A stretch of DNA of 64,000 bases from a virus (IMGVR_UViG_2974511964_000001:64001-128000); one strand, 5' to 3'. Shown: positions 1 through 64,000, counted from the first letter of the stretch. The notes: generated from the sequence alone by a model not told the origin. A program made the numbers and translations.

Positions 1-1
1 G

Positions 2-1710
2 GAAGACTTTAGTAGAGTTAAACAAATATTTACTAACATTTTAGGGTTACCCCCATTGTCTAAGCCTAAATATAATATTGTAGCAGTCGATACCGAAACT
101 AATACACTGGAAACTAACAACAAGGGTGCTAAGCCTATTATTCTATCATTGTCATGGGAAGAGCACCAAGGAGTATGTATCCCTCTAAAGCATGATTTAG
201 TCCCAGATTTATGGACAGATGAACAGTTTAACCAAATAAAACAGTGGATACTAGATTTATTTGAAGCGGACCAGTGGAAGGTTCTACACAATGGGAAATA
301 TGATATCAAGATGTTTATGGATACTTATGGGCTAAAACATGCTCGCAAGTGTGTGGATACCTTAATCATGTTCTGGATTAGCGTTATCGAAGAAAGCACA
401 GTCAGCAAAGGGTTGAAGGATTTAGCTTGGTTATATACGGATATGGGTGGTTATGAAGAACCACTAGATGAATTTAAAGAATCCTATGTACAAAAGGATT
501 ATGACCGTTGGTATAAGGAAGAGGAGCAGCGATTAATTGATGAGGCTAAAGCTAATCCATTAAAAACAGGTAAGCCTCGCAAGCCTAAATTACCAGCCAA
601 GTCGAATTACCCCGGATTAGTTAACAAAGTGGATGGTAGCAAGTTTAACTATGAATGGATTCCATTAGAAATTATTTACCCGTATGCTGCCGGTGACACT
701 GATGCTTGTTTACGGATTTATAATCAGTTGTTTAAGAAGGTTAAAACTAATCCTAATTGGGTAAACTTAGTGTTCAATGTGTATCCTAAGCTAGATGATG
801 CCTTATGCCATATGGAACATAACGGTTTACAAATTGACAATAACAAGGCCAAAGAGCTGGCTAAGGCTTATGGTGACCGTAAAGAAAACACCTTGAATGC
901 TATTCATAAGATAGTTCCAGAGATTAAGCAGGTAGAGCAAGAGAGAATTGATAACCTAGCTAAGCGAGCTAAACTAATGGCAAGTGTTAAGCCTAAGGAT
1001 AGAACTGAGGAAGATAAAGCTTTCATCAAAGAGGCTGGTAAGTACAACGGTAACAACCCTAAGACTGGTGAGCCAAAGTATAAAGTTAATTTAGACTCGA
1101 ATAATGACCTCGGATATATTCTGTATGAAGTATTGGGGTATACCTTACCACCAGAACCAAACTTTCTAACTGATACTACTGTTAAGCACCGTATTCCACA
1201 AGATAAGCTAACTTATAAAAACTATCGAGTTAATATCGAGGCTATTGAGTATATTCGTGATAACTATGATAAGAAGCTAGGTGAGTTGCTAGTAACGTAT
1301 AGTAAGACTGTTACTGCCTTGTCAGGTTTTGTGCTTAAGTTACCAGCATTACAAGACCCTAATGGGAGAATCCATACTAGGTTTAACCCAACTGGTACAG
1401 TTACAAGCCGCCTTAGCTCGTCAGGAAATTTTAATGCTCAGAACCTTACTAGGCCAGAAACAGACCCCCGCAAGTTTAATCATAAGTATTCAGTTAAGTC
1501 AATGATTCATTCCCGTTTTAAGGGTGGTGTTATTGCCAATATTGACTTTAAATCACTGGAAGTATATGTAATGGCACTTATCTCTAAAGACCGCTCCTTA
1601 ACGCAAACATTACTAGATAATAAAGATGTTCATAAGCATAATGCTAGTGTTGCCTATGGTATACCGGAAGAGGATGTAACTAAGGATTTACGAACGAAAG
1701 CAAAAGCCGT
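2..1710 (+). CDS. polA: DNA polymerase family A, exon 1 (5'-partial; 3'-5' exonuclease, motif A, start of motif B)
   Basis: Frame is open from the window start. ExoI VAVDTET, ExoII HNGKYD, ExoIII YAAGDTD, TGTVTSRLSS, motif A NIDFKSLE; ends at RTKAKAV of motif B. Confidence 0.95.
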
Positions 1711-2858
1711 AGACTAAGTTGCGGCGTACCCCAGCGATGGGATATGGAAAACCTGTTGAAGTCGGGCATGGCTAAAGTAAGATAAAAATACCCAACCTCT
1801 GAAAAGAGGACGAGAAAGCCGATAAGAGAGCCTACGTCCATGCTAGTGGATAGTGGTAATCCCGAGCCAAGAATCTATTTATCTCTGCTGATTGAAAGGG
1901 CGGAGTAAGATAATATGAACTATCATAACTTAAAAATACTAATTAAAGACAATAATAAGTATGCTAAGAGTTTAAACAATAAATTGCATAATCTGCAAAA
2001 AAGAGTAGTTGATAAATGTACTAATCCTAATAATAAGAAATATCATGTTTACGGTGGCCGAGGAGTCTCTTATGACCCAAACTGGAATGACCCAGAAAAT
2101 TTTGTTAGAGACGCCCTATCAATAGATGGTTTTAATACTATGGAGTTCTTAAAAGGGAACCTACAGCTCGATAAGGATTGTAAAGACCCAAATGGTAAAA
2201 TGTATAATAAGAACTTATGTACTTGGCTATCTAATAATGAAAACGAGAAAGTAAAGCCATCGAGATGGAAGGACTACCATGCTTATTGTTATGACAAAGA
2301 AACGCTTTACAATTTTAATGAAATAACAAAAGCAACTGACTCACTGGGAATAAATAGAACTGCAATTAATAGAGCATTAGCTAGAAACTCTAGTGAGAAC
2401 CGTAAACTTACCCCTACAACAACAATGGGGTGGATATTCTGGGAAGGTAATAATAAACCCTCTAGATTTAAGGAGTATAGCGCTAGTAATATTGATGGTA
2501 CTATCAGGGTAAAGTCTTTAACCCAGAGCAAGGTAGAAAAACTATTAGGAATCGGTGGGTCTAAGTTTCATAAGATGTTAAAATCTGGTAAGAGTAAATG
2601 CTTGTATAAAAACAAGTTTGTACTGGAAATTTCTAATGTTGACCTAGACAAGCCGAAATATATTGTTAATTTTTAGTGGATGATAGATAGATTAAGGTGT
2701 AGAGACTATCGAAACGGTAAGCTAATATTACAGGTATTAGCTGAGAACGGAGTAGAGTACACATGCAAATGTGGAAGTGGCAGGGTTCTTATAGTAACGT
2801 ATAAGAATAGGATATAGTCCATGGTAACTTAAATAGGTGAAAACTAATCGTTACCATA
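1711..2858 (+). ncRNA. Group I self-splicing intron (IA-like) in polA motif B
   Basis: P1 GCCGU/GCGGC with U1710.G1721 wobble; Q-like GGTAATCCCGAGCCAAG (~1855-1871); P7 GAGACTA (~2702) with GATATAGTCC (~2811); P9 ATGGTAAC/GTTACCAT; P10 AAGTT/AACTT. Splicing restores KAVTFGLLYG. Confidence 0.9.
1915..2676 (+). CDS. Intron-encoded HNH-type homing endonuclease
   Basis: YGGRGV..W...F, LQLDKD...Y...C.W....N motifs, plus a C-terminal NUMOD1-like segment; lies in the intron loop closed by AATCTATTTATC/GATAGATAGATT. Confidence 0.8.
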   Translation: MNYHNLKILIKDNNKYAKSLNNKLHNLQKRVVDKCTNPNNKKYHVYGGRGVSYDPNWNDPENFVRDALSIDGFNTMEFLKGNLQLDKDCKDPNGKMYNKNLCTWLSNNENEKVKPSRWKDYHAYCYDKETLYNFNEITKATDSLGINRTAINRALARNSSENRKLTPTTTMGWIFWEGNNKPSRFKEYSASNIDGTIRVKSLTQSKVEKLLGIGGSKFHKMLKSGKSKCLYKNKFVLEISNVDLDKPKYIVNF

Positions 2859-3618
2859 AACTTTTGGCTTATTATATGGTGAGTCTGCCAGCGGTATGGC
2901 TACTAAGCAAGGTATCAGCATAGATGAAGCACAAGAAACAATTGACAAGATTCTAGGAGCTATGCCGGGGGTTAGAGACTTTATTGAACGAACACACGAA
3001 GAAGCTAAACGTAACTATTATGTAGAGACTATGGTTGGCTTTAGACGGCGTTTAGGTGACTTAAAGAGTAATGACCGTGGGAAGTCATCACGAGCACTTA
3101 GGCAGTCAGTCAATGCTATCATTCAAGGTTCTGGTTCTAGTTTGCTAGTATTAGGGTTAATTAAGGCTAGAGAGCTATTTGAGAAATATCATATGAAGTC
3201 AGTCTTAGCCATCACTGTTCATGACTCCATTGTAATTGACTGTCATCCAGATGAAGTGGCTAAGGCAATTGAGATTGTTAAGTGGAGCATGGAGCATGTA
3301 GACTTACCTATCTTAGTTAATAATGATGCTACTGGTTATAATGTGCCAGAACAGTATCAGTTACCAGACAATAAGTTTAGATTCCCACTTAGAGCCGAAC
3401 CAGAAGTAGGATTAAATTACAATGACGATGTTGACTTTGACCTAGAGGACTATAAGAAGTTCGCTAGTGCCTATGGGTATTGCCAATATAACTATGCAAT
3501 GACTAAGCTAAACCAGTTAATTGAATACGAAGTTGAACCAGAAGAGGAAGTCAACAAGAAGAAGGCTAAACTTGAAGAAGCTAAGCCAGTATTTGAAAGG
3601 CTACAATATGAAGGATGA
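2859..3618 (+). CDS. polA: DNA polymerase family A, exon 2
   Basis: TFGLLYG (motif B), YVETMVGFRRRL, RQSVNAIIQGS, motif C VHDSI. Confidence 0.95.
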
Positions 3619-3772
3619 TAACCAGTTAGAAGAAGTCAACAAAGTTATGAAAAAGTTTTATCGAGAGCACAAGCATGAGCTTGACAAAAAGTATGAGGAA
3701 TTAAAGGCATACAATGATGCTCACTATGAAGAATTTATTAATAAGCTAAAGTCGGAAATTAATAAAAAATAA
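3608..3772 (+). CDS. Small hypothetical protein
   Basis: ATG overlapping the polA end, SD-like GAAAGG upstream. Confidence 0.5.
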   Translation: MKDDNQLEEVNKVMKKFYREHKHELDKKYEELKAYNDAHYEEFINKLKSEINKK

Positions 3773-3776
3773 TGTG

Positions 3777-3815
3777 TTGACAAAGGATACCAGACATGGT
3801 ATCCTTTTATTATAG
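3777..3815 (+). promoter_or_regulatory. Hairpin sigmaA-type promoter cassette, copy 1
   Basis: TTGACA-17-TATCCT with extended TG; inverted repeat AAAGGATACC/GGTATCCTTT followed by a T-run. Confidence 0.8.
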
Positions 3816-3838
3816 AAAAAGAAAGAAGGATATTAATT

Positions 3839-4249
3839 ATGAGTTATTCAGAAGCAATGGCTAAACATTATCAAGATAAACGGAAAGATATTAATACTAA
3901 TTATCAATTAGAGGATGCAACTACTTATCTTTTCAAGAAGGGAGTAACTGTTTATTCTAAAATTAAGCTTGATAGCAATATCTTTGGTCGGGTAAAAGAA
4001 ATCATAAGAAAAAACGACAATGATTGTGATTACTTTATTGATTCCCCTATCTATTCAGATGAATTTATGAAGGAACGTAATAAGGAAATTGCTAGTGCTG
4101 AAACAGTTGATGAATTAGTAGCTTACCTAGATGACCTTGATGAAAGTATCAAAGTTATCAGGGCAGATGATTATGTGGAAAAAGGATTAGGACTTGAACA
4201 ACAGGTAGCAAGTGACGGGATTCATCTAAAGACATATCTTTACATTTAA
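3839..4249 (+). CDS. Hypothetical protein
   Basis: ORF with SD GAAGGA, downstream of the promoter. Confidence 0.75.
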   Translation: MSYSEAMAKHYQDKRKDINTNYQLEDATTYLFKKGVTVYSKIKLDSNIFGRVKEIIRKNDNDCDYFIDSPIYSDEFMKERNKEIASAETVDELVAYLDDLDESIKVIRADDYVEKGLGLEQQVASDGIHLKTYLYI

Positions 4250-4261
4250 GGAGGCTCTACC

Positions 4262-4750
4262 ATGACAGTGGCTAATAAGCTTAAGTATAATAATGAGCTA
4301 GAAGGTATCTATGAATACGCTGATAAAGTGCTAGATGGTTGGTTACAGTTTAACTATAGTCTCATGGAAGAAAGGCTAGCCAGTAAGCTAAACAAGTTCT
4401 TTGATGGAGTAGGAAAAGGCCATTTTGAAGATGTTATGGGACATGACTCTGATGAGGATGTATTGCCAATTGACATCACTGTGGACCAGGTAGCTTACCT
4501 AGCTCAGCGAGTAATTATTATAATGAATGACAGTAGCAATGTATTTGCCGCCCTAAATAATATTGTACCAGCTAGAAATATCAAGATATATGACAACTTA
4601 TTTGGTACCTATGTATCAATTGATGCTGTCAATAAGCCAATGAATTATTATCGAGGCATCTATGGAAGCATTCAAGAATTTTTAGATGATTACCATGGTA
4701 TGACAGAAACAAATTTACTTGGAGGTGACAAAGTTGGACAAAACTTATAG
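4262..4750 (+). CDS. Hypothetical protein
   Basis: ORF with SD AAGGAGG. Confidence 0.8.
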   Translation: MTVANKLKYNNELEGIYEYADKVLDGWLQFNYSLMEERLASKLNKFFDGVGKGHFEDVMGHDSDEDVLPIDITVDQVAYLAQRVIIIMNDSSNVFAALNNIVPARNIKIYDNLFGTYVSIDAVNKPMNYYRGIYGSIQEFLDDYHGMTETNLLGGDKVGQNL

Positions 4751-5339
4751 CAAACAGTTAGATGAATTTAAGCGTCTTCACCATGAATTGTCTGAGACCA
4801 TTAATAAATTCAATGAATCATTTAATAAGATTGAGGAATTAATTGATGAAATTTCTAAACGGGAGTTTGGCCTAGAGCTACCTGAGGTTAATTATGAGGA
4901 AGATAAGTACGACCCAGTACCTTGTGATGATACCGATGTTAGCGGAATTAGTATTCGGTTGACTAATGTTAATACTGGGAAGTCAGCAACCTATAGTTCG
5001 CTAGCAAAAGCTGCCAATATGAATCATATTTCTGTTAGTGCAATTAGCATTGCTAGTCGTAAGGGGAGTTTAATCTATGGTGTACTAAAGGTTGAGCGTT
5101 TAAAGGAAAAACCGTTGACGACTAATAATATGCGAAGAGTTTCGGTGTATGATGGAGATACTAATAAGGTATATAGTTCTGTTTTAGAGGCTAGTCAAGA
5201 GGTAGGAGTTAACTACTCAGATTTTTCTACCGCATTAAGCTATGGTGAGATTACAAACAAGTATGGTCATCACTACCAGATTAAACGATTAGATGAACGC
5301 AAAGACGAAAATCATAGCATTGAGTTACCTAAGATTTGA
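4719..5339 (+). CDS. Coiled-coil protein with two NUMOD1/IENR1-like DNA-binding repeats
   Basis: YSSLAKAA and VYSSVLEASQEVGV repeats; no nuclease motif. True start is probably TTG at ~4734 after GGAGG. Confidence 0.6.
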   Translation: MEVTKLDKTYSKQLDEFKRLHHELSETINKFNESFNKIEELIDEISKREFGLELPEVNYEEDKYDPVPCDDTDVSGISIRLTNVNTGKSATYSSLAKAANMNHISVSAISIASRKGSLIYGVLKVERLKEKPLTTNNMRRVSVYDGDTNKVYSSVLEASQEVGVNYSDFSTALSYGEITNKYGHHYQIKRLDERKDENHSIELPKI

Positions 5340-5354
5340 AGGTGGTGATAACTA

Positions 5355-5846
5355 ATGGCAATTGACATTACTAATATTGGGGAGATTGAAGAAATTTCTT
5401 ATCGTAACCAGAGAGGCGAAATTGTAACTATTGACCCCAAAAAGTTGTTAGGATTCAATCGTAATAACTTACCATTTGAAAGCCAAGCTAACACCTATTT
5501 TCTAGTAGCTAGATTAGCTGAACTAGCAAAATTAAAGGTTGAAAACTTAAAAGTTGACCAACGAAAACTAGAGGGTGAACTATATGCTAAGTATGCTAAT
5601 GATGATGGTTTAAAAGCGACAAATAATGGGCGTAAACCCACAGAGGGAACTATTAGCCATATGATAGATAGTGATGAGAGCATGGTAGAACTTAGCAAGA
5701 AGCTTAACAATAACAACTATAAGGCTCAGCTACTTAATCGTCTAGTAAAGGCGTTTGAACAACGTAAAGACCTAATGCAATCACTTTCTGCACAAATGAG
5801 ACAAGAAAATTCATTTGGTGTACCAAGTAATCCTGATAAACAGTAA
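5355..5846 (+). CDS. UvsY-like recombination mediator
   Basis: Helical protein with KPTEGTI and AFEQRKDLMQSL; conserved position upstream of SSB and UvsX in Herelleviridae. Confidence 0.65.
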   Translation: MAIDITNIGEIEEISYRNQRGEIVTIDPKKLLGFNRNNLPFESQANTYFLVARLAELAKLKVENLKVDQRKLEGELYAKYANDDGLKATNNGRKPTEGTISHMIDSDESMVELSKKLNNNNYKAQLLNRLVKAFEQRKDLMQSLSAQMRQENSFGVPSNPDKQ

Positions 5847-5916
5847 TTCTACGAAAAAGTGGGATTTTTGGCATCTCGTGTTATAATGTATATATTAAGA
5901 AATGAGGTAATTAATA

Positions 5917-7149
5917 ATGGACTTTAGTAAGAAACTCCAAGCTGAATTGAATAAAGCTAACAATGAAGGTGGCAGTAACAATCGTGATAATGGCCCACAA
6001 CGTAAGAGTAAGCAGGTATTTGTAAATGGTAAGAATGGGTTATTTGCTCGTATTTTACCATTGGGTGATAAGTGGTTCGCAGTTACTACTAAACGAGTAC
6101 AAATGACCTTGCCTAAGACTAACGGCGAATATACAATGAGCCCTATCTTAGATATGGATAACAAAGACGATAAGTTAGCACAACTTATTAAGAAGGTACA
6201 ACATTTTAACTATGAATATCGTGACTCGCATGATGTTGATAGCACATATGATGCTATTGGCTTAAACAAGCAACCTTATGGTGGTGGTGAACCAAATACT
6301 AGAGTACAAACACGTGTCGAATTTGTCGGTATCCAGATGGTAACTGATGCCAATGGTAACGTAACTATGGAAGCCGGCCCTAACGGACCAATCATTCGTA
6401 ACTTTTCAGCATCAGGGGCTGTGTATAATAGTTTACTTGACATCATGGCTGATAAGACTTATAAGGTTAATGGGCAACCATTTGCAGACTCCTTAGGGTT
6501 TGTATCTGCCCGTGATACGTTCCCGGTACAAGCAAAGTTGCATGGTAATCAATGGAGCGTCAATCCACGTCCAGACATTATTGTACCAACTATGAATTAT
6601 AACTACTTGGAAAAAGATGTTAGTGGTGAAGACTATAAATACTTCGATGACCCATACCGGTTTAATCAACCATTGATGGTAGCCAACCCAGACTTCTACG
6701 AACGTGTTCTCGGCCAAGTTCAGGATATTGTAGCTAAGCGTATGCTTGAATTGAAGAACCAAGATGCAGGTTATGCTGGCAATCCTTATTTACAATCAGG
6801 TTCAGAAGATAGCCAAGCATCAAATTCACCAGAACCAGACACCACTAAAACTGCTAGTGCCTATCCAGAACCATGGGCGGTATCGGGTGGAGTTCCAGAA
6901 AACCCGGGTAAGGTAGATTTAAATGAAGACAGTACCCCAGAATCACAGGTAGTTAACCAAGGATATGCTCCACAAGGCTCTCAGACAGCACCACAAGCTC
7001 AAGAATCAGCTAATACCCAGCCACAGGTACAAACACCTCAGGCAAGCCAAGAATCAAATGACAAGGCAACTAGTGCTTCTACTGATATGGGTAATGGCAT
7101 GGAAGCTGACAATAACGTTGACGACTTATTATCTAGTTTAGGATTATAA
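5917..7149 (+). CDS. Single-stranded DNA-binding protein (Herelleviridae type)
   Basis: ARILP motif, long low-complexity linker, acidic tail VDDLLSSLGL; synteny. Confidence 0.65.
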   Translation: MDFSKKLQAELNKANNEGGSNNRDNGPQRKSKQVFVNGKNGLFARILPLGDKWFAVTTKRVQMTLPKTNGEYTMSPILDMDNKDDKLAQLIKKVQHFNYEYRDSHDVDSTYDAIGLNKQPYGGGEPNTRVQTRVEFVGIQMVTDANGNVTMEAGPNGPIIRNFSASGAVYNSLLDIMADKTYKVNGQPFADSLGFVSARDTFPVQAKLHGNQWSVNPRPDIIVPTMNYNYLEKDVSGEDYKYFDDPYRFNQPLMVANPDFYERVLGQVQDIVAKRMLELKNQDAGYAGNPYLQSGSEDSQASNSPEPDTTKTASAYPEPWAVSGGVPENPGKVDLNEDSTPESQVVNQGYAPQGSQTAPQAQESANTQPQVQTPQASQESNDKATSASTDMGNGMEADNNVDDLLSSLGL

Positions 7150-7159
7150 TAGGGGGTAA

Positions 7160-8410
7160 TTGATTAATATGACGAAGGCTACTAAAGAAAGTTATACTGA
7201 TGAATTAGGGTCTTTGTTTGGAGATTTAGCTAAGGATGATGACTCCTTAGCTACTTTTTCAGATAACGACCTAGGAGAAACTAAGGATTGGGTACCCACT
7301 TTAATTCCGGCGCTAGATAAAAACTTAGTAGCCGGTATCCCAGCCAGTGGTGAAATTTCTGAAATATTTGGGGGACCTAGCGCCGGAAAATCAACCTTTG
7401 CTGGTTTAATTATGCACAATGCTCAAAAGATGGGTATTGTACCAATTTATTTTGACGTTGAAACTACTCAGCGTGCTTCTAGGCTAATGGAATTGGGTGT
7501 AGACCCTAGGTTTGTTTTGACTGTTAAGCCTAAGCGGTTAAAGAATAAAAAGATGATGCCTTTGTATATTGAAGATATTGGTGAAAAGATGATTGATATG
7601 GCCGCTAAAATTCATGACCGTGACAAGAATCTAATTACTATGTTCATTTGGGATTCCGTAGCTATGACTCAGCCAAAGATGGCAGCAGAAGCAGATGCAG
7701 ACCAACAATTGGTGGGACAACAAGCTAAGGCTTTAACAGTCATTGGCCGTAAAATTCAGGTTAATTTAGCTGCAAACAACGGCTTTTTGCTTGCGTTTAA
7801 CCAAGCTAGGGACGATTTTAATGCCCCTAATGCAAAGTATGCACAAGTTAAAACGGTTGGTGGAAAGGGCTGGTACCACTTATTATCAACCCAAATCCTA
7901 TTTAAAAAGAGCACTAAGATTAAAGCCAAATCTTCTGACAAGGAAGCAATTGGTCAGGAAACTCGTGTGTCAGTGCCAAAATCAAAGATTGGGGATAATG
8001 CTACTGATGAGGTAACTGTTGACCTAATTGGGGCGACTGGATTTGATGCTGAACGTAATTTGATTACCTCAGCAAATGACTTGGGATTAGTAGAAGGTTC
8101 AAATTGGATGACCTATGTTACTGATAATGGCGAAAAGATTAAGCTACAAGGAAAGATTGCATGGACTGAATACTTAAAGACAGATGAAGCCAGTGAGGTT
8201 AGAACAGAATTGTGGCAGAAAGTATTACTAACCTACTTTCCAAAGTGCTACCCACCATTGTTTAACTTACACGCTCGGTTGACTGTTGACAAATTCCCAG
8301 AGATTAAAGGGTTACGCAAATATTATTCTGACATTCAGGAACAGCTCCCTGATAATGAGCAGGATTATAATTATCGTACCTATATGAAAGCAGGGTTGCC
8401 ACTTGACTAG
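7160..8410 (+). CDS. recA: UvsX/RecA-like recombinase
   Basis: Walker A GGPSAGKST, FIWDSVA (Walker B), FNQARD, TVGGKG. Confidence 0.92.
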   Translation: MINMTKATKESYTDELGSLFGDLAKDDDSLATFSDNDLGETKDWVPTLIPALDKNLVAGIPASGEISEIFGGPSAGKSTFAGLIMHNAQKMGIVPIYFDVETTQRASRLMELGVDPRFVLTVKPKRLKNKKMMPLYIEDIGEKMIDMAAKIHDRDKNLITMFIWDSVAMTQPKMAAEADADQQLVGQQAKALTVIGRKIQVNLAANNGFLLAFNQARDDFNAPNAKYAQVKTVGGKGWYHLLSTQILFKKSTKIKAKSSDKEAIGQETRVSVPKSKIGDNATDEVTVDLIGATGFDAERNLITSANDLGLVEGSNWMTYVTDNGEKIKLQGKIAWTEYLKTDEASEVRTELWQKVLLTYFPKCYPPLFNLHARLTVDKFPEIKGLRKYYSDIQEQLPDNEQDYNYRTYMKAGLPLD

Positions 8411-8726
8411 AAGAAATGAAGCAGACGTCATTTTAGACGTTATGCAAACGGGTCAGGGGGCTGGTTATTCCCCTAATTATAACCAGAAAGCAATTGTTAA
8501 GGAACGTTTGGGGATTCAGTTAAAAAAACACAAGCGAGTGTTATTGGTATATCAGGATATTTATCGTCCTCAACCAGCAGCAGTGGTTACTATCACTAAG
8601 TTATACGATAACTTTGCTTTAGGATATGTTTATAATAAGCTGAGTGATACAAAGATACCATATACAATCAACTATACTTCTATTATTGCAAAGGATTACA
8701 GAGTAGAATCCGCTTACGAAGAATAA
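8403..8726 (+). CDS. Conserved hypothetical protein between recA and sigma factor
   Basis: IPYTINY motif; syntenic position. Confidence 0.75.
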   Translation: MTRRNEADVILDVMQTGQGAGYSPNYNQKAIVKERLGIQLKKHKRVLLVYQDIYRPQPAAVVTITKLYDNFALGYVYNKLSDTKIPYTINYTSIIAKDYRVESAYEE

Positions 8727-8738
8727 GGAGGGATAACT

Positions 8739-9476
8739 ATCGCTAAGAATATCACCGGTTATAACTCTGACAGTAAAAATGTATTCAATTCTGTGGGTAA
8801 TTATTATGCCCCCAAAGGTGCTTCTAACATAAAGTTTCTTAGAAGTCCTGAAAAATTACTAAAGCAGTATGACAACTTAATAAGGAGCTTAGGTAGAAAG
8901 TATGGACGGTTCCTATCATCGGAGGCCGACCGTCAAGAGCTATATTCATTCATTCAAGATGCCTTTATCTCGTTAGTAAAAGAATACGATATCAGTAGCG
9001 AAGTAGACTTTCCGGGTTATATTGTTAAGATGCTGGAGTTCAGAGTTAGTCAATCTTATGCAAAACCTGAGCAAGAGCGTAGAGACCATATCAGCCCCCT
9101 AAAGAAAGAAACCACCACTATTGAGGGTATTATTAATAGCAAGCAAATATCTGGAGACACAACTTCTATAGGGTTCAAAGGCAATGATGTTAAGAACAAA
9201 GATGGTGATATCACCCCAAAAGCTATCAGGTCTGTTGTCCATGTTCCTAGAGACAACGAGATTGATAGTACTCTGATGGAATTAATTGATGATTTAAGCA
9301 CCAGAGCACGCCTAAGCCCGATTAAGGTTGCTTTAGTAAAAGAATTTTATGAAAATGACCCCGGTGTAATAAGGGCTAAGGAGAATGTAGCCAAGCAATT
9401 AAACGTTCCTATCAGTGATGTTAAGAAAGAGTATGCAGAGCTAAAGGAATATTTAGAAATAACATACTATGATTAA
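8739..9476 (+). CDS. Phage RNA polymerase sigma factor (probable non-AUG start)
   Basis: Region-2-like QELYSFIQDAFISLVKEYD..SEVDFPGYI and a C-terminal HTH. SD AAGGAGGG sits before an in-frame ATC at 8739. Confidence 0.8.
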   Translation: MAKNITGYNSDSKNVFNSVGNYYAPKGASNIKFLRSPEKLLKQYDNLIRSLGRKYGRFLSSEADRQELYSFIQDAFISLVKEYDISSEVDFPGYIVKMLEFRVSQSYAKPEQERRDHISPLKKETTTIEGIINSKQISGDTTSIGFKGNDVKNKDGDITPKAIRSVVHVPRDNEIDSTLMELIDDLSTRARLSPIKVALVKEFYENDPGVIRAKENVAKQLNVPISDVKKEYAELKEYLEITYYD

Positions 9477-9556
9477 CATATTTGGTAACCCTTATATTAC
9501 TAGGTGTAAGGATAAGTAATATAATAAATTTAGGCACGAAGAGGAGATAATCTACT

Positions 9557-10063
9557 ATGGATTTAAAAGATACGACTATGGCAAACCTAGACGGTAAATT
9601 TATCGTCAATAACTACCCATCAGCGAGTGCTGATGTATACTTTGATGAGGGTGCAGGCCCAATTGTTTTGGCAGTTAAGTCAAACAAGGTTTATCAGGTA
9701 GGGTTAACTAAGAAAGACTTGCAAGATGTTACCAAGGGTAAGTTGATTGCTACTGTTGACGACAGTAAGAAGGAAATTTCATGGGTTCAATATCATCATA
9801 AGGACAACCTGTATGATACCTATAATGGTGTTAGGGTAAGCGGATATGATGGTGCTGATGCGGGTGTTCCTTTAATTCAGGCTATTGGCCTATTCTTTAA
9901 AGGAATCAATGTAACTGCTTATGACCCTTATATTCTAAGCTTAGACGAAATTCTAAATGCTGTTTATAATGCTGATGGTTCTAAGGCAGCTGCAACTACG
10001 ACAACCACAACTACTAAAAAGGTAGCCCCAACTACAACCACTACAACTACAGCGAGCAAATGA
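9557..10063 (+). CDS. Putative virion protein with poly-Thr C-terminus
   Basis: SD GAGGAG; tail AAATTTTTTTKKVAPTTTTTTTASK; position after the sigma factor, where relatives carry virion/Ig-like genes. Confidence 0.65.
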   Translation: MDLKDTTMANLDGKFIVNNYPSASADVYFDEGAGPIVLAVKSNKVYQVGLTKKDLQDVTKGKLIATVDDSKKEISWVQYHHKDNLYDTYNGVRVSGYDGADAGVPLIQAIGLFFKGINVTAYDPYILSLDEILNAVYNADGSKAAATTTTTTTKKVAPTTTTTTTASK

Positions 10064-10211
10064 TAACCCTGATGGGGGCCCATTTAAGATTTCTAAATCT
10101 TCTGTTTCGAGAGCATATATTAGCCCATCTTTAGTGGGCAGTGTAAAAACAACAGAAGGCTCAGCAACAATTAATGTCACACTAGAATAATTATTAAGGA
10201 GAGAATTGTTT

Positions 10212-10598
10212 ATGGCAACTAAATTTGATGTGTACAATGATAATGATACTTTAGTAGTATCTGCCCAAGAATCTCCGGTTACAGTAACTGGATTATCTCC
10301 AGATACCACATATACCGGTTGGTATGTAACGGTATCAGGACAAACTGCTAAGACTATTATTCCTGATTTCACAACTAAGTCATCTACTACGACAACTACA
10401 AGCACTACTTTAGATGTAACGACAACTACTAGTACAACTACTGTAAAACCAACTACTACAACTACCAGTACGACAACGGTAAAACCAACTACTACAACTA
10501 CTAGTACGACAACGGTAAAACCGACTACGACTACTACAACTAGTACGACAACGGTAAAACCAACTACGACTACTACTAGTACGACAACAGTAGCGTAA
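10212..10598 (+). CDS. Fn3/Ig-like domain plus mucin-like (TTTTTSTTTVKP)n protein, probably virion-associated
   Basis: VTVTGLSPDTTY Fn3-like motif followed by about 5 Thr-rich repeats. Confidence 0.75.
   Translation: MATKFDVYNDNDTLVVSAQESPVTVTGLSPDTTYTGWYVTVSGQTAKTIIPDFTTKSSTTTTTSTTLDVTTTTSTTTVKPTTTTTSTTTVKPTTTTTSTTTVKPTTTTTTSTTTVKPTTTTTSTTTVA
10415..10592 (+). repeat. Coding tandem repeat, 36-39 bp units encoding TTTTTSTTTVKP
   Basis: AGTACGACAACGGTAAAACC-type units with synonymous variation. Confidence 0.9.
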
Positions 10599-10602
10599 TT
10601 AA

Positions 10603-11490
10603 ATGAAGTATCTAACAAGCCAGAACGCAACTGTTAAGTTTAAATGGCAATTGTCCGTTTATATCACTAGTTTGTTAGAAATTGGGGTTAATCCCAATGA
10701 CATTGTAGTGCTGTTCTCGGACAGTGATAGCCATATTCCTAAATATATTAGGGACCATTACCATGTAGATGTACATGTGTATGAGGATAATCGAGAAGAC
10801 AAAAGCTATATTCCTAGTATAAAGCCTTACTTGGTTTATCGTTATTTAGATGAGAATCCTTCTGCTAGACTAGAGGATTATGTCTATACAGATTCTGATA
10901 TAATTATCAGGGAGCCACTTGATTTTAGTCTGCTACCAGCTGACTGTAAAAATTGGTATGGTTCAGATTGTGGTGGATACCTTGATATGGGATACCTAAG
11001 TTATGTTGATAATTCTGAAAAGATTATTAATGCTATGCTAGAAATAGTTGGAATTACAATTGATGATGTTAAGAGTATTGATGCTAATTGTATTGGTGCT
11101 CAATATATCCTATCAAACCCTAGTCCTGAATACTTTAAGAAAGTATATCAAGACTCTTACAAACTATACCACGCAACCACAAGGATTGAGTCTAATTTTC
11201 AAAATTGGGTAGCAGAGATGTATGCTACTTTATGGAATATGCCTCTATTTGGTATTAACCCCCATATTAGTGATGAGTTGGCCTTCACGTGGGGAACTGA
11301 TAGTGCAGAGACATTCAAAGAGAACAAGATTTATCATGATGCTGGAGTAGTTGATGGTAACCAAGGATTGTTCTACAAAGGTAATTATAATATGAGAGAG
11401 CCTTTTGATGATGATTTCAGTTTCATCAGCAAAGATAAAGCATCTTATTATTATACTCAGTATATTAAAGCAACTAAGCAATACTCATAA
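10603..11490 (+). CDS. GT-A fold glycosyltransferase, HPAT/SGT1 (GT95/GT96)-like
   Basis: DxD motif YTDSDII, SIKPY, IGAQYI, WVAEMYA and IYHDAG. Confidence 0.7.
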   Translation: MKYLTSQNATVKFKWQLSVYITSLLEIGVNPNDIVVLFSDSDSHIPKYIRDHYHVDVHVYEDNREDKSYIPSIKPYLVYRYLDENPSARLEDYVYTDSDIIIREPLDFSLLPADCKNWYGSDCGGYLDMGYLSYVDNSEKIINAMLEIVGITIDDVKSIDANCIGAQYILSNPSPEYFKKVYQDSYKLYHATTRIESNFQNWVAEMYATLWNMPLFGINPHISDELAFTWGTDSAETFKENKIYHDAGVVDGNQGLFYKGNYNMREPFDDDFSFISKDKASYYYTQYIKATKQYS

Positions 11491-11491
11491 T

Positions 11492-11518
11492 AGGCCACCT
11501 TCAATAGGTGGCCTTTTT
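11492..11518 (+). terminator. Intrinsic terminator
   Basis: AGGCCACCT-loop-AGGTGGCCT followed by a T-run. Confidence 0.9.
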
Positions 11519-11564
11519 ACTACAAATATGATACAATTAAAATAATTAAGAAAGAGGTAATAAT

Positions 11565-13271
11565 ATGGCATATTATGATAAGGAAACAAGCGATGAATTG
11601 AAAGATAAATTTAAAGATTTAGCTAAGCCAAATGGAGCAGATTTTTCAGGGCTCATAGACTACTTTGACAAAGGATTACAGGGTATGGATGACAAAGGCG
11701 ACAAAGGCGATACAGCGGTTATTGGTGAAAATTCAGTAAATACCATTAATTTAGTTGATAAAGCATCCACATATGCAAAAAGAACCGTGCTTGGCAATAT
11801 CACATCAGTTAATTGCACAAAAAAACCAGCTAATTACGATACGGCAGCAGGGACTTTAACCATTTATAAAGGTACGATTGTTACTCACGGCAAGGGAAAT
11901 TTCGAAACTTCAGCAGATGTTGTTTTAGATGTGATTGGTACTGGAAGCCGACAAAAAAAAATAATGTTTGACACAATAACTAATACTTTTTTTGCTTTAC
12001 CTTATAATGATTATACAAGCGTGAATGATGAAAATTGTTTGTTTTTAGGAACTGTTAATAGCTATCCAGATAACCAAACAATAAACTTGGTTTTCGATTG
12101 CACAATTGACGGCATTTATCCTACAGTTTCAAAAGAGAAATCAATACCGACAAAGAGTTTAAATATAAATTCAAGAGTTTCACGTATTATTTTAAACTCA
12201 AACGGTCAATTCCCTAATATGGATACGTCTAATAGAACATTAACTTTTTACAATGATACTATTTTGGTTTTGTCAACTGGTGAATATTATATTTTGCCTG
12301 AGACAGTTGTGGACTTAACTATTGACCCGTCCAGTGCTTTAAAAATATATTATGACACTTTCAACAAGGTTTTTACGGTAAGAGCCTATGGAAAACTAGT
12401 AAACGAAGATAATTGGATATTCGTTTGTGCGGTTAGAACATCTATTGGAGCATTATCTATCCCTTGTGCATACAACGTAAACGGAAAGCCTTTTGGACTT
12501 ACGATTCCTGATAGTGTAGTTAAGAATCCTCTAAATGCTCATGTTAAAGCAGTTTTACACAGAGGATATAACACGGTAGCACCAGAAAACACTATTCCTG
12601 CATACGAGTTAGCCAAAAAAATGGGTTTTAGTTATGTTGAAACAGATGTTAAATGGACGAGTGATGGCGTACCCATCTTACTACATGACGGCACGGTAGA
12701 CCGCACGTCTGACGGAACAGGAGCAATCGCTGATTTAACTTTTAGTTATGCGCGTTCGTTGGATTTCGGAAGCTGGAAAGGTAGTGAGTATGTAGGAACA
12801 TTAATTCCCACTTTTGAAGAATTTATTTTGAGTTGTAAAAAATTAAACTTGCATCCTTATATTCACATCAATGAACTTGTGACAGTTGAAAAAGCACAGG
12901 AATTAGTCGGTATAGTTAGAAAACAAGGAATGATAAGAAATGTATCGTGGATAAGTTTTACCACTGCCGCATTAACAAATATTTGTACAGCGTACCCAAA
13001 ATCGAGAATAGGCATGTTGTCGGGTACTTTTGATGGGACTATCTTAGATGATGCGAGAGCGTTAAAAACAACTGAAAACGATGTTTTCCTAGATGTAGAC
13101 ACTCCAGCATTAACAAAAGAAATGATTGAAGCTGCTTTATCGGAAGACATCTACGTAGAAACATATACGGTGGATTATAGTAATCTTGTGGAAGGTTATG
13201 TAAATATGGGGGTTAGTGGTATCACTACGAATAGCCTAAATATTGCCGAGATACTAGGCAACACATATTAA
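11565..13271 (+). CDS. Glycerophosphodiester phosphodiesterase (GDPD)-domain protein with tail-fibre-like N-terminus
   Basis: HRGY..APENT, VETDV, LLHDGTVDRT, GITTN; N-terminal LKDKF...P...DF..LID and DKGDKGD. Confidence 0.85.
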   Translation: MAYYDKETSDELKDKFKDLAKPNGADFSGLIDYFDKGLQGMDDKGDKGDTAVIGENSVNTINLVDKASTYAKRTVLGNITSVNCTKKPANYDTAAGTLTIYKGTIVTHGKGNFETSADVVLDVIGTGSRQKKIMFDTITNTFFALPYNDYTSVNDENCLFLGTVNSYPDNQTINLVFDCTIDGIYPTVSKEKSIPTKSLNINSRVSRIILNSNGQFPNMDTSNRTLTFYNDTILVLSTGEYYILPETVVDLTIDPSSALKIYYDTFNKVFTVRAYGKLVNEDNWIFVCAVRTSIGALSIPCAYNVNGKPFGLTIPDSVVKNPLNAHVKAVLHRGYNTVAPENTIPAYELAKKMGFSYVETDVKWTSDGVPILLHDGTVDRTSDGTGAIADLTFSYARSLDFGSWKGSEYVGTLIPTFEEFILSCKKLNLHPYIHINELVTVEKAQELVGIVRKQGMIRNVSWISFTTAALTNICTAYPKSRIGMLSGTFDGTILDDARALKTTENDVFLDVDTPALTKEMIEAALSEDIYVETYTVDYSNLVEGYVNMGVSGITTNSLNIAEILGNTY

Positions 13272-13470
13272 ATAATGGTTAACCAAGGTGGTTTAGATTA
13301 TCACGTTCATTGCAAAGAAACCACAGACATGCCGTATTCCATGGCGCCAGAAGACATGTTAAATTAGGAGGTAGACAATTGAATAAGCACAAATTAAAGG
13401 TACTGTTATATAGCCAATAACATTTACAGATGTTATTGAACAGTATGTATCTTCCTAAAGGAGAATAACA

Positions 13471-13968
13471 ATGGATATTTTAATTAATAAATGGTTCTTA
13501 ATTGTAGAAATAACCTATATCTTAACAGTATTCTTTGAATACTTGTCTACAATTACTGCTATCAGAAATGCTGATAGTTATGCTAGGCAAGTGGGTAATG
13601 AACTTACTAGTGATGTCATTAAGAAAGGTATCAAGTTTGGGTTTATAATGGAGGGACTAGTAGGAGCAATCCTATCAGGTGGGTTAACTGCTTTTATTAT
13701 TGCCGAGAAGGGTACCTTTACGTCTTTTGAATACGTGGTGTTTTACTTTGTTGGCTTATTTATATCATTATTTATTCGTAACTATATCTATTCTTGGGTA
13801 ACGAATGCTTATTCAGACAGACAAGTTAAGCGAATGAAGAATGCACAGGCTAAGATTATCAAGGAAGCCCAGAAAGACGTTGCTAATGGGTCTTTATCAC
13901 CTGAACAGTTAGAACATCTTATGGACTTAACTTCTGGGAAGGCACGTGATAGCCAATGGCGGAAATAA
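13471..13968 (+). CDS. Membrane protein
   Basis: Three hydrophobic segments; SD AAGGAG. Confidence 0.75.
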   Translation: MDILINKWFLIVEITYILTVFFEYLSTITAIRNADSYARQVGNELTSDVIKKGIKFGFIMEGLVGAILSGGLTAFIIAEKGTFTSFEYVVFYFVGLFISLFIRNYIYSWVTNAYSDRQVKRMKNAQAKIIKEAQKDVANGSLSPEQLEHLMDLTSGKARDSQWRK

Positions 13969-14534
13969 GTACAGTTAAAGCAGGAGTAGTAATGATAAAT
14001 TCTAATCCTTACTATTATGTGGAGGAAATTAGTGTACAAGGTGCCAGTGTTCCCTATTTAGCAGTTTATGAAATTAGTAAGGAGTCTTTGTCTCAATATG
14101 CCATAAGTAAAGACCTATCAGTGATATATAAGAAAGTTGTTCATCGTCAGGTTGACAAAACTAGAGTTATTGGCCTAACAAAATTATCAAAGTTAGTTAC
14201 TAAGGGTAAAGATAAGATTACTGAAAAGCATACACAAACTCTGGTAGCAAAACCTCTTTTCCTAGCAGAGGAAGAACCCGGAATTGATTCATTTACTAAT
14301 GAATATGGAATGGGATTTATGGAATACGTGAAGAACCCCGATGAAATTCTAAGAGCAAACATAAGTAATCAAAAAGATATGCCACCAGCAACAGTTCCTA
14401 CTGGAGTATTTATCAGTGTAAAGCATATTGCATGGCAGAAGCAGTATATTCCAATTGCAGGACTAGTTGGCTATCTGTCCGATTTAATTGATAATACTTT
14501 TGGGATGCCTTCAATTGATGTATTTGGGGGCTAG
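13956..14534 (+). CDS. Conserved hypothetical protein
   Basis: Overlapping ORF in an operon. Confidence 0.7.
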   Translation: MAEISTVKAGVVMINSNPYYYVEEISVQGASVPYLAVYEISKESLSQYAISKDLSVIYKKVVHRQVDKTRVIGLTKLSKLVTKGKDKITEKHTQTLVAKPLFLAEEEPGIDSFTNEYGMGFMEYVKNPDEILRANISNQKDMPPATVPTGVFISVKHIAWQKQYIPIAGLVGYLSDLIDNTFGMPSIDVFGG

Positions 14535-14537
14535 CTT

Positions 14538-15308
14538 ATGGCTCGTATTATGGAAGATGACGTCAAACAAGCTATTCTTAGCAACCGTCATTTGTTATCT
14601 GGATTAGGTGATTTAGGAGATACCAAAGTTATATTTGAAAAGGGCATGAATTATGGTAACTTAATAGCTGATGCTATTGCTTTTACTCAAAAACAAGGAA
14701 TCATTGGTTACGAGATTAAGACAGAGTATGACACGTTAAAAAGACTGCCAAAACAGTTGGATAGCTATGTTAGAGTATGCAACTATGTTATTGTTTTCTG
14801 TCATGATTCTAAGTTAGAGGAAGTAGAAAAGCTATTGGCTAGTAAGAACTATCCATTTGTCGGAATCATTAGTTATTCAGAATTTAATGATGATATCATT
14901 ACTGGTATGTATCGGGCTCCTCAAATTAACCCTTTATTTAAGATGAAAGCCTGCCTGTCGATGCTTTGGAAAAACGAAATATATGCCATTTTGTCGGCCT
15001 ATGTTAATCATCCGAGCAACGTGGTTAAGAATACCTATAATGAGAAGGCTACTAATGTTCATACAGCTATGCTAAGTAGAAATTCTCAGTATGGCGTGTT
15101 AAGGCGTGATATGACTAAGAGAGCAATGATTTCACTGTACGATAACCTGATTCCAGAGAATGAAGGTATCCGAATTATTTGTGAGATGTTTATCACTGAA
15201 AAGTTTGACCCTAATAAAAATTTACAGTTATACAATTATGGTGACCAGTTCACCCATGATGTAACCTTTAAAGATGGCTACAATAAGCATAACAGGAGAA
15301 GACACTAA
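14538..15308 (+). CDS. PD-(D/E)xK nuclease-like protein (sce7726/MmcB-like)
   Basis: IADAI...GYEIKTEYDTLKRLPKQLDSY. Confidence 0.7.
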   Translation: MARIMEDDVKQAILSNRHLLSGLGDLGDTKVIFEKGMNYGNLIADAIAFTQKQGIIGYEIKTEYDTLKRLPKQLDSYVRVCNYVIVFCHDSKLEEVEKLLASKNYPFVGIISYSEFNDDIITGMYRAPQINPLFKMKACLSMLWKNEIYAILSAYVNHPSNVVKNTYNEKATNVHTAMLSRNSQYGVLRRDMTKRAMISLYDNLIPENEGIRIICEMFITEKFDPNKNLQLYNYGDQFTHDVTFKDGYNKHNRRRH

Positions 15309-15326
15309 ATTGTCTTCTCTTTTTTA
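15296..15326 (+). terminator. Intrinsic terminator
   Basis: GAGAAGACA/TGTCTTCTC followed by a T-run. Confidence 0.85.
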
Positions 15327-15339
15327 TTTTAAATAAGTG

Positions 15340-15368
15340 TTGACATTGGTGTTATTGAACTGTATACT
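15340..15368 (+). promoter_or_regulatory. sigmaA-type promoter
   Basis: TTGACA-17-TATACT. Confidence 0.8.
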
Positions 15369-15401
15369 AAGCTTATTAAATAAAGGAAGAGGTAACATAA
15401 T

Positions 15402-17024
15402 ATGAAAAAATTTGATACCCAAAATAATAAGCGAGCATACATTGATTCATTGATTGAGCAACAAGACTACATTGACCCTAGGTACAATATTCATCTGTTT
15501 TCTAAGGAACGTGGTGTATACTCTGGGGTTGTTCGTTCGTTAGAGTCGCGTTCAGGCCAAGTAGACCGATTTAAGTATTACGGGTTTATTATTAACTTCC
15601 CAGAGACTTACTTTAGTTTAGAAGGTATCTCAGGTAAGAAATTAGCTAATAATGCTAAGAACTTAGGTGATGTATTTAGTAACTCCGAAGCTTTATCAGA
15701 ACAGGGGTTAAATATGCTAGTAGTTGTTGGTAATTGTCTGGCTAATATGGGTGATGAATACAGTGATAACTTAGGACGAGGCATCTATCGAGCAATTAAA
15801 AAATATCCAGCTTCTGAGCAAGTTTATATCAATTTTAAGGAACATACTAATTCTTACTTTATTCGTAGTGTACAATCATTAGATAATGCTAAGCACCGTG
15901 AATATATTAGTGCCAATGGAAATGATGAGGGCTATACTTTTAATCTACGTAAGGCGTGGGGAGTTAGTAAAGGTAACTTCAAGTTGCTAAAGGACATGGG
16001 ATACCGTGACGGTGTAGAGGTGTATGGTGACAGCAACAAGAACTTTAATCAACGGTTATCTTTACTACGATTAGCACGTACCTATGCTCATGAAGTAGAT
16101 GATGAACGAGGTTATCATGACGCCGATAAGTGGTTCAAAAGTTTATACGAGGAGTTCATGGATAATCCTTATAGGACGGTAGACCAGCACGACGATGATT
16201 TCTTCTGGTATAGTGTGCCTAATATTTATCAAGCTTCGATGTTAGCTACTAATGATAAACAAGCGTGGATGCATACGGTTAAATACTTTTATGGTAGCTT
16301 ATACCACCAACAAGCAATTGATAGCGTTAGAGGGGCTGGGCGCTTGTATCTAGACTATGCTGACTTAGTTAAAGATTTCGATAGTTGGGTGCGTTACCCT
16401 CGTTACTTAAAAGTAGCTCATGATATTGCTATTCGTAATACACATGCTTTACACAACTTTGAAGATAATCATGGTATTATCAATAAGTACCACAAGTATA
16501 ACCATCTTGAAGGCACTAATGGCGACTACAGCTTTATGCTAGCCTACGATGCGAAAGAAATTGTTGATGAAGGCCAACAACAAAGTAACTGTGTGGCAGG
16601 GTATGTTGATAGTGTTGCTACTGGTCAATCCTTGATTATGTTCTTACGTAAGGAGCAAGCTAAGTCATGGGTCACTATTGAACTACGTCAGAATAATGAT
16701 AATACGCTGACAATGTGTCAAGTGTTTGAACCATTTAATGCACCTTTGCATGATGAATCAAAACAGGCTTTACACGCATGGGCTAAGTTAAATAATATTA
16801 ATATTGCTAAGAGCATTGGTGGTTGCAGTGATACTACTGGATGGGATAAGCAGTATAAGAAGCAATTCCGTGTAATGCAACCTCTAGCTGATAGCCCTCG
16901 TATGGATAAGGTTAAAAAAGAGATGGCTGAATACCAGAAGCAAGTAGAAGCTAATAAGGACGAAAAGGCTAAGTTAACCAGTAAGTTTGAAGAAGTCAAT
17001 GCAAAAATTAAAAAAGCAGTTTAA
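15402..17024 (+). CDS. PcfJ-like domain protein
   Basis: YPRYLKVAHD...EGQQQSNCVAGY...IMFLRK...TIEL. Confidence 0.75.
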   Translation: MKKFDTQNNKRAYIDSLIEQQDYIDPRYNIHLFSKERGVYSGVVRSLESRSGQVDRFKYYGFIINFPETYFSLEGISGKKLANNAKNLGDVFSNSEALSEQGLNMLVVVGNCLANMGDEYSDNLGRGIYRAIKKYPASEQVYINFKEHTNSYFIRSVQSLDNAKHREYISANGNDEGYTFNLRKAWGVSKGNFKLLKDMGYRDGVEVYGDSNKNFNQRLSLLRLARTYAHEVDDERGYHDADKWFKSLYEEFMDNPYRTVDQHDDDFFWYSVPNIYQASMLATNDKQAWMHTVKYFYGSLYHQQAIDSVRGAGRLYLDYADLVKDFDSWVRYPRYLKVAHDIAIRNTHALHNFEDNHGIINKYHKYNHLEGTNGDYSFMLAYDAKEIVDEGQQQSNCVAGYVDSVATGQSLIMFLRKEQAKSWVTIELRQNNDNTLTMCQVFEPFNAPLHDESKQALHAWAKLNNINIAKSIGGCSDTTGWDKQYKKQFRVMQPLADSPRMDKVKKEMAEYQKQVEANKDEKAKLTSKFEEVNAKIKKAV

Positions 17025-17087
17025 GCTTGCATTATCCAAACTAGTATGTTATGATTAGTTCATCAAATGAAGAGGAGATTTTAAATT

Positions 17088-18410
17088 ATGAAATTTGTTA
17101 ATCAAAGTGCACCAGTAACCACTAAGAAGTTGGCTGTAGGGTCATTAGTTATTGAAAATATTGGAAAACGTTTGTCACCGGATTCAGTAGCCGGGCTAAA
17201 GGTAGATGACTACCATGTACTAGCATTGGGCGATAATGAAGCTAAGTTAGTGAAAATTGAAGATGGCGTTGACAATCACTTTAAGGTAACCGTAGACCCT
17301 AACCGAGTAGGTATCGGTTTAGAACCATCAGTTATGGATATTATCAATAATCGCATGGCAACGTCTACTTATACAGACCATTCCTTAGATTTTCCAGACA
17401 CTGATGATGACTTGTACACACAAGTAAAGGATTCAGTACCAATGCCGATTGATAAGGAACCCTCAACCTTAGACCAGTTAGTAGCCATTGTTAGTGATTT
17501 TTCAGTTACAAAGTATGGTCGTTTATCTAAGTTGGCAAAATTACGAGATGTAGCTGATACCTCAGATGTAGCTGAATTGATTGATGGAGCTATCAAGGAT
17601 TTAAAGGGTAAGCATATGAGTGCCAGTGATATTGCGGATAAGTACAAGGCACTAGCTAATGATTTACAAGCTAATTGCAACGATGATGATAGTGATGACG
17701 AACCCGTAACTAAACCTAATTACAAGAGAGCTATTCACTCAGCAGGGGAAGCAATTGCTAAGGCGGTATCTAGTTTTAATACATCTAAGGTAAGCGAAAC
17801 CTTATCTAAGCTAGCCGAAGAAGCCAAGACTACCAAATTAGACACTAAAGACCTAGAAAATGATGACTACTTAAAGTTCTTAGATAAGTATTTTTCAGAA
17901 TTAAAGAATAGTAAGTTGTCTAATAGCGAAATTGTAGCCTACCTTGATAAGTTGCAATTAGATGATGAATACTTGCAAAAAGGTATTAGTAATCTAAAGG
18001 ATAAAATTAAAGAAGGCACCGAAGACGCTGGTAAGATGCTAGAATTGGCTAAAGATGAATTGGACTCTCAATTCCAATTACGATTAGGGTTAGATAAGCT
18101 AATGTCATTATTAGGGTTTGAAAAAGAGGATGATTCCAAAGATGACGATGACGACCTCACTGATGATGATGATGATACCTTATTAGAATTGTTTGATGAA
18201 GTTTTTGACTCATATTATAAAGAAGGTGCTCCTAGCGATGAAGAAGCTAAGTTGCTTGTTCGGGTACTAACGACCGCTGGGTATATTGAAGATGACGACT
18301 TATACAAGTTCACTAAGAAAGTTATCTATAAGCTTACCGAAGATGATTATAAAGATAATGCTGAAAAAGTAATGGCTGATTTAGCAGAAGAATACGAACA
18401 AAAGTTTTAA
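17088..18410 (+). CDS. Acidic hypothetical protein
   Basis: Long ORF with SD AAGAGGAG and poly-Asp tracts. Confidence 0.8.
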   Translation: MKFVNQSAPVTTKKLAVGSLVIENIGKRLSPDSVAGLKVDDYHVLALGDNEAKLVKIEDGVDNHFKVTVDPNRVGIGLEPSVMDIINNRMATSTYTDHSLDFPDTDDDLYTQVKDSVPMPIDKEPSTLDQLVAIVSDFSVTKYGRLSKLAKLRDVADTSDVAELIDGAIKDLKGKHMSASDIADKYKALANDLQANCNDDDSDDEPVTKPNYKRAIHSAGEAIAKAVSSFNTSKVSETLSKLAEEAKTTKLDTKDLENDDYLKFLDKYFSELKNSKLSNSEIVAYLDKLQLDDEYLQKGISNLKDKIKEGTEDAGKMLELAKDELDSQFQLRLGLDKLMSLLGFEKEDDSKDDDDDLTDDDDDTLLELFDEVFDSYYKEGAPSDEEAKLLVRVLTTAGYIEDDDLYKFTKKVIYKLTEDDYKDNAEKVMADLAEEYEQKF

Positions 18411-18417
18411 TTAAATT

Positions 18418-18440
18418 GAGCCTGATGAGGGCTCTTTTTA
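18418..18440 (+). terminator. Intrinsic terminator
   Basis: GAGCC-loop-GGCTC followed by TTTTT. Confidence 0.75.
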
Positions 18441-18509
18441 TTACATATAATATTGACACTAACATCTTAGTATGATATGATATACCTATAAACAATAGGA
18501 GGGATTAAT

Positions 18510-19106
18510 ATGAACTTGAATTTGGAAACTGAGGAGCTAAAAACATTATTACCACATTGCAAAGTAACTGATGATTATGTTGCTTTCTTCTCAGATAAAA
18601 GTGTGTTTAGCAATGGGTATGATTGTGAGTTTAACTATGATGACAAGGGCGTACATAGCGCTCAACAAGCCTTAGTATATGGAAAAGCTTTATTGTTGGG
18701 AGATTACTCCATAGCAGAAAAGGTATTAGATACTAAGAATACCCCTATGGCTTATCACAACCTAAACAAGCAGATTAATGGTGATGTTAACTTATGGGAA
18801 AATTATCGTAGTCGAGTAATGATTTCTATTTTAGACGATAAGTTTAATGATAGCGAACGTCTATACTTGCTTAAAGCTACTGGTAACCGTAAGCTGTTAC
18901 TAGCATCCCCTTATGATAGCATTTGGGGTATTGGTGCCGGTCTTAGCAAGGTAGATACGGTATGGGATAGTTATACTGGTAAAAACTTGTTGGGTGAGTC
19001 TTTGATGAAAGTACGCAACAATAACTACAAATCATGGCCGGTATTCACTGCTCAAACACAGGAAGCTGATATTTATAGTACCTCTGCTAGCTTGCTGTCA
19101 TACTAA
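18510..19106 (+). CDS. NADAR (YbiA-like) domain protein
   Basis: FSNGY..F, SAQQ..VYGKA, KF, LLKATGNRKL..ASPYDSIWGIG, GKNLLGESLMKVR. Confidence 0.9.
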   Translation: MNLNLETEELKTLLPHCKVTDDYVAFFSDKSVFSNGYDCEFNYDDKGVHSAQQALVYGKALLLGDYSIAEKVLDTKNTPMAYHNLNKQINGDVNLWENYRSRVMISILDDKFNDSERLYLLKATGNRKLLLASPYDSIWGIGAGLSKVDTVWDSYTGKNLLGESLMKVRNNNYKSWPVFTAQTQEADIYSTSASLLSY

Positions 19107-19116
19107 GGAGGGTACT

Positions 19117-19614
19117 ATGAAACCACTCATAATTGCGGTATTGATAACCTTTTACTGTATTGCCTTAGCACTTAGCTGGTGTACAGCCCTCGAACGTTTT
19201 GCTAATCCTAATAACGAGGTAGGACAGTCACTGTTAGACAGTTCAATAGCAATGCTCATAGCTACAGTAGCAACACTGTATCTTCTAATTGGTGGCAGTG
19301 TGGTATCGTCAAGAACTGTGCATACTAGTTATCCAATTGATAGGGTTGCTAGAACGGGTGACTATGTAACTGTTGCTGCTAAGGGGCATAAGGATATTAG
19401 AATTGACCTAAGTAAAACTAAGTCGGAGCCCTATAGTGATAAGGATGTTGTTAGAATTACTGATGAACAATATATCACTAGTGTTAAACTGTTCCAAGCT
19501 ATGTTTGGCAGCGAGGTACTCGGGCACGATAAACATTATTCAGTATACCTAGATGGTCCAGACACTATTAGAGATTTATACAGCACAGGCAAGGGGTTCA
19601 CACATACTAATTAA
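19117..19614 (+). CDS. Membrane protein (paralog of the next gene)
   Basis: Two TM helices; shares ..YCI.L..SW and Y.VYL with 19627..20103. Confidence 0.75.
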   Translation: MKPLIIAVLITFYCIALALSWCTALERFANPNNEVGQSLLDSSIAMLIATVATLYLLIGGSVVSSRTVHTSYPIDRVARTGDYVTVAAKGHKDIRIDLSKTKSEPYSDKDVVRITDEQYITSVKLFQAMFGSEVLGHDKHYSVYLDGPDTIRDLYSTGKGFTHTN

Positions 19615-19626
19615 GGAGGTTAAATT

Positions 19627-20103
19627 TTGGCATTTATAATTGTAGTAGCTATGATTGCATATTGTATAGTTTTATCGTTTAGTTGGTATAATGCTATTGG
19701 ATATCTTAAGGACCCTCATAGTGGCGACTTTGAAGATATTCTGATTGGCTTAACAGTAGTTACATCAATAGTTTTAATGTTTGTTGTAAGTCTTTCAGTG
19801 CTTTATGACAGAGATGTTAGTACAAGCATCAGAATTACTGAGGTAGCTAAAGTTGGTAATCGAGTGACTGCTATCCATAACGGCGCTGAAATAACTAAAG
19901 TTAATATTGACAAGGTTAAGATAAGTGAGAATAATCATGACTATGTAAAGGTTGAAAATAGCCAGAAAATCATGCGGAGTAAAACGATGCAAGCTATAAA
20001 AGGTTCTAAAATACTAACACAGGATAAGGAATATACTGTTTATCTAGGTAATAGAAGTACCCTAAATGAATTAGGAATAAGGGTTCATAAAAGTAATAAA
20101 TAA
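19627..20103 (+). CDS. Membrane protein (paralog of the previous gene)
   Basis: Two TM helices; TTG start after AAGGAGG. Confidence 0.75.
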   Translation: MAFIIVVAMIAYCIVLSFSWYNAIGYLKDPHSGDFEDILIGLTVVTSIVLMFVVSLSVLYDRDVSTSIRITEVAKVGNRVTAIHNGAEITKVNIDKVKISENNHDYVKVENSQKIMRSKTMQAIKGSKILTQDKEYTVYLGNRSTLNELGIRVHKSNK

Positions 20104-20106
20104 GTA

Positions 20107-20145
20107 TTGACAAAGGGTGCTTTAACTGGTACCCTTATATACATA
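20107..20145 (+). promoter_or_regulatory. Hairpin promoter cassette, variant
   Basis: TTGACA-17-TACCCT; AAGGGTGC/GTACCCTT arms. Confidence 0.65.
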
Positions 20146-20175
20146 AACAAATACAATGAGAGTAGATGACAACTG

Positions 20176-20805
20176 ATGGGATTATCAAATCGAGACAAGC
20201 GGATTTTAGCAAGTAAACAAATTTACATGAGCAGATATAGCTTTCCATATCATGAGATGGCTGAGTTTCTGAACTCCGATAAGTTTATTAATATGTCTAT
20301 TGGAGACATTATTGAAACACCTCAGCTAGGAGAGGGGTTGTACGTAGACTACATTAAACGTCCCAAGTTAAAGAGTCACCTTGATAAAGAATTTGTAGAA
20401 CTGTCTTTAACTAGTAAAAGACTAGACACTTTAAAATATTCTAACAAATGCATTTGTTGTGGGCTAGAAGGAGTAGCGTTTAATCCTAGTATGTCATCAT
20501 GTACTAAAGGGTACAGAGGGCATATTAACCTTTACAGCAATAAAGGAGTATTATTTACAGTTGACCATTTAAAACCCCACTCTCTGGGCGGACGAACAGA
20601 AGCAGATAATTTAGTAACTTGCTGTATTGAGTGTAATAACTTGAAGGGTTCAACCTACAAGCCGTGGAGCTGGATTCGAGAACAGATTTTAAGAAGTAAA
20701 GGCGATATTAATAAACTATCCAACCAGCTAACTGGTGGGGGCCATTCAACTAACTACTTAACAAGCGTTTACGAAAGAATTTTATGGGAGGAGGATAACA
20801 AATGA
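20176..20805 (+). CDS. HNH endonuclease
   Basis: CICCG...TVDHLKPHSLGGRTEADNLVTCCIECNNLKG. Confidence 0.9.
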   Translation: MGLSNRDKRILASKQIYMSRYSFPYHEMAEFLNSDKFINMSIGDIIETPQLGEGLYVDYIKRPKLKSHLDKEFVELSLTSKRLDTLKYSNKCICCGLEGVAFNPSMSSCTKGYRGHINLYSNKGVLFTVDHLKPHSLGGRTEADNLVTCCIECNNLKGSTYKPWSWIREQILRSKGDINKLSNQLTGGGHSTNYLTSVYERILWEEDNK

Positions 20806-21218
20806 GAGTTAAGGACACAAAAGTAGGTCAAAAATTATACCTTAATTACTATGATTCAGACAAGGACAAAGTGATTCAGAAAGAAGTGTATGCTACTAAG
20901 GTAAACACTCAGAGGCTCTATTTCAGTACTAATCCCCATACTGATAACCTTTCTTATCAGTGGGTGAAATCTTCTGGTAAGTACCCTAAGATATACCGAG
21001 CAAACTTTTTAGAAATGTATTATTTATCGGATATTCCAGAGTTCACCGGATACTGGGAAAAACATATCGAGCAACGAGCATACTACCATAAAACGTTGAC
21101 AGAAAAGCTTAATGCTATGCTAATGGAAGGTAACACTAAGAAGCTAAGATTAGTAGCGGATAAACTAGATTATATTGACAGATATACAACAAAAGATTAT
21201 TGGGAAGAAGGAAAATAA
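20802..21218 (+). CDS. Hypothetical protein
   Basis: ORF with SD GGAGGA. Confidence 0.75.
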   Translation: MRVKDTKVGQKLYLNYYDSDKDKVIQKEVYATKVNTQRLYFSTNPHTDNLSYQWVKSSGKYPKIYRANFLEMYYLSDIPEFTGYWEKHIEQRAYYHKTLTEKLNAMLMEGNTKKLRLVADKLDYIDRYTTKDYWEEGK

Positions 21219-21220
21219 TA

Positions 21221-21703
21221 ATGACAAATCAAAAGACAGCTTACTATGCCGGAGGTTGGTTTAATGATGTACAGTGTAAACTATTATCCGATGGAAAGAA
21301 AGCTTTAATTGCTAATTCTACAGTTGACTTTGACAACTCGTATGTACCATTAGAACATCAATATAAAGGGCTAGACGTTGATAGCCACCCTGAATTAATG
21401 CAAGACCAAGAATGGCAAGCTGGCACCTATCTAGGAGATGTATCAGGTATCTCTGGCACAGACTTAGTGGTAGCTTTTATTGACCCTGATGAAGTAGACC
21501 CCGGGACTACGTTTGAAATGGGATATGGTATGGCTATTCACAAGCCAGTGGTGGTTGTTATTCCAGATAAGCCAGAAGGAGAAGTTACCGAACTTAATCT
21601 AATGGTAGCCAAAGGATGTACCCAAGTAATCACAATGAGTGAATTAGTGACTTTTAACTTTAACCTTATTCCAGCTAAGCCATATTTAGGTAAAGTATTT
21701 TAA
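21221..21703 (+). CDS. ndt: Nucleoside 2'-deoxyribosyltransferase
   Basis: YYAGGWF, YVPLEHQY, D..GI..TD, DPGTTFEMGY, LNLMV; Lactobacillus-type. Confidence 0.92.
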   Translation: MTNQKTAYYAGGWFNDVQCKLLSDGKKALIANSTVDFDNSYVPLEHQYKGLDVDSHPELMQDQEWQAGTYLGDVSGISGTDLVVAFIDPDEVDPGTTFEMGYGMAIHKPVVVVIPDKPEGEVTELNLMVAKGCTQVITMSELVTFNFNLIPAKPYLGKVF

Positions 21704-21710
21704 ATAAATA

Positions 21711-21750
21711 TTGACAAAGCATATCAGAAATTGTATGCTTTTATTATAGA
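21711..21750 (+). promoter_or_regulatory. Hairpin promoter cassette
   Basis: TTGACA-17-TATGCT; AAAGCATA/TATGCTTT arms. Confidence 0.8.
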
Positions 21751-21765
21751 AAGAAGGAATAAAAT

Positions 21766-24156
21766 ATGAGAGTCATTTATTGTACAGTAGGAATGCCAGC
21801 ATCTGGCAAGAGTACATTTTTGAAGCATTCACCATTAAAAGATTATGTGGTTGCTACTGATGAGTTACGTAAACTGGTATCAACACCACAAATTAATTAT
21901 ACACCTGACACTGATGCAATTACTGTTGGGTTAAATAATGACATTAATAAAAAGATTTGGGATATGACTTATACACTGGTTGAGGATAGAATGAAGAACG
22001 GTGAAACTATTGCAGTTGATGCAACTTTTCTGTTTAAGTCTCCCTTCTCAACTATTAAAAAGTTATGTAAGCTATACAATTATCGTTTGATTACAATTGA
22101 TTTTATTAATACCGGATTATCTTTTGAACAATTATTAGACCGAAATAATAATATTGACCGAGTGCAAGAGCACAAGGATGTATCTTATGATACTATGAAG
22201 AAGTTCTGGAATCGCCAGCAGAATATCACTGTCCCTAACAACTGGAACATGATTAAACCCGAAGAGCTAGAACAATCATTAGCTTGGCACTGCTCCAATG
22301 TTGACAACTATAAACAAGTTATCGTTATTGGGGATATTCACAGTAGCTACACAGTATTAACTGCTGCTCTTAAAGACAATGACCCAATTGATAACCCTGA
22401 TAAGTTATATGTTTTCTTAGGGGACTACTTAGACCGAGGAACTAAACCAGCAGAAACATTCAAGTGGCTATATGAACGCAAGGATTTACCTAATATGGTT
22501 CTACTACGAGGTAACCATGAGTATCATTTAGAACACCACTACCAAGGACTACCTATCACTAATAGTGGTGCTCGTAAGGAAACAATTCCAGCATTATATA
22601 AAGCAGGTATTACTAAGGAAGATATTCGTAAGTTTGTCCGTAAGCTACAAGATGTTTACTATATTGAATATCATGGTCAAAAGTATTTATTCAGCCATGC
22701 TGGGGTTCCTACAACCCCTGAGTTTTTAAAGACAACCACAGGCATTCCACTATTTGTGGATACTAAAATTGGCTTAGAAGAAATTAACCTATTAGATGAA
22801 TCTGTGTTTACTAAGGGTATTGGTGGTTTTAAAATTAATCTAGAACAATACAATCATGATTATAGTAATAGCACGGTTTACCCAATTCAAATTCACGGCC
22901 ACCGCAATGTTCAGCTTAACAAGGCTAAGTGGGATAATACCATCAACCTAGAACAACAAGTAGATACTGGGGGTAACTTAGCCATGGTAGTGCTAACGGG
23001 TGATAAGCATGAGATTAAGCTGGTTAAAAATAACGACTTTGACTATGCCTACGCTACTGACAAGGCCGATATTGATTTAAATATCCTTAGTAATGAACAG
23101 GTTAAAGACATTATGGAAAGAACCAAAGGGATTAGACAGAAACGTGATGCTAGTGGATTAACTGCTAACAACTTTACCCCAGAAGTTTTTTATGGTGATA
23201 ATTTTAATAAGTTTAGTGTAACTGCCAGAGGTCTATTTACTGACAGCAATGGTGATGTGCAACTACGTGGGTTTAACAAGTTCTTTGTTCTCGACCAGCG
23301 TCCTGAAACCAAGCTAACCGCAGTGCTAAAGAATGCTAAATACCCTGTGGTTGCTGCTAAAAAGTACGATGGTCACTTATCCTTACTAGGGTGGTACGAC
23401 GGGAAGCCCCGTATGTTTACCAAGAGTGGCTCGACTAATCTAGCCAAGGTTGACTGGCATAACTTTAGTCGGTACCTGCACGATATTGATAGGTATACAT
23501 TCATGGAAGACTGGCTAAAATTGCATCAGAATAAGACGATTTTAATGGAGTCTCTTAACGAAGCCGAAGATGCTCACTTAGTGGATACTCATGGTAAGGT
23601 TGGCTTTAGATTGTTAGAAGTAATTGAAAATAAGTATGAGCCTACTGGTGGACGTAATTTCACAGATACTAACTTGCTAACCGCATTACTAGGGGAAACT
23701 GACAAATGCTACTTTAAGATGGCTGAACGGTATGAAATTGCTAATGACAGGGAATTAATGGAACTAATTAATAGTTCTAAACAAACTAACTACAAGTTGC
23801 CATTGGGTAGTTACTATCAAGGGATTGACCCAACTACTTATGAAGGTTGGGTATTGACATTTGCTGATGGTTTTAAGATTAAGGTTAAAAATGCCTATTT
23901 CTTAGCAATCAAAGAATTTCGTAATAAGCTAGAAGTGGCCTTAGATAACCCAATGTATTATAAGGGTAACGCTTGGAATAACCTAGTTGACCGCAGTTAT
24001 AATGAACAAGCTAAGCGATTATTAAGAGCTGTTGCTGGTAAAGAGTTTGCACCTTTCTTTGAAAATCGAGATAAAATGAGTAATATTGACCTACCACAAG
24101 CTTTGAAAGCTACTGGGCTAGACCATAATAAGATTGTTGAAATTGTGAGTGACTAA
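21766..24156 (+). CDS. Polynucleotide kinase - metallophosphatase - RNA ligase fusion (PNKP-like RNA repair enzyme)
   Basis: P-loop GMPASGKST and VDAT; GDIH, GDYLDRG, RGNHE, HGH; ligase ARGLF, KFF, KYDG, EGWV, KVK. Confidence 0.9.
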   Translation: MRVIYCTVGMPASGKSTFLKHSPLKDYVVATDELRKLVSTPQINYTPDTDAITVGLNNDINKKIWDMTYTLVEDRMKNGETIAVDATFLFKSPFSTIKKLCKLYNYRLITIDFINTGLSFEQLLDRNNNIDRVQEHKDVSYDTMKKFWNRQQNITVPNNWNMIKPEELEQSLAWHCSNVDNYKQVIVIGDIHSSYTVLTAALKDNDPIDNPDKLYVFLGDYLDRGTKPAETFKWLYERKDLPNMVLLRGNHEYHLEHHYQGLPITNSGARKETIPALYKAGITKEDIRKFVRKLQDVYYIEYHGQKYLFSHAGVPTTPEFLKTTTGIPLFVDTKIGLEEINLLDESVFTKGIGGFKINLEQYNHDYSNSTVYPIQIHGHRNVQLNKAKWDNTINLEQQVDTGGNLAMVVLTGDKHEIKLVKNNDFDYAYATDKADIDLNILSNEQVKDIMERTKGIRQKRDASGLTANNFTPEVFYGDNFNKFSVTARGLFTDSNGDVQLRGFNKFFVLDQRPETKLTAVLKNAKYPVVAAKKYDGHLSLLGWYDGKPRMFTKSGSTNLAKVDWHNFSRYLHDIDRYTFMEDWLKLHQNKTILMESLNEAEDAHLVDTHGKVGFRLLEVIENKYEPTGGRNFTDTNLLTALLGETDKCYFKMAERYEIANDRELMELINSSKQTNYKLPLGSYYQGIDPTTYEGWVLTFADGFKIKVKNAYFLAIKEFRNKLEVALDNPMYYKGNAWNNLVDRSYNEQAKRLLRAVAGKEFAPFFENRDKMSNIDLPQALKATGLDHNKIVEIVSD

Positions 24157-24170
24157 ATTAAAATAATGTA

Positions 24171-24210
24171 TTGACAAAGGATACCATAGATGGTATCCTT
24201 TTATTATAGA
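24171..24210 (+). promoter_or_regulatory. Hairpin promoter cassette
   Basis: Near-identical to the 3777 copy over about 50 bp. Confidence 0.85.
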
Positions 24211-24231
24211 AAAAGAAAGAAGGATACTAGT

Positions 24232-24663
24232 ATGAGTAAATATGTAATTGCGTTAAATGAAGACGTTGAAATTTTAGATGGTGAACAGTATGACACGCTA
24301 GATGATGCAAAGGGTGTTGCTACTTCAATTTTAAAACAGCTAAGTTCTGATACCTCCAAGACTCTTGATGACTATGAAGACTTAGTATGCGAATATCTAG
24401 CTGATGAAGACGAAACTGTTGACAGTTTAACAATTTTAGAGATTACCCCAGCTTGTTTCCCTGATTTTGGGGATATGATTTTAGATGGGCTAGCGGATTA
24501 TAGTATCAGTGAAGGCAATATTGATGAGGAATACCCGGAAGCCACAAGTAAAGAACAAGATGAATTAAATGAACTCGTAACCAAGTGGATGACTGAAAAA
24601 GGATATACCCCTAACTGGTATAACACAGAATCTGTATGTTTAGTAGAATTGGAGGAAAAATAA
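24232..24663 (+). CDS. Acidic hypothetical protein
   Basis: ATG after SD GAAGGA. Confidence 0.75.
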   Translation: MSKYVIALNEDVEILDGEQYDTLDDAKGVATSILKQLSSDTSKTLDDYEDLVCEYLADEDETVDSLTILEITPACFPDFGDMILDGLADYSISEGNIDEEYPEATSKEQDELNELVTKWMTEKGYTPNWYNTESVCLVELEEK

Positions 24664-24664
24664 A

Positions 24665-24946
24665 ATGAAAATTAATGACAACCGTAATGATGACTGGAAG
24701 CTCGGGGATGTTTTATATGATAATATTTCTGAAAATTACTATTTAATTGCAAGCTACAAGCACGAAATAGGATTAGTTAATTTAGAAAGCGGGATTTCTG
24801 TGCTATCCCATAATCATGATGAATATCGTACTATCATTAACTCAGATAATTCAAATAAAAATGTGGTAAAACAAATTTTGAAACATTACAATGGAAAAGA
24901 AGATTTAGTTAAGATTGACAATGCTTACTTGAATGTGGAGGATTAA
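24665..24946 (+). CDS. Hypothetical protein (DWKxGD beta-domain family)
   Basis: Paralog of the next ORF. Confidence 0.7.
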   Translation: MKINDNRNDDWKLGDVLYDNISENYYLIASYKHEIGLVNLESGISVLSHNHDEYRTIINSDNSNKNVVKQILKHYNGKEDLVKIDNAYLNVED

Positions 24947-24950
24947 TAAA

Positions 24951-25238
24951 ATGAAAATTGATTATGATAATGCTAAACACGATAATGATAAATATAATAC
25001 TGCTAAACAGGATTGGAAAGTAGGGGACATAATCCAAGATGACCTCATTGGCGGCGGTTTGTTTATGGTAGCTGAGGTTCCTATTGATGACTATGTTCTC
25101 TATACGTTGATTAATTTAGAAGAAGGGCGTAGCTTGGTATGTACTAATACTGTTAGTGAACTACAACAAACCTATCAGGAAAAGGGTGATAGGGTTCTTA
25201 ACGGGACTTTTAAGTATATTGGTGGGGATGACAAGTAA
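24951..25238 (+). CDS. Hypothetical protein (DWKxGD beta-domain family)
   Basis: DWKVGDII...LINLEEG; SD GGAGGA. Confidence 0.7.
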   Translation: MKIDYDNAKHDNDKYNTAKQDWKVGDIIQDDLIGGGLFMVAEVPIDDYVLYTLINLEEGRSLVCTNTVSELQQTYQEKGDRVLNGTFKYIGGDDK

Positions 25239-25305
25239 GGAGTAATTTTATGTATAAAATTAGGATGACTGATAAAGCTCATAAAGTGTTTGGTGAGGTT
25301 AAATA

Positions 25306-25494
25306 ATGAGCTGGTTTAATAGAAATAAAAATTGTCCGTATTGTACTCAAACAATGCCTTTTATGAGTAGGGAAGGGATTGAGTTGAGGATTGTATATGG
25401 TAACCAACTATTTACAAGTTATGAAAGTAAACAGATTAATATCACTATTAACTATTGCCCAATGTGTGGTAGAAAGCTGATGGGAGTTAAATAA
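25306..25494 (+). CDS. Small zinc-finger protein
   Basis: CPYC...INYCPMCGRKL. Confidence 0.7.
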   Translation: MSWFNRNKNCPYCTQTMPFMSREGIELRIVYGNQLFTSYESKQINITINYCPMCGRKLMGVK

Positions 25495-25880
25495 TGGAAC
25501 AGCTAGATTTATTTGATACAACAACTAGTACAACTACTAAGAAGGTTACCCGTAAGCGTAAACGTAAGGTTAAGGTAACCACTACCACCACCACTACCAC
25601 TACACAGCCTATCAACCAGCTACTTGTTGATGAAGAGTCAAAGCTAAAAGAACTGTTATCTCAGCCCAAACAATTCGATGCTCTGAGAGGGGCTATAAGC
25701 TGGTTTAAGTCCAAACAGTATACTTGGTACTGTAACACGGTAGAACGTCCTGAGCGAGCTCTGAGGGGTCTTCAAAGCCATTTGAACGTGTCTGACGATA
25801 AATTTTATAAGATGTTGCTTAATGACAAGGTAATGGTAGGGTTAGCAAAAGGAACCTATTTAGTTTATTATAAAAAATGA
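25494..25880 (+). CDS. Hypothetical protein with Thr/Lys-rich N-terminus
   Basis: TTTSTTTKKVTRKRKRKVKVTTTTTTTTT. Confidence 0.7.
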   Translation: MEQLDLFDTTTSTTTKKVTRKRKRKVKVTTTTTTTTTQPINQLLVDEESKLKELLSQPKQFDALRGAISWFKSKQYTWYCNTVERPERALRGLQSHLNVSDDKFYKMLLNDKVMVGLAKGTYLVYYKK

Positions 25881-25881
25881 G

Positions 25882-27205
25882 TTGACAAAGCATATCAGAA
25901 ATGGTATGCTTAATACATAGATTAAATTGAAAAGAGGTGATAAAATGTATAAAGCATATAAAATTAGAATTTACCCTAATAGACAACAAGAAACACAAAT
26001 ATTATTAACATTTGGTCATACTAGATTTGTTTGGAACCAAATGTTAGCCATGCAACTAGAACGCTATAAGAATGGTGGTAAGTTTGTTAATGCTTTTGGT
26101 ATGAACTACCTATTGACGCAGTTAAAAAAGGAGTACTCGTGGCTAACTGAATCTCCTAATCAAAGCTTACAGCAGGTATGCAAAGACTTATCAGATGCTT
26201 TTAAAAATCTGTTTGGACATAGAGCGAATAAACCAAAGTATAAGAGTAGAAAATACCCAAAGCAGAGTTATAGGTGTAACCAGAGGATATCGTTAGTAGA
26301 CGGTCACCATATCAAGCTACCAAAACTTAAGACTGTGTACTACCGTTCTGGTAAAGAAATTAAAGGAAAAATTAAAAGTGTAACTATTCGTAAATCACCA
26401 ACAGGTAAATATTATGCTAGCGTTCTGACTGAAATAGAGATTAAACCTTTAGCGAAAACCAAACAAGAGGTTGGAATTGATATGGGAGTTAAGGATTTAG
26501 CAATTACTAGTGATGGTACTAAATACAGAACTATCCGCTTTGATAAGTTATTAGCTGATAAGAAGCATTATTGGGAAGTACGGTTAGCAAGACGCCAAGC
26601 GTTAGCTAAGAAAGAAATAGCATGGGATAAACACAATAGAGTATTAGAACCCAGAGAGTTATCAGATTTTAGCAACTATATGAAAGCCAAACTAATGGTA
26701 GCTAAGTACAGTGAGAAGATAGCTAATCAAAGGAAAGACTATCTTCATAAGATTAGTACTGAGTTAGTAAACCAGTATGATGTTATCAAGGTTGAAGATT
26801 TGAAAGCTAGCAATATGATGAAAAATCACAAGCTATCACGAGCGATTGCTAATCAATCATGGAGAGAGCTACGTTTGATGTTAGAATACAAGTGTGAGTG
26901 GTATGGTAAAAAATTAGTGGTTGTTAGCCCATACAAAACCAGTCAAATTTGTTCATCATGTGGATATGATGATGGCAAACATACCCTAGATGTTAGAGAA
27001 TGGGTTTGTCCTAATTGTGGAGCTAAGCATGATAGAGATATCAATGCAGCTAAGAACATTCTAAAAGCAGAAGCAAAGTAGAAACACAATGTAAGGCTAG
27101 GGACTAGCCGTGGTAAAATAGTTATAGCCTCTGTATACTGCTAGTTTAGGGTATATAAGTTGTAATGTTCCCAGAAGCTCGTTACTTTAGCAACGAGTAG
27201 TTCAT
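25882..27205 (+). mobile_element. IS200/IS605-family (IS1341-like) tnpB-only element, copy 1
   Basis: Hairpin promoter, tnpB and a ~125-nt conserved 3' end; no tnpA; flanks shared with copy 2. Confidence 0.8.
25945..27081 (+). CDS. tnpB: TnpB RNA-guided nuclease
   Basis: KAYKIRIYPN HTH; RuvC GIDMG, VEDL, HDRDINAAKN; zinc finger CSSC/CPNC. Confidence 0.95.
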   Translation: MYKAYKIRIYPNRQQETQILLTFGHTRFVWNQMLAMQLERYKNGGKFVNAFGMNYLLTQLKKEYSWLTESPNQSLQQVCKDLSDAFKNLFGHRANKPKYKSRKYPKQSYRCNQRISLVDGHHIKLPKLKTVYYRSGKEIKGKIKSVTIRKSPTGKYYASVLTEIEIKPLAKTKQEVGIDMGVKDLAITSDGTKYRTIRFDKLLADKKHYWEVRLARRQALAKKEIAWDKHNRVLEPRELSDFSNYMKAKLMVAKYSEKIANQRKDYLHKISTELVNQYDVIKVEDLKASNMMKNHKLSRAIANQSWRELRLMLEYKCEWYGKKLVVVSPYKTSQICSSCGYDDGKHTLDVREWVCPNCGAKHDRDINAAKNILKAEAK

Positions 27206-27225
27206 CAATCGTGCTATGCAGGAAG
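27082..27225 (+). ncRNA. TnpB omega/reRNA scaffold plus guide (guide ~27206-27225)
   Basis: Conserved with 32677-32803; hairpins GGCTAG/CTAGCC and CTCGTT/AACGAG; ends GTAGTTCAT, then diverges. Confidence 0.75.
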
Positions 27226-27257
27226 CTAATCACATCCGAAGAGAGGGTAGGGTAATT

Positions 27258-27593
27258 ATGCATAATTATGGTAGGACTAATAAATTTAAAACTGTTAAAA
27301 CAAAGAGCCTTAAAAATTACACCGGTATTAATGATGCCACAGGTGAACCAATCTATGTTGGGGATGTCGTTGAAAGAGTGCTTGATATGAGGAATGCATA
27401 CTCAGCAGGAGAAAATAGAGATAAAGAGAAATTCCCGGACTTTGATAAGATGGGTGAACCATTTAAGGTTAAGCGTGATTGCTACTTGTACGGCCATTGG
27501 ATTGCTAAAAGTGTAGCTGATGGCGACAAATTTGGTGTAGATGGGTTCCACTTTGGTAAAGAATTACTAAAAGTAAATGGAGGAAACAAATAA
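27258..27593 (+). CDS. YopX-like protein
   Basis: YTGINDATGEPIYVGDVV. Confidence 0.6.
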   Translation: MHNYGRTNKFKTVKTKSLKNYTGINDATGEPIYVGDVVERVLDMRNAYSAGENRDKEKFPDFDKMGEPFKVKRDCYLYGHWIAKSVADGDKFGVDGFHFGKELLKVNGGNK

Positions 27594-28711
27594 TGAAAGT
27601 AATTAGTACAGATAAAGCGACCTTCCGATTAATGGCCGGGGATGACTTAGTAGTAACAGATAACTTACCAGTAGGAACATACGAAGTGCAATTTTCTATG
27701 CGGCAAGGATATTGGTTAACTAAGCGAGATAATTTTGCTATTGGTAACAAGAAAGTATATGGCAACCAGCCAGAACGGATTAAGAAGATTTTTCATAACT
27801 TTAATAAACGTGATTCTAACTTAGGCGTTATGCTATCAGGAACTAAAGGTATGGGTAAAACTTTGTTCTCTAAGATGGTAGCTCAGGAAGCTATTAAAGA
27901 AGGTATCCCAGTAATTAATGTGGGTAACAATTATCCCGGTATTACTGATTTCTTAGATTCGATTAAGCAGGAAGCATTGGTTTTAATTGATGAATTTGAA
28001 AAACGATTCCCAGCTGATAGTGATGATAGTGATGGTCCTACTCAAAATGACTTCTTAACATTGTTAGATGGGACAGCATCTGCTAAGCATCTCTATGTAG
28101 CAACTGTGAACAATTTGCAACGGATTAATGAGTATCTAATTAACCGTCCGGGTCGTTTCTACTATCATTTTCGATTCAACTATCCTAGCTATGAAGAAGT
28201 TACTGCTTTGTTAAATGATGCAATTTCTGATGAAAACAAGGATAAAATCCCTGAGGTTCAGCGGTTAACCTCTAGTGTTAGCCTAAACTATGATGCTTTG
28301 TTAGCAATTGCTAATGAAATTAACGAAGGCTACGGTGTTAAAGATACTATTAGTGACTTAAACATTCAAGCTGATGGTAATTATGAAAGCTACAAAGCTA
28401 TGGTTACTTTTAAGAATGGTGAAACCTTTACAGTAAAGGCTTCTAATTCTAATGATGAAAGCACCATGTCAGTGTACGGGAAAGGCAATCAAACACCTAG
28501 GGAATGGTCAGCTAAACTCGAATTAGGTAAAGGAACTGTTAAACCTGATGGGACTATTGTATTCCTAAACAATGGTAAGGGTATTAGAAGTGCTAAGTAT
28601 GACGATGTGGGTAATAGCGATGAATGGAACGATACCTCTGAAAACCCGATTACTAAGGTTTTATTAAAGCGAGATGTTAAGGACAGTTATGCATTCAATC
28701 AGTTTTACTAG
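27593..28711 (+). CDS. AAA+ ATPase
   Basis: GTKGMGKT, LIDEFEK, LLDG, NRPGRF. Confidence 0.9.
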   Translation: MKVISTDKATFRLMAGDDLVVTDNLPVGTYEVQFSMRQGYWLTKRDNFAIGNKKVYGNQPERIKKIFHNFNKRDSNLGVMLSGTKGMGKTLFSKMVAQEAIKEGIPVINVGNNYPGITDFLDSIKQEALVLIDEFEKRFPADSDDSDGPTQNDFLTLLDGTASAKHLYVATVNNLQRINEYLINRPGRFYYHFRFNYPSYEEVTALLNDAISDENKDKIPEVQRLTSSVSLNYDALLAIANEINEGYGVKDTISDLNIQADGNYESYKAMVTFKNGETFTVKASNSNDESTMSVYGKGNQTPREWSAKLELGKGTVKPDGTIVFLNNGKGIRSAKYDDVGNSDEWNDTSENPITKVLLKRDVKDSYAFNQFY

Positions 28712-28726
28712 AATTTAAAATAAGTG

Positions 28727-28766
28727 TTGACAAGGGATACCAGAGATGGTATCCTTTTAATATAGA
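28727..28766 (+). promoter_or_regulatory. Hairpin promoter cassette
   Basis: TTGACA-17-TATCCT; GGATACC/GGTATCC arms. Confidence 0.8.
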
Positions 28767-28782
28767 AGGAGGGTATTACTTA

Positions 28783-29529
28783 ATGTTTAAATGGGTTAAG
28801 AAAGTAATGAATATCGGTGACAATAATAGCAATAATGACTTAAATGACAAAGGCTTACAGAGTGATTTAAATGACCTATATATTGTCTATGATAAAGTGA
28901 TTAATGATAAGCGCTTTGGCACTTGGGAAGACTCTTATGACTACCTAGAATCGTATGAGATTAAGAACATTATTTCTGATAGTATGAAGCTTACTAGCAA
29001 TCACCCAGAACTATTATTGCATTTGGGTAAGCTTAATGAGTCTGTATTTCAACTAAAGATGGCTACTACTGCTTTACTAGACATTTATGATAATAAGGAT
29101 AGCCTAGCTAAAGATGTGTATAAGCAACAGAAAAATGATGCAAAAGATGTTATTAACAAATTAGTACAGCGGATTGTAGACATTAATAAGACACTTTCTG
29201 GTATGTATAGAGATGATAACTCGTCTACCATTAGCTTTTTAAAGAAACAGATGGGTATAACTGTTGACAATCCCCAAGAAGAATATGAGAAATTTTATGA
29301 CTGGCTAGTTGTTGAGAAGTATCCCCGTCTGAACCCGGTCATTAAGTATTTATTGTTAGGAGCTAAGAAGGGTTACTATAGTGCAGATACACTAGAATCT
29401 GTCTTGTCAAATAACCCTACAATAGATGACCTAAAGAAAATAGTGGAATATCTTATTAATACTGATAATGACAATGAATTACGTATTAAGCTAAGAGACA
29501 AGGATTATGACGAGATTGTAAATTTTTAA
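28783..29529 (+). CDS. Helical hypothetical protein, N-terminal part of a probably frameshifted gene
   Basis: SD AGGAGG; ends at A AAT TTT TAA with the -1 frame open into the next ORF. Confidence 0.7.
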   Translation: MFKWVKKVMNIGDNNSNNDLNDKGLQSDLNDLYIVYDKVINDKRFGTWEDSYDYLESYEIKNIISDSMKLTSNHPELLLHLGKLNESVFQLKMATTALLDIYDNKDSLAKDVYKQQKNDAKDVINKLVQRIVDINKTLSGMYRDDNSSTISFLKKQMGITVDNPQEEYEKFYDWLVVEKYPRLNPVIKYLLLGAKKGYYSADTLESVLSNNPTIDDLKKIVEYLINTDNDNELRIKLRDKDYDEIVNF

Positions 29530-29600
29530 CTAAGGGAAGACGAGCTATCTTCACTAAGCTTAATGGTACTGGTGTATTCCCTACAGTAACGCCTACCTTA

Positions 29601-30386
29601 GTGCCGGATAGTTTCTTAGCCTTTGACGAGGCTAACAGTTACTTAGATAAACAGCAACGCTCATTAGACTATTTGGACCGTATTCAAAAATTGGCAGTGA
29701 TTACTAAAACTAGTATTGACATTAATAATACAAATGGGTATAATAGAGCAGTATATATTAATAAATTAAATCATCTTAGTAAGCTACCAACAACTAGTAT
29801 TGTGTTTACTAAATCAGCTCTTAAAGAACATGTGGGTAAGCCTATAAGTGTAGCTGAGTTTAAAGACTTAGCTGATGAGCTGAATAGTGATGATGACAGT
29901 ATGCAAGTGTCAGTTGAAAGTCAAGTTGGGCTACTAATAGTAGAACCACAATCCCAAGCAGAAGCTATGCGTAAACTTATTCGTAAATTTTGGGAACAAG
30001 GACATACCATGAATGGCGATTGGAAGGTTCCAATTGTTTCAGGTCAAGATGCTAAGTTTGTTAATATGAACATAAGCATGGGTGAGTCGAAAGGTGTAAC
30101 GAGTGACCAAGCCGAAGACCTTTATGAGCAAGTAAAGAAATTAACTAATGACCCAGAGTATGAAAGACAAATTGACAATAGGATTGAAAAAGCATACGCC
30201 AATAAACTGCGCTCTGATAAGTTTTTAAGAGAAGAAGACTTTACGGTATACCCTGAGTTCATGGATGGCACAAATAAGCAGATAGAGCATGCAGCGCAAC
30301 ACAATATTGATGCTATTAATAGTGTATTTCATACTAATACTGCTAAATTTGTAAATACTAAAGAAGAAAAGGATGAAGAATATTGA
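29601..30386 (+). CDS. Hypothetical protein, C-terminal part of the frameshifted gene; contains a portal-like segment
   Basis: No SD before the GTG; frame is open from 29511. Confidence 0.65.
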   Translation: MPDSFLAFDEANSYLDKQQRSLDYLDRIQKLAVITKTSIDINNTNGYNRAVYINKLNHLSKLPTTSIVFTKSALKEHVGKPISVAEFKDLADELNSDDDSMQVSVESQVGLLIVEPQSQAEAMRKLIRKFWEQGHTMNGDWKVPIVSGQDAKFVNMNISMGESKGVTSDQAEDLYEQVKKLTNDPEYERQIDNRIEKAYANKLRSDKFLREEDFTVYPEFMDGTNKQIEHAAQHNIDAINSVFHTNTAKFVNTKEEKDEEY

Positions 30387-31471
30387 ATAATTTAATTATT
30401 AATGCTGATAACATGGAAAACTCAACAGTTGAGAATAATGAAGTTAGCACCCAAGTAGACAGCTTAGAATTAACTGATGACAGTATTGCTAAGTTTGGCT
30501 TAGATGTCCAACGTGGCGTTGGTGAATTAACTAGTGAAATCACCCAAAGTACCAAGAATAAGAATGCGGGGGAAACTGGTGAAGCAATTACCGCCTTAAT
30601 GAAAATTATTCGTGAAAACGGCAAAGAGGAAGACCAGGGTGGTAACATTATTACCCGTTTGTTCCGCAAAGGTAAGAACTCTGTATATAATATCCAAGCT
30701 AAGAATCAAGCGGTAGACAAATCTATTGATACTATTTCTACCAAACTATCAGATTCCCAGACTGAGCTGAGCCATGACAATGAAACACTAGACAAGATGT
30801 ATGAGCAGAACAAGCAACAGTTTCAAGCCTTAAATGAACTAGTTGATATTGCTCAGGCCAAATTAAATGAGCTAGAATCGTCTATTATTCCAGAGTTAGA
30901 TAACTACATTAAAACGACTAAGGATAGCGAGGATAAAATTAATGAGGCCACAATTAAGCTTAATGAATACCAGAATATGCAGTCAGCTTTGAGCCGTAAA
31001 CTTAATAATCTAATTGCTTCTCGCCAACTAGCGTTATTACGAGCGCCTAAGCTAAAGACTTTAAAGCAAACTAACTTAACAGTCATTGATAACTTACAGA
31101 GCTCAATTAACTTTGCAATTCCACTGTGGAAACAGCAAGCAGCAGATGCTATCCTATCTAGTCGTCAACAGCAGGCTATTGAGGTTCAGAAGTTCATGAC
31201 TGAGCAGACTAATAAGATGATTGTATCTGGGGCCAATAATGTTCGTAAGGCTACTTTAGAGGCTCAAAAGCAGAGCAATGAATCCTTTGTATCGGCATCT
31301 AAATTAACACAAGCTACTGATATCTTGCGAGATACTCTCGTACAAGTGCAAAGCTTACAAAAGCAAGGAGACTCTTTACGCAAACAGGAAGCTAAGGACT
31401 TGCTACAGTCTGGGGAACACATGAAAAGTGTGGCTTTAGACTTGATGAATAATAATAAACTAATTGAATAA
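30383..31471 (+). CDS. TelA/KlaA toxic-anion-resistance family protein
   Basis: IAKFG..VQ, LSHDNETLDKMYEQN, SSINFAIPLWKQQ; long coiled coils. Confidence 0.85.
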   Translation: MNNLIINADNMENSTVENNEVSTQVDSLELTDDSIAKFGLDVQRGVGELTSEITQSTKNKNAGETGEAITALMKIIRENGKEEDQGGNIITRLFRKGKNSVYNIQAKNQAVDKSIDTISTKLSDSQTELSHDNETLDKMYEQNKQQFQALNELVDIAQAKLNELESSIIPELDNYIKTTKDSEDKINEATIKLNEYQNMQSALSRKLNNLIASRQLALLRAPKLKTLKQTNLTVIDNLQSSINFAIPLWKQQAADAILSSRQQQAIEVQKFMTEQTNKMIVSGANNVRKATLEAQKQSNESFVSASKLTQATDILRDTLVQVQSLQKQGDSLRKQEAKDLLQSGEHMKSVALDLMNNNKLIE

Positions 31472-31476
31472 AATAA

Positions 31477-32803
31477 TTGACAAAGCATACCAAAAATGGT
31501 ATGTTTAATACATATATTAAATTGAAAGGAGGTGAAAGTATGTATAAAGCGTATAAAATTAGAATTTACCCTAATAAACAACAAGAAGCACAAATATTAT
31601 TAACTTTTGGACAGACTAGATTTGTTTGGAATAAAATGTTAGATATGCAATTAGAACGATACAGGAATGGTGGTAAGTTTGTTAACGCTTTTAGTATGGA
31701 CTACCTATTGAAGCCACTGAAAAAAGAATATCCGTGGTTAACGGAGGCGCCTGCGCAAAGTCTACAACAGATATGTAAAGACTTATCAGATGCTTTTAAA
31801 AATCTGTTTGAACATAGGGCAGGCAAACCCAAGTATAAGAGCAAAAAGTACCCAAAGCAGAGTTATAGATGCAACCAAAGGATAATGTTAGTAGATGACC
31901 ACCATATCAAGTTACCTAAACTAGGTTCTGTGTACTATCGCTCTGGTAGAGAAATTAAAGGTAAGATTAAAAGCGTAACTATCCGTAAATCTGCTACCAA
32001 TAAATATTATGTTAGTGTCCTAACTGAAATAGAGATAAAACCTCTAGCGAAAATCAAGCAAGAGGTAGGTATTGATATGGGTGTTGCAGATTTAGTAATC
32101 ACTAGTGATGGTAATAAATATAAAACAGTTAGATTTGACAAATTATTAGCTGATAAAAAACACTACTGGGAAGTACGATTGGCTCGTAGAAGGGCTTTAG
32201 CTAAGAAAGAAATAGCTTGGGATAAACACAATAATGTGCTGGAACCGAGAGAGTTATCAGATTTTAGTAACTATATGAAAGCCAAGCTTATGGTAGCTAA
32301 GTATTCTGAGAAGATAGCTAACCAAAGAAAAGACTATCTTCATAAGATTAGTACCGAGCTAGTAAACCAGTATGATGTTATCAAGATTGAAGATTTGAAA
32401 GCTGGTAATATGATGCGGAATCATAAGCTTGCTAGAACAATTGTTAATCAATCATGGAGAGAGCTACGTTTAATGTTAGAATACAAATGTGAATGGTATG
32501 GTAAAGAGCTAGTAATTGTTAATCCATATAAGACCAGTCAAATCTGTTCTGACTGTGGCTATGATGACGGAAAGCATACTCTAGACGTTAGAGAATGGAT
32601 TTGTCCTAATTGTGGTGCTAAGCATGATAGAGACATTAATGCTGCTAAGAACATTTTAAAGGAAGAAGCAAAGTAGAAACACAATGTAAGGCTAGGGACT
32701 AGCCGTGGTAAGATAGTTATGACCTCTGTATATTGCTAGCTTAGGATATATAAGTTGTGATGTTCCCAGAAACTTCTTAAATTTAAAAGGAGAAATAGTC
32801 CAC
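31477..32803 (+). mobile_element. IS200/IS605-family tnpB-only element, copy 2
   Basis: Same architecture and flanks as copy 1. Confidence 0.8.
31540..32676 (+). CDS. tnpB: TnpB RNA-guided nuclease
   Basis: RuvC GIDMG/IEDL/HDRDINAA intact; zinc finger; close paralog of copy 1. Confidence 0.95.
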   Translation: MYKAYKIRIYPNKQQEAQILLTFGQTRFVWNKMLDMQLERYRNGGKFVNAFSMDYLLKPLKKEYPWLTEAPAQSLQQICKDLSDAFKNLFEHRAGKPKYKSKKYPKQSYRCNQRIMLVDDHHIKLPKLGSVYYRSGREIKGKIKSVTIRKSATNKYYVSVLTEIEIKPLAKIKQEVGIDMGVADLVITSDGNKYKTVRFDKLLADKKHYWEVRLARRRALAKKEIAWDKHNNVLEPRELSDFSNYMKAKLMVAKYSEKIANQRKDYLHKISTELVNQYDVIKIEDLKAGNMMRNHKLARTIVNQSWRELRLMLEYKCEWYGKELVIVNPYKTSQICSDCGYDDGKHTLDVREWICPNCGAKHDRDINAAKNILKEEAK

Positions 32804-32823
32804 CAATGTGGTATCCTTTTACC
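32677..32823 (+). ncRNA. TnpB omega/reRNA scaffold plus guide (guide ~32804-32823)
   Basis: Conserved scaffold; terminal hairpin CTTCTT/AAGGAG; ends ATAGTCCAC. Confidence 0.7.
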
Positions 32824-32838
32824 GTGGGGGTGAAGATA

Positions 32839-33312
32839 ATGAATGATGAACCATTAGTTAGAATTGGCGGTAGCCAATCAGACTGGAAGAAGTGGCTAAC
32901 TAAGTCCAAGGGGTTCTATCTGCAAGGGTTTACCACTAAAATTAACCAAGCCACTGACTTAGATGTCAAACAGTCTCCCTTGTACCTTACTCAATTAATC
33001 AGTAGATATCATGACCTAGACCAGAAATTAATTGGCCTTTATCGCTCAGGAGTGGATTCAAGTGTCACTTCGGTTACGTATAATTACTGGGTTGGTATGG
33101 GTAAGATTGTTATAGGCAAAGCTACAGTGCTGATTCAATCACTCAATAATGTTAATACTATTAGTTTCACCTATCAATATCGAGTAACAGCATCCGAGTA
33201 TCGGGCCAAAAACACTAACATTAAGTCCAGACATGCTGGTGGTAATAGTTTGAATGGGCAACGCAAGACTATTGCTAGGTGGCGGGACTATGACAAAGAG
33301 CGCCACAACTAA
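32839..33312 (+). CDS. Conserved hypothetical protein
   Basis: ORF; basic C-terminus with GGN. Confidence 0.7.
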   Translation: MNDEPLVRIGGSQSDWKKWLTKSKGFYLQGFTTKINQATDLDVKQSPLYLTQLISRYHDLDQKLIGLYRSGVDSSVTSVTYNYWVGMGKIVIGKATVLIQSLNNVNTISFTYQYRVTASEYRAKNTNIKSRHAGGNSLNGQRKTIARWRDYDKERHN

Positions 33313-33362
33313 CGTTATATTATTAGAAGAAGAAAACATTACAAGAAAGTAGGAATTTCATC

Positions 33363-33749
33363 ATGGGATATATTCGTAAAGAAGCAGTTGAAAAGGTTCT
33401 TAAGGCACACTCTAATGATAAGGGATTTATGAACTTGTTAGAACTTGTTAGAAAAGGTAAAAATACTAACACGTTACCTCACCCAAGATTCTCTGTTAGA
33501 GACTTAAATAAGGAAATTGTTGACCTAGTAGTAGAATTTGCACAAGACGGTAAATCACTTAATGTATACGAAGAAAGTCGAGGGTCACGTAGTTTCATTT
33601 ACCAGTTTCCCATTGAGGGAATTATTTCCAACAAGACGACAACAGCTACAACAACGACTAAAAAAGTGGTATCAACAACTACTACAACCAAGAAAGTAGT
33701 ACGTAAACGCCGTACAACCACTAAGACAACCACTAAGTCACCTAAATAA
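33363..33749 (+). CDS. Hypothetical protein with Thr/Lys-rich tail
   Basis: TTTATTTTKKVVSTTTTTKKVVRKRRTTT. Confidence 0.75.
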   Translation: MGYIRKEAVEKVLKAHSNDKGFMNLLELVRKGKNTNTLPHPRFSVRDLNKEIVDLVVEFAQDGKSLNVYEESRGSRSFIYQFPIEGIISNKTTTATTTTKKVVSTTTTTKKVVRKRRTTTKTTTKSPK

Positions 33750-33758
33750 TAAACTATA

Positions 33759-33785
33759 AAGCAATCCTATATAAGGGTTGCTTTT
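33759..33785 (+). terminator. Intrinsic terminator
   Basis: AAGCAATCC/GGGTTGCTT followed by TT. Confidence 0.75.
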
Positions 33786-33828
33786 ACTTTATACATGTGT
33801 TAAAATGGTAATAACAAATTAATTAGGA

Positions 33829-34227
33829 GTGATACTATTGAAACAAGAAGAAGCGGAGAAGTTAGACAAGGAAGGAAAGTCAATTGTATATTCTAAGCAT
33901 CTTAGTGAAGACCAATTGGCTAGTCTCAGCCAAGAGTTCCAATTAGCAGAGTTAGAAGAGGTAGCAATTTTCTCTGTGTTATCAGATGATGCCAAGAAGT
34001 TCTTATTAAAACTAGAACCAGCAACAGGGGTTATCGCTAACTCAATTGTGCTACAGGCTGAGGGGAAAGCTCCAAAAGAAATGATTAACATGGAAAATCC
34101 TTTACTAGCCAAGTTAGCTAAGGAGTATAATAACCGAGTTAAAAAGGATAAGTCTAATGCAACCGACTTGCTTAATGAACTTGCAGACCGATATGTAGAC
34201 GAGTTATATCCAGATAGTGATGAATAA
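33829..34227 (+). CDS. Hypothetical protein
   Basis: ORF with AGGAG; probable TTG start at 33838. Confidence 0.7.
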   Translation: MILLKQEEAEKLDKEGKSIVYSKHLSEDQLASLSQEFQLAELEEVAIFSVLSDDAKKFLLKLEPATGVIANSIVLQAEGKAPKEMINMENPLLAKLAKEYNNRVKKDKSNATDLLNELADRYVDELYPDSDE

Positions 34228-34516
34228 TTAGTCTGTTTTTGATAGGTAAAACATAACAGTTTTGTGCATATTTTTAGATATAATATTGTAATATTCACTT
34301 TAGGAATAACAGAACGCCTACAATTGTTCATTATATTAATTGTGTAGCCCCAAGGAAACAACTTATAAAATTGATTATACCAAGGGTTACATTAATATTC
34401 ACAATTGTTAGCCTAATAAGGGATAACTATTCAAAAAAGACATGAATATTATGGATATTGAACAAAACTTTTACTGGTTATCTATTAAAAATTTATATTG
34501 ATTGGAGTTTTAAAAC

Positions 34517-35242
34517 ATGGCAAAACGCAACAGCTTACTGGATTTGTATGAGAATCACCTTCTATTTACAAAGGTATATTCTTTATTGCAAGAGCATAAG
34601 CCATATGACTATATACTAAAGTTTTTAGATTCAGAAGGGTTCAAGTTATCTAAAGGCAGTTTATCTAAGTTAAAAGCTAAGATTACCGAAGCTGAGGAAA
34701 CGGGCGTACCTATTGATGACCTGTTAGACAAACGCCGTAAAACGAGTATTGATGATATTGATTCGGACAAGGTAGAGGGGTTTGTTGGCAACCCTAACAC
34801 GGATAATCCTAGGAGCACTCGCAAGGCCAATAACCTACCTAAGGAAACTTATGACATCCCAGAAGAAGCAGTCCCAGTAGAACATGTGCATTCTAGTAGA
34901 CAAGTCCTAGAAATGATAATGGATAAAGGATTTGCAACAGCACAGGCTACACGAGTAATCGACATGCCAACGCTATTAAAAGCAGTTGAGTTGTATAATA
35001 AATGGTATTTCCAAGAGTCAAAAGGATTAACAGCAGAATCGTTGAAACAGTATCAACTAATCAACTCATCTATAGTATCAGCAATGATTGATGTTATTCC
35101 TAAGTATGTTGAGAAAGATAAACAAGACAAGATGATTGCTGAGATGAATGACAGAGCTGCCAAGATTATTGATAATGCTGGTGCTACCCGAGAAGGTAAA
35201 GAATTACTGAAGCAATTAGAAAAGGAAGGTCTATCACTATGA
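34517..35242 (+). CDS. Conserved Herelleviridae protein, probably DNA-binding
   Basis: HTH-like N-terminus FKLSKGSLSKLK...LLDKRRK. Confidence 0.7.
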   Translation: MAKRNSLLDLYENHLLFTKVYSLLQEHKPYDYILKFLDSEGFKLSKGSLSKLKAKITEAEETGVPIDDLLDKRRKTSIDDIDSDKVEGFVGNPNTDNPRSTRKANNLPKETYDIPEEAVPVEHVHSSRQVLEMIMDKGFATAQATRVIDMPTLLKAVELYNKWYFQESKGLTAESLKQYQLINSSIVSAMIDVIPKYVEKDKQDKMIAEMNDRAAKIIDNAGATREGKELLKQLEKEGLSL

Positions 35243-35883
35243 TTGATAAAGAAACAGTTATTCCTAGTATTGATGTTGATAACCTAGAACAACCCAAGGT
35301 ATATAAGAATGCCCAATTTAGTATTGCATATGCTACTAAGTATGGTGAGATTAAATTTTGGATTAATGACAACTTTATGGTAGCAAACTATCGTGGTAAG
35401 GATTATGTTATTAGCCTACCTGTTGCAATGTTTAAACAAGCAAAGTTGGTTATTGGAGAAGTTAATCCAGAATTAGTAGGATTTATTACACCTGCTGGTT
35501 TAGGTGCTAAGCGGCTAGAATTTGATAGTAATCGAGCTATTAATCAGTTAACTGATGCTTTAAATAAAACGGATAATGTCGAACTACAGACTTCTGGAGT
35601 TGTCCAACGAGTTAGTCAGTTTATTAATTCTGGCGATTTTACAGTTGACGACAAAGCAGACTTTGATGACATTACCGAAGCTGCTGGAGACTTAGCTTTA
35701 AACACTGACGAAGCAAAAGAAGAACTGGCTAACATTATAGGTGCTAAGGGATTTGGGAAGGTCATTTCACATTCTATTAGTGACTTGGTTATGCTATTAC
35801 CACGACTACAACAGGACTTAGAGAAGAGTGGTCTATTCGATGTATTTTTGGATGGTGATAAGGTGTTTAAGGAGGCTGAGTAA
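35239..35883 (+). CDS. Hypothetical protein
   Basis: ATGA overlap in an operon. Confidence 0.75.
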   Translation: MIDKETVIPSIDVDNLEQPKVYKNAQFSIAYATKYGEIKFWINDNFMVANYRGKDYVISLPVAMFKQAKLVIGEVNPELVGFITPAGLGAKRLEFDSNRAINQLTDALNKTDNVELQTSGVVQRVSQFINSGDFTVDDKADFDDITEAAGDLALNTDEAKEELANIIGAKGFGKVISHSISDLVMLLPRLQQDLEKSGLFDVFLDGDKVFKEAE

Positions 35884-36194
35884 TGTTGGGATTATATATT
35901 ATTTTAGGTGGTTTGTGTTTAGGACTATTTATCTACTTGATTCTATATGCTCGGATGGCTAATTTGGAAGTACAATTATATGCTGACGTTGATGCTTTCC
36001 TATCAGACTGGGTAAAAGCACAAGCAGAAGTTAATCAAGTTATTAGTTCAGATTTAGATGATATCCGCGAACGAGTTAAAAATGACAATAAATTGTTATC
36101 AAAACTTGACGATATTGAGAAGAATATCAACTTAAAAACTCAAATTATTGAAGATTACAAGGAAAATGATAAAAAGGAATCTCCCACAGAATAG
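35883..36194 (+). CDS. Membrane-anchored coiled-coil protein
   Basis: N-terminal TM helix; SD AAGGAGG. Confidence 0.75.
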   Translation: MLGLYIILGGLCLGLFIYLILYARMANLEVQLYADVDAFLSDWVKAQAEVNQVISSDLDDIRERVKNDNKLLSKLDDIEKNINLKTQIIEDYKENDKKESPTE

Positions 36195-36483
36195 TAAGTT
36201 TATATTACTCTTTAGAGGGTGGGTGCTGATGAAATTATTGTGGATGGGAGTATTGCTAGTTACAGGGCTATCGTTTTACAACCCTGAGTTTATCCTATTG
36301 TTTTCAGTTATCCTATTTATTGATTGGGTAATGGGTAGTCGTAAGGACTTAATAAAACTAGTGAGATGCTTGAAGAACAAGCAACAGCTATTATCATTGA
36401 AAAGAATTAATGCTGACATTGAGAAAGAAATTAATACCTGCTACCTAAATGTCAGTAGAAATAGTAAGGACAAGTCTAAATAG
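36148..36483 (+). CDS. Membrane protein
   Basis: Two TM helices; start uncertain. Confidence 0.6.
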   Translation: MKITRKMIKRNLPQNSKFILLFRGWVLMKLLWMGVLLVTGLSFYNPEFILLFSVILFIDWVMGSRKDLIKLVRCLKNKQQLLSLKRINADIEKEINTCYLNVSRNSKDKSK

Positions 36484-36496
36484 GACTTGTCTTTTT
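36468..36496 (+). terminator. Intrinsic terminator
   Basis: GACAAGTC/GACTTGTC followed by TTTTT. Confidence 0.85.
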
Positions 36497-36538
36497 GTTT
36501 ACCATATGCTATACTAAAGATAAAGGACGTGAATTTTA

Positions 36539-37267
36539 ATGAAATATACACAATACAAGGGCAATAATAGGTGGTTTAAGCACTTACAAGATATCAAGCA
36601 GACTAAGCCTATCAGAGCAAGCATTCAGGGGCTAGAGAGCAATCTAGTGGATACAATCGTTGTTATTGATAAATTACACATGAATAAGGATTCGGCATCA
36701 TGGGATATAGAGTTAAGCAAAGAGGTGTATAAGAACGTTCCGAACCCACTAAAGGAAATTGCTGGTCAAATTGAATTTGATGAAAATACAGATAGCAAGT
36801 TCTTTATGTGGACTACTAATCATAATCGTTTATATGACCTAAGTGAAGTAGGTCCTTATACCTTATTTGAATCAAAAACAGACAGCGGAGTAATTCTAAG
36901 AGTTCTCTTCACTAAAGAAACTAACATGTTGCTGCCTATCAATACCTTGACCTTGAACGAGCATGAGCTTGGCAGAAAAGAAAGAAACACAATTAATCAT
37001 CTTATCCACCATCGGCTGGCTGGTAAACTATGGCGTGCAACTATCGTCACTAATACCACCTCACAGACAACTGAGCTATCCTATAATAATCTCAGTTTAA
37101 ATACTGTATTTGGAGAAGCAATCTCCCTGGGAAATATATACGGAATGGTATCTTACAATGCTAAAGGTAAATATAAAGTATATGTAGAAGATGATAGCGC
37201 TACTATCCAAATCGTTCAGCCATATCATACTGTTATTCTAATTAAGTTTCTACCACTAAGATTATAA
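36539..37267 (+). CDS. Hypothetical protein
   Basis: ORF with SD AAAGGA. Confidence 0.75.
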   Translation: MKYTQYKGNNRWFKHLQDIKQTKPIRASIQGLESNLVDTIVVIDKLHMNKDSASWDIELSKEVYKNVPNPLKEIAGQIEFDENTDSKFFMWTTNHNRLYDLSEVGPYTLFESKTDSGVILRVLFTKETNMLLPINTLTLNEHELGRKERNTINHLIHHRLAGKLWRATIVTNTTSQTTELSYNNLSLNTVFGEAISLGNIYGMVSYNAKGKYKVYVEDDSATIQIVQPYHTVILIKFLPLRL

Positions 37268-37278
37268 CAATAATATCA

Positions 37279-37305
37279 ATGACTGTCTAATAGGCGGTCA
37301 TTTTT
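37279..37305 (+). terminator. Intrinsic terminator
   Basis: ATGACTGTC/GGCGGTCAT followed by a T-run. Confidence 0.85.
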
Positions 37306-37382
37306 ATTATGCCTAAAAGGAGGTGGGTATAATACTAACCCCCACTAGGTTATTTTAAGAACTATAATACTTAGTTGTAAAC

Positions 37383-37562
37383 TGTCCCGATTTATTAGTA
37401 ATTTTTTCAAAAAGTTTCCCCGAAAATTTTACCCCCACCTCAGTATCTGAAATTTGCAAATAATAAGTATAATCCTGTCCGGATTTATGAGTAATTTTTT
37501 CAAAAAGTTTCTTTTAAAAAATTTATGGGCGTGCTGGTGGGTGAGCAATGGGCGTGCTAGTG
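37383..37562. repeat. Direct repeats at the left edge of the early block
   Basis: 36-mer at 37383 and 37476 (2 mismatches); ATGGGCGTGCT at 37525 and 37548. Confidence 0.85.
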
Positions 37563-37706
37563 TTGTGCTTGATTGAGATACAAATACAGTTTTAACACCT
37601 TATATAGTAGGAAAAATAATTGAAACGATTTTAATAAAAAGTGTTGACACTAACAACGCCTAGCTATATACTATAGTCATTCAAGTAAAGGAGAGGGCGC
37701 TACATT

Positions 37707-37904
37707 ATGAACGATAGAGAACCAGCACCAAGCAAAAAGCATAAGTTACCTAAATGGATAAAGTTACTATTATGGATTGCAGCCTTTTACATTCTATGGA
37801 ATGCAGGCAAGATGATAGTTGTTTACATTCTATGGTACCCGGGACGAATGCTATTAATGATAGGGTTAGCGTTATTATTAAGTGGACTATTCAACAGACA
37901 CTAG
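37707..37904 (+). CDS. Small membrane protein
   Basis: Own promoter, SD AAGGAG, hydrophobic. Confidence 0.7.
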   Translation: MNDREPAPSKKHKLPKWIKLLLWIAAFYILWNAGKMIVVYILWYPGRMLLMIGLALLLSGLFNRH

Positions 37905-37980
37905 AAAATATCGAAATAGGTATTGACATGATATGTAATTGATGATATTATAAAATAAAAAAGTAAAGGGGTCTTACATT

Positions 37981-38151
37981 ATGTTATTCTTAATCAAAAT
38001 GTTTATTATCGGAGCAATTATTGGGAGTGTCGCGGGAGTTATTGAAGGGCTGATTAATGCTAATGTAAAAAATGATGAGACAGCTAAAACGTTAAACCGA
38101 TATGTTACTGCAATAACTTGGCTTGTGTACATTTATGTATGTATCTTTTAA
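37981..38151 (+). CDS. Small membrane protein (56 aa, not in ORF track)
   Basis: Promoter at 37923, TACATT-ATG leader, MLFLIKMFIIGAIIG. Confidence 0.65.
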   Translation: MLFLIKMFIIGAIIGSVAGVIEGLINANVKNDETAKTLNRYVTAITWLVYIYVCIF

Positions 38152-38160
38152 GGAGGTATA

Positions 38161-38460
38161 ATGATGATTATCAATAAAAACAATGTCAGTAGTTTTAAGT
38201 TTCAACCCTATGACAACCGAACATATAACCGGCCTAACATTCTATACCGGCAAGCCACCGAGTTATATAACAGGGGCTTACAGTACGTTTTGAGGGGCTA
38301 TAAACCTCTTAATGATAACGGGGTTATAATTGCTTGCAATCCTACACCGGAACAAGTAGTGAACTACGTTGATACTACTAATTATAGTAGCTACTGGCTA
38401 GAGATTGCACGGCCATTAGGTGGGAAAATTAAGGTTAAAAAAGTTTCATTATATGGTTGA
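38161..38460 (+). CDS. Hypothetical early protein
   Basis: SD AAGGAGGT. Confidence 0.75.
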   Translation: MMIINKNNVSSFKFQPYDNRTYNRPNILYRQATELYNRGLQYVLRGYKPLNDNGVIIACNPTPEQVVNYVDTTNYSSYWLEIARPLGGKIKVKKVSLYG

Positions 38461-38519
38461 CTATAAAATAGTATAATGCTATGCTATACACGTGAGATAG
38501 TCAAGAAACAAAATACTAT

Positions 38520-38535
38520 TGTTTCACGTGAAACA
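38520..38535. promoter_or_regulatory. parS: parS site (ParB/Spo0J binding)
   Basis: TGTTTCACGTGAAACA, a perfect match to the consensus TGTTNCACGTGAAACA. Confidence 0.85.
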
Positions 38536-38556
38536 ACTGAAAGGAAGTAATACATT

Positions 38557-38964
38557 GTGAAATTCAAAGAGTTTATGAACCATGGTAAAACTGAAAACGA
38601 GATTAAGCAAGATATTTACAAGTATGGTAAGCAACTAGACACAATTGGAAAGCCGGCGAACAGCCATATGCAACTTTACAAGGTACAGCAGTACGACAGC
38701 GGACGCCGGGCAGTTAACCTTGGCACTTATGACATGTATTTTCAGAACATTGCAGAACTAAATTTATATCGCAAACCCTTGGTCAAGTTAGTGAGTGATG
38801 GAATTGACTATGTGTTATATTTTCAGATTATTCAGCAGGCTATTTTAATGGATAACAAGCGAAATGTAAAACTAGTAACAAAACCATCATTCTCGGACTT
38901 TTTGGGGGCTGATGATGATTTAACAAATTTATTTCAAAATACGCTTGACAAGTTGCGAGAATAA
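38557..38964 (+). CDS. Hypothetical early protein
   Basis: SD GAAAGGA, TACATT-GTG. Confidence 0.75.
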   Translation: MKFKEFMNHGKTENEIKQDIYKYGKQLDTIGKPANSHMQLYKVQQYDSGRRAVNLGTYDMYFQNIAELNLYRKPLVKLVSDGIDYVLYFQIIQQAILMDNKRNVKLVTKPSFSDFLGADDDLTNLFQNTLDKLRE

Positions 38965-39004
38965 CCGTATGCTATAGTTATTCAAGTAAAGGAGGTTATA
39001 GAAT

Positions 39005-39082
39005 ATGGCTACATTAAAACTAGTATTTATTATTGTAATTGCTATCTATGCTTACAAAAAGTATAAAGACAATCAGAAATAA
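39005..39082 (+). CDS. 25-aa membrane peptide (not in ORF track)
   Basis: Promoter at 38945, SD AAAGGAGG, MATLKLVFIIVIAIYAYKKYKDNQK. Confidence 0.6.
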   Translation: MATLKLVFIIVIAIYAYKKYKDNQK

Positions 39083-39159
39083 AGTTTTAAAAAGTTCTTG
39101 ACAGGTTATCAATTAAGATATATAATTAAGACATTAAATAAGAAAAGAGATAATACATT

Positions 39160-39435
39160 ATGAAAATTTTAGACACATTCGAATTACAACCACAATTAGA
39201 CCATGCACAATCATTCTACCGCAAGGCGTTCACTTTGCATAATAATGATGAAACAATTGACTTAAAATCTTATGATACTATTGTTGCAAAATGGAGCATG
39301 GGCGAAGTTATTGTTAACGGGACTTATTCGGCCACTACGTTGCGTCACATTAAGGAATTTATTTATCAGACTACTGGCGTTAGTGGTTTGACTAAAAAGG
39401 ATATTGAAACGGATTATTACTTGCCATATAATTAA
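39160..39435 (+). CDS. Conserved phage hypothetical protein
   Basis: SFYRKA...LKSYDTIVA...YSATTLRHIKEF. Confidence 0.75.
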   Translation: MKILDTFELQPQLDHAQSFYRKAFTLHNNDETIDLKSYDTIVAKWSMGEVIVNGTYSATTLRHIKEFIYQTTGVSGLTKKDIETDYYLPYN

Positions 39436-39508
39436 TTAAAAAGCTGTTGACACTCTGCAATAGATATGATAAGCTAACTATAACAAATTAAGAAAGAGGT
39501 TTTATATT

Positions 39509-39757
39509 ATGAAATTAGGAACAGCGATTGAACTTTTACAAGATGATACTTTTGACATGCAGGAAGCCTTTTACTCGGACCTAGCTGGTGATGTATATGC
39601 TGAATACACGCTTAGGGTAACTGATGCAGAAACCCTTTTGACCGAGCTAGAACTTGACTTGTCTGGTATTGATGACTATGACGCGTTACACGATGCGGTT
39701 GAGGACGAACTTGCTAATAGTTTTGATGGTGGCGTTGATGGTGTAGAAACAGTATAG
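39509..39757 (+). CDS. Very acidic small early protein
   Basis: About 23 D/E versus 2 K/R in 82 aa; own promoter. Confidence 0.75.
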   Translation: MKLGTAIELLQDDTFDMQEAFYSDLAGDVYAEYTLRVTDAETLLTELELDLSGIDDYDALHDAVEDELANSFDGGVDGVETV

Positions 39758-39767
39758 GGCGCAACGG

Positions 39768-39792
39768 ACTAGCTTAATAGGCTAGTTTTTTT
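39768..39792 (+). terminator. Intrinsic terminator
   Basis: ACTAGC/GCTAGT followed by a T-run. Confidence 0.8.
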
Positions 39793-40004
39793 ATTAAACT
39801 GATTGACATTCGTACAAGTCTATGCTTTCGGTTCTAGCTGTGATTGTGGCTAATTATACCGGACTAGTTTAAAATGGCTTAAAACGGCTTATATAACCTT
39901 GTAGGCATATGGTATAAAAATACAATTATTTAAAAATAAGGGTTGACAGCTTAGACTATTAAATGATATATTTTAATCATTGATAAGCAAGGAACAAGCA
40001 ATAA

Positions 40005-40020
40005 TGTTTCACGTGAAACA
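40005..40020. promoter_or_regulatory. parS: parS site (ParB/Spo0J binding)
   Basis: TGTTTCACGTGAAACA within the extended palindrome AATGTTTCACGTGAAACATT. Confidence 0.85.
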
Positions 40021-40095
40021 TTTAAAATAAACGCTTGACAAGCCCTCAACTATCATGTATACTTAAGTCATTCAATAAGGAAAGGACGTTATAAC

Positions 40096-40230
40096 ATGCT
40101 TATTATCAGTATGGAAACATTACCTAAAATCATTGAGCTAGCACTTGCAATCTATGGGGGTATTAAGCTAGCAGACAAGTTTTTCCCCAGCATTAAGCAA
40201 TCAAAATTCTTTGAAAGTTTTTTCAATTAA
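40096..40230 (+). CDS. 44-aa membrane peptide (not in ORF track)
   Basis: Promoter at 40034, SD AAAGGA. Confidence 0.6.
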   Translation: MLIISMETLPKIIELALAIYGGIKLADKFFPSIKQSKFFESFFN

Positions 40231-40297
40231 GCTATTGACATTTAAAAATAACAAGCTTATAATTAAGACATTAAATAAGAAGAGGAGTTAATACATT

Positions 40298-40669
40298 ATG
40301 AGCAATGAAATTAGAGATGGCCTAATGAACAACGTGACACGGTATGATGATATTCAGGAATACGGAAAGTATAACGCAGGGGCAACAACGGAAGACCTAC
40401 AAGAATTGATTTATAATGGTTGGATTGCTGAATTGACACCGGGAACTTACAATGGTGCACTTGATAAGTTTGACCGGGTCACTAAGCTAACTGATAATGA
40501 TATTATTGGCGCTATTAAGTTGAATATAGCGGAAGATGACACAATAATGGAAACAATCGAATCTTTTTATTCCGGTGATAGTACCTCTGATATGCAAGCA
40601 TTAGCTTATACGGAAATTTATGATGTGTTTACAATTGGTCAACGATTATATGTTGACATGGATAAATAA
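40298..40669 (+). CDS. Acidic early protein
   Basis: SD GAGGAG, TACATT-ATG. Confidence 0.75.
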   Translation: MSNEIRDGLMNNVTRYDDIQEYGKYNAGATTEDLQELIYNGWIAELTPGTYNGALDKFDRVTKLTDNDIIGAIKLNIAEDDTIMETIESFYSGDSTSDMQALAYTEIYDVFTIGQRLYVDMDK

Positions 40670-40718
40670 ACCTGATATACTGTATTCAGTTAATAAATAA
40701 GAAAAGGAAGTTATAAAC

Positions 40719-41021
40719 ATGACAGCAAGTGAAAAATTAACACAACTAATTGAAAACGATAAGTTAACGGACGACCAACTAGATAACTTGAATAACTGGG
40801 GTATTCTAACCGTATCAGAGTTGAGAGAATATTTAATTGACTTGATTCATAAATTAAAAAATGAAACTTATAGCGTTGACTATGAGGAAGCAGTTGTAGC
40901 ATTATATGATTTACTTGATTATAGTGATGATTATTTTGTGATTTATGATGAGGCCGACGTAAGCGAATTAGATTTTGATACCTTGATGGACGCCCTAGAC
41001 ACTGCACTAGATGTTGACTAG
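40719..41021 (+). CDS. Very acidic early protein
   Basis: D/E-rich; own promoter embedded in the end of the upstream ORF. Confidence 0.75.
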   Translation: MTASEKLTQLIENDKLTDDQLDNLNNWGILTVSELREYLIDLIHKLKNETYSVDYEEAVVALYDLLDYSDDYFVIYDEADVSELDFDTLMDALDTALDVD

Positions 41022-41037
41022 AAAAGAGGAAATTAAA

Positions 41038-41409
41038 ATGAAACTATATAAATTATTAATTGCTGTTGTTGCCGGGGTTACATTGTCACTAGTTACCGCA
41101 TATAATGCGGATGCTAGCAGGCCGAATTATGCTTATACCTTAACACGGACTAAGCAACACGCTGTTAAGCTTACCAATACCGGACGTACTGAAAACATGT
41201 ACCGAGTAACCGTTAAGACTGGTAAAGCTGTAAGATGGTATTACATGGCTTTAAATGCTAAACAGTCATGGCTAGTTAAACAGCCTCGTAAGTATAGTGT
41301 TACTGTTCGGCGTGTATCTAAAAGTGATGAGAAGCGCAATGCAGACCCACGTAACCACTTTACACCATTAGGAATTAGAAACACTCAACGAACCGTATGG
41401 AATCGTTAG
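41038..41409 (+). CDS. Secreted basic protein
   Basis: Signal peptide MKLYKLLIAVVAGVTLSLVTAYNADA; K/R-rich mature part. Confidence 0.7.
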   Translation: MKLYKLLIAVVAGVTLSLVTAYNADASRPNYAYTLTRTKQHAVKLTNTGRTENMYRVTVKTGKAVRWYYMALNAKQSWLVKQPRKYSVTVRRVSKSDEKRNADPRNHFTPLGIRNTQRTVWNR

Positions 41410-41436
41410 AATAGGATAATTGGAGGAATTTAAAAA

Positions 41437-41598
41437 ATGGGATTTACTGAAGTTTTAACAATTGTATTTGTAGTATGTAAGCTACTAGGTATTATTACTT
41501 GGTCATGGTGGCTTGTATTGTTACCTGAAATTATTGCCGGTGTACTTTATATCAGTTTTGTAGGAATTACATTATTCGGAGTGTTTAAACGCTACTAG
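41437..41598 (+). CDS. 53-aa membrane protein (LKL.G.I.WSWW.V..P family; not in ORF track)
   Basis: SD GGAGG; LTIVFVVCKLLGIITWSWWLVLLP. Confidence 0.7.
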   Translation: MGFTEVLTIVFVVCKLLGIITWSWWLVLLPEIIAGVLYISFVGITLFGVFKRY

Positions 41599-41608
41599 AG
41601 TAATTAAG

Positions 41609-41635
41609 GACTAGTCTATCATGGCTAGTCTTTTT
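41609..41635 (+). terminator. Intrinsic terminator
   Basis: GACTAG/CTAGTC followed by TTTTT. Confidence 0.8.
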
Positions 41636-41649
41636 GTATGGTCATTGAA

Positions 41650-41940
41650 TAGCGTGTATATAAGCGTGTATATAAGCGTGTATACGAGCCGTTATAGGTG
41701 CATGGCAGTATATAGGGCAATAGGTAGTGGGATAGCAATATATAGACAATGTACATTAGTACATACATACGAGCCTACAATACATACATACCTAAGAGGT
41801 AGACAGTACATACATATATACGAGCCTAGCAATACACACATATAGATATATATACGAGCCTAGCAATACACACATATAGATATATATACGAGCCTACAAT
41901 ATATAGTCAATAGGTAGGCAATACATACATACGAGCCTAA
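41650..41940. repeat. Non-coding tandem/dispersed repeat array
   Basis: AGCGTGTATATA x3; ATACGAGCC x6; an exact 34-bp tandem duplication at 41814-41881. Confidence 0.9.
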
Positions 41941-42761
41941 GGTTCACCTATCTTACTAATAATATTACAGTACACAGCCAGCCTAGTTAGTTGACCAGCT
42001 AACCAATCACGTATACAACTAGCCGATTGCTTAATCACTGTACTAGCTAACCAATATGCAATCATATCATGCTGGTTTATATCAACTTATTATGGCTACA
42101 TGTATAGGCTACCTATATACGGCTTATATATGGGCGTGTATTAACAGTTAGCCGTATATAGGTGTAATTATACTGGTGGCAATATAAACGGCTTAGAATG
42201 GCTGCTAGGGGGCTTATATAGGGCGCTTATATTGGTAGCCTATTGCTGCATACAAAAATAACCCTATATACTTTCATATAGGGGTTGACCAGTGGCTAAA
42301 TACATGTTATAATTAGTTATACAATAAAAGAGGAGGTAAAGATAAAACTACATAGTACGGTTACCATGGCTACATAGTCCAAAAGCCTTACTAGTTCTGT
42401 ACGAGGAGTGTATACTTTTTTAAAAATTAACTTAACAATTCCCTAATCATATCCGGTATAGCTTAGACCGTGTAGCTGTGGTGCTGGTACTATTGAGCTG
42501 TTATTAACCTCCTTTACTTTATATACTAAGTATACAGCTATATGGGGTAAATGTCAACCTTTTTAGCAAATTAATTTAAGCTATACCAATTCTAAAATAG
42601 GTCAATACTCACCATAGGCTACATCGACTATAAACGCCGGTATAATAACATTCCTTAAAATAACGATAAAACCGTACCAATTTATTTTGAAATAGTTGTT
42701 GACAGGTTACAAACTAGGGTATATACTATAGTCAATCAATAAGAAAAGAGGAAATTACATT

Positions 42762-43016
42762 ATGAAATTAGATATTAACGTATTAAACCTATTACTCAAC
42801 AAGGAAACCATCCGCTTTATTGCTCAACCTGATAAGAACGGCTTCAGCAAGTCGGTAGTTGTTGGCTCGGTTGGTCATGTATACTCATTAGAGAGAGTAA
42901 GTAGCTTTGAACCATGTAGCAGTCTTACGAACAACAACGTTATCTTAGATGGGGTTAATAAGGATTATAAAACCTTGATGGCGTATCTCAAAGCTAATAA
43001 ATACGAATTATTTTAA
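42762..43016 (+). CDS. Hypothetical early protein
   Basis: Promoter at 42699, TACATT-ATG. Confidence 0.75.
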   Translation: MKLDINVLNLLLNKETIRFIAQPDKNGFSKSVVVGSVGHVYSLERVSSFEPCSSLTNNNVILDGVNKDYKTLMAYLKANKYELF

Positions 43017-43086
43017 ATAGTTCTTGACAAGCCCGAGTATAGGGCATATGATTAAGACATTAAATAAGGAAAAGGAGTATTACATT

Positions 43087-43332
43087 ATGGAAAAACGTGA
43101 AGCATTTGCAAGCATTTCAATTACTAACACAACGGCGCTACTTATTACAGACATCGACGAAGCAGGTGAAAACGTGACCTATTGCGTCAGTGTACTGGAC
43201 GAAGCACAAGCGCCTAAAAGCCACCATGCTAAAATTAGTTACACTATTAAAGATAACGAACCATACTTTAATAGCATTCTAGGACGAATGCATTTGTCTG
43301 AAGCAATGAAGATTACACCAGTTGAAATTTAA
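43087..43332 (+). CDS. Hypothetical early protein
   Basis: SD AAGGAG, TACATT-ATG. Confidence 0.75.
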   Translation: MEKREAFASISITNTTALLITDIDEAGENVTYCVSVLDEAQAPKSHHAKISYTIKDNEPYFNSILGRMHLSEAMKITPVEI

Positions 43333-43408
43333 TTTTGAAAAGTAGTTGACAGGTAGCCATATACCTGCTATACTATAATCAATAAATAAGGAAAGCAGGA
43401 ATTACATT

Positions 43409-43741
43409 ATGATTTTAACAAGCATATTAGACACGGTAAATAGCATTAACGAAGCATGGTTACGGGAATCGTTAAAACGAGAAGCAACCGCTATTAATAA
43501 CAGCACCGATACCCATATGGAAGTTTATAATAACAAGCCTAATCATTTTACAATTGTGGTTGATGATTCGCTTGAATACATGTTAGATACTACCGACTAT
43601 ACAGCTGAACTAACACACCACCCATCAATCTTTAATGATGACACGTTGGAAACCTTACTAGTTGCTATCGTCGATGACAGTGATGATTTTGAAGATAAGC
43701 TAGCATTTGAAGTTATCATGGCTATTTATCATACACTATAA
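43409..43741 (+). CDS. Acidic early protein
   Basis: Promoter at 43347, TACATT-ATG. Confidence 0.75.
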   Translation: MILTSILDTVNSINEAWLRESLKREATAINNSTDTHMEVYNNKPNHFTIVVDDSLEYMLDTTDYTAELTHHPSIFNDDTLETLLVAIVDDSDDFEDKLAFEVIMAIYHTL

Positions 43742-43962
43742 AGCAATTAGGGTTATCCATGGGGGTAGCCCTTTTATATACATCCGTTTATACGCCACTA
43801 TAAGCTTGTTACGGACGTTTTATATTAGGGGTAGTATAATTACACTAGGCATAGTCTAAAACGTCTCACAGGGCTTGTATGGACGTTATAGAGGTATTGA
43901 CACCACCATTATACTATGTTATGCTATATTAGAGTTGAAAGCAGTTGAAAGGTGGTACACTA

Positions 43963-44223
43963 ATGACTAATCATAACAAGCAACAACAAGCATATGCAAC
44001 ACCAGTTAAGGACAAGCTACGGCTATTAACAGGTAAAGTTATCACGCTTAATACCTATAACACTAACTACCCAGTTGAATTTGTCGAACCATTGTTATTC
44101 TATATTGCTTATGGCTTACCTGATAAACTAGACACTAACACATTGACTAGCTATTTCAATCAACACTACACCAAGGGTACACCACTTAATAAAGTAGGAC
44201 TGCACTTAATTAACCCTCACTAG
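43963..44223 (+). CDS. Hypothetical early protein
   Basis: Promoter at 43896, SD GAAAGGTGG. Confidence 0.65.
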   Translation: MTNHNKQQQAYATPVKDKLRLLTGKVITLNTYNTNYPVEFVEPLLFYIAYGLPDKLDTNTLTSYFNQHYTKGTPLNKVGLHLINPH

Positions 44224-44412
44224 GCTATTTTGATAGCTATAAATTAATTTCAATTAGGTGGTTGCATTCAATTGCCTAATATGGTATATTTAAAGAGTAG
44301 AAAAACAAGACATCAACCGGCAAAATAAAATAAATTAAATTCAATTAGTTGTTGACATGTTAGAATATGAGGTTTATACTTAAGTCATTCAATAAGCAAA
44401 GGGGTTTTATAC

Positions 44413-44754
44413 ATGATTAAATTAGAGAACACGATTAAAGTTTTTGTACCAGTAACTAACAATGACGGGGTAAAGGTTGACTTAAACCCTGAAATTAAAG
44501 CCGCCTTAACGGTTATCGGGGGCGCCACTACCTATACAGCCCGAGGCAATTGGACGGACAATAACAGGCTGTACACCGATAACATTAACGTTATGCAGTT
44601 CAATACTATGGACTTTAACAAGGACACTACTCGGGTTATCAGTGACCTAATTCGTGCAATCTTTATTAAAGCCGAGCAACTAGCCGTTAGCGTTGAAATT
44701 AACGGGGTTCTATACATTTTAGAAAGTACTGAAGATATTAAAGAATTATTTTAA
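44413..44754 (+). CDS. DUF3574/PII-like fold protein (possible SAM-lyase relative)
   Basis: FVP...GGATT..ARGNW...D...QLAVSV pattern. Confidence 0.5.
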   Translation: MIKLENTIKVFVPVTNNDGVKVDLNPEIKAALTVIGGATTYTARGNWTDNNRLYTDNINVMQFNTMDFNKDTTRVISDLIRAIFIKAEQLAVSVEINGVLYILESTEDIKELF

Positions 44755-44825
44755 AATAGCTGTTGACAACTTAAAAAGTAGGGTATATACTTAAGTCATT
44801 AAATAAGAAAAGGAAGTTATACATT

Positions 44826-44963
44826 ATGACATCACGCAAAAACAACTGCTCAACTATCAAGGCCACTAAGGGTAACCAAGTTCGTTACTTGTCTACACGG
44901 GACGAAACTAAAGGATTAGACATTCAATTAGACTTATTGGAGTGGACACTAACAGCTATCTAA
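44826..44963 (+). CDS. 45-aa early protein (not in ORF track)
   Basis: Promoter at 44764, SD AAGGA, TACATT-ATG. Confidence 0.65.
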   Translation: MTSRKNNCSTIKATKGNQVRYLSTRDETKGLDIQLDLLEWTLTAI

Positions 44964-44980
44964 CAATATTATAATTATTA

Positions 44981-45009
44981 ACGGCTATCCATTAGGACGG
45001 CCGTTTTTT
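44981..45009 (+). terminator. Intrinsic terminator
   Basis: ACGGC/GCCGT followed by a T-run. Confidence 0.8.
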
Positions 45010-45629
45010 GTTGTCTATAATAGCATATCATGCACAATGCTATATAACGCATTGTAAGCCGTTCTAATCCATTTTAAGCTAGGCCGGTGTAATTACACTA
45101 ATATATAGATTAACACTCTTACACGCTATGTATGAAGCATACAGCTATACTAACGATATTATTAACACGTTACAGCGTGCTACAATAAAATTATATTATA
45201 ATTCGTGTATAAATTAACACGGTATATGCAATCCGCTATAATGTTACATTTATATTATTTTTATAAAATTCCCTTGACATTGTCGGCGTATAGTGTTATG
45301 TATCACACCCCCTCCCCCCTGTCAAGCCCCATACATAGGGGTACCTTGTCTACCTGCCTCGCTCAACCTTAGGCACAAATATTTTAGCCCAAAATTTTAG
45401 CATATTATACGGTATACTGAACACTATAATGAACTCCCATATGCACTGCCATATACCCTCCCCCCATTAAATAAATGAGCAGCTAATTCTAAATACCGGT
45501 ATATAAACAAATCCTAAAAACGCCCCCATAAAATTTTTGGCCTAATCAAGGCTATCGTAAATAAAAAGACTGCTCAATTAAGAGTAGCCTTTAGAATACT
45601 AATATTGAATTGTACTTTTATCAGTATTA

Positions 45630-45860
45630 TTACTCTGCAACTTTGGTTAGCAGCGGCATCCCATCTGAGTGAGACATAATAACTAATTTATTAATACCTT
45701 CATAGTCAGAATTAATTGTAAATGGCCGGCTAATACAAAAAGTATTTCCATCCATATTCTTAACCATAGCAAATTTATCTTTACTATCTTTACCAACGAT
45801 TTTAGCAACAGTGTCTGAACTACAAATGTTCTCTTTTGTGTAATAATCCTTAAATGTCAT
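45630..45860 (-). CDS. Hypothetical protein
   Basis: SD AAGGAG. Confidence 0.7.
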   Translation of the reverse strand: MTFKDYYTKENICSSDTVAKIVGKDSKDKFAMVKNMDGNTFCISRPFTINSDYEGINKLVIMSHSDGMPLLTKVAE

Positions 45861-45889
45861 AATTACTCTCCTTTTGTGTCTTTAACAAA

Positions 45890-46243
45890 TTATTTAACTA
45901 ATGTGAACCCTAAGCTATCCACAAGATAGCCTAACTTCTTTATTTCGATATCTTTATTAACAACAGTCCAATCATCTGTGTTAACAATTGAAACGAACGA
46001 GGGACTTTCTTGGATTACTATAAAGTAAGCATCCCCTTTTCGTAATTTACTCCCAACCCCCAGTTCAGAATACTCTTCCCAACTTTGAGTCATATCCGCC
46101 CTGCATGGCAGGTAGTATTTGCCGTTGTTATAAACAGCCTGGTTAAAAGCATCTAAATGAATATAAGAACCTTTAGGCCAATTAACCCCACGTACTCTTG
46201 TACCATTCATTAATACCATTTCTAGAGCTTCATCAAATTCCAT
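45890..46243 (-). CDS. Tad2/DUF2829-like domain plus C-terminal beta-domain, paralog 1
   Basis: MEFDEALE...G.RVR..W...YI...D....WE. Confidence 0.65.
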   Translation of the reverse strand: MEFDEALEMVLMNGTRVRGVNWPKGSYIHLDAFNQAVYNNGKYYLPCRADMTQSWEEYSELGVGSKLRKGDAYFIVIQESPSFVSIVNTDDWTVVNKDIEIKKLGYLVDSLGFTLVK

Positions 46244-46245
46244 AA

Positions 46246-46686
46246 CTAGTTATCCCCCTCTGTATTAGCTAATCTATTGTGATGCTTCCTAGCAACATTC
46301 CAAACCTCATCAAGTTCATTCTTGTCAGACTTACTAGCTATCGAAAGGCTCTGAAAATTCAACATACTAACAAGTTGTCCCTCATCAATACCTTTGGCTA
46401 TTTCAACGAATGTTTTATCATCTAGGATTGCATAAGTACCGTCAGCTTCCTTAATCAACCGATACTTACTGGTGCTACCATATTGAGTTAATAGTGCACC
46501 TGCTGATGGAATATCAGCAATTTCCCAATCTGCAATAAAATCTTTCTTACTGAGACTAAACGGACTTCCAGTATTACCTACAACATCACCATCATCATTT
46601 AGCATAATATAACCATATCCTGTTGAGTTTACTCGTGTTACCTTTTTACCGTCTAACATAGCTTGTAATGCTTCACTAAATTTCAT
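46246..46686 (-). CDS. Tad2/DUF2829-like domain plus C-terminal beta-domain, paralog 2
   Basis: MKFSEALQAMLDGKKVTR...YI...S..DFIADWEI. Confidence 0.7.
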   Translation of the reverse strand: MKFSEALQAMLDGKKVTRVNSTGYGYIMLNDDGDVVGNTGSPFSLSKKDFIADWEIADIPSAGALLTQYGSTSKYRLIKEADGTYAILDDKTFVEIAKGIDEGQLVSMLNFQSLSIASKSDKNELDEVWNVARKHHNRLANTEGDN

Positions 46687-46708
46687 AGTTAATCCTCCTA
46701 GATTAGTT

Positions 46709-46945
46709 TTATTCTTTACAAGTCCGGCCATGAAACCACATGAGCGTATCCATTTCCTCGTGAGGGCTGTCTAGCTTGGTTTCAACTATACGGATTCCAA
46801 AATATTCAGCATCTTCAAAGCAAGAAATATAACGACTTGCCTTTTCCTTCGTAGAAAACACACCTAGAATACCACACATTAGGTTTGTATGGTCTTCGTT
46901 GTAACTTTCATATTCACATTCTTGATAAACAAGGTATACTGTCAT
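46709..46945 (-). CDS. Hypothetical protein
   Basis: VYLV...ILGVFSTKEKA phage motif; SD GGAGG. Confidence 0.7.
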   Translation of the reverse strand: MTVYLVYQECEYESYNEDHTNLMCGILGVFSTKEKASRYISCFEDAEYFGIRIVETKLDSPHEEMDTLMWFHGRTCKE

Positions 46946-46974
46946 ATTGGACCCTCCGTTATTAATTATAGATT

Positions 46975-47703
46975 CTAGTCACCCACGTTTAGGAGAGTGT
47001 ACCCCTCAACCCTAAGCAGTATCTTGAGCATATCTTCTCTAATGTGTTCCCTTACTACCATATAGGTTTCTGTATTAACAATCGAATAGGTGTTATCCGG
47101 GGAAACAACTATCTTATAGAAGTTGCCGTTATTATGCTTTAAAACAGTACCCGCCATAGAGTAACTGTAGTGCCAATCATGGTACGTACTAGAATCGCTA
47201 AAAAGATAGGTGTCTCCATTTTCATCAATAAAGTCGTTGTTATCAGCATCTAGCATAATATATTCATTCGGTTCCCAGCAGTCGGCTCTAACTTTTTTGC
47301 CCTTCAGCATAGCGCGCAACGCCTCATTAAAATTCATACTAATTTCTCCTTGTACTGTAGGACTGTCTGCTATGAATCCCAGCCCATATACTACATCATC
47401 TACATAAGTATTAGGAATATCCTCAATTAAAGTTGCCCAACATGACATACTAACAATAGAATAGGTGTGGTCGTCTGCTAGTACAATAATAAAATCATTG
47501 CTGTTGCAGTGCAATATCATCCCAGACTTATCGACTACTCCCATACCCGTTCCAAGCTCATATGTGCTTCTCTCTACTAGCTTAGGTCCAGAAGAAGTCT
47601 TAATACCTAAAGGATTTTTGAAGGAATCAATAGGATGGTCGCAATGCTTGTTCAATACCTTGTCAAAATTCAGCTTATTACTAGTAATTTCATTTAACTT
47701 CAT
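46975..47703 (-). CDS. Beta-domain - Tad2-like - beta-domain protein, paralog 3
   Basis: Internal MNFNEALRAMLKGKKVRADCW with its own SD (ATG at 47337). Confidence 0.65.
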   Translation of the reverse strand: MKLNEITSNKLNFDKVLNKHCDHPIDSFKNPLGIKTSSGPKLVERSTYELGTGMGVVDKSGMILHCNSNDFIIVLADDHTYSIVSMSCWATLIEDIPNTYVDDVVYGLGFIADSPTVQGEISMNFNEALRAMLKGKKVRADCWEPNEYIMLDADNNDFIDENGDTYLFSDSSTYHDWHYSYSMAGTVLKHNNGNFYKIVVSPDNTYSIVNTETYMVVREHIREDMLKILLRVEGYTLLNVGD

Positions 47704-47721
47704 GGCTTATCCTCCTATTGA

Positions 47722-48081
47722 CTAATTACTATATTTAATTACTTTCATACCATACGATTTAATAACATCATCAAGTCTATCCTTATAGATATCACCAATA
47801 AATACTCTCCAAGTTTTAATATCAACAAGGTCTAACCTGCCACGGTTATTCCAAACAACCCGATACCGGTCTTCTAGATGGCTTAGCAGCGCTCCTACAG
47901 TAACTTTAGGCTGGTATAGGTTCCACTCTGCTTCATATAGTCTATCACCAATAGAATATGGAAAACCCTGTTCATCTACAATTTTGTTATCAACCAACTC
48001 AATATAGTCATGTCCAGCCCAGGTTTTACAACAAACCCTTTTACCTTCCAACAGGCATTGCAATGCTTCACTAAAAGTCAT
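47722..48081 (-). CDS. Tad2/DUF2829-like domain plus C-terminal beta-domain, paralog 4
   Basis: MTFSEALQCLLEGKRV..KTW...YI. Confidence 0.65.
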   Translation of the reverse strand: MTFSEALQCLLEGKRVCCKTWAGHDYIELVDNKIVDEQGFPYSIGDRLYEAEWNLYQPKVTVGALLSHLEDRYRVVWNNRGRLDLVDIKTWRVFIGDIYKDRLDDVIKSYGMKVIKYSN

Positions 48082-48389
48082 AATAATTCCTCCTTGATAG
48101 TATTATCGCTAACATAGATGTTTGAAGAAAGCAGTGTTGGCGAATACGTTCTAGCTAGCTGAGTAAGTGTGTTCCTTACTACTGAGACATCAATAGCAGA
48201 GACCACTGCGACATCTAGTGTAATGTCATAAACAGTATCTCCATTTTTAGGAAATGAATAAGAAGTTAAATAATGCGGGTGGAACCTTACAATAGTGTCT
48301 AAAATGCTTGTAAATTGGCTTTCGGTTAAATTAATAAACCCTAAAGACGCATGTACTAAAAATTTTGATTTTACTTCACTTGTTTTCAT
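48078..48389 (-). CDS. Hypothetical protein
   Basis: SD AAGGAG. Confidence 0.7.
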   Translation of the reverse strand: MKTSEVKSKFLVHASLGFINLTESQFTSILDTIVRFHPHYLTSYSFPKNGDTVYDITLDVAVVSAIDVSVVRNTLTQLARTYSPTLLSSNIYVSDNTIKEELL

Positions 48390-48391
48390 GC

Positions 48392-48568
48392 TTAGCTCTC
48401 CTTTGACTTATTGTCTTTCTTGTATGCTCTGTACTCTTCTTGACTTAAGCCTAGTTTAACTCGTTCAGCTAGATTAGTCAACTCCTTTTTAAACTCGTCA
48501 CTTTCGTTATACGCTAGTACCTTTCTGGCAAGTGGGTCGTTCTTATTGACCATGTCTTTTAAACTCAT
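48392..48568 (-). CDS. 58-aa protein, paralog of 52695..52859 (not in ORF track)
   Basis: MSLKDMVNKNDPLARKVLAY..S.EFKKEL..LAERVKLGLSQE. Confidence 0.7.
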   Translation of the reverse strand: MSLKDMVNKNDPLARKVLAYNESDEFKKELTNLAERVKLGLSQEEYRAYKKDNKSKES

Positions 48569-48939
48569 AGGGATTTATCCTTGTTATATAACGCTTCACG
48601 AGCTTCATCTGCCAGTTTAATTTGATTAGTCAAAACTTTATCTTTGACATCCGGATTGTCAGGTCTAATGCCTGCCTTTAAAGCCATCTCAATAATACCG
48701 CCCATATCTTCTGAGCTAAACTCCCACGGTTCATAGACGTCTTCCATGGTATACTTAGCAAAGTCAGCCATATACTCGTAAAATTCCTGCATACTAACAG
48801 GGACCCATTCTTTTAAATCTTTCTCATGCTGCTGTTCTGCAAGTTCATTATTAACTTTGTCTAGCTGTTTGTTTAACTTCCTCTTTTGCTCTAATAGTTC
48901 ACTATCCGTTTTAGTCATTATTGATTTCTCCTTTACCAA
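48565..48939 (-). CDS. Hypothetical protein
   Basis: ORF in an operon. Confidence 0.7.
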   Translation of the reverse strand: MVKEKSIMTKTDSELLEQKRKLNKQLDKVNNELAEQQHEKDLKEWVPVSMQEFYEYMADFAKYTMEDVYEPWEFSSEDMGGIIEMALKAGIRPDNPDVKDKVLTNQIKLADEAREALYNKDKSL

Positions 48940-49514
48940 AGTCCTAGGTATTCCCGATAGGGATATGGGCTATCCTTGTGTTTTGAAACATCAACAGATT
49001 CTCCAAACTTTTCACAGGCTCTATTAACACTATCTTTTAAGAATTTCTCAAAAGACCCATCCCTCAAAGTAAAGTCACTAGCTGGGAACTCTGAGGGTAT
49101 ATCATAACTATTTAGCTTCTTCAAGTAATTAATAACCTGTCTAAAGTTTTCACATTTATATATGTCATCTTTAAGCTTGTTTAAATATGCTACTTGGGAT
49201 TCGTGAGCCTGAAACGCTATATGCTTTAATTCTGGGATAGTCCATACATTCATAATTAAACCGTATTCATCTCTAATGTATAAGTAGGTGACCGTACTAT
49301 TATGCCTATTCATAAAATCTAAATATTTCTCATTCTTGTCACCTTGATACCAGTCTTTAGCTAGTTCTTCGTTATATCCCTGGTCAAAGTTATATATAAC
49401 CCCTTGCGCAGCATTCGACCAAAGACACTCTTCCCCAAATTTAGAGCGCCCTAGTACCTTTTCACCCCAATAATTTAAACCATTAATAAGTGCTTCTTCA
49501 TCTATTTGCTTCAT
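48933..49514 (-). CDS. Hypothetical protein
   Basis: SD AGGAGGA. Confidence 0.75.
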   Translation of the reverse strand: MKQIDEEALINGLNYWGEKVLGRSKFGEECLWSNAAQGVIYNFDQGYNEELAKDWYQGDKNEKYLDFMNRHNSTVTYLYIRDEYGLIMNVWTIPELKHIAFQAHESQVAYLNKLKDDIYKCENFRQVINYLKKLNSYDIPSEFPASDFTLRDGSFEKFLKDSVNRACEKFGESVDVSKHKDSPYPYREYLGLW

Positions 49515-49525
49515 TTTTAGTCCTC

Positions 49526-49894
49526 CTAGTCAGTAGAGCCATCATTGATAACTTCCATACCCAATGATTTAATAGTGTCATCAATTTTATCCATATGAAT
49601 ATCTCCGATAAATACTCCCCAAGTCTTAGTATTAACAATGTCTAGTTTGCCCTTTTTATTGAAAACAACCCGATATTGGCTTCCGTAATAGCTTAGCAGT
49701 GTTCCTACAGTAACTTTAGACTGATATAGTTCCCAACTAAGCATAAGGTCTGTCTTGTCAATAGTGTAGATGTTCCCAAGGCTATCAATAATATGGTCAT
49801 GGGAACCTATCATGATATAATAATTGTCCCACCAGTAAATTTGTCTAACTTTATTGCCATCTAATAATGCATCCATTGCTTCACTAAATTCCAT
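49526..49894 (-). CDS. Tad2/DUF2829-like domain plus C-terminal beta-domain, paralog 5
   Basis: MEFSEAMDALLDGNKVRQIYW...DLMLSWEL; C-terminus close to 47722..48081. Confidence 0.65.
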   Translation of the reverse strand: MEFSEAMDALLDGNKVRQIYWWDNYYIMIGSHDHIIDSLGNIYTIDKTDLMLSWELYQSKVTVGTLLSYYGSQYRVVFNKKGKLDIVNTKTWGVFIGDIHMDKIDDTIKSLGMEVINDGSTD

Positions 49895-49903
49895 AATAAT
49901 CTC

Positions 49904-50350
49904 CTAATCAACATCCTCTAAAGCTACTTTGTTCCAGTCAATCGCGACGTCATCACGACTTTTTAGTTGTTCAATTTGTTCGGGCGAAAAATCATCTATA
50001 ACAGAAGTTAAATCCTCATCTACTAAACGTCCTAAATATGCCCGTTGACCCCAACTAAAAACATCAACATGAAGGTAACTGTTTTCATCCGTTGAAACTA
50101 CCTTTACTCGCTTTCTAATAACGCCCTTACGCTCTGAAATAGGGGTTTTAGCATAGGCTACAATAGCATCAAACAAGTCGTCACTTACACCAGACATATA
50201 GTGTAAGTCAACCATATTCTGATATTCTTCACTAATTGCTGCAACTGTATCACCGCCGATTTCACCAGATACCCTAGTTTCACATTCTCCTACTTTTACA
50301 ATATAACCCGGCGTCTTGGTTACTATTTTAATAAATTCTTCTGTCTTCAT
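49904..50350 (-). CDS. Hypothetical protein (lactic-acid-bacteria phage family)
   Basis: MKTEEFIK...YAKTPISER...EQIEQLK. Confidence 0.7.
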   Translation of the reverse strand: MKTEEFIKIVTKTPGYIVKVGECETRVSGEIGGDTVAAISEEYQNMVDLHYMSGVSDDLFDAIVAYAKTPISERKGVIRKRVKVVSTDENSYLHVDVFSWGQRAYLGRLVDEDLTSVIDDFSPEQIEQLKSRDDVAIDWNKVALEDVD

Positions 50351-50419
50351 ACTAATCCTCCTTACCTTTCCTAAGTAACTTGGTTGCATCTACAAAATCC
50401 ACATTGATTGTCTCTGGGA

Positions 50420-50707
50420 TTATCCTAAGTCTGACGAAATTAGTAATAGTCCATACTGTTCAAACTGTTTAATAAGTTCTTCAAGTGTGTTCTCATTATA
50501 GTCAGCAGCATTAATCAGCGTATTCCAAGCATAGGGAGATGACACTTCTTTACACGAAGCGTCATCATCATAGTCTTTACCTACTACATCCTCATAATAA
50601 TCAGCCCATGCTTCTCCCTGACTATTAGCTGCTATTAAGGCATAGTAGTCGTTTTCTGGTTCATTAAACTCATAATACTTATGTTTAATTTCTGTTGTCA
50701 TTTTCAT
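50420..50707 (-). CDS. Acidic hypothetical protein
   Basis: YYEF...YYALIAA. Confidence 0.7.
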   Translation of the reverse strand: MKMTTEIKHKYYEFNEPENDYYALIAANSQGEAWADYYEDVVGKDYDDDASCKEVSSPYAWNTLINAADYNENTLEELIKQFEQYGLLLISSDLG

Positions 50708-50760
50708 ATCCGTCTATCCTTATTAAATAATAATAGTATATTAAAAATTGTTTGTCAAGT

Positions 50761-51045
50761 CTAAAATAACTTTCTACCACACTTAGGGCAATAGTTAGCT
50801 GGAGTACTAGCGAACCCCTTGCTAGTAGACATTACTAGGTCAAAGTATTTAATTCCACAACTTGTATCTGAGTCTATCCCAAGGTCCCAGCCTGCTTCAT
50901 CAACCATGTTCTTATAAGGCATATGACAATACTCACATGTTTCTTGTTCTAGAACATTCAATTGTTTTATCAAAAGAGACTTATATGGGTTATCATCATT
51001 AGTGGCTTCAATCTTAGCTTTTAAATCAGTAATACTACTTGTCAT
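50761..51045 (-). CDS. Zinc-finger protein
   Basis: CEYCH...NYCPKCGRKL; related to 25306..25494. Confidence 0.7.
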   Translation of the reverse strand: MTSSITDLKAKIEATNDDNPYKSLLIKQLNVLEQETCEYCHMPYKNMVDEAGWDLGIDSDTSCGIKYFDLVMSTSKGFASTPANYCPKCGRKLF

Positions 51046-51099
51046 TTTCTTACACCCCTAGTTTGTATATTATTCAGTAAGATAGTTTCATTTTCGTCC

Positions 51100-51378
51100 C
51101 TAGTACCATTTAGCTTCCCCAAAGATAAGTTCTTTTGGTGCTATTAAATCTAGTTCAACATTTTGAGTCTTAGCATATTCCTCGTAGTATTTATAGTTAG
51201 CCGTAATATGCTTAATTTCATCAGTAGTAAAGCCACTACAGAACAATAGCGCTGAGTGTTTGCCTTGATAGGCACTAGTTTGCATCACCTTAAACATCTT
51301 ATTCCATAATTCAGGCTTAACCTGCCGTTCTCGGTAAGTCTTAGCAATTATTCTTAGTTGTTCTCCGCTTGTCAACAT
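51100..51378 (-). CDS. Hypothetical protein
   Basis: SD GGAGGA. Confidence 0.7.
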   Translation of the reverse strand: MLTSGEQLRIIAKTYRERQVKPELWNKMFKVMQTSAYQGKHSALLFCSGFTTDEIKHITANYKYYEEYAKTQNVELDLIAPKELIFGEAKWY

Positions 51379-51683
51379 GAACTATCCTCCAAATCGCTGT
51401 TCTTAACAAACACGCCGTCAACCATCTTGCCAGTTCGATTCTTAATTGTGTTGTATGCTTCTTTGACACATTCATCTAAATGCAAACCATTTTGCAATGC
51501 ATAGATTGTCAATACCACGAAAATGTCGCCAATGCTATCAATCTGTTTGTCTCGATAACCTTTATTGTGAGCTTCGGCAAGCTCACCCATCTCTTCTACT
51601 AGTTTAATTAACTGTTTATCAGGGTTCGTTTTATCTAGACCACGATGAGTGGCCCATGATTCGATTGATTTATAATAATCCAT
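51372..51683 (-). CDS. MazG-like NTP pyrophosphohydrolase
   Basis: KLVEEMGELA...DSIGD...AYNTIKNRTGKMVDGVFVK. Confidence 0.9.
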   Translation of the reverse strand: MDYYKSIESWATHRGLDKTNPDKQLIKLVEEMGELAEAHNKGYRDKQIDSIGDIFVVLTIYALQNGLHLDECVKEAYNTIKNRTGKMVDGVFVKNSDLEDSSC

Positions 51684-51997
51684 TACTTATTTACCTCTTT
51701 ACTTGTAGTTTTTAATAATTCTAGCTTTTTAATAATATCTTCATAACCTATATAGTTTAAAGAGTTACCCTGTTCATAGTCTAAAAATCTTGATAAGCTT
51801 AATCCTGTATACCTAGCTGCTTGCTTCTGGCTAATAGATAACTCTGTTTCTAGCTGAATTATATGCTGTGAATAAACAAATTGTTTACTGTTAGCATACA
51901 TACCACTATCATTTAGAAACTTAGCAAGTCTCTTGGCTGCCTTTCTATCACGCTTGCGCTCACTATTCATTGGTATCACTATCCACATTATAGCCAT
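51683..51997 (-). CDS. XRE-like HTH protein
   Basis: LSISQKQAARYTGLSLSRFLDYEQG. Confidence 0.65.
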   Translation of the reverse strand: MAIMWIVIPMNSERKRDRKAAKRLAKFLNDSGMYANSKQFVYSQHIIQLETELSISQKQAARYTGLSLSRFLDYEQGNSLNYIGYEDIIKKLELLKTTSKEVNK

Positions 51998-52322
51998 GCT
52001 TCTTAACTAGTTCAATATCATTAGCATCATACAATTCATAGCCTTTAGCTAGTAAGCGTGAAACGTAGATATAGTTATAGAATACTGCCACAGCGATTTG
52101 AATAATCAATACTGTAATTGGACTAACAGCATAACCGGCTACACTTAATACACAGAATACGCCAAATGCCCCTAACCAATCTCCCCGGAATAGTGGTGCA
52201 AATACTCCAAAAAAGAATGTCGTCCATGAAATACCTAGTGGGGATGATTTAATCTTACCGTTCTTCTTGTCAATAAATTTAACCTTGTGTCCTGCGTCTT
52301 GAAATAATGTTGTAAAGTTCAT
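51963..52322 (-). CDS. Membrane protein (DUF2628-like)
   Basis: GISWTTFFFG.F.PLFRGDW...YN..Y...LL.KGY. Confidence 0.7.
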   Translation of the reverse strand: MNFTTLFQDAGHKVKFIDKKNGKIKSSPLGISWTTFFFGVFAPLFRGDWLGAFGVFCVLSVAGYAVSPITVLIIQIAVAVFYNYIYVSRLLAKGYELYDANDIELVKKHGYNVDSDTNE

Positions 52323-52380
52323 AATGTTTTGCCTCTTTCTTTATTTAATGGCCTAATTTTATACCTATTGTTACTGCTTG

Positions 52381-52656
52381 TCAACCAATATATGGCTTTC
52401 CTGTAAAAAGTTGTCCTAGTACATACAGAGTAAACAGTGCAAATGCAAGCACAACCAATAGTAGTATAATATCATTTAGCTTGCTTATCCACCTCTGACT
52501 AGCTAGCCAACTCCTAATCTTAACAATACCTGAATGTGGCACAATGTACCTAAATGCCATCCCCAGTAACTTTAACATCCATGCGAAAGCCCAGAATAAA
52601 AATGCTGCCCCGGCTATAGCTAGGATTCCAACAAATATATCTATAATAATTATCAT
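52381..52656 (-). CDS. Membrane protein
   Basis: Two TM helices. Confidence 0.65.
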   Translation of the reverse strand: MIIIIDIFVGILAIAGAAFLFWAFAWMLKLLGMAFRYIVPHSGIVKIRSWLASQRWISKLNDIILLLVVLAFALFTLYVLGQLFTGKPYIG

Positions 52657-52694
52657 GGTTACAATATAACCCCCTTGTTAATCATTTTGTAGAT

Positions 52695-52859
52695 TCATTT
52701 TTCATTAGACTTTTTATACTTTTTAAAATCTTCTTGGCTTAACCCTAGTCTAACTCTTTCTGCTAAAAGGTCTAACTCCTTCTTAAACTCTTTGCTGTCT
52801 TGATAAGCTAATACTTTCTTAGCTACGGGGTCGTTTTTATTAACCATATCTCTAAACAT
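52695..52859 (-). CDS. 54-aa protein, paralog of 48392..48568 (not in ORF track)
   Basis: MFRDMVNKNDPVAKKVLAYQDSKEFKKELDLLAERVRLGLSQE. Confidence 0.7.
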   Translation of the reverse strand: MFRDMVNKNDPVAKKVLAYQDSKEFKKELDLLAERVRLGLSQEDFKKYKKSNEK

Positions 52860-52873
52860 CTAACCATCCTCTA

Positions 52874-53203
52874 TTATTTAACAGAAATCCATAGTCCATG
52901 ATTACTAAGCTCAACTAAATAGCCTAATGCATGAAATATGCTAACAATCCATTTTATATTAGTTTTAGAGTTCAATTTATCAATATCTACTAATGTCACA
53001 GGGTTACCACGAAAAACAGCATTATCAATAACCTTTTTCATGATGTAGCTAAAGTCAGACTTAGTTTCGTCACAAGGACTTTTATCAATTAGGCGCTTAG
53101 CATCTTTAGCCAGATACTCACGAGCCTCAGCATTAGACATGATTGAACTAATTCCCTTATAAAGTACACTATTGTCAAACTCGACTTCTTTGTATTCTCG
53201 CAT
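52874..53203 (-). CDS. Hypothetical protein
   Basis: ORF in an operon. Confidence 0.7.
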   Translation of the reverse strand: MREYKEVEFDNSVLYKGISSIMSNAEAREYLAKDAKRLIDKSPCDETKSDFSYIMKKVIDNAVFRGNPVTLVDIDKLNSKTNIKWIVSIFHALGYLVELSNHGLWISVK

Positions 53204-53208
53204 ATGTC

Positions 53209-53667
53209 TTAGCCCTCCTCAATTTGATAACCATCTAGCCACGCACGGACAAACGTTTCAGAATTGTCTTCCATATACTCAGCTAGATTGTCGTCTCTAA
53301 TGAAATGATGCGTAGCGTCCCAAATGTCATCACCTTGTGACTTCATGTCAGCAATATATTCAGCAACATAATGTGGAATTACTGGTAACTCGGCATACTG
53401 TTGTTTGAACTCTTTATCGGCCATAACTTTAATCTCGTCTGTTTCATTAACAACCCAATCACCAATTTCAAATGAAACTTCATTATCGTCTGGAAAGGCA
53501 TCAGGTTCTGGTTCAAAATCGTCAATCAATATTGAATAATAAGCTGGCTCACCTGTTAGTGCATCAACTAAGGAATCTGGCATAACTTCATAGCCAAATA
53601 GACTTGTCTGACTCCCATCAAATTTTAGGGCTTCTATTGGTTTGTCATTTCTACGATAAGCTCTCAT
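53209..53667 (-). CDS. DUF1642-domain protein
   Basis: IEALKFDG...GDWVV...F...Y plus PVIPHYVAEYI...FVRAWLDGYQIE. Confidence 0.8.
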   Translation of the reverse strand: MRAYRRNDKPIEALKFDGSQTSLFGYEVMPDSLVDALTGEPAYYSILIDDFEPEPDAFPDDNEVSFEIGDWVVNETDEIKVMADKEFKQQYAELPVIPHYVAEYIADMKSQGDDIWDATHHFIRDDNLAEYMEDNSETFVRAWLDGYQIEEG

Positions 53668-53669
53668 TT

Positions 53670-54104
53670 TTATTTGCCACCCTTCATAAGACTAGAATTT
53701 TTATAAATATTACCAATAACTTCAAATTGAAAGCTCCAAGAGTCATACAGGCATGGTTCAAGTACATGTGCCCTTACTGGTTTTAAAAACACACCTGGTC
53801 GCCCAAGTGAATCTTATGAAACTACTTCATTAACCATTGGCTCCATTGTTAATTCACTTGCATCAGACCACACATTGACGATATCGCCAATATAAATTCC
53901 CTTACCATTAACATCTCTCAGTCCGGTAAACTGTAACAGTTCAACATCATCGTTCTTAATGTCCCAAGTTTCGTTTTTCCTATTTACAATAACGTTAACA
54001 GAGCTTGGTGTCCCTTGGGTATCGCCATTCTGGATTGCTGATACATAGTCAGCCATTATCTTCCTGTACCCGTTCCAAGCTTTGAACCTAATTACTCTCG
54101 TCAT
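53670..54104 (-). pseudogene. YopX-family gene with an in-frame premature TAA at 53814-53816
   Basis: IRFKAW...QFTGLRDVNGKGIYIGDIV; the frame continues past the stop to EVIGNIYKN. Confidence 0.8.
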
Positions 54105-54166
54105 ATTAAACGCCTCTTTCCTTTCTATAATAAAATTATATCACCACTGGTATGTTCTTGTCAAGT

Positions 54167-55021
54167 TTATTTTATGTTGTTTGTTTTTCTCTTCATCAAC
54201 TTTTCAACTTTGGAGGCCACAATGTCGCCTAGTTTGTCTCTGGTGGTCTCTACTGCCTTGTTATCGGCGTTTGTGAACCAGTAACCCTTGGTTTGGCTTA
54301 GTCTGTCTTTAATAACGCTGTTAATATTCCCTAAGTTAACCTCAAGTTCCCGACTCGCTTCACTCTGCGATTCAAACCGTGAAGCCTCTTGTGTCTTCAA
54401 ATTGATTGCAAACACGCCACCTTTGAAATTAATATCAGCCTTGATTTTTCGTAATTTATCTTTGTCGGCTTCAACGCCGTTGCCATTGTCTTCTGTGAAC
54501 CAATAGCCACCAGCCGTTTTATATTGGCCTTTAATAACTTTAGTAATATCTGGTTGGCTAACCTCAAGTTCCCGACTCGCTTCACTTTGCGACTTGAACC
54601 TAAACACTTCTAATGTGTTTAAGTTGATTGCATACAAGGAATGGCCTCTCGATTCTGTGCTTGACACTCCGTATTTTTCTGTGTATTGGCGATTGTACGA
54701 AGCGTCACACCATTCAAGATTATCAACATTATTGTTAGTTCTATTGCAATCCTTATGGTTCACCTGTGGCAAATTATCAGGGTTCGGAATGAACGTTTGG
54801 GCAACGAGACGGTGGACTTTTATAGTGACCGTTTTACCGTTTGCGTTGAACGATACTTGCATATAGCCATCTTTATTACGCCATTGTTTTAGAATATGAC
54901 CTTGTATGATACGTGTTCCTCTTTTAGTTGTAACCACTCTATCTAGCGTACGAACATCACCGAACGGACTAACCTCGATAAACGAAAACTCCGGATAAGT
55001 TTTCCAAACTTCAATTTTCAT
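54167..55021 (-). CDS. NUMOD4-HNH homing endonuclease with two NUMOD1-like repeats
   Basis: EVWK...VSPFGDVR, VHRLVAQTF, VNHKD.NRTNN.VDNLEW; F.SQSEASRELEV x2. Confidence 0.92.
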   Translation of the reverse strand: MKIEVWKTYPEFSFIEVSPFGDVRTLDRVVTTKRGTRIIQGHILKQWRNKDGYMQVSFNANGKTVTIKVHRLVAQTFIPNPDNLPQVNHKDCNRTNNNVDNLEWCDASYNRQYTEKYGVSSTESRGHSLYAINLNTLEVFRFKSQSEASRELEVSQPDITKVIKGQYKTAGGYWFTEDNGNGVEADKDKLRKIKADINFKGGVFAINLKTQEASRFESQSEASRELEVNLGNINSVIKDRLSQTKGYWFTNADNKAVETTRDKLGDIVASKVEKLMKRKTNNIK

Positions 55022-55043
55022 ACAACTATCCTTCTTTCCTCTT

Positions 55044-55083
55044 CTATAATAAAAGCATACCCTTTTCTAGTATGCTTTGTCAA
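55044..55083 (-). promoter_or_regulatory. Hairpin promoter cassette
   Basis: TTGACA-18-TATGCT; AAAGCATAC/GTATGCTTT arms. Confidence 0.8.
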
Positions 55084-55087
55084 TACT

Positions 55088-55357
55088 TTATTTATAAACT
55101 GTTAATACTTGGTAGGCGCCTTTTGAGATAACTAAGGGTGAGCTTAAATGAAGATAATTTGTACCATCCTTTAGTTCATCCTTAGTAAACTCTCTAGATA
55201 CCCAAATAAGGTGCTGTTCGTTTTCTAGCGTGCTGAACACAACCAGCTTAATGCCAGTTAATAAATTGTTATTGTTAAAGTCAACCTTAAAAGGGATAGC
55301 AATTACCCCAGTGTTTCCATCACTACGCCTTGAAGCTAACTCCGTTTTATCATTCAT
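55088..55357 (-). CDS. Hypothetical protein
   Basis: SD GAGG. Confidence 0.65.
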   Translation of the reverse strand: MNDKTELASRRSDGNTGVIAIPFKVDFNNNNLLTGIKLVVFSTLENEQHLIWVSREFTKDELKDGTNYLHLSSPLVISKGAYQVLTVYK

Positions 55358-55370
55358 TATGCTAACCTCG

Positions 55371-56330
55371 CTAAATCATATTCTTAACTTTTAGTGCTAC
55401 ATACTTACGAGCTTGTGCCCGTGATACCCGAATTAATTGTTTAATCTCTGCTGGTAACTCCGGCGATTCTTCAATAGCATCCAGCAGCACCTCAGTCGCC
55501 ACCTTATTAGTATTACCATTACGCATCCAGTCAAATGACAACTCACTAGGAAGTTCGCCCTCATCCTGACCTTCTAATACCTTCTTAGATACTCGGGCTA
55601 AGGTTACATTATTATTAATCCACTCAGTTAAGCTAATAGACTCTGAGTGTTCCTTAACGTGCTTGGACTCTTTAAAGGTAGCATTGACTAGCTTAATCCG
55701 CAAGGGGCCTGTAGTAGTCTGTGAAGTAGGTACTGTCTTGCTTAAATCAGTAACTACAATACCTTCCATATTACCACTGGCTGAGTAATTAGACTTATCA
55801 GAATATTTAGCTTGAATCTTAGGTAAGTCATTGAACCCAATTCCAGTAACGTTATCCTCTAATAAAGGTGCCATTTCAATTCCATCTACACCATATAATA
55901 CATCCTTATATAGCTTTTCAGCCTCATGATATCCTAGATACTTATGAGACGCTTTATCGTACACGTCAAACAGATACCACTTGTGATAGTATTCATCCTT
56001 ATACTGTACTCGGTGCTTAGTTAACCATTCGCCAAACACAATGTAGTTATCTCCAATGTGCTTTAAATAATCTGCGTTATCATTAACGAATCCATAGAAT
56101 CCATTTAGTTTTTTATCAGCGTCTAATTCCCCTTTATGAGAGTAAGACTTAACCTCGCCATCAAGTACCTCTACAGATGCATTAGAACCATCCAGCTTTT
56201 CAGTAATAACTAAAGTGTCTTCCGGTTCAATAGTAATAACTTCTTTGTTCTCATTAGATAACTTATTTTCAAACAATTGTTCATTTTCATAAGCATTAAT
56301 CTTTTGGAATTTACGCATATTGGCATTCAC
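55371..56330 (-). CDS. RNA ligase, Rnl2 family
   Basis: ITEKLDGSN, FGEW, LFDV, MEGIVV, RIKLVN..FKE. Confidence 0.88.
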   Translation of the reverse strand: MNANMRKFQKINAYENEQLFENKLSNENKEVITIEPEDTLVITEKLDGSNASVEVLDGEVKSYSHKGELDADKKLNGFYGFVNDNADYLKHIGDNYIVFGEWLTKHRVQYKDEYYHKWYLFDVYDKASHKYLGYHEAEKLYKDVLYGVDGIEMAPLLEDNVTGIGFNDLPKIQAKYSDKSNYSASGNMEGIVVTDLSKTVPTSQTTTGPLRIKLVNATFKESKHVKEHSESISLTEWINNNVTLARVSKKVLEGQDEGELPSELSFDWMRNGNTNKVATEVLLDAIEESPELPAEIKQLIRVSRAQARKYVALKVKNMI

Positions 56331-56633
56331 CTACTTTTCTAGTAGTCCATTAACATACTTGATATTTACCTTTAATTGGTCAATATAATCTTGTACACTA
56401 ATAACTTTATCTTTGTTCTTAGCAATTACTTCTTCCTTAGCATAGTTACTTAAAGCATTACCTAGACTCGGATAGTATCCAACTGTAGCTGGACTTGGCT
56501 TAACCTCTTTAGTCTTAGAGTCAACCGTAGTGAACACTTTACCTTTATTGTCCAATCTGCGTTGTAACATCCAGTTACTATGATTAGACACAACAACTTG
56601 GTAATTTCCATCAATATCAATAGTGGTAGCCAT
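56331..56633 (-). CDS. Hypothetical protein
   Basis: VGYYPSL..AL motif; SD GGGAGG. Confidence 0.7.
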   Translation of the reverse strand: MATTIDIDGNYQVVVSNHSNWMLQRRLDNKGKVFTTVDSKTKEVKPSPATVGYYPSLGNALSNYAKEEVIAKNKDKVISVQDYIDQLKVNIKYVNGLLEK

Positions 56634-56934
56634 TATTAAGCGCCTCCCTTTCAATTTGTTTATAGTTAACAGTGTCGACAGTATAACTTCCGTTAATAAC
56701 AACTAGCATCCCACCAAACATACTCATTAACTTATTGGCAACTTCAATTTCGCTGTCAGTCAGTGACTTTAACCTAATTGCATCCAGCGGGTTATTAGAT
56801 AGATATTCAGAACACAGCGTAGACGTATAAATTGCTTGCACCTCTGATAGATAGCCTCCCGGGAACTTAATAGCGTATCTCATAATAGCACTCTTGTCAT
56901 AGTGAGAATCATTAAACTCATTCATTGTCATCAC
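56617..56934 (-). CDS. Hypothetical protein
   Basis: ORF in an operon. Confidence 0.65.
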   Translation of the reverse strand: MMTMNEFNDSHYDKSAIMRYAIKFPGGYLSEVQAIYTSTLCSEYLSNNPLDAIRLKSLTDSEIEVANKLMSMFGGMLVVINGSYTVDTVNYKQIEREALNNGYHY

Positions 56935-57157
56935 TCTTTTCCAATAGTTTAATCCATCGTTCTAAATACCATTTAGCCTTATTCAAATCTTCTATCTTGT
57001 TTTTCTTATAAGGTGCTCGCAAAATGTATTTAACAACGTTAAAGAATAGGCCGCCTTCAAATGGCTTAATAGGGGCTCCTTCTAGCTGGTCTTCAATAAT
57101 ATTAATTACTTCTAGCTTCCCATGATTATAATGCTCTGGGTGGTTTACCATGCTCAT
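56918..57157 (-). CDS. DUF3310 (T7 gp1.7-like nucleotide kinase family) protein
   Basis: VNHPEHY...EVI...NVVKYILRA..K...EDL.KA.WYL. Confidence 0.88.
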   Translation of the reverse strand: MSMVNHPEHYNHGKLEVINIIEDQLEGAPIKPFEGGLFFNVVKYILRAPYKKNKIEDLNKAKWYLERWIKLLEKSDDNE

Positions 57158-57160
57158 GAC

Positions 57161-57409
57161 TTATTCTCCTTCTCCAGATTCAATAATACTTGTCATTGCT
57201 TCAATTTTGTTTTTTAGTGAATTGATACTTAGTGCTTGCTCTCGCTTAGAATCACTACTTCGTGGTCGATGGCGTTGTACGTCTACTAATTGCCACTCAG
57301 TCAATTTTAGTAGTACCTTAGCTTGACCAATATTGTCAAAAACTACTTGACCATTTTTAATCAAACTGTTTTCATATTTAGCCATATAGTCCATATAGTT
57401 AATTACCAT
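57161..57409 (-). CDS. Hypothetical protein
   Basis: ORF in an operon. Confidence 0.65.
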   Translation of the reverse strand: MVINYMDYMAKYENSLIKNGQVVFDNIGQAKVLLKLTEWQLVDVQRHRPRSSDSKREQALSINSLKNKIEAMTSIIESGEGE

Positions 57410-57630
57410 TTGTTTGTGTCCCTCTTTCGGTTTCGAGTTACAACTAATGTAATACTGTTTGGAATTGTTACTAGCTCAGTTATTACTATTAGTTCCCAGA
57501 CAAAATTAGTTTTCATAAATAGGAGAAATAGAACTAACATAATAATTAAATTAATACCAATAACCTCTCCTAATAATGATAAAGGCCCCTGATACCTTTT
57601 GCGCTTATACTTCTTAATATATTTATCCAT
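57403..57630 (-). CDS. Membrane protein
   Basis: Two TM helices. Confidence 0.65.
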   Translation of the reverse strand: MDKYIKKYKRKRYQGPLSLLGEVIGINLIIMLVLFLLFMKTNFVWELIVITELVTIPNSITLVVTRNRKRDTNKW

Positions 57631-57632
57631 AA

Positions 57633-57980
57633 TTAGTACCCGTATACATTACTGATAAACAGCTTATTTGACAGATTTACTCGGCTTTCATTAATATTCT
57701 TTAAGTAGTAGTCCTTGATAGTAGATAATAATGGTTCTAAATTTTCAAGCTTGTCAAAACGAGTTACAGCCGAACCCAGCATACGGTGGTTGTAAACACT
57801 AACCTGTACCTTACCTTTTGACTGATGAACTTTTAGTCCTTCATAATTAGGGTCAACGCTTAGTAAGTCTGACAAGTTAGCACATTGTTTAATGCTATCA
57901 AGGGACAATCCAGTCGTTTCCATGTATCGTTTACTTTCCTTACCGTTAACAGATTTTGATAATTTACTTAATTTAATCAT
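57633..57980 (-). CDS. Hypothetical protein
   Basis: SD AAGGAG before the ATG at 57980. Confidence 0.7.
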   Translation of the reverse strand: MIKLSKLSKSVNGKESKRYMETTGLSLDSIKQCANLSDLLSVDPNYEGLKVHQSKGKVQVSVYNHRMLGSAVTRFDKLENLEPLLSTIKDYYLKNINESRVNLSNKLFISNVYGY

Positions 57981-58049
57981 ATTGATATCTCCTTTTATAT
58001 TTGATGAGTTCATGTTATCACGTTTTATTATGGCTGTCAACACTTATTT

Positions 58050-58202
58050 CTAGAGTTTGCTGGTACAAATTATTAATAAAAATGTCAATCCCACCACTAG
58101 AGCATTTACTAATACCATAAGCATCAACGTTCCCCATCCTAGGTTAGTGAATAACATCAGTAACACCATCAAAATAATAGCTAAAATTACAATAGTTTCC
58201 AT
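58050..58202 (-). CDS. 50-aa membrane peptide (not in ORF track)
   Basis: Downstream of a hairpin promoter; METIVILAIILMVLLMLF. Confidence 0.6.
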   Translation of the reverse strand: METIVILAIILMVLLMLFTNLGWGTLMLMVLVNALVVGLTFLLIICTSKL

Positions 58203-58223
58203 AGCATGTGCCTCTTTCCTTTT

Positions 58224-58263
58224 CTATATTAAAAAGGATACCATTTCTGGTATCCTATGTCAA
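58224..58263 (-). promoter_or_regulatory. Hairpin promoter cassette
   Basis: TTGACA-17-TATCCT; AGGATACCA/TGGTATCCT arms. Confidence 0.8.
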
Positions 58264-58267
58264 CATA

Positions 58268-58582
58268 TTATCTAAATGTTTTTAAAAGTATTTTATCAAT
58301 CATCTGTGGAGAAGGTTTATCATCTAGTATTCTGACAATTACATATGGTAGCTGTCTACGCTTTTCAATGTTTGGAATATTAAGGTTAGCTCTAAAGGGG
58401 TCTAAGCATAAATCATAATAAGTTTCTGTACAATAGAACACCTTCTCTAATTCATCTTTATCATCACTATAGTTAGTTGGTAAATCATTTACATAGGTAT
58501 CAAATGGTTCAATCTTGCCAAAATAAGCTCTTAATGCTGGCAATGCCACATCGCCAGTAGTTAATACTAGAATAGGTTTCAT
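58268..58582 (-). CDS. Hypothetical protein
   Basis: SD AAGGAGG before the ATG at 58582. Confidence 0.7.
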   Translation of the reverse strand: MKPILVLTTGDVALPALRAYFGKIEPFDTYVNDLPTNYSDDKDELEKVFYCTETYYDLCLDPFRANLNIPNIEKRRQLPYVIVRILDDKPSPQMIDKILLKTFR

Positions 58583-58595
58583 CACTTGGCCTCCT

Positions 58596-60392
58596 TTACT
58601 TAACTTCAAATTTTTGGTCCTTATAATATTTAACACGTTGTTTAGCCTGATTAAATAAATATTCAGCGTTCCTATCAATGATATCAAATATATATACTTC
58701 ATGTTTATCTGCTGATATACGGAGTAAACGACCAATTCTTTGAAGAGTCTGAACAAATGATTTTCCGGCACTAGCATAAATCATATAACGAATATTTGGA
58801 ATGTCGATACCTTCGTCCATTACTTTAGTACCAATAAGAACTTTTAATTCTCCAGAGCGAACCCGGTTTAATATGTCGGTGCGCTCCTCTGTAGTATTTT
58901 TCCCTTGAATGAAAGCATACTCGGTATCAGTTTTTCCTAAATATTCAGCGATGTTCTCTCCGTGTTCAATAGAGTTAACTACAATAAGTACAGCTCCGTT
59001 ATCAAGGCTAGACAACTTACTTCCTAGTTCAGCTATCAGCTTATTCCTGTCTTCATTATTAGTTATACCTATTTGGTAAGTCAGCTGGTATTTAACTAGA
59101 CTCTCTTGGTTGCTTGGGGTCCCTTTTGGAATGCTGCGATTGACTTGTTTTTCTAAATCGACTGGTTTATTAAAGTCAACTAGCTTGATATGAGGTCTTG
59201 CAGATACCCCTTGCTCAATCATTTGGTGATTATCAATATCATATATAATATCCCCAAGAACGCTTTTAATCTTAGCCATCTCTACCTTTTTACCTTTATC
59301 TAAGGTACCGGTCAACCCAATTCTCAAACGAGCATTAGGTAAGAATTTAAAGGCTTCCTGATATGAGTCAGATGAAGCGTGTTGGCATTCGTCAACCATA
59401 ACAATCTTTACATGTGATAAGTATTCTACTGCCACATTATATTTGTCAAATCCTTTGGCGTTCTTCTTAGAAATTAGTTTATTGTATCGCTTTTTAAAGT
59501 TTTCAAAATATTTGATGACAGCTTTATCAGAATCCAAAGAAACTGCAAGTGAAGCTAGCTCTTGTTTGTCATCTATTTCATACTTATACTTAGGTTTAAA
59601 ATTCTTAGCATACCCTTTTAACGACTGCCTAGGATTAACCGAATCAAGAATATCTTTAGCATATACAGTTGCCATTCGCTTTAGTAGCTTATCTTTGGCA
59701 GAAGTTAGCTTAACAGCATCCTCAGGGTTCTTAAGGGCTTTGTTAAGCGTCTGAATAGTGGCACAGGTAACTTGCTTAAGGTCACGATTACCGTCTCCCC
59801 ATAGACCCACAGGCACTCCTAAATACCCTTCCATATTCTTGTGAACTTGATTCATAATAGAAGTATTAGGTGCAATAAACAAAACATTGTCAGTGCTATC
59901 TAATTCTGGTAAAACTTTAGCAATAGATGTAATAGAAATTAATGTCTTACCGGCGTTAGTTGCAGCTAGTACAATCCCTGTTTGATTAGCATAAACAGAC
60001 TTAATTGCTTCTAGCTGATAATCACGAATAGTTACTTTTCTAACCCCTTCACCCTGCATCACAACTTCTTCTGGTAGAGATTTGCTAGGTGCAATCTTTA
60101 TTCCTCTAACATCCTCTAATGAATACTTGATATAGGCATTCTTATTCTGTTCCCGTTGTAATAGCAATAGTAGGTCGCTTACTAGTCCCGTAGGTACTAA
60201 GTTATTATCTAAATCACATAAGTTAACCCGACCATCCCATGTATGATACTTTCTAAAAGAAGCCTTCCTAAACCGGTTAGGGTCTAATGGGTCTAACTCT
60301 TCATGGATTCTATCTTTTATATATTTTATAAATCTATCAGTTTCAGTATCAAAATAAATTTTGGCATAGCTATTACCTATGGTTATTTTCAA
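58596..60392 (-). CDS. SF2 DExH helicase (UvsW-like; Herelleviridae helicase A)
   Basis: RDYQ, ATNAGKT, VDECQH, GLTGT, EGIDIP, QRIGRLLR. Confidence 0.93.
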   Translation of the reverse strand: MKITIGNSYAKIYFDTETDRFIKYIKDRIHEELDPLDPNRFRKASFRKYHTWDGRVNLCDLDNNLVPTGLVSDLLLLLQREQNKNAYIKYSLEDVRGIKIAPSKSLPEEVVMQGEGVRKVTIRDYQLEAIKSVYANQTGIVLAATNAGKTLISITSIAKVLPELDSTDNVLFIAPNTSIMNQVHKNMEGYLGVPVGLWGDGNRDLKQVTCATIQTLNKALKNPEDAVKLTSAKDKLLKRMATVYAKDILDSVNPRQSLKGYAKNFKPKYKYEIDDKQELASLAVSLDSDKAVIKYFENFKKRYNKLISKKNAKGFDKYNVAVEYLSHVKIVMVDECQHASSDSYQEAFKFLPNARLRIGLTGTLDKGKKVEMAKIKSVLGDIIYDIDNHQMIEQGVSARPHIKLVDFNKPVDLEKQVNRSIPKGTPSNQESLVKYQLTYQIGITNNEDRNKLIAELGSKLSSLDNGAVLIVVNSIEHGENIAEYLGKTDTEYAFIQGKNTTEERTDILNRVRSGELKVLIGTKVMDEGIDIPNIRYMIYASAGKSFVQTLQRIGRLLRISADKHEVYIFDIIDRNAEYLFNQAKQRVKYYKDQKFEVK

Positions 60393-60843
60393 CAGATGCT
60401 ACCTCCAATTCTAATCCTAAATCATTAATGATAGTTGTAGCTTGGCTATCTGATAAGTATAAAACTTTATCCATTAACTTCTTCTTAAGATTGATGCGTT
60501 TAGCTACCATTAAATTTAACCCAATATACGTTCGTGCCGAGCTGTACTTGTCTTGCTCAAACTTATAACCCTCAAAAGGCCAATTATTATAAATTTCCTG
60601 TTTGTTAACACTTTGGCTTACTATTAATGGAACTATTATATTAACTATCAAATCCTCAGGGTCCGAGGAAGCTCCTATGAATTTATCTGATAGTCCATCT
60701 CGATTACAATATAGTAATTTATTAGGAGTATCTGTAAAATAATACTCACCTGCATGGTCTTTATATAAATAAAACAACTTGGCTACACCCCACATTTTAA
60801 TCAATACTATATTATAACACAGTATTAGCAGGTTTGCAACCAA
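60373..60843 (-). CDS. Hypothetical protein (true start probably ~60780)
   Basis: ORF upstream of the helicase. Confidence 0.6.
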   Translation of the reverse strand: MVANLLILCYNIVLIKMWGVAKLFYLYKDHAGEYYFTDTPNKLLYCNRDGLSDKFIGASSDPEDLIVNIIVPLIVSQSVNKQEIYNNWPFEGYKFEQDKYSSARTYIGLNLMVAKRINLKKKLMDKVLYLSDSQATTIINDLGLELEVASVENNHR

Positions 60844-60866
60844 ATTGTTTAATTTTAACTAAATTT

Positions 60867-61205
60867 TTATAAAGCTAAGCATACTTTTAAAGTATGTTCC
60901 ATCTTACTTTCTTCCTCTTTGCTAATATGACCAATATATTCAACTAAATCAGCTTTATTAACGGTAACAATAGCTTCAGTTAGCCCTAAACTTTTTCTAG
61001 GTGTTTCCTTAACAATAAAATGTGTTGGCAACGGTACTTTGTGTTGGGTTGTTAGTGGTACTACAATTGTGTTGGGGCTATGCAGATTTCCTAAATTATT
61101 TTGCACAACTACACAAGGCCGTCTCCCAGATTGGATATGGCTCCATGATGGTTGTTCTGGTAAATTAATGTAGTAAATATCCCCACGTTCTAAATCGTTA
61201 TTCAT
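60867..61205 (-). CDS. PemK/MazF-family endoribonuclease
   Basis: RGDIYY.NL...QSGRRPCVVVQN..GN..SP..IVVPLTT. Confidence 0.9.
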   Translation of the reverse strand: MNNDLERGDIYYINLPEQPSWSHIQSGRRPCVVVQNNLGNLHSPNTIVVPLTTQHKVPLPTHFIVKETPRKSLGLTEAIVTVNKADLVEYIGHISKEEESKMEHTLKVCLAL

Positions 61206-61226
61206 TATGATAACTTCCTTTCTTTT

Positions 61227-61266
61227 TCTATAATAAAAGGATACCATTTCTGGTATCCTTTGTCAA
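61227..61266 (-). promoter_or_regulatory. Hairpin promoter cassette
   Basis: Near-identical to the 3777 and 24171 copies. Confidence 0.85.
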
Positions 61267-61269
61267 CAC

Positions 61270-61452
61270 TTAATCGTGAGTTTCTTCATCGTAATGTTCG
61301 TATTCTTCCATGATATCCATAGTTTCATAAGCATCTTCAAGTTCACTATTTAGATAATCGTTTTCTTCCTCTAGTTCCTCCACTCGGTGTTCCAAATAGT
61401 TGATACGGTCATACATCTCCTGATTACTTGAGAATGGTTCCTTATTATTCAT
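61270..61452 (-). CDS. Small acidic coiled-coil protein
   Basis: SD AGGGGG. Confidence 0.65.
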   Translation of the reverse strand: MNNKEPFSSNQEMYDRINYLEHRVEELEEENDYLNSELEDAYETMDIMEEYEHYDEETHD

Positions 61453-61638
61453 TAGTATTGCCCCCTAAGATATAATTAATTGGTTTTGTTGCGGTTTCGC
61501 TGGTAAGCTTGATTTCCTTAGTCTTAGCCAAATTAAGATAGACAAACTCTTTGCTATTCCATATTAAAAATCTCCTTATCGTTTTATACACATAGTATAC
61601 TATTAGATAAGGAGATTGTCAATAATTTTATTTAATTA

Positions 61639-62403
61639 TTATTTAGCGTTGGCTTTAGAGAACCATTTGCTGTCAAAGAACGCAACCAAGTCATTCATAA
61701 TATATAACATATAAGTGAAGAACAGAACCCAAACAGCTTCTCCTTGCATTGCAGTTACAAGCCACAGAACGACTGAGCTAAGCCCCTGTGCAAACCAGAA
61801 GTAGTAAGAAGCACGGAAACGGCGAACGGTTAAGATTGCCCCCGTAAGACCGATAGTAGCGGCAAATGCGTCAATAAACGGACGAGGACTCGTTAAGATA
61901 ACCGTATCAAGACCATATGTCACGATAAAGAAACCAACGAAAGTTAATGCCGTCTGCAAAGCGAACTTGGAGTTCATCTTACGAGGTTCTAAATCTTTAC
62001 CATTATTCCAAGTCTTATTAAATAGCACCGGCAAGTCCAACAGAAAGATATAGAAGCCTTGCATAACAATATCAGAGAAGTTCCCTGTCTTTAATGCCAC
62101 GTAAATCAGCATAGCCGCAGAAACGAAGCCCAGAACACCGTTGATAGGACGTCCGTTCGTGATACTTAAAGTACAAGTAAAACCAATCAACCCGGCAACC
62201 GTTGAAGTTACTCCCAAACCAGTAATTCCATGACCAAGACCAACGTATAACAGGAACAGCCAACCAATTACCAGCAAGACATAGCTGGACTTTGTCCAGC
62301 CGGTCATCTGGTCTTTGTACCAACGCCAATTAAATACCCGACTAACTGATTCCGGGTTATATCCTAAATCCACCACTGTATTACCTTGTGTTTCTTGCTG
62401 CAA
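61639..62403 (-). CDS. pnuC: PnuC-family nucleoside/vitamin transporter (lactobacillus PnuC/PnuN type)
   Basis: Multi-TM protein; GFTCT..I..GRPING, W, PFIDAF, YYFW..Q. Confidence 0.85.
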   Translation of the reverse strand: MQQETQGNTVVDLGYNPESVSRVFNWRWYKDQMTGWTKSSYVLLVIGWLFLLYVGLGHGITGLGVTSTVAGLIGFTCTLSITNGRPINGVLGFVSAAMLIYVALKTGNFSDIVMQGFYIFLLDLPVLFNKTWNNGKDLEPRKMNSKFALQTALTFVGFFIVTYGLDTVILTSPRPFIDAFAATIGLTGAILTVRRFRASYYFWFAQGLSSVVLWLVTAMQGEAVWVLFFTYMLYIMNDLVAFFDSKWFSKANAK

Positions 62404-62484
62404 AATAAAAACTTCCTTCTATATTTATTTAGGTCAATCTATGCTTAGACTGCCTTGTCCGCCTATAATGGCATCTTTCCTATA

Positions 62485-62700
62485 TTAATCTAACCTCTTA
62501 ATCAAATCACTATATGAATAACTACCACGCAATTCTTTGTATGCATCCATGTTAGCCTTAATCCAATTACTAGCATCACCAATAGCTATATCTGATTGGT
62601 GGTCTAATATCTCTAATTGGCTGTTATACGTTTTTAGCCATAGTTCCATATCAATAATCAACTTCAACTGCTTATCTGTCGCTAGTTTCAATAGGTTCAC
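62485..62700 (-). CDS. Hypothetical protein
   Basis: ATDKQL..I motif. Confidence 0.6.
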   Translation of the reverse strand: MNLLKLATDKQLKLIIDMELWLKTYNSQLEILDHQSDIAIGDASNWIKANMDAYKELRGSYSYSDLIKRLD

Positions 62701-62706
62701 CCCAAT

Positions 62707-63216
62707 CTATTCTGAATATTGGTTCTCATCATTAGTTCTAATAATAGACTTGATTACTGGTGAATCCATACAATCTTCTAACACATGTACTGCATTTTGG
62801 TCAACGTAATATAACTCTTTAACTTTGTCAATATCTTTGCTCCAGAACACATTCATCATAGCTAACGATTTTTCTAGTTCTGGATGACCAGTTCCTAATG
62901 CAATTCCATAATCATCAGATAATCCAGTATCAATTAAGTCAACTGCCTGTTCCATCATTGTTTCATACAAATGGTTAAGTACACTTGATGAACTAGCCTT
63001 GCAAAAGCCAATTAGAGCGAACCCACCAGAATTAGTTTTTCCTAATTTTCGTTTTCCTTCGCTACTTTGGCTCATGACATAATCTTTAATCTGATTATAC
63101 TGAGCAGCAGTGACATACTTATTACGAACTACCATATGTGCCGGAAACTCTGGGTTTAACAACAGTGTCATCTCAACATATGGATAGACGTCTTTACTAC
63201 GCTTGATAGGACTCAC
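62707..63216 (-). CDS. Hypothetical protein
   Basis: GTG start after GAGG. Confidence 0.7.
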   Translation of the reverse strand: MSPIKRSKDVYPYVEMTLLLNPEFPAHMVVRNKYVTAAQYNQIKDYVMSQSSEGKRKLGKTNSGGFALIGFCKASSSSVLNHLYETMMEQAVDLIDTGLSDDYGIALGTGHPELEKSLAMMNVFWSKDIDKVKELYYVDQNAVHVLEDCMDSPVIKSIIRTNDENQYSE

Positions 63217-63218
63217 CT

Positions 63219-63890
63219 CTAGTCTTCTTTTACATCAACTGTAGCTGTAGTATCAGTAGTATCTTCCGCCGTAGCATCTACTGACTTATCTTCGAGCTTC
63301 TTAACTCTATCTGACAGAGTTGCTAATACCGCTTCTACATCAACCTTAGGCTTTGGTTCTCCTACTGTGTAATAGATATCTAAATACCCTTGTTGAGGTG
63401 TGTCAGGTTCAATCAAGCGTGGGTCAATGAAGGTAGATGGATTACTAGTATCATCTGATAAGTGTACCGTTACATAATCCGTATTGAATCGCTTAGCTAC
63501 TGATTCAATAACCTTTTCTACTAATGCATCAGACTTAATAGCATCTTCTCCATAGTTATTGTCATACAAGTTACGTTTTAAGTCTGTTACTAGCTGTTTA
63601 TCAAAGATAATACGCAAGTTACCAGTATTGCCATATCGGTGTTCTACTCGATTATCAAAGGCATTTGAGGTTAAGATAGTAGTTACTAAACCCTTTGCAA
63701 TATCATCAAGCGGGTTAATATCTACTTGCTTACCTAATTCCTTTTTAGTAAATAATCCTACTCCTAATTCTGTAATCTTTGAGTATCCTTTATCAGATAT
63801 CGTAGCCGTTAACCCTGAATCCGTAATTGTCAGCCCTTTGAAATGGATTAAATTAGCCCCATCAATAATTCCTTCTTTGTCGTCATACAT
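63219..63890 (-). CDS. Hypothetical protein
   Basis: SD AAAGGA before the ATG at 63890; promoter upstream. Confidence 0.7.
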   Translation of the reverse strand: MYDDKEGIIDGANLIHFKGLTITDSGLTATISDKGYSKITELGVGLFTKKELGKQVDINPLDDIAKGLVTTILTSNAFDNRVEHRYGNTGNLRIIFDKQLVTDLKRNLYDNNYGEDAIKSDALVEKVIESVAKRFNTDYVTVHLSDDTSNPSTFIDPRLIEPDTPQQGYLDIYYTVGEPKPKVDVEAVLATLSDRVKKLEDKSVDATAEDTTDTTATVDVKED

Positions 63891-64000
63891 TATAATATTA
63901 CTTCCTTTCCTTAACATGTTAAGGATAACATGTATAGTATTCATTGTCAACACTTACTTAAAATTAATTTTAGGAGTTGTCATGTGTTACTTTAGCAGCC

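Follow-up and report, generated by a model that had tools for sequence, protein, structure and literature searches.

Phage-encoded Tad2 proteins, sponges that capture bacterial alarm molecules, are the closest described relatives of the proteins reported here. Tad2 forms homotetramers whose ligand pockets lie where protomers meet. Their contact with gcADPR is made by a motif that reads, in SPO1 numbering, Trp25-Asn26(-Gly) ... Trp73-x-x-Ser76-x-Thr78-Asp79, and according to Li et al. this site is conserved in ~99% of Tad2 proteins (10.1101/2023.11.15.567273). The V-shaped dimer of SPO1 Tad2 involves helix alpha2, which is located in an insertion between strands beta2 and beta3 (10.1101/2023.05.01.538930); in HgmTad2, a long-insertion homolog, this insertion forms the cyclic-dinucleotide pocket (10.1101/2023.11.15.567273). 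Tad2 homologs bind many signals, and the lack of Asn26 does not prevent some of them (nos. 72 and 79; Table S2, 10.1101/2025.08.24.671296) from blocking Thoeris; it is, moreover, common for one sponge domain to be fused with another (10.1101/2025.07.12.664507). The nearest relative with experimental data is Tad2 no. 80, which inhibited none of the four systems testable (type I Thoeris, type II Thoeris, E. albertii CBASS and Bacillus Pycsar), these being the four for which transformants were obtained (10.1101/2025.08.24.671296).

Our study concerns an array of five genes in the window, by which we mean the whole 64,000-nucleotide stretch of DNA that was analysed; it derives from an LP65/Semele-like, virulent myophage of Lactiplantibacillus plantarum, probably phage Iacchus. 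The initial annotation had described five paralogs with a shared motif at 45890-49894, and this is borne out by both profile and motif: all five minus-strand ORFs match phrog_6670, a phage protein family with function not assigned in PHROG, along the entire profile (positions 1-117/119 of 120; E 1.6e-34 to 5.5e-41), and they have in common MxFxEA..G..V....W..YI...W followed by G.LL...YRVV...IV, with the conserved W replaced by Ser in the 46246 copy. Identity of the other copies to the first is low, at 22-31%. The five genes represent an old multigene family of small acidic proteins, each of which is made up of two parts, a minimal Tad2/DUF2829 core and a family-specific domain of ~60 aa. Their surroundings are a run of short minus-strand genes preceded by sigma-70-like promoters, and from this layout we infer that the array is expressed early; no strong terminator was found between the putative promoter listed in Table 1 and the end of the array.

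Table 1. Features of the array and its surroundings in the window.
Feature	Position	Strand	Evidence
76-aa ORF directly downstream of array	45630..45860	-	Homolog fused to a family member in one metagenomic protein
G2 paralog, 117 aa, mini-Tad2-like N-domain and C-domain	45890..46243	-	phrog_6670 E 3.9e-40, full length; PF11195 19.2 bits, under cut-off
G4 paralog, ORF of 161 aa	46246..46731	-	phrog_6670 E 1.6e-34 over residues 16-134; G4 clade support 100/99
DUF7336 protein, 78 aa, between two paralogs	46709..46945	-	PF24024 E 1.4e-15; phrog_15305 E 8.6e-26
G3 paralog fused to 122-aa N-terminal extension, 242 aa in all	46975..47703	-	phrog_6670 E 2.3e-39 over residues 123-239; PF11195 27.4 bits, over cut-off
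Extra C-domain-like segment in N-terminal extension of the 242-aa ORF (residues ~60-110)	47374..47526	-	phrog_6670 positions 62-113, E 1.3e-5; custom C-domain HMM E 7.8e-5
G1a paralog, 119 aa, copy chosen for modelling	47722..48081	-	phrog_6670 E 5.5e-41; PF11195 26.0 bits, over cut-off; AF2 pLDDT 90.5
G1b paralog, 122 aa	49526..49894	-	phrog_6670 E 1.8e-40; PF11195 only 13.3 bits
Putative sigma-70-like promoter TTGACA-17-TATTAT upstream of block	50730..50758	-	Consensus scan, 11/12 matches; pattern match only

The N-terminal pattern had been read as DUF2829/Tad2, a reading which both the sequence profile and the predicted fold support. PF11195 matches all five copies, covering their N-terminal 30-60 residues (profile positions 1-31 to 1-61 of 73), but only two exceed its gathering threshold of 25 bits (27.4 and 26.0 bits), with the other three scoring 21.5, 19.2 and 13.3. 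A profile search of the PDB with the N-domain matches only the six Tad2 sequences (E 3e-5 to 0.03). In the AF2 model of the G1a copy (pLDDT 90.5), residues 1-57, comprising helix alpha1 and a small antiparallel sheet, superpose on ModTad2 (9eib_A) and HgmTad2/AcrIIA7 (8kbi_A) with a VIA Z of 9.9 and an rmsd of 1.4 Å over 57/57 residues, at 25% identity; the next unrelated rows of the structure search have Z <=5, and Foldseek returns a probability of 1.00 against several Tad2 entries. Profile and model together indicate that the N-terminal half is homologous to Tad2/DUF2829, and truly Tad2-like.

This N-domain is a minimal Tad2 core. The beta2-beta3 insertion with its helix alpha2 is absent, SPO1 Tad2 residues 36-59 being without counterpart and the strands being joined by a turn of 3-4 residues, and the 57 model residues align to Tad2 chains of 86-104 residues. 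Sequence alignment, as opposed to side-chain superposition, places W-A, W-W, W-E, W-P and S-T at positions 25-26 of the five copies; aligned in the same way, position 73 is Y in four and F in the fifth, Asp79 is retained in 3/5, and each copy is identical to Tad2 at 1-3 of the six listed contacts. The G1b copy retains more of these contact residues than any other copy (W, Y, T and D, read from alignments), while the Trp25-equivalent of the G4 copy is Ser. The phosphate-contact Asn26 is missing from 24/24 copies examined, among which Trp73 is never Trp. The consensus sequences of the six orthogroups keep the Trp25-equivalent in 5/6, an aromatic residue at the Trp73 position in 5/6 and Asp at the Asp79-equivalent in 5/6; that of G4, the largest orthogroup, loses both aromatic positions and has Val at the Trp73 position. 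By the criterion of Li et al. the five would be non-binders, because the gcADPR site that is so widely conserved in Tad2 is degraded here, and on sequence they are not ordinary Tad2 sponges. The proposal of Tad2-like sponges is accordingly upheld as regards the homology and fold of the N-domain, but is weakened by the missing insertion, by the loss of Asn26 in every copy and by the replacement of Trp73. That the genes form a diversified paralog panel fits our data well: the most variable parts of the protein are residues 18-25 and 37-47, the loops that form the Tad2 pocket, whereas helix alpha1 and the core are invariant.

The C-terminal domain of ~60 aa is predicted to consist of four strands, a helix and one more strand. 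It was described at the outset as unrecognised, and it matches no Pfam family and nothing in the Atlas; its best match in the PDB (residues 58-119 of the G1a model) has a Z of only 5.1, so that it lacks a confident known fold. It was found only in fusion with the mini-Tad2-like N-domain, and is conserved inside each orthogroup and different between orthogroups. Similar stand-alone domains had been suggested at 24665 and 24951; the ORFs there are paralogous to each other (BLASTP E 6e-6) but have no detectable relation to the C-domain, with hhalign probabilities of 10% and 0.1%, only an 18-residue match by hmmsearch (E 0.03) and BLASTP E values of 0.26-0.67 against a family member.

Two of the copies depart from the simple two-domain layout. 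For the 46246 copy the true start is most likely ATG 46686, giving a protein of 146 aa with a 27-aa C-terminal tail, because this codon is preceded by an AGGAGG Shine-Dalgarno sequence, while ATG 46731 has none and a start there would overlap the upstream gene. The 242-aa ORF had been annotated as domain-Tad2-domain with an internal start at 47337, and both features are found: its N-terminal extension contains the extra C-domain-like segment, and the internal ATG has AAGGAG 8 nt upstream, such that outer (47703) and internal starts each carry a Shine-Dalgarno sequence. No such extension is present in the orthologs of Semele and LP65, tblastn of the extension against phage records gives no match, and the AF2 model of the extra segment region has pLDDT <50; the segment is possibly the remnant of a sixth paralog. 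The small ORF directly downstream of the array has no Pfam or PHROG match, and the metagenomic protein P0026 (203 aa) consists of a G5-type two-domain protein followed by its close homolog.

The array is old, conserved and under purifying selection. The five window copies belong to five different orthogroups, each of them supported and shared by two virus genera (support 97/97, 100/99, 99/99, 100/99 and 82/72), and dN/dS is 0.14-0.64; for the G2 copy, the Semele and Bacchae orthologs are 95-96% identical, with dN/dS of 0.14-0.38. Relatives carry arrays of six (Semele) or four copies (LP65, Bacchae and Lpa804), and the siphovirus Satyr has one. Among isolated phages the family is confined to L. 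plantarum phages (18/18 records). Further afield, 50/124 relatives consisting of the N-domain only carry the minimal domain as a tandem pair in one chain, and in distant N-domain relatives it is also fused to HTH_23, ResT/TelK (telomere-resolvase-like catalytic), WDGH and Clp_N domains. As circumstantial observations, the same phage encodes functions of NAD salvage (two PnuC genes, one Nudix gene and one weak NadR-like gene), and TIR_2 proteins occur in 37/401 sampled Lactobacillaceae species genomes.

A sponge function of the array is plausible, and the best explanation, which we put forward tentatively, is that the proteins assemble into oligomers that capture small molecules of the host, with immune signals derived from nucleotides as the most plausible candidates. 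On this view they would oligomerise, bind ligands and act in counter-defence. Two protomers would be paired by way of their conserved alpha1 helices, as they are in Tad2, and each would contribute to the pocket its beta1-beta2 loop (Trp21) and its beta3-alpha2 loop (Tyr/Phe42 and an Asp near 46-48); the C-domain might supply a second oligomer contact in place of the missing insertion's helix alpha2. The pocket would then differ from one orthogroup to the next, and with it the ligand or the affinity, the ligands probably not being the canonical 3'cADPR recognised via Trp-Asn...Trp-x-x-Ser-x-Thr-Asp. The partial retention of the Trp25-, Trp73-aromatic and Asp79-equivalents, the variability of the pocket loops around an invariant helix alpha1 and core, and the ability of the Asn26-less homologs nos. 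72 and 79 to block Thoeris all speak for this explanation, and the tandem pairs of the minimal domain fit a paired functional unit. The conserved array, the kinship with Tad2 in sequence and fold, the range of signals bound by Tad2 homologs and the frequency of sponge-sponge fusions also count in its favour, and the NAD-salvage genes and TIR_2 proteins do so circumstantially. The missing insertion, the lost Asn26 and Trp73, the conservation of the gcADPR site elsewhere in Tad2 and the inactivity of no. 80 speak against it, as do the fusions to HTH_23, ResT/TelK and WDGH, which suggest a general-purpose module. All five N-domains are acidic (pI 4.2-4.8) and give no sign of a basic nucleotide pocket, but the pockets of canonical Tad2 are not basic either. 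We regard as quite improbable a more far-reaching version, in which the C-domain is a new oligomerisation or ligand-binding module replacing the Tad2 insertion and the 4-6 orthogroups form a combinatorial sponge panel, possibly hetero-oligomeric, for several Lactobacillaceae immune signals that no known sponge binds; if true, these phages would hold a natural multi-specific anti-signalling toolkit and could be mined for proteins that bind signals still to be discovered.

The array might instead encode protein-binding host-takeover or anti-defence factors, in which the Tad2-like barrel and C-domain serve as a scaffold presenting variable loops for direct contact with proteins of the host (for instance sensors or effectors of defence, or housekeeping proteins), without sequestering small molecules and with a different or fast-evolving target for each orthogroup. 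We think this somewhat unlikely, yet the degraded ligand motif and the lack of a sponge phenotype in no. 80 would agree with it, as would a C-domain that varies between orthogroups like a specificity surface, the location of the genes in a small-gene block typical of host-takeover modules, and the restriction to L. plantarum phages, as expected for a host-specific protein target. However, the only activity demonstrated so far for the Tad2 fold is small-molecule sequestration, and the anti-Cas9 effect reported for AcrIIA7 did not prove reproducible (10.1101/2023.11.15.567273); Trp21, the aromatic residue at 42 and the Asp are, moreover, retained in most groups, and the tandem-pair architectures fit an inter-domain pocket.

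Very unlikely, in our judgement, are canonical anti-Thoeris sponges that bind 3'cADPR/2'cADPR (or His-ADPR) as in SPO1 Tad2 or ModTad2, with the array serving for dosage or minor variants. The absence of Asn26, the replaced Trp73 and the lack of the insertion and helix alpha2 count against these, the low identity to the first copy and the old, separately conserved orthogroups argue against mere dosage, and the minimal homolog no. 80 blocked neither type I nor type II Thoeris; this outweighs for us the homology and fold match to Tad2, the UniProt/InterPro label 'Thoeris anti-defense 2-like domain-containing' on the Iacchus 242-aa protein, the W...Y..D.TD retained in the G1b copy, and the NAD-salvage genes, which suggest pressure from NAD-depleting defences. 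In an improbable further alternative the proteins have no part in counter-defence and would be small modules for oligomerisation or for association with nucleic acids, serving the phage's DNA metabolism or regulation, as hinted at by the fusions of minimal-domain relatives to ResT/TelK, HTH_23 and Clp_N, by a phage 812 neck protein with the same small fold (Z 6.2) and by old 'DNA replication' notes on the LP65 neighbours. Those fusions, however, belong to distant N-domain relatives and not to the two-domain family, the neck-protein score lies in the range called common, acidic proteins are poor candidates for nucleic-acid binding, and a housekeeping role would hardly call for 4-6 diverged copies.

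Set beside Tad2 (SPO1 Gp34.65, ModTad2, HgmTad2/AcrIIA7 and SptTad2), the proteins of the array are likewise phage-encoded, begin with an N-terminal helix bearing M-x-F-x-E/K-A-L...G-x-x-V-x-R-x-x-W, continue into a small antiparallel sheet with D-W at its end, and have a predicted N-domain that superposes closely. They differ in having no beta2-beta3(-beta5) insertion, and so neither the helix alpha2 dimer contact nor the cyclic-dinucleotide pocket; in their additional C-terminal domain; in the 4-6 diverged paralogs per genome as against one gene; and in passing the PF11195 cut-off in only 2/5 cases. Tad2 no. 80 (73 aa; Table S2, 10.1101/2025.08.24.671296) aligns with the N-domain from one end to the other (62 columns; hhalign 97%, E 1.1e-10), has Trp-Pro for Trp-Asn and also lacks the long insertion, but is a single domain without the C-domain. 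The best structural matches of the C-domain are the C-terminal parts of YopX-family phage proteins (2p84, 2ox7, 2qyz and 2i2l), with Z of 5.1 (2p84), 3.8 (2qyz) and 3.5 (2ox7) and YopX rows in Foldseek. We take 2p84, 2ox7 and 2qyz to be Pfam YopX members, and 2i2l is named YopX by the structure search. These scores lie in the range called common background, and neither sequence similarity nor a Pfam YopX match was detected, so the likeness is a lead and not an assignment. In the fused double sponges (Acb4-Tad2 and Tad2-Sequestin/PF21825; 10.1101/2025.07.12.664507) the Tad2 moieties were modelled as tetramers, whereas our models are of monomers, and in place of Acb4 or Sequestin the array has as partner a beta-rich domain absent from Pfam; like them, however, each member of the array is a short phage protein that combines a Tad2-type domain with another small domain.

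The array of paralogs and the homology of its N-domain to Tad2 are real: a stripped-down Tad2 core joined to an unrecognised domain is kept as four to six separately conserved paralogs per genome. The window spans bases 64001-128000 of a virus record of 137,973 bp (98% complete), and its 45.5-50.5 kb region resembles Herelleviridae phages of Lactobacillus plantarum, with identities, each covering just part of that region, of 87.8% to Semele, 90.9% to Bacchae, 91.9% to Lpa804 and 82.4% to LP65. The five paralogs proposed in the initial annotation correspond to minus-strand ORFs of 117, 161, 242, 119 and 122 aa, all of which are full-length matches (E 1.6e-34 to 5.5e-41) to phrog_6670, a family without assigned function; a search of the whole genome yields these five copies, one half-copy and no others. 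The common motif that had been read in them is present in all five, and copies 2-5 are just 22-31% identical to the first. Proteins of 122, 242 and 161 aa from phage Iacchus match the model of the 119-aa copy in BFVD, where the 242-aa protein carries the automatic name 'Thoeris anti-defense 2-like domain-containing protein'. Because these lengths equal those of three ORFs of the array, the window is probably Iacchus or a phage almost identical to it.

Two of the ORFs have alternative starts. The 242-aa ORF, which had been described as domain-Tad2-domain, has an additional C-domain-like segment at residues ~60-110, and the internal ATG at 47337 does follow a good Shine-Dalgarno sequence (AAGGAG); the outer ATG at 47703 is also preceded by one. 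The N-terminal 122 residues of its AlphaFold2 model have pLDDT values of 25-55 and are uninformative on the packing of this segment against the C-domain, and a tblastn search of phage records with the N-terminal extension gave no match. The most likely start of the 161-aa ORF is ATG 46686, preceded by AGGAGG, since the long form, from an ATG at 46731 without a Shine-Dalgarno sequence, overlaps the upstream DUF7336 gene. In P0026, a metagenomic protein of 203 aa, the 76-aa ORF that follows the array is joined in frame to a member of the family; this fusion may reflect a functional link with the family or a read-through artefact.

Array copies and other features of the phage, with residues at positions 25-26 and 73 (SPO1 Tad2 numbering) taken from alignment
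Feature	Coordinates	Strand	Positions 25-26	Position 73	Remark
Array copy, orthogroup G2	45890	-	W-P	Y	
Array copy, orthogroup G4	46246	-	S-T	F	
Array copy, orthogroup G3	46975	-	W-E	Y	
Array copy, orthogroup G1a	47722	-	W-A	Y	
Array copy, orthogroup G1b	49526	-	W-W	Y	
DUF7336 protein	46709-46945	-			PF24024, E 1.4e-15; between two paralogs
76-aa ORF	45630-45860	-			directly downstream of array
Sigma-70-like promoters	50758, 51375, 52384				upstream of small-gene block; 11/12 consensus matches
PnuC gene	61663-62205	-			
Second PnuC locus	G000 43772-45937				outside window
796-aa ORF	21766-24156	+			
DWK.GD ORF pair	24665-24946 and 24933-25238	+			adjacent
128-aa ORF	25494-25880	+			
TnpB/IS605 OrfB-type gene	25927-27081	+			full-length, 384 aa

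AlphaFold2, given a 16-sequence alignment, modelled the 119-aa copy with a mean pLDDT of 90.5, and in this model residues 1-57 form a helix, three strands, a short helix and a strand. In an exhaustive VIA search all 57 of these residues superpose on ModTad2 (9eib) and HgmTad2/AcrIIA7 (8kbi) with Z 9.9, an rmsd of 1.4-1.5 Å and 25% identity, clearly exceeding every unrelated match, and Foldseek returns the SPO1, Mod, Hgm and Spt Tad2 proteins at probabilities of 0.95-1.00, with weak E-values. An N-domain profile of 22 sequences, searched against the PDB, matched six sequences, all of them Tad2 (E 3e-5 to 0.03). The superposition and the Tad2-only profile matches thus bear out the DUF2829/Tad2 pattern first noticed at the N-terminus and make the predicted homology to Tad2 well supported. 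PF11195 itself matched the first 30-60 residues of all five copies but passed the Pfam cut-off in only two. Residues 1-57 also superpose on the neck protein of Staphylococcus phage 812 (PDB 8qkh chain S; Z 6.2, rmsd 2.1 Å, 12% identity), and a small Tad2-like fold may be in structural use in Herelleviridae as well.

By tblastn the family was found in 18 of 50,697 phage records, every one of them an L. plantarum phage; Semele has six phrog_6670 copies, LP65, Bacchae and Lpa804 four each, and the siphovirus Satyr one. In a maximum-likelihood tree each copy of the window falls in a separate orthogroup common to other phages (support 97/97, 100/99, 99/99, 100/99 and 82/72), and so the duplications are older than the Harbinvirus/Salchichonvirus split and every copy has been kept, with dN/dS among orthologs of 0.14-0.64. 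In a set of 121 two-domain sequences there is no variation in helix alpha1 or in the core residues M1, F3, E5, A6, G13, V16, Y26, W53, G63 and L103. The suggestion of divergent pockets agrees with the same sequences, in which residues 18-25 and 37-47, the pocket-lining loops of Tad2, are the most variable, even within orthogroups. The C-domain is conserved inside each orthogroup and differs between orthogroups.

The array sits at the promoter-distal end of a block of small minus-strand genes with strong sigma-70-like promoters upstream and no strong terminator found within it, a layout compatible with early expression. The phage has two genes for PnuC, a transporter of NMN/nicotinamide riboside, the second of which adjoins a Nudix gene and a weak CTP_transf_like (NadR-like) match; together these look like a NAD salvage module, which hints at pressure from NAD-depleting defences. 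TIR-based systems are present in the host family, as TIR_2 proteins occur in 37 of 401 sampled Lactobacillaceae species genomes, a family-level sample that says nothing of L. plantarum itself. The phage also contains a TnpB gene whose closest relatives in bacterial genomes belong to Lactobacillaceae (Companilactobacillus, Liquorilactobacillus, Levilactobacillus; up to 72% identity over the best-matching segment), with no Lactiplantibacillus genome among its matches in bacterial genome contigs.

The second domain, residues 58-119 of the model, is predicted to comprise four strands, a 10-residue helix and a strand. Its description as unrecognised holds: the best VIA match, the C-terminal part of phage 37 ORF041 (Z 5.1), and the weaker ones to other small phage proteins and to Tudor, KOW and CarD barrels all lie in the common-background range, and Pfam, PHROG sub-matches and an ESM Atlas feature search gave no usable match. 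A relation to the stand-alone ORFs at 24665 and 24951 had been proposed, and it is not borne out by hhalign, hmmsearch or BLASTP, all non-significant; these two ORFs have a DWK.GD...L(I/V)NLE.G motif in common and are paralogous to one another (BLASTP E 6e-6). On the same strand, a 796-aa ORF with P-loop kinase (GMPASGKST), calcineurin-like phosphoesterase (GD..GDYLDRG..GNHE) and ligase-like (KYDGH) motifs reads like a repair enzyme of the polynucleotide kinase-phosphatase/RNA-ligase type, and a 128-aa ORF contains long runs of threonine (TTTSTTTKK...TTTTTTTTT) along with a basic KRKRK stretch.

An exhaustive profile search gave 912 relatives at E 0.001 or better. Among 230 proteins fetched, 105 were two-domain and 124 had the N-domain only, 50 of the latter as a tandem pair and four with three or four N-domains. 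The C-domain never occurred without the N-domain in this set, and dedicated C-domain profiles retrieved only two-domain proteins of about 110-205 aa. The apparent 15-repeat relative P0048 (2228 aa) was treated as spurious; PF11195 does not match it, and it is a surface protein of the Lipocalin_3/Listeria-Bacteroides-repeat kind.

SPO1 Tad2 is tetrameric: its V-shaped dimers form through strand beta2 and through helix alpha2, which lies in the beta2-beta3 loop, a pair of dimers interlocks by way of helix alpha1, and each pocket, between two non-dimeric protomers, is lined by W25, N26, I63, T65, D67, H71, W73, S76, T78 and D79 (10.1101/2023.05.01.538930). The long insertion of HgmTad2 forms an additional pocket that takes cyclic dinucleotides, while its gcADPR site is reportedly conserved in about 99% of Tad2 homologs (10.1101/2023.11.15.567273). 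Asn26 is found in none of 24 copies aligned from six phages, and at the Asp79 equivalent the consensus has Asp in five of six orthogroups. The loss of Asn26 is not disqualifying, because two homologs without it (nos. 72 and 79 of Table S2) still inhibit type I Thoeris (10.1101/2025.08.24.671296). The array N-domain matches the 73-aa homolog no. 80 of that table, which has Trp-Pro at positions 25-26 (hhalign 97%, E 1.1e-10); no. 80 was the only insertion-less homolog tested and inhibited none of the four systems testable for it (10.1101/2025.08.24.671296).

From homology and genome context, the leading hypothesis for the array is a panel of immune-signal sponges, which we put forward tentatively; it is placed in doubt by the missing insertion, the loss of Asn26 and Trp73, and the inactivity of the closest tested relative. 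The main rival, which we consider somewhat less likely, is a protein-binding role of the array proteins. The fusion of distant N-domain relatives to ResT/TelK-like, Clp_N, HTH_23 and WDGH domains cautions against assuming one single function for the minimal domain. If the proposed sponges do bind ligands, they would show a phage diversifying one sponge fold into a panel, and could point to signalling molecules of lactic acid bacteria, whose defence systems are of importance to food fermentations. Without ligand binding, the array would instead be a case of the Tad2 fold put to a different use, and a warning on automatic 'anti-Thoeris' labels for minimal DUF2829 domains.

Of the known families of phage immune-signal sponges, none is as widespread or as versatile in function as Tad2. 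Its homologs together block Thoeris types I, II and IV, CBASS and Pycsar (10.1101/2025.08.24.671296). Fusion of one sponge domain to another is common, as in Acb4-Tad2 and Tad2-Sequestin (10.1101/2025.07.12.664507), and by analogy with these fusions the C-domain is a reasonable candidate for a sponge or oligomerisation domain. The supplement of the sponge-diversity preprint does not mention these L. plantarum phages, and we found no paper in the literature tying DUF2829/Tad2 to L. plantarum phages. To our knowledge, all characterised Tad2 members are single-domain proteins with the insertion, encoded by single genes. The array proteins, with a tight turn where characterised Tad2 has the insertion, clearly have the Tad2 core yet fail two defining Tad2 features, since the insertion is absent and the contact motif is degraded.
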